From a virus (lineage: Duplodnaviria; Heunggongvirae; Uroviricota; Caudoviricetes), in IMG/VR virus record IMGVR_UViG_2541047699_000001: a stretch of DNA of 9,958 bases. One strand, 5' to 3'. A program made the position numbers and the translations under genes. The notes under the pieces were generated by a model. It did not search any database. It had not been told where the DNA came from and saw nothing but the letters and a program-made list of their open reading frames with translations. Each line of letters opens with the position of its first letter. Within the stretch, counting starts at the first letter, position 1. This document shows positions 1-9,958 of this stretch, in pieces.

Positions 1-400
1 TGGCCTCGTCACTGAAAAAATTCTTTTTCGGTTTGCGCCGCCCGCCTTTGTTGCGGTTAGCGACGTTCGGATTAAGGTCTGCCTCGTTGCCGGTCTGGCT
101 GTAGCGGTTGACCCGTGCCAGTCGTTCAATCTGGCGTCCCAGCAGGTCAATTTCCTTGAAGTCACCGCCGGTTTTCTGCGGTTTGATGATGAGCTGGGTC
201 AGCCGCGCTTCCAGGCTCATTTCGACACGGCTGATGGGGGCAACGCTGTCCCAGCCGTCGCGCTGTTTCCAGCTCTGCACCGTCGGGCGTTTCATCTGCA
301 ACATGGCGGCAATCTGCGGCACGGAAAACCCCTGCCAGTACAGCAGCGCCGCCTGACGACGCGGGTCGTGTAAAAGAGTGGTGTCTGTGGTGATGGTCAT
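1..400 (-). CDS. P: Terminase ATPase (large) subunit gpP, N-terminal portion only; gene continues beyond the left edge of the window
   Basis: Minus-strand frame open from the ATG at 400..398 (complement) to position 1 with no stop. Hand translation gives MTITTDTTLLHDPRRQAALLYWQGFSVPQIAAMLQMKRPTVQSWKQRDGW...KKNFFSDEA, which I recognise as the P2 gpP N-terminus. GAGG Shine-Dalgarno about 6 nt upstream on the minus strand. Absent from the ORF track because it has no in-window stop. Confidence 0.88.
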   Translation of the reverse strand, partial: MTITTDTTLLHDPRRQAALLYWQGFSVPQIAAMLQMKRPTVQSWKQRDGWDSVAPISRVEMSLEARLTQLIIKPQKTGGDFKEIDLLGRQIERLARVNRYSQTGNEADLNPNVANRNKGGRRKPKKNFFSDEA

Positions 401-573
401 GAATACCTCGCCGTGATGAATACACGGCAAGGCTACTGAGTCGCGCCCCGCGATTCGCTAAGGTGCTGTTGTGTCAGTGATAAGCCATCCGGGACTGATG
501 GCGGAGGATGCGCATCGTCGGGAAACTGATGCCGACATGTGACTCCTCTAATCACTATTCAGGACTCCTGACA
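401..573. promoter_or_regulatory. Divergent P/O intergenic region; expected location of the back-to-back late promoters (PP leftward, PO rightward) of P2-like phages
   Basis: 173-bp non-coding interval between divergently oriented P (start 400, minus) and O (start 574, plus). In P2 the late promoters are Ogr-activated with a partial TGT-N12-ACA dyad near -55; I could not find a perfect copy by eye. Contains a 6-bp hairpin (410..415 / 423..428) and an 8-nt direct repeat atgaatac (399..406, 416..423). Confidence 0.45.
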
Positions 574-1428
574 ATGGCAAAAAAAGTCTCAAAATTCTTT
601 CGTATCGGCGTTGAGGGTGACACCTGTGACGGGCGTGTCATCAGTGCGCAGGATATTCAGGAAATGGCCGAAACCTTTGACCCGCGTGTCTACGGTTGCC
701 GCATTAACCTGGAACATCTGCGCGGCATCCTGCCTGACGGTATTTTTAAACGTTATGGCGATGTGGTCGAACTGAAGGCCGAAAAGATTGACGATGATTC
801 GGCGCTGAAAGGCAAATGGGCGCTGTTTGCGAAAATCACCCCGACCGATGACCTTATCGCGATGAACAAGGCCGCGCAGAAGGTCTACACCTCAATGGAA
901 ATTCAGCCGAACTTTGCCAACACCGGCAAATGTTATCTGGTGGGGCTGGCCGTCACCGATGACCCGGCAAGCCTCGGCACGGAATACCTGGAATTCTGCC
1001 GCACGGCAAAACACAACCCCCTGAACCGCTTCAAATTAAGCCCTGAAAACCTGATTTCAGTGGCAACGCCCGTTGAGCTGGAATTTGAAGACCTGCCTGA
1101 AACCGTGTTCACCGCCCTGACCGAAAAGGTGAAATCCATTTTTGGCCGCAAACAGGCCAGCGATGACGCCCGTCTGAATGATGTGCATGAAGCGGTGACC
1201 GCTGTCGCTGAACATGTGCAGGAAAAACTGAGCGCCACTGAGCAGCGCCTCGCAGAGATGGAAACCGCCTTTTCTGCACTTAAGCAGGATGTGACTGACA
1301 GGGCGGATGAAACCAGCCAGGCATTCACCCGCCTGAAAAACAGCCTCGACCACACCGAAAGTCTGACCCAGCAGCGCCGCAGCAAAGCCACCGGCGGTGG
1401 TGGTGACGCCCTGATGACGAACTGCTGA
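574..1428 (+). CDS. O: Capsid scaffolding protein / prohead protease gpO
   Basis: ORF 508..1428 trimmed to the internal ATG at 574 (MAKKVSKFFRIGVEG...), which has AGGA 10 nt upstream and gives 284 aa, the P2 gpO length as I recall it. C-terminal half is rich in predicted helix/coiled-coil (scaffolding domain). Confidence 0.92.
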   Translation: MAKKVSKFFRIGVEGDTCDGRVISAQDIQEMAETFDPRVYGCRINLEHLRGILPDGIFKRYGDVVELKAEKIDDDSALKGKWALFAKITPTDDLIAMNKAAQKVYTSMEIQPNFANTGKCYLVGLAVTDDPASLGTEYLEFCRTAKHNPLNRFKLSPENLISVATPVELEFEDLPETVFTALTEKVKSIFGRKQASDDARLNDVHEAVTAVAEHVQEKLSATEQRLAEMETAFSALKQDVTDRADETSQAFTRLKNSLDHTESLTQQRRSKATGGGGDALMTNC

Positions 1429-1486
1429 CCGGCGTCAGCCAGTCCGGGCAAACCTTCACGATTAACCCTTAATTTCAGGAAAAAAT

Positions 1487-2560
1487 ATGCGCCAGGAAAC
1501 CCGCTTTAAATTTAATGCCTACCTGTCCCGTGTTGCCGAACTGAACGGCATCGACGCCGGTGATGTGTCGAAAAAATTCACCGTTGAACCGTCGGTCACC
1601 CAGACCCTGATGAACACCATGCAGGAGTCCTCTGATTTTCTGACCCGCATCAACATTGTGCCGGTCAGCGAAATGAAAGGGGAAAAAATTGGCATCGGTG
1701 TCACCGGCTCCATCGCCAGCACCACCGACACCGCCGGTGGCACCGAGCGTCAGCCGAAGGACTTCTCGAAGCTGGCGTCTAACAAGTACGAATGCGACCA
1801 GATTAACTTCGATTTTTATATCCGCTACAAAACGCTGGACCTGTGGGCGCGTTATCAGGATTTCCAGCTCCGTATCCGTAACGCCATTATCAAACGCCAG
1901 TCCCTTGATTTCATCATGGCCGGTTTTAACGGCGTGAAGCGTGCCGAAACCTCTGACCGCAGCAGTAATCCGATGCTACAGGATGTGGCGGTCGGCTGGC
2001 TGCAGAAATACCGCAATGAAGCCCCGGCGCGCGTGATGAGCAAGGTCACTGACGAGGAAGGGCACACCACCTCTGAGGTTATCCGCGTGGGTAAGGGCGG
2101 TGATTATGCCAGCCTTGATGCACTGGTGATGGATGCGACCAACAACCTGATTGAACCGTGGTATCAGGAAGACCCTGACCTTGTGGTGATAGTGGGACGT
2201 CAGTTACTGGCGGACAAGTATTTCCCCATCGTTAACAAGGAGCAGGACAACAGCGAAATGCTGGCCGCTGACGTCATCATCAGCCAGAAACGCATCGGTA
2301 ACCTGCCGGCGGTACGCGTCCCGTACTTCCCGGCGGATGCGATGCTCATCACGAAGCTGGAAAACCTGTCCATCTACTACATGGATGACAGCCATCGCCG
2401 CGTGATTGAGGAAAACCCGAAACTCGACCGCGTGGAGAACTACGAGTCAATGAACATTGATTACGTGGTGGAAGACTACGCCGCCGGTTGTCTGGTGGAA
2501 AAAATTAAGGTCGGTGATTTCTCCACACCGGCTAAAGCGACCGCAGAGCCGGGAGCGTAA
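1487..2560 (+). CDS. N: Major capsid protein gpN
   Basis: 357-aa ORF beginning MRQETRFKFNAYLSRVAELNGIDAGD..., AGGA 6 nt upstream of the ATG; length and sequence match my recollection of P2 gpN; lies directly after O as in P2. Confidence 0.93.
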   Translation: MRQETRFKFNAYLSRVAELNGIDAGDVSKKFTVEPSVTQTLMNTMQESSDFLTRINIVPVSEMKGEKIGIGVTGSIASTTDTAGGTERQPKDFSKLASNKYECDQINFDFYIRYKTLDLWARYQDFQLRIRNAIIKRQSLDFIMAGFNGVKRAETSDRSSNPMLQDVAVGWLQKYRNEAPARVMSKVTDEEGHTTSEVIRVGKGGDYASLDALVMDATNNLIEPWYQEDPDLVVIVGRQLLADKYFPIVNKEQDNSEMLAADVIISQKRIGNLPAVRVPYFPADAMLITKLENLSIYYMDDSHRRVIEENPKLDRVENYESMNIDYVVEDYAAGCLVEKIKVGDFSTPAKATAEPGA

Positions 2561-2563
2561 CCG

Positions 2564-3307
2564 ATGACGAGTCCCGCACAGCGCCACATGATGCGGGTCT
2601 CGGCAGCGATAACCGCGCAGCGGGAAGCTGCCCCGCTGCGACATGCAACTGTCTATGAGCAGATGCTGGTTAAGCTCGCCGCAGACCAGCGCACACTGAA
2701 AGCGATTTATTCAAAAGAGCTGAAGGCCGCGAAAAAACGCGAACTGCTGCCGTTCTGGTTGCCGTGGGTGAACGGCGTGCTGGAGCAGGGCAAAGGTGCA
2801 CAGGATGACATTCTGATGACGGTCATGCTGTGGCGTCTGGATACCGGCGATATTGCCGGTGCGCTGGAGATTGCCCGTTATGCCCTGAAGTACGGTCTGA
2901 CCATGCCGGGTAAACACCGCCGCACCCCGCCGTACATGTTCACCGAGGAGGTAGCGCTTGCGGCCATGCGCGCCCACGCGGCCGGTGAGTCTGTGGATAC
3001 CCGCCTGCTGACGGAGACCCTTGAACTGACCGCCACGGCAGACATGCCTGATGAAGTGCGCGCAAAGCTGCACAAAATCACCGGTCTGTTTCTGCGTGAC
3101 GGTGGTGATGCCGCCGGTGCGCTGGCTCACCTGCAACGTGCGACACAGCTCGACTGTCAGGCAGGCGTCAAAAAAGAGATTGAACGACTGGAGCGGGAGC
3201 TGAAACCGAAGCCGGAGCCGCAGCCAAAAGCGGCCACCCGCGCCCCGCGTAAGACCCGGAGTGCGACACCGGCAAAACGTGGACGCCCGAAAAAGAAAGC
3301 CAGTTAA
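2564..3307 (+). CDS. M: Terminase endonuclease (small) subunit gpM
   Basis: 247-aa ORF starting 3 nt after the N stop, GGGAG Shine-Dalgarno; strongly basic, Pro-rich C-terminal tail ending ...PAKRGRPKKKAS; position and size as in P2 gpM. Confidence 0.9.
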   Translation: MTSPAQRHMMRVSAAITAQREAAPLRHATVYEQMLVKLAADQRTLKAIYSKELKAAKKRELLPFWLPWVNGVLEQGKGAQDDILMTVMLWRLDTGDIAGALEIARYALKYGLTMPGKHRRTPPYMFTEEVALAAMRAHAAGESVDTRLLTETLELTATADMPDEVRAKLHKITGLFLRDGGDAAGALAHLQRATQLDCQAGVKKEIERLERELKPKPEPQPKAATRAPRKTRSATPAKRGRPKKKAS

Positions 3308-3406
3308 CAACCGAATGCGCCCCGCGCCAGGGCGGCACGCCGGTCAGTGAGGGTGAATCACCTGACACTGCACCGGCGTCCACCGCCCGACTTTTCAGAG
3401 GTAGTC

Positions 3407-3916
3407 ATGATGACGCTGATTATTCCGCGAAAGGAGGCTCCTGTGTCCGGTGAGGGGACGGTGGTCATCCCGCAACCGGCAGGCGACGAGCCGGTGATTA
3501 AAAACACGTTCTTTTTTCCCGATATCGACCCGAAGCGCGTCCGGGAACGTATGCGCCTTGAGCAGACCGTCGCCCCCGCCCGTCTGCGTGAGGCCATCAA
3601 GTCAGGCATGGCGGAAACAAATGCGGAGCTGTACGAGTACCGCGAACAGAAAATTGCCGCCGGTTTTACGCGTCTGGCGGACGTTCCGGCAGACGATATC
3701 GACGGTGAAAGCATCAAAGTTTTTTACTACGAGCGCGCCGTGTGTGCGATGGCGACCGCGTCGCTTTATGAGCGTTATCGCGGCGTGGATGCCAGTGCGA
3801 AAGGCGACAAGAAGGCCGACAGCATTGACAGCACCATTGATGAGCTGTGGCGGGATATGCGCTGGGCAGTGGCGCGCATCCAGGACAAGCCGCGCTGCAT
3901 CGTGAGTCAAATCTGA
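3407..3916 (+). CDS. L: Head completion / stabilisation protein gpL
   Basis: ORF 3347..3916 begins at a GTG; I prefer the ATG at 3407 (MMTLIIPRKEAP...), which has GAGGTAG just upstream and gives 169 aa, the P2 gpL size as I recall it. Confidence 0.86.
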   Translation: MMTLIIPRKEAPVSGEGTVVIPQPAGDEPVIKNTFFFPDIDPKRVRERMRLEQTVAPARLREAIKSGMAETNAELYEYREQKIAAGFTRLADVPADDIDGESIKVFYYERAVCAMATASLYERYRGVDASAKGDKKADSIDSTIDELWRDMRWAVARIQDKPRCIVSQI

Positions 3917-4119
3917 TGAAGACCTTTGCGCTACAGGGCGACACGCTCGACGCCATTTGTGTCCGGTATTACGGGCGCACTGAGGGCGTGGTCGGGGCCG
4001 TGCTCGCCGCAAATCCGGGACTGGCTGAACTGGGGGCGGTGCTGCCACATGGCACCGCCGTCGAACTGCCCGACGTTCAGACCGCGCCCGTGGCTGAAAC
4101 TGTCAATCTGTGGGAGTAA
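3916..4119 (+). CDS. X: Tail protein gpX (small LysM-like protein)
   Basis: ORF 3847..4119 trimmed to the ATG at 3916 (MKTFALQGDTLDAICVRYYGRTEGVV...), giving 67 aa as in P2 gpX; the start overlaps the L stop by 1 nt (TGATG). Confidence 0.85.
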   Translation: MKTFALQGDTLDAICVRYYGRTEGVVGAVLAANPGLAELGAVLPHGTAVELPDVQTAPVAETVNLWE

Positions 4120-4122
4120 CGC

Positions 4123-4404
4123 ATGACAGCAGAAGAAAAAAGCGTCCTGTCGCTTTTCATGATTGGGGTGCTGATTGTTGTCGGCAAGGTGCTTGCCGGT
4201 GGTGAACCCATCACCCCGCGTCTGTTTATCGGGCGCATGTTGCTCGGTGGTTTTGTCTCGATGGTTGCCGGTGTTGTTCTGGTGCAGTTTCCTGACCTGT
4301 CACTGCCTGCGGTGTGCGGCATCGGCTCCATGCTGGGTATCGCCGGTTATCAGGTGATTGAGATTGCCATTCAGCGCCGCTTTAAGGGCAGGGGGAAACA
4401 GTAA
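4123..4404 (+). CDS. Y: Holin gpY
   Basis: 93-aa ORF with hydrophobic membrane-spanning segments (LSLFMIGVLIVVGKVLAGG..., GFVSMVAGVVLVQF...) and a charged C-terminus (QRRFKGRGKQ); GGGAG Shine-Dalgarno; immediately precedes the endolysin. Confidence 0.85.
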   Translation: MTAEEKSVLSLFMIGVLIVVGKVLAGGEPITPRLFIGRMLLGGFVSMVAGVVLVQFPDLSLPAVCGIGSMLGIAGYQVIEIAIQRRFKGRGKQ

Positions 4405-4901
4405 TGCCGGTAATTAACACGCATCAGAATATCGCCGCCTTTCTCGACATGCTGGCCGTGTCCGAAGGGACGGCGAATCATCCGCTGACGAAAAACCGGG
4501 GCTATGACGTGATAGTCACCGGACTGGACGGAAAACCGGAAATCTTCACCGACTACAGTGACCACCCGTTCGCACATGGCCGACCGGCGAAGGTGTTTAA
4601 CCGTCGCGGTGAAAAATCCACGGCCTCCGGTCGCTATCAGCAGCTTTACCTGTTCTGGCCGCATTACCGCAAACAGCTTGCCCTGCCGGATTTCAGTCCG
4701 TTGTCACAGGACAGACTCGCCATTCAGTTGATCCGCGAACGCGGTGCGCTGGATGACATCCGGGCGGGGCGCATTGAGCGCGCCATTTCACGCTGTCGCA
4801 ATATCTGGGCGTCCCTGCCGGGTGCCGGTTACGGTCAGCGTGAGCATTCACTGGAAAAACTGGTCACCGTCTGGCGTACCGCTGGCGGCGTACCGGCTTA
4901 A
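4404..4901 (+). CDS. K: Endolysin gpK (lambda R-type lytic transglycosylase family)
   Basis: 165-aa ORF; N-terminal FLDMLAVSEGT motif with the catalytic Glu codon at 4464..4466, and an NIWASLPGAGYGQ motif, both closely resembling phage lambda R as I recall it; start overlaps the Y stop (TAATG). Confidence 0.92.
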   Translation: MPVINTHQNIAAFLDMLAVSEGTANHPLTKNRGYDVIVTGLDGKPEIFTDYSDHPFAHGRPAKVFNRRGEKSTASGRYQQLYLFWPHYRKQLALPDFSPLSQDRLAIQLIRERGALDDIRAGRIERAISRCRNIWASLPGAGYGQREHSLEKLVTVWRTAGGVPA

Positions 4902-4915
4902 ACGGAGTAAACACC

Positions 4916-5341
4916 ATGAAGAAATTATCCCTTTCACTGATGCTGAACGTGTCGCTGGCGCTGATGCTGGCACTGTCCCTGATTTACCCGCAGAGCGTGG
5001 CCGTCAGTTTTGTCGCCGCCTGGGCGATTCTGGCGACGGTTATCTGTGTGGTTGCCGGTGGTGTCGGCGTGTATGCCACTGAGTGTGTGCTGGAACGCTA
5101 CGGGCGGGAGCTGCCGCCGGAATCGCTGGCCGTGAAGATTGTCACGGCGCTGTTTTTGCAGCCGGTGCCGTGGTGCAGACGGGCGGCGGCTCTGGTGGTG
5201 ATGGTGGCGACGTTTATCGCGCTGGTCGCTGCCGGGTGGATTTTTACCGCGCTGATTTATCTCGTGGCGTCGCTGTTTTTCCGGCTGATACGCACGGCCT
5301 GCCGTCAGCGTCTTGAGGGGCGGGAACTATGTCAAAGCTGA
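4916..5341 (+). CDS. lysA: LysA, membrane protein of the lysis cassette (lysis-timing, antiholin-like)
   Basis: 141-aa ORF with several strongly hydrophobic segments; GGAG Shine-Dalgarno; sits between K and lysB as in P2. Confidence 0.8.
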   Translation: MKKLSLSLMLNVSLALMLALSLIYPQSVAVSFVAAWAILATVICVVAGGVGVYATECVLERYGRELPPESLAVKIVTALFLQPVPWCRRAAALVVMVATFIALVAAGWIFTALIYLVASLFFRLIRTACRQRLEGRELCQS

Positions 5342-5754
5342 TGATTGCACTGGTCGTGTTGTTATCGCTGGCGGTGGCTGGGCTGTTTCTGGCGAAGCAT
5401 GAAAACGCCAGACTGCGCGCCTCACTGGACAGGGCGAACAATGTCGCCAGCGGGCAGCAGACGACCATCACCATGCTGAAAAATCAGCTTCATGTTGCGC
5501 TCACCAGGGCAGACAAAAACGAGCTGGCGCAGGTGGCACTGCGTCAGGAACTGGAGAACGCCGCGAAGCGTGAAGCACAGCGCGAGAAAACCATCACGAG
5601 GTTACTCAATGAAAACGAAGATTTTCGCCGCTGGTACGGCGCTGACCTGCCTGATGCTGTGCGCCGGTTGCACCAGCGCCCCGCCTGCACCGACGCCAGT
5701 GATTGTCCACAACGCCTGCCCGAAAGTGAGTCTTTGCCCGATGCCGGGCAGTGA
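5329..5754 (+). CDS. lysB: LysB, Rz-like inner-membrane spanin (i-spanin)
   Basis: 141-aa ORF: N-terminal transmembrane anchor (LMIALVVLLSLAVAGLFLA) followed by a charged helical periplasmic domain; overlaps the lysA 3' end by 13 nt. Confidence 0.8.
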   Translation: MSKLMIALVVLLSLAVAGLFLAKHENARLRASLDRANNVASGQQTTITMLKNQLHVALTRADKNELAQVALRQELENAAKREAQREKTITRLLNENEDFRRWYGADLPDAVRRLHQRPACTDASDCPQRLPESESLPDAGQ

Positions 5755-5899
5755 CCCGCAGACGAACGGCGATTTAAGTGCCGATATCCGGCAGCTTGAG
5801 AACGCGCTGGCGCGCTGTGCCAGCCAGGTAAAAATGATTAAACACTGTCAGGACGAAAACGATGCTCAAACCCGACAGCCTGCACAGGGCGCTGACTGA
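5609..5899 (+). CDS. lysC: LysC, Rz1-like outer-membrane lipoprotein spanin (o-spanin), encoded out of frame across the lysB 3' end
   Basis: ORF 5492..5899 trimmed to the ATG at 5609 (MKTKIFAAGTALTCLMLCAGCTSAPPAPTPV...): signal peptide, lipobox-like LCAG|C, Pro-rich mature region; 96 aa. Starts inside lysB in another frame and ends inside gpR. Confidence 0.75.
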   Translation: MKTKIFAAGTALTCLMLCAGCTSAPPAPTPVIVHNACPKVSLCPMPGSDPQTNGDLSADIRQLENALARCASQVKMIKHCQDENDAQTRQPAQGAD

Positions 5900-6329
5900 T
5901 GCCGTCACGGTACTGAAAACTAACCCCGATATGCTGCGGATATTCGTGGATAACGGGAGTATTGCCTCCACACTGGCGACGTCGTTGTCATTCGAAAAGC
6001 GTTACACGCTCAATGTCATTGTGACCGACTTTACCGGTGATTTTGACCTGCTCATCGTGCCGGTGCTGGCGTGGCTGCGGGAAAATCAGCCCGACATCAT
6101 GACCACTGACGAAGGTCAGAAAAAGGGCTTCACGTTTTATGCAGACATCAACAATGACAGCAGCTTTGATATCAGCATCAGCCTGATGCTGACCGAGCGC
6201 ACGCTGGTCAGTGAGGTGGACGGCGCGCTGCATGTGAAGAATATCCCGGAACCCCCGCCGCCGGAGCCGGTCACCCGCCCGATGGAGCTTTATATCAATG
6301 GCGAACTGGTGAGCAAGTGGGATGAATGA
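5862..6329 (+). CDS. R: Tail completion protein gpR
   Basis: 155-aa ORF, position and size as P2 gpR; 5' end overlaps the lysC 3' end. Confidence 0.88.
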   Translation: MLKPDSLHRALTDAVTVLKTNPDMLRIFVDNGSIASTLATSLSFEKRYTLNVIVTDFTGDFDLLIVPVLAWLRENQPDIMTTDEGQKKGFTFYADINNDSSFDISISLMLTERTLVSEVDGALHVKNIPEPPPPEPVTRPMELYINGELVSKWDE

Positions 6330-6774
6330 GTTTAAGCGTTTTGAAGACCGGCTGACCGGACTGACTGAATCGCTGTCACCGTCAGGGCGTCGGCGACTGA
6401 GTGCCGAACTGGCGAAACGTCTGCGGCAGAGTCAGCAGCGTCGGGTGATGGCACAGAAAGCCCCGGACGGCACACCCTACGCGCCACGCCAGCAGCAGAG
6501 CGTCAGAAAAAAGACCGGTCGCGTTAAGCGAAAAATGTTTGCGAAACTTATCACCAGTCGTTTTTTGCATATCCGCGCCAGCCCGGAACAGGCATCAATG
6601 GAGTTTTACGGCGGGAAGTCACCGAAAATTGCCAGCGTGCATCAGTTCGGTCTGTCGGAAGAAAACCGGAAAGACGGTAAGAAAATTGATTATCCGGCGC
6701 GTCCTCTGCTCGGCTTTACCGGTGAGGATGTGCAGATGATTGAAGAGATTATTCTGGCTCACCTCGACCGTTAG
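6322..6774 (+). CDS. S: Tail completion protein gpS
   Basis: 150-aa ORF, position and size as P2 gpS; start overlaps the R stop by 8 nt (ATGAATGA). Confidence 0.88.
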   Translation: MNEFKRFEDRLTGLTESLSPSGRRRLSAELAKRLRQSQQRRVMAQKAPDGTPYAPRQQQSVRKKTGRVKRKMFAKLITSRFLHIRASPEQASMEFYGGKSPKIASVHQFGLSEENRKDGKKIDYPARPLLGFTGEDVQMIEEIILAHLDR

Positions 6775-6840
6775 TTGTGCCATTCCCGACACCTCATCGT
6801 CACATTGCCGCCGGTATGACCCGGCGGCATCCTTCCCGTT
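6775..6840. promoter_or_regulatory. S/V intergenic junction; expected site of the O-operon terminator and the PV late promoter
   Basis: 66-bp gap. Partial dyad TGT(6776..6778)...ACA(6789..6791), with ACC at the canonical N12 spacing; perfect GC-rich hairpin at 6806..6829; no purine-rich Shine-Dalgarno before the V ATG. Confidence 0.4.
6806..6829. repeat. Perfect inverted repeat / hairpin (9-bp stem tgccgccgg / ccggcggca, 6-nt loop tatgac)
   Basis: Read directly from the sequence: 6806..6814 is the exact reverse complement of 6821..6829. Not followed by a T-tract. Confidence 0.6.
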
Positions 6841-7476
6841 ATGAACACTCTCGCAAATATTCAGGAACTCGCGCGCGCACTGCGCAACATGATCCGCACC
6901 GGCCTTGTCGTCGAAACCGACCTTAACGCCGGTCGCTGCCGTGTGCAGACCGGCGGCATGTGCACCGACTGGCTGCAGTGGCTGACCCATCGTGCCGGGC
7001 GTTCGCGCACATGGTGGGCACCTTCCGTGGGGGAGCAGGTGCTGATTCTGGCCGTGGGCGGTGAACTTGACACGGCGTTTGTTCTGCCGGGGATTTATTC
7101 CGGCGATAACCCGGCGCCGTCTGTGTCGGCGGATGCCCTGCATATCCGTTTCCCTGACGGGGCGGTGATTGAGTATGAACCCGAAACCAGTGCGCTTACG
7201 GTAAGCGGAATTAAAACGGCCAGCGTGACGGCTTCTGATTCTGTTACTGCCACGGTGCCGGTGGTCATGGTGAAAGCATCAACCCGCGTCACCCTGGACA
7301 CCCCGGAGGTGGTCTGCACCAACAGGCTGATTACCGGCACGCTGGAAGTGCAGAAGGGCGGGACGATGCGCGGCAACATTGAACACACCGGCGGTGAACT
7401 CTCATCAAACGGTAAGGTACTGCATACCCACAAACACCCAGGCGACAGCGGCGGCACAACCGGGAGTCCTCTATGA
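6841..7476 (+). CDS. V: Baseplate central spike protein gpV
   Basis: 211-aa ORF, position and size as P2 gpV; C-terminal His-rich apex motif ...VLHTHKHPGDSGG. Confidence 0.9.
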   Translation: MNTLANIQELARALRNMIRTGLVVETDLNAGRCRVQTGGMCTDWLQWLTHRAGRSRTWWAPSVGEQVLILAVGGELDTAFVLPGIYSGDNPAPSVSADALHIRFPDGAVIEYEPETSALTVSGIKTASVTASDSVTATVPVVMVKASTRVTLDTPEVVCTNRLITGTLEVQKGGTMRGNIEHTGGELSSNGKVLHTHKHPGDSGGTTGSPL

Positions 7477-7820
7477 CAGCGCGTTATCTCGGAATGAATC
7501 GCAGTGATGGCCTGACTGTCACTGACCTTGAGCATATCAGCCAGAGTATCGGCGATATCCTGCGCACACCGGTCGGCTCACGGGTGATGCGTCGTGATTA
7601 CGGCTCGTTGCTGGCGTCAATGATTGACCAGCCGCAGACCCCGGCGCTTGAGTTGCAGATTAAGGTCGCCTGTTACATGGCGGTGCTGAAATGGGAACCC
7701 CGCGTCACCCTGTCATCCGTCACCACGGCGCGCAGTTTTGACGGGCGAATGACGGTCACGTTAACCGGCCAGCACAACGACACCGGCCAGCCACTTTCAT
7801 TAACCATCCCTGTGAGTTGA
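7473..7820 (+). CDS. W: Baseplate wedge protein gpW (T4 gp25-like)
   Basis: 115-aa ORF; start overlaps the V stop (ATGA); GGGAG Shine-Dalgarno; size and position as P2 gpW. Confidence 0.9.
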   Translation: MTARYLGMNRSDGLTVTDLEHISQSIGDILRTPVGSRVMRRDYGSLLASMIDQPQTPALELQIKVACYMAVLKWEPRVTLSSVTTARSFDGRMTVTLTGQHNDTGQPLSLTIPVS

Positions 7821-7824
7821 AACC

Positions 7825-8733
7825 ATGCCGATTATCGACCTGAACCAGCTACCCGCACCGGATGTGGTCGAGGAGCTGGACTTTGAAACCATTCTTGCCG
7901 AACGCAAGGCGACACTGATTTCCCTTTACCCGGAAGACCAGCAGGAGGCGGTCGCCCGTACCCTGACGCTGGAATCCGAGCCTCTCGTCAAACTGCTGGA
8001 GGAAAATGCTTATCGTGAGCTTATCTGGCGTCAGCGTGTGAATGAGGCCGCACGGGCGGTGATGCTGGTCTGTGCCGCCGGTAATGACCTTGATGTGATT
8101 GGTGCCAATTACAACACCACGCGCCTGATTATCACCCCGGCAGATGATTCGACCATCCCGCCGACACCGGCAGTGATGGAATCTGACACGGATTATCGTC
8201 TGCGTATTCAGCAGGCGTTTGAAGGTTTTAGCGTTGCCGGGTCGGTGGGAGCCTATCAGTATCATGGTCGCAGTGCCGACGGGCGTGTCGCGGATATCTC
8301 TGTTACCAGTCCGTCTCCGGCCTGTGTCACTATCTCCGTGCTGTCACGTGAAAATAACGGCGTCGCATCCGAAGACCTGCTGGCCGTGGTGCGTAACGCC
8401 CTTAATGGCGAGGACGTCAGGCCGGTGGCCGACCGCGTGACCGTGCAGTCTGCCGCCATCGTTGAATACCAGATAAACGCCACGCTTTACCTTTACCCTG
8501 GCCCCGAAAGCGAACCCATACGCGCTGCCGCCGTGAAAAAACTGGAAGCGTACATCACGGCACAGCACCGGCTTGGGCGCGACATCCGTCTGTCTGCCAT
8601 TTATGCCGCTTTGCATGTGGAAGGCGTGCAGCGTGTCGAGCTGGCCGCACCACTGGCCGACATTGTGCTCAACAGTACGCAGGCGTCTTTCTGTACCGAA
8701 TACCGCGTCGTGACCGGAGGCTCGGATGAGTGA
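7825..8733 (+). CDS. J: Baseplate assembly protein gpJ (T4 gp6-like)
   Basis: 302-aa ORF, size and position as P2 gpJ. Confidence 0.9.
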   Translation: MPIIDLNQLPAPDVVEELDFETILAERKATLISLYPEDQQEAVARTLTLESEPLVKLLEENAYRELIWRQRVNEAARAVMLVCAAGNDLDVIGANYNTTRLIITPADDSTIPPTPAVMESDTDYRLRIQQAFEGFSVAGSVGAYQYHGRSADGRVADISVTSPSPACVTISVLSRENNGVASEDLLAVVRNALNGEDVRPVADRVTVQSAAIVEYQINATLYLYPGPESEPIRAAAVKKLEAYITAQHRLGRDIRLSAIYAALHVEGVQRVELAAPLADIVLNSTQASFCTEYRVVTGGSDE

Positions 8734-9253
8734 GCGCCTGCTGCCGACCGGCTCATCACCGCTTGAAATTGCTGCCGCAAAAGCCTGTGCGGAAATTGAA
8801 AAAACGCCGGTCAGTATTCGTGAGCTGTGGAACCCGGATACCTGTCCGGCAAATCTGCTGCCGTGGCTGGCGTGGGCGTTTTCGGTCGACAGGTGGGATG
8901 AAAAGTGGCCGGAAGCGACAAAACGCGCCGTTATCCGCGATGCGTATTTCATCCACTGTCATAAAGGCACTATAGGTGCAATCCGGCGTGTGGTGGAGCC
9001 GCTCGGCTATCTCATCAACGTGACGGAGTGGTGGGAAAACAGTGACCCGCCCGGCACCTTCCGGCTTGATATTGGTGTACTGGAAAGTGGCATCACAGAG
9101 GCAATGTATCAGGAAATGGAACGGCTGATTGCTGATGCCAAACCTGCAAGCCGTCACCTTATTGGCCTGAACATTACCCGGGACATTCCCGGCTACCTGT
9201 TCGCCGGTGGTGTGGCTTACGACGGCGATGTAATTACGGTTTACCCCGGATAA
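8726..9253 (+). CDS. I: Baseplate protein gpI
   Basis: 175-aa ORF overlapping the J stop by 8 nt; GGAGG Shine-Dalgarno; position as P2 gpI. Confidence 0.88.
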   Translation: MSERLLPTGSSPLEIAAAKACAEIEKTPVSIRELWNPDTCPANLLPWLAWAFSVDRWDEKWPEATKRAVIRDAYFIHCHKGTIGAIRRVVEPLGYLINVTEWWENSDPPGTFRLDIGVLESGITEAMYQEMERLIADAKPASRHLIGLNITRDIPGYLFAGGVAYDGDVITVYPG

Positions 9254-9263
9254 GTGAGGAATA

Positions 9264-9958
9264 ATGAGCACAAAATTCAGAACCGTTATCACCACTGCCG
9301 GTGCAGCAAAGCTGGCAGCGGCAACCGCACCGGGAGGGCGGAAGGTCAACATTACCACGATGGCCGTCGGGGATGGCGGGGGTAAATTGCCTGTCCCGGA
9401 TGCCGGACAGACCGGGCTTATCCATGAAGTCTGGCGACATGCGCTGAACAAAATCAGCCAGGACAAACGAAACAGTAATTATATTATCGCAGAGCTGGTT
9501 ATTCCGCCGGAGGTGGGCGGTTTCTGGATGCGTGAGCTTGGCCTGTACGATGATGCGGGAACGTTAATTGCCGTGGCGAACATGGCCGAAAGTTATAAGC
9601 CTGCCCTTGCCGAAGGCTCAGGGCGTTCGCAGACCTGCCGCATGGTCATCATCGTCAGCAGTGTGGCCTCAGTGGAGCTGACTATTGACACCACAACGGT
9701 GATGGCAACGCAGGATTACGTTGATGACAAGATTGCAGAGCATGAACAGTCACGACGTCACCCGGACGCCTCGCTGACCGCAAAAGGTTTTACTCAGTTA
9801 AGCAGTGCGACCAACAGTACGTCTGAAACGCTCGCCGCAACGCCGAAAGCGGTAAAGGCCGCCTATGACCTTGCTAACGGGAAATACACTGCACAGGATG
9901 CCACCACCGCGCGAAAAGGTCTTGTCCAGCTCAGTAGCGTCACCAACAGCGATTCTGA
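9264..9958 (+). CDS. H: Tail fibre protein gpH, N-terminal portion only; gene continues beyond the right edge of the window
   Basis: Open frame from the ATG at 9264 (MSTKFRTVITTAGAAKLAAATAPGGRKVNITTMAVGDGGG...) to the end of the window with no stop; GTGAGGA Shine-Dalgarno; contains tandem tail-fibre repeat units (..QLSSxTNS..). Absent from the ORF track because it has no in-window stop. Confidence 0.88.
   Translation, partial: MSTKFRTVITTAGAAKLAAATAPGGRKVNITTMAVGDGGGKLPVPDAGQTGLIHEVWRHALNKISQDKRNSNYIIAELVIPPEVGGFWMRELGLYDDAGTLIAVANMAESYKPALAEGSGRSQTCRMVIIVSSVASVELTIDTTTVMATQDYVDDKIAEHEQSRRHPDASLTAKGFTQLSSATNSTSETLAATPKAVKAAYDLANGKYTAQDATTARKGLVQLSSVTNSDS

Follow-up and report, generated by a model that had tools for sequence, protein, structure and literature searches.

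An AT-hook-type motif in the basic C-terminal tail of gpM, the small terminase subunit of P2-type phages

Small terminases, AT-hooks and the gpM tail

The canonical small terminase (TerS) is built from an N-terminal helix-turn-helix (HTH), an oligomerisation core, a stalk and a C-terminal moiety (PMC9611059). In the gp3 protein of phage P22, the basic C-terminal tail (residues ~140-162) is flexible and has been proposed to enter a DNA groove, and its deletion abolishes DNA binding (PMC9611059). AT-hooks are defined as motifs of 10-15 residues with a GRP core and basic flanks, and an extended, RNA-binding form (eAT-hook) has the layout (K/R)>3 - X6-20 - GRP - X6-20 - (K/R)>3 (PMC4615771). According to PMC11354804, AT-hooks typically act beside major-groove domains; the same paper quotes the Reeves consensus, TPKRPRGRPKK, and cites WhiB7 as a bacterial AT-hook protein. 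The xenogeneic silencers H-NS and Lsr2, which are the subject of PMC4466236, have an AT-hook-like Q/RGR motif. YffO, an Sf6-gp1-like protein from the CPZ-55 prophage, has an N-terminal GRP motif, PKKRGRPAK, which was noted by sequence inspection only (PMC10380284). This motif was the only related remark on AT-hooks and terminases retrieved in our full-text searches, and no description for the P2 family was found when AT-hook was searched for together with small terminase, phage terminase or gpM. The first-pass annotation of the DNA studied here had presented the motif as not known to have been described for P2 gpM, and the literature searches agree with it: the gpM hook is of a well-known class of motifs, previously undescribed for this protein family.

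Phage P2 is a classical model phage, the terminase of which also packages the satellite P4; it is a cos packager, whereas P22 is a pac packager. The window, that is, the whole stretch of 9,958 nucleotides analysed here (IMG/VR record IMGVR_UViG_2541047699_000001), is a P2-type (Peduovirus) late-gene region. The ORF at 2564..3307 (+ strand), with its stop codon at 3305-3307, was identified as gene M, encoding the 247-residue terminase small subunit gpM, from the ORF list, from its nucleotide identity to known sequences (98.3% with gene M of P2, AF063097; 98% with P2/Wphi gene M; 98.7% with Peduovirus P22H1), from the P2 record, in which the product of gene M is labelled gpM, terminase, and from the match of residues 35-164 to the Pfam family PF05944, Phage_term_smal (E 3.5e-48, 163.3 bits, profile positions 1-130 of 130). 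The nucleotide identity and the Pfam match bear out the original naming of the protein as a P2-type small terminase gpM. In P2, gene P, encoding the large terminase gpP, lies on the minus strand (L001 1224-2993), and its 3' end, corresponding to the C terminus of gpP, should occupy the minus strand where the window begins.

The AlphaFold2 model of gpM, obtained with an alignment of 130 sequences, had a mean pLDDT of 90.7 and contained ten helices extending to residue 213, which form a folded, all-helical, TPR-like core (aa 1-213; 2564..3202, + strand). The last core helix (aa 203-213, KKEIERLEREL; 3170-3202, + strand) was modelled with a pLDDT of ~98 and falls within a family-wide motif, GVKKDIERLERxLK. 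Residues 214-247 (nt 3203-3304) were modelled as coil, with pLDDT values of 63-71; these 34 residues include 13 K/R, one acidic residue and one Gly, and the tail is predicted to be unstructured, as the context of an AT-hook would be. The low-complexity tail had originally been taken to comprise the last ~45 residues. This description holds for aa 214-247, a low-confidence coil beside a confident helical core, but not for aa 203-213, which form the helix carrying the family-wide motif. The core has no recognisable DNA-binding fold, and gpM differs from a canonical small terminase in having neither an N-terminal HTH nor similarity to a solved TerS. A sequence search of the PDB identified no solved structure of a gpM family member; its only matches, to histone H1.0 tails (E 0.04-0.085), were rejected as compositional noise.

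Two parts can be distinguished in the tail. The first is a Pro/Lys/Thr/Ala-rich linker (aa 214-235, KPKPEPQPKAATRAPRKTRSAT; 3203..3268, + strand), delimited by the alignment and by the AlphaFold coil. The second is an AT-hook motif (aa 236-245, P-A-K-R-G-R-P-K-K-K; 3269..3298, + strand), assigned on the basis of sequence, PF02178 and conservation, with an R-G-R-P core at aa 239-242 (3278..3289, + strand), for which the evidence is the sequence and the variant count given below. From codon 238 onwards, the codons at 3275-3298 (aaa cgt gga cgc ccg aaa aag aaa) read KRGRPKKK, in exact agreement with the placement of K-R-G-R-P-K-K-K at 3275..3298 in the first-pass annotation, and are followed by Ala-Ser-stop (3299-3307).

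The gpM sequence TPAKRGRPKKK fits the Reeves consensus. Its Gly-Arg-Pro core is preceded by Arg (RGRP, aa 239-242), basic residues are found within 1-5 positions on both sides (K238 before RGRP and K243-K244-K245 after it), and the motif lies in the segment modelled as coil (aa 214-247, AlphaFold). The earlier proposal that the tail matches the AT-hook core is thus supported by the consensus fit and by the definition of a GRP with basic flanks. In Pfam scans of full-length gpM, PF05944 was the sole match, and AT_hook (PF02178) surfaced only when the tail was scanned alone, in which case it was the only match (12.3 bits, E 0.16). The profile scan favours the proposal in giving AT_hook as the sole match of the tail, with an HMGA1-like score, although this score lies below the Pfam gathering cut-off of 17.4. 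The RGRGRPRK variant of a relative scored 15.0 bits and the human HMGA1 control 16.2, both also below the cut-off; because this positive control fails too, the cut-off is uninformative for proteins with one to three hooks, and the gpM hooks score like genuine AT-hooks. Assignment to the extended, RNA-binding AT-hooks was rejected: gpM has just five residues between GRP and the stop codon, so a distal C-terminal basic patch is impossible and the definition does not apply.

Comparison with HMGA1 (PF02178/SM00384) revealed a shared RGRP core, K/R within 1-3 residues on both sides, a preceding T-P, a length of ~11 residues and a disordered basic context. The Pfam score of the gpM motif is comparable to those of HMGA1's own hooks, and the KRGRGRPRK form of the 186-type and Kosakonia-type proteins is almost identical to HMGA1 hook 1. 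Unlike HMGA1, gpM has one hook per chain rather than three, located at the extreme C terminus of a packaging protein, and minor-groove binding is what we infer for it. A single AT-hook alone binds DNA weakly, as is known from HMGA proteins, and the gpM hook could achieve multivalency only via gpM oligomerisation. P22 gp3 resembles gpM in having a flexible basic C-terminal moiety on a small terminase, but the gp3 tail binds the large terminase (TerL) and has no GRP core, and gp3 has a canonical N-terminal HTH and a ring, whereas the gpM core is TPR-like. YffO, like gpM, has an AT-hook-type GRP on a small-terminase-like protein; however, YffO and Sf6 gp1 belong to the HTH-type TerS family, with the motif in an N-terminal position beside the HTH, and the Sf6 gp1 motif, EPKAGRPSD, is poorly basic, unlike the gpM hook. 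WhiB7, H-NS and Lsr2 provide a prokaryotic parallel, as RGR-type minor-groove readers on unrelated domains, but they are transcription or silencing factors rather than packaging proteins, and the motifs of H-NS and Lsr2 are without the GRP proline.

Conservation and distribution of the motif

We shuffled the 34-residue tail 200,000 times. GRP was recovered in 3.1% of the shuffles, RGRP in 0.4% and [KR]RGRP[KR][KR] in 0.014%; the hook motif is not an accident of composition. Among the 120 closest cluster representatives, the full-length homologues with at least 64% identity, P0036 apart, end with the hook, in the form KRGRPKKK, KRGRPRK, KRGRPPK or KRGRGRPRK and, rarely, KRGPGRPRK; the PGRP variant was found once among the cluster representatives. 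The exceptions within these 120 were fragments, gene fusions, frameshifted singletons and the tail-less P0036. After realignment of 31 diverse proteins that bear the hook, a conservation profile gave mean pairwise identities of 0.74 (core), 0.36 (linker, aa 214-235) and 0.98 (RGRP). Residues P236, R239, G240, R241, P242 and K244 were conserved at 0.94-1.00 in the 31 proteins, with G240, R241, P242 and K244 invariant and P236 at 0.94, and the hook pattern within the clade can be written [KR]-R-G-R-P-[KRP]-K, the final K being the invariant K244. The linker is fast-evolving, length-variable and always basic, with only its opening x-P-K-P conserved, and the tails of the hook-bearing clade have 32-42 residues and a net charge of +8 to +14.

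A generic polycationic clamp on DNA or RNA, similar to the tails of histone H1 and P22 gp3 and with no preference for A/T or for the minor groove, might also display such features, the GRP then being kept for a Gly-Pro kink or for protection of the C terminus. We consider this unlikely. Such a clamp would agree with a net charge that is kept when the linker sequence is not, with a PDB search giving histone H1.0 tails only, with the basic tails without GRP of other family members and with the lack of hook-specific A/T enrichment near cos (both described below), but it fails to account for the fixed R-G-R-P, K244 and P236 amid a linker of 36% identity, and leaves the near-perfect match to the HMGA consensus unexplained.

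No amino-acid replacement was found in RGRP in 81 genes, which contained 24 distinct DNA variants of the motif. Every GGN codon and every CCN codon occurs among them, as do three to four different Arg codons at each Arg. This synonymous variety without replacement indicates selection on the peptide rather than on an overlapping DNA or RNA element. A conserved structured element is present just downstream (3317-3388) and the linker DNA contains a weak 6-bp repeat, as might be expected if conservation acted at the DNA or RNA level, through an element extending over the 3' end of M. This explanation is nevertheless largely refuted by the free third-codon variation within RGRP in the 24 variants, no Rfam family and no promoter-like or terminator-like site was found in 3000-3500, and the downstream hairpin is present in hook-less phages too. 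A neutral low-complexity accident is opposed by the shuffle probability of at most 0.4%, and we regard both accounts as highly improbable. The repeat itself is a tandem array of GGAGCC (x6; 3190..3225, + strand; TRF) that encodes ...ERELKPKPEPQP (the ELKPKPEPQP stretch). Two-codon indels occur in this stretch among close relatives (245/247/249 aa), with P0001, P0008 and the window showing indels of PEPQ/QP, and these differences in linker length are as expected of replication slippage.

The 50%-identity representatives were searched exhaustively with HMMER, which yielded 1038 members of the family, the best 150 of which were inspected for tails. None of the 99 full-length representatives at 34-52% identity among these best 150 had a tail GRP with basic flanks, and most of them have neutral or acidic tails that stop 0-30 residues past the conserved helix. 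The gpM proteins of Erwinia ENT90 (60% identity), Yersinia vB_YenM_06.16-2 (56%) and Escherichia Cartapus (50%) end right after the core, with no tail. The AT-hook tail is not, then, a family-wide feature of PF05944. In a neighbour-joining tree of the cores, the hook-bearing proteins formed one clade, the sister of ENT90 and YenM; this monophyletic group comprises Peduovirus, Eganvirus/186 and allied enterobacterial prophages, and the Eganvirus (186-type) gene R products bear AAKRGRPPKAVKTAG. Conservation of the GRP among gpM homologues, on which the proposal had been made to depend, is therefore observed within the P2/186 clade but not in the 99 distant representatives, ENT90, YenM_06.16-2 or Cartapus. 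As the hook-bearing proteins constitute one clade, we conclude that the hook was gained once and afterwards kept almost without exception, and its conservation in the P2/186 group and absence further out identify it as a real add-on rather than a core part of the packaging machine. The gpM hook would thus provide a clean natural case of a eukaryote-style AT-hook recruited and fixed in a phage lineage. Prophages with the segment 3100-3410 are present in 1495 of the 5426 complete E. coli genomes (27%), with at least 80% of its length covered, and the tail retained, in 1490 of the 1495.

Within the hook-bearing clade, P0036 is a tail-less singleton with 86% core identity to P0012, ending in ...ERLERALKRDSTGNNAR. 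It is encoded by a single contig only (L247 955-1626; Logan SRR28754784 contig), in which the tail is cleanly absent, the usual downstream sequence and hairpin are retained, and the neighbouring N, L and X are intact. P0036 is either a viable hook-less variant or part of a decaying prophage. Long K/R/T/A-rich basic tails without GRP were seen in the distant PF05944 members P0159, P0184, P0205, P0215 and P0227, which are loosely related (mutual identity 44-55%), and P0160, which stands apart from this set, also has a basic tail without GRP. Given these tails in distant homologues, cationic tails may have been acquired more than once in the family, and the presence of basic tails without GRP in at least one other lineage suggests recurrent selection for a cationic appendage.

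The cos core, gpP and the proposed role of the tail

The cos junctions of 80 hook-bearing, 80 ENT90-like and 80 Cartapus-like phages were rebuilt from viral contigs (L006-L245, e.g. L016 ~4790-4870; L002 1130-1194 plus L001 1-30 for P2), and the 177 distinct junctions (65 hook-bearing, 50 ENT90-like and 62 Cartapus-like) were compared. The junction positions conserved with P2 (~122-176) encompass the 19-nt cohesive end with 29 bp to its left and 7 bp to its right, and match the 55-bp cos core that PMC5694545 cites from Ziermann and Calendar. The consensus of this core is ATGCAnnTGCAT(T/G)AAAAcCG....AAGCGGGC / GGCGnGGCGGGGAnAGCAn / TGCGCGC; it includes an A/T tract (ATTAAAA in P2) that spans positions -25 to -19 relative to the left nick, and P4 retains TGCATTAAAACCGCCCCG at cos. 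The sequence ATGCAnnTGCAT, at the left edge of the core, is a palindrome abutting the A/T tract in most Peduoviridae, from all three groups; P2 itself has only its right half (TTAAGGTGCAT), and the DNA to the left of the palindrome is non-homologous between relatives.

A 7-bp W run was present at the tract in 54 of the 65 distinct hook-bearing loci, and in P4 as well. The variable base of the tract was T in 55/65 hook-bearing, 25/50 ENT90-like and 0/62 Cartapus-like loci, these groups being phylogenetically non-independent; the hook-less loci had TTAAAA in half of the ENT90-like set and TGAAAA in its remainder and in the Cartapus-like set. The ENT90-like and Cartapus-like phages have a near-identical cos core, including the A/T tract, some of them with the same 7-bp tract, and neither the AT content of the cos flanks nor the W-run counts were higher in the hook-bearing than in the hook-less groups (177 junctions). 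Co-variation of the hook with the tract was therefore rejected as evidence for a hook-specific site at cos, the tract being found in hook-less phages and the association being weak and phylogenetically confounded. Since the hook-less relatives share the cos core and its tract, the hook does not account for the tract, and the basic reaction can proceed without a hook; the hook cannot be the basic cos recogniser and adds affinity at most, as the first-pass annotation had cautiously suggested. Likewise, the general picture of packaging is unchanged, because close relatives do without the hook. The ATTAAAA tract is a plausible candidate docking site for it.

The N-terminal part of gpP contains an HTH (PF06056, Terminase_5, aa 12-69, overlapping HTH_23/HTH_28). 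In the usual arrangement, it is TerS that reads DNA via an HTH; with the HTH on gpP and a TPR-like gpM devoid of one, the division of labour between TerS and TerL may differ in P2-type terminases. The length of gpP (587-590 aa) and its N- and C-termini are alike in the hook-bearing, ENT90-like and Cartapus-like groups, and the comparison of these three groups identified no clade-specific extension or terminal change suggestive of a co-evolved tail receptor in gpP.

These observations bear on the possibility that the tail is a docking peptide for gpP or the portal, as the C-terminal parts of gpNu1 in lambda and gp3 in P22 are for their TerL, its likeness to an AT-hook being incidental, which we consider rather improbable. 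The C-terminal region of TerS does bind TerL in lambda and P22 (PMC9611059), and the gpM tail is terminal and predicted to be flexible. However, tail-less gpM proteins, sister or distant, pair with gpP proteins that are equal in length and conserved at both termini, so gpP binding must sit in the gpM core. Docking peptides, moreover, normally have hydrophobic or acidic anchors, rather than K/R-G-R-P-K.

We favour, with a probability of roughly 0.55, a role of the tail as an accessory disordered DNA-binding arm, in which a cationic, Pro-rich spacer and one AT-hook add affinity or architecture, with cos specificity residing elsewhere. The last 34 residues of gpM would constitute an intrinsically disordered polycationic arm, in which a rapidly evolving Pro/Lys-rich spacer of ~22 residues would tie a single AT-hook (TPAKRGRPKKK) to the TPR-like core. 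This arm would have been gained once, in the ancestor of Peduovirus (P2) and Eganvirus (186), inserted between the terminal helix and the context formed by the stop codon and hairpin, both of which are conserved. The R-G-R-P core would occupy the narrow minor groove at A/T runs, with the flanking Lys and Arg residues touching the backbone, and each gpM subunit would obtain in this way an additional DNA contact of low specificity. Sequence-specific reading would be performed elsewhere, plausibly by the N-terminal HTH of gpP. The most obvious dock would be the conserved ATTAAAA tract of the 55-bp cos core (-25 to -19 relative to the left nick), common to P2 and P4, and the hook would act as an accessory for affinity or architecture, not as a determinant of cos recognition. 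We infer the DNA binding of the tail, and likewise the groove, the site and the effect on packaging. As it consists of four conserved, mutable residues, RGRP offers a cheap handle on which subunit contacts which part of cos.

A more ambitious version of the accessory arm would be a bipartite cos reader, with the gpP HTH in the major groove and the gpM AT-hook inserted into the minor groove at ATTAAAA (19-25 bp from the nick), in which the gain of the hook, together with T rather than G in the tract, would sharpen the packaging of P2, 186 and P4 relative to co-resident hook-less Peduoviridae. We regard this version as doubtful; if true, an AT-hook would for the first time have been shown to serve in the recognition of a viral packaging site.

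The M-L intergenic hairpin

A structured element was observed at 3317-3388, in the M-L intergenic region, between the M stop codon (3307) and the start of L (~3408). It consists of two hairpins, a small one at 3317-3327 and then a long, GC-rich one at 3330-3388, and its folding energy of -50.7 kcal/mol (z -4.6) was equalled by no shuffle. The hairpin had no match in Rfam and bears no annotation in the record of P2; its role may be that of an intercistronic mRNA stabiliser, a processing site or an attenuator. Binding of the gpM tail to the RNA of this hairpin was considered and rejected: hook-less phages have the hairpin just as hook-bearing ones do, so the two show no association. The outer stem, GGGCGG/CCGCCC, is invariant, and the inner stem displays compensatory changes across genera, including the hook-less ENT90, YenM and Cartapus, with six pairs changed on both sides. 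The hairpin is better conserved than the adjacent upstream DNA encoding the tail.

Follow-up and report, generated by a model that had tools for sequence, protein, structure and literature searches.

The junction between genes S and V of P2-like prophages raises the question of what a perfect GC-rich hairpin does when it lies directly ahead of a start codon that has no Shine-Dalgarno sequence, in the short gap which separates two late operons. The stretch of DNA analysed here, referred to as the window, comprises 9,958 nucleotides and is, according to its ORF list and the record annotations, the late region of a P2-like (Peduovirus) prophage with the gene order O N M L X Y K lysA lysB R S, followed by V W J I. 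Gene S, which is labelled S or virion morphogenesis protein in the matching phage and E. coli records, ends at 6774 and gene V starts at 6841, so that the gap between the O and V operons spans 6775-6840 and measures 66 bp, as stated in the preliminary description of this DNA. The S/V junction is a recognised cargo-gene hot spot of P2-like phages (PMC3091744, PMC6823313); the cargo gene orf30 is absent from the junction in the window, which by its sequence reads as the empty-site form of the hot spot. Phage Wphi has a junction identical to that of the window, the window-type junction occurs in at least 1024 of 5426 complete E. coli genomes, and most of the close IMG/VR relatives carry the same junction. 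With about one fifth of the complete genomes, it is thus among the commonest E. coli prophage sequences, and it is left blank by annotation pipelines. The features needed for the following analysis are listed here, all on the + strand.

6322..6774, +, gene S (tail completion), closing the O operon, from the ORF list
6772-6774, +, stop codon TAG of gene S
6775..6793, +, activator (Ogr-type) box, placed by the register shared with the annotated P2 pV, pO and pF sites
6805..6810 (-36..-31), +, -35-like hexamer TTGCCG, 17 bp upstream of CATCCT
6806..6829 (-35..-12 of pV), +, perfect 9-bp GC-rich hairpin with a 6-nt loop, from complementarity and folding
6828..6833 (-13..-8), +, -10-like hexamer CATCCT; CAnnCT peaks at -13 or -12 in relatives
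6834..6840, +, pyrimidine-rich discriminator TCCCGTT, without a Shine-Dalgarno sequence
6841..6841, +, A of the V ATG, at which V-operon transcription probably begins, by transfer from the P2 annotation
6841..7476, +, gene V, coding for the baseplate spike / assembly protein and heading the V operon (V W J I ...), from the ORF list and record annotations

The arms of the hairpin, TGCCGCCGG at 6806-6814 and CCGGCGGCA at 6821-6829, are perfectly complementary and enclose the loop TATGAC at 6815-6820, which bears out the 9-bp inverted repeat with a 6-nt loop, ending 12 nt before the ATG, that had been noticed beforehand. The stem starts 32 nt past the S stop and ends 12 nt before the A of the ATG, which leaves 11 nt in between (TCCTTCCCGTT); these include only one purine and lack any GGAG-like run. 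The 15 nt before the ATG had been called pyrimidine-rich and devoid of a Shine-Dalgarno sequence; this stands as far as composition goes, but the string quoted for it is 13 nt long and not 15. Most of the genes in the window have a recognisable Shine-Dalgarno sequence, and V was rightly said to differ from them in this respect. The calculated dG of the hairpin alone is -18.7 kcal/mol, and both the MFE and the centroid folds of 6775-6860 are dominated by it, with a z of -2.3 in comparison to dinucleotide shuffles, so that the RNA folding proposed as a check came out in favour of the structure. Perfect stems of at least 9 bp with loops of 3-10 nt occur three times in the 9958-nt window in comparison to 0.48 expected from shuffles, and the number expected in a 66-bp gap is about 0.003. 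Given this rarity in shuffles and the retention of the stem in relatives, the hairpin is not a chance feature. A search of 6500-7100 on both strands with the Rfam 15 covariance models gave no match at E-values up to 1. Elsewhere in the window, a second perfect 9-bp GC-rich hairpin is located at 2616-2640 (CGCAGCGGG aagctgc CCCGCTGCG, dG -17.9), inside gene M about 50 nt past the N/M junction and with no T-run after it, which may act as attenuator or stabiliser downstream of the major capsid gene or may have arisen by chance; other perfect stems are one of 9 bp inside R (6172-6192) and one of 8 bp inside X (4035-4059).

Judged by its motifs, the 66-bp gap that contains the hairpin is a complete Ogr-type late promoter, pV, of the V operon. 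Transcription from late promoters of the P2 family needs a zinc-finger activator and the C-terminal domain of the RNA polymerase alpha subunit, and it is the alpha subunit that Ogr contacts; we infer the same Ogr dependence for pV in the window, the ogr gene itself being outside it. TTGTG is found at 6775-6779, directly after the S stop, and its TGT (6776-6778) stands at -65..-63 from the V ATG. In its right half the activator box is weak, with either ACA at 6789-6791 with N10 spacing or ACC at 6791-6793 with N12 spacing, in comparison to the published dyad consensus TGT-N12-ACA (PMC3931495), which in this class is centred about 55 bp upstream of the start; P2's own promoter sites are equally loose in the right half-site (CCA, CAA). 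When the window and P2 promoters were aligned by transcription start, the TGT of the window was in exactly the register of P2 pV and within 1 nt of that of pO and pF. The partial TGT...ACA dyad reported earlier at 6776..6791 is thus present, with a 10-nt spacer, and probably represents an Ogr-type activator site, in register with the annotated site of P2.

The sigma-70-type core TTGCCG-N17-CATCCT keeps its positions in relatives, in which TTG peaks at -36 or -35, unrelated AT-rich promoter variants included, and positions -7..-1 contain 1.2 purines on average. With regard to location, pV heads the late operon V W J I H G. A generic promoter scan called no promoter in the gap, which is expected for an activator-dependent promoter and uninformative. 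To describe the group as a whole, 154 V relatives were collected from one-genome-per-species contigs and viral contigs, corresponding to 102 distinct upstream sequences in 61 clusters which are otherwise not alignable with one another. The results showed that TGT is at -65 or -64 in 102/102 of the distinct upstream sequences, and that 82 of them have TGT, TTG and CAnnnT together in register. Another promoter region of the window, the P/O intergenic region at 454-574, was compared with the annotated pP/pO region of P2 over 95 bases, all of which are identical; both have an activator box, around 466-493 in the window, and the P2 pO start corresponds to position 534. The transcript therefore begins downstream of the O ORF start listed at 508, and translation of O probably starts, as in P2, from the ATG at 574.

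The same geometry bears on where the V message begins. Transcription of the V operon in the window probably starts at the A of the V ATG, which would make the mRNA leaderless. In the P2 record AF063097, the 'transcription start site for V operon' is annotated at 10308, which is base 1 of the V CDS, and the start in the window is carried over from this database annotation of a pV whose sequence differs, on the ground that the promoter geometry is the same as in P2 and the promoter-to-ATG spacing is fixed in 102/102 relatives. ATG is the V start codon in every one of the 102 distinct relatives, and no Shine-Dalgarno sequence precedes V in any of the 102 upstream sequences; a promoter-to-ATG distance that never varies, together with the lack of a Shine-Dalgarno sequence in every variant, is what a leaderless design predicts. 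The window itself has the sequence marks of a leaderless gene, i.e., an AUG, no Shine-Dalgarno sequence and CATCCT ending 7-8 nt before the ATG, and a leaderless mRNA would explain the missing Shine-Dalgarno sequence at V. In addition, a purine-free discriminator would be expected to focus initiation on the A of the ATG. The preliminary suggestion of a very short or leaderless V message has therefore become probable through the P2 start annotation and the fixed spacing, and because dozens of cassettes that are otherwise unrelated keep this spacing constant, the one start annotated in P2 can be extended to the group as a whole. A literature search in which relevant older work was not covered provided nothing usable on transcripts of Wphi-type junctions, on 186 p32 or on leaderless P2 V.

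At -35..-12, the hairpin shares five of the six bases of the -35-like hexamer and the first two of the -10-like hexamer, so the overlap with the V promoter that had been considered for it is real with respect to both hexamers. Since the hairpin is upstream of the probable start, it should be absent from the pV transcript, and because it spans -35..-12 it can become RNA only by transcription from upstream; the earlier idea that it controls translation of V from the pV transcript is accordingly not upheld. The most likely role, as suggested by the comparison of relatives, is a terminator or stability function. O-operon transcription arriving from upstream would make the hairpin as RNA, and the hairpin would then be a 3'-end element of this incoming O-operon RNA, acting as a weak or partial terminator and/or a stop for 3' exonucleases, and it would keep the abundant head/lysis message apart from the leaderless baseplate message. 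That the hairpin is such an element for the O-operon RNA, embedded in a leaderless pV, is the explanation we favour, with a confidence that goes a little past even. As the activator box begins right after the S stop and there is no other room, such an element would be squeezed inside pV.

Two sides of this explanation have to be distinguished, namely the form of the structure and its occurrence. As regards form, a stable GC-rich stem-loop of 9 bp stands at the end of a transcription unit, as in a terminator. However, the 8 nt past the stem contain 3 T and form no U-tract, the terminator scan made no call, and the tail (TCCTTCCCG...) scored -2.76 in comparison to -3.6 to -5.8 for eight annotated P2/186 terminators. 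The hairpin is therefore not a canonical intrinsic terminator and could be at most a weak or partial one. As regards occurrence, three non-homologous hairpin designs are found in the S/V gap across lineages: the window type at -35..-12, the 186 type at about -48..-23, and the Kosakonia type between the activator box and the -35 region, the last being a canonical terminator (CGGACA/TGTCCG + T5) with a tail score of -4.57. In the one-genome-per-species set, a stable hairpin was present at 37 of 44 loci where S or another co-directional ORF abuts the promoter in comparison to 15 of 33 loci otherwise, and 7 of these 15 have a co-directional cargo gene slightly further upstream. Counted by cluster, hairpins were present in 26 of 32 with a co-directional upstream gene in comparison to 11 of 29 with a reverse-oriented one (Fisher p = 7e-4, kinship being handled by clustering only). 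The automatic orientation call takes several GC-rich S genes for antisense ORFs; as hairpins are present at all of them, the association is conservative rather than exact. Promoters after reverse-oriented AT-rich cargo genes, P2 among them, are usually without a hairpin, and some clusters with a reverse-oriented upstream gene retain it. Thus, of the terminator-like or RNA-stability role originally put forward, the general form stands as most likely by the orientation association and the three designs, while the strict terminator is weakened by the lack of a U-tract.

In nine contigs of Kosakonia and related bacteria (L011, L013, L015, L016, L018, L019, L021, L022 and L026), V is preceded by an ORF ending in ...INGELVSRW, with no S homologue; this ORF resembles the gpR C-terminus. 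The left arm of the Kosakonia-type terminator (CGGACA-loop-TGTCCG + T5) contains the ACA half-site.

Selection on the hairpin structure is moderately supported, though not proven, by the pattern of changes in relatives. Among 75 distinct sequences of this promoter type the stem is kept, as far as conservation across relatives had been asked for, with both arms conserved and the loop variable. The percentage of cells paired in register was 88.3% in comparison to 27-62% with the partner slid, and the number of double-change cells was 25 in comparison to 12.1 +/- 4.8 in column shuffles, a value that 0 of 500 shuffles reached in a test that can be inflated by relatedness. All double changes are in the three upper pairs (e.g., CG/UG/UA, GC/AU/GU/CG and GC/AU/GU), and the six lower pairs are nearly invariant and so carry no structural information. 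The three upper pairs are paired in 72-95% of true pV contexts in comparison to 25-50% of chance matches to the flanking pattern in viral contigs. Covariation was not significant with the first 44 sequences and became detectable only after the addition of pattern-selected viral contigs, which raised the number from 44 to 75, and RNAalifold kept only five invariant lower pairs with a covariation term of -0.04. The compensatory changes that had been proposed as a check were therefore found, to a modest degree, in the upper three pairs among the 75 sequences, but neither in the lower pairs nor at significance in the 44. With respect to strand, stem-internal G.U exceeds A.C by 26 to 4, which favours RNA of the + strand, and the fold energies showed no difference between + and - (p = 0.32).

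The last two results bear directly on whether the repeat acts as DNA in pV, either as a GC-rich spacer which keeps basal activity low and Ogr dependence strict, or as a palindromic site for a dimeric protein. Its placement between and over both hexamers would suit such a function, as would the 17-bp spacer that fixes the arm-to-arm distance, the retention of the right arm CCCGGCGGCAT even where the left arm no longer pairs with its upper part, the invariant lower pairs and the equal fold energies on both strands. However, the repeat is missing from working pV variants, i.e., P2 and many AT-rich cassettes, which have only TTG + GCAT in common, and is thus dispensable for pV; stem-internal G.T is tolerated far more than A.C (26 vs 4), which fits RNA better than a symmetric protein site; the upper-stem changes are compensated; and the presence of the hairpin tracks upstream-gene orientation, which a purely promoter-internal function does not predict. 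We regard a DNA-level role as unlikely. The orientation association is shared by a reading in which the hairpin insulates translation on read-through RNA by blocking re-initiation at the V AUG, so that the leaderless transcript would be the sole source of V. Only upstream-derived RNA contains the hairpin, which lies between the S stop and the V AUG and 11 nt from the latter, and no relative has a Shine-Dalgarno sequence; if this reading were true, untranslated V RNA might be exposed to Rho. Against this, a 66-nt gap without a Shine-Dalgarno sequence is already poor for re-initiation and the hairpin may add nothing to it, and the reading, which we consider decidedly unlikely as the main function, overlaps the 3'-end explanation and does not exclude it.

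The variable loop, in turn, is central to a proposal that would place the hairpin in a 5' leader of the V mRNA, where it would control translation or stability, with a start upstream of 6806, e.g., from TATGAC as the -10, a hexamer which the loop does resemble. Within the element, conservation is lowest in the loop, no -35 was found 17 bp upstream of TATGAC, and the TGT box would be centred near -43 in comparison to about -56 in the annotated P2 promoters; the loop as a -10 was rejected on these three points. As the P2 promoter of the same geometry is annotated as starting on the ATG, and the promoter-to-ATG spacing is fixed in 102/102 relatives as leaderless design predicts, a leader containing the hairpin appears extremely unlikely. 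It is also conceivable that the hairpin has no function of its own and that its arms are kept by descent and by the use of GCGGCATCCTT... as a homologous-recombination anchor for cargo exchange, given that the core stem never varies and that close relatives with different cargo regain identity with the window inside the right arm, at about -20..-17. Yet the loop and flanks have diverged to saturation while the arms remain complementary across genera, independent cassettes bear their own matched arms (CTAG/CTAG, CTCAG/CTGGG and CCGTTC/GAACGG), and two further non-homologous hairpins fill the same gap in other lineages, which makes a mere anchor very unlikely. An integron-attC-like site, considered for the cassette boundaries in the right arm, was rejected, as no matching architecture was found and homologous recombination at the core suffices.

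The 3'-end element embedded in pV may be taken one step further, to a composite 'terminator-within-promoter' module in which the hairpin would end or release O-operon transcription a few bases before +1 and V would always be translated from a 5'-terminal AUG. We put this forward tentatively and consider it rather doubtful. If true, polymerase released at the hairpin might pass directly to pV, and the three unrelated hairpins in a gap of 66-69 bp would be convergent solutions. The parts are of already known kinds, i.e., a pV late promoter with a leaderless V start (by P2 annotation), an activator box and operon-end hairpins. In the literature searched, of which the relevant older part was not covered, there was no description of the GC-rich hairpin-bearing form of pV, of a hairpin overlapping both hexamers, of the recurrence of three hairpins or of the group-wide promoter-to-ATG invariance. 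Within 66 bp, a stop codon and an activator site would be followed by a full core promoter, with a structured RNA element in it, and by a leaderless start; the junction would thereby offer a natural model of how a low-copy structural protein can be translated without a leader and of how the end of one operon can overlap the next promoter. The practical value is modest: P2-like prophages could be annotated better, and the S/V cargo ('moron') hot spot would gain a defined boundary.

As for this boundary, in the sequences compared the core GCGGCATCCTT seems to mark the limit of recombination at the cargo hot spot. Four viral contigs (L088, L096, L117 and L164), whose V is 95-99% identical, differ in the co-directional cargo genes (271-471 aa) that separate S from V, and each has its own activator box, -35 and left arm. 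In Brenneria bubanii (L072), a tandem repeat of GTGCGTAA x5 is located at about -120..-80 before V, directly upstream of the pV activator box. In P2 (L002, AF063097 9300-10800), the whole gap corresponding to window 6775-6840 is swapped for a terminator, the reverse-oriented orf30 and an AT-rich pV cassette; P2-window identity resumes exactly at the V ATG, and the replacement promoter keeps TGT at -65 and CAATCT at -13..-8.

P2 pV is the closest annotated counterpart of the junction. Its activator site is at 10239-10266 of AF063097, i.e., -69..-42 from the V-operon start at 10308, and it serves the same operon, presumably with the same activator. Common to P2 pV and the window are the activator site before V, TGT at -65..-63, CAnnCT at -13..-8, an ATG at the annotated or probable start and the lack of a Shine-Dalgarno sequence, the -10-like hexamer being CAATCT in P2 and CATCCT in the window at the same position. 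In contrast, the sequence from the TGT box to the ATG is unrelated, AT-rich in P2 and GC-rich in the window, and P2 pV has no hairpin and no TTG at -35. P2 works without the hairpin, and we have counted this against the hairpin explanation. P2 pV also follows a reverse-oriented non-essential cargo gene, orf30, and the O-operon terminator of P2 is separate and adjoins S.

The 186 gap between gene O, the homologue of P2 S, and orf32, the homologue of P2 V, is 69 bp long; we take this junction, which is not annotated in U32222, to be the B-dependent promoter p32. Like the window, it shows TTGTG adjoining the stop codon and GGCATTCT ahead of the ATG, lacks a Shine-Dalgarno sequence and contains a GC-rich hairpin in the gap. 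The 186 hairpin differs in sequence, lies about 10-13 nt further upstream with a -35-like TTGG in its loop, and is not homologous to the window stem. At another 186 junction, that of pJ (L165, U32222 14058-14110), some 10 nt separate the end of terminator t45 from the annotated B-binding site, so that t45 is upstream of the promoter and not inside it, whereas the S/V gap has no room upstream of the activator box.

Compared with the intrinsic terminators annotated in P2 and 186 (tQ, the O-operon terminator, t45, and tI, labelled 'partial'), which are likewise GC-rich stem-loops at operon ends, the stem in the window (-18.7 kcal/mol) is as strong or stronger, but it has no T-run, lies inside the next promoter and has a tail weaker than all eight, the 'partial' one included. 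REP-like elements and operon-end stem-loops are known to block 3' exonucleases and to stabilise 3' ends. The window stem resembles such 3'-stabilising hairpins in being stable and GC-rich, in having no U-tract and in standing at the end of a highly expressed operon; unlike REP-like elements, it is present in a single copy and overlaps a promoter. On the side of the start codon, the naturally leaderless mRNAs of E. coli elements, such as lambda cI from PRM and Tn1721 tetR, have a -10 at 7-8 nt upstream of the ATG and no Shine-Dalgarno sequence, like V in the window. The difference is that cI and tetR are repressor genes, while V, whose start in the window we infer from P2, heads an activator-dependent late operon of structural genes.
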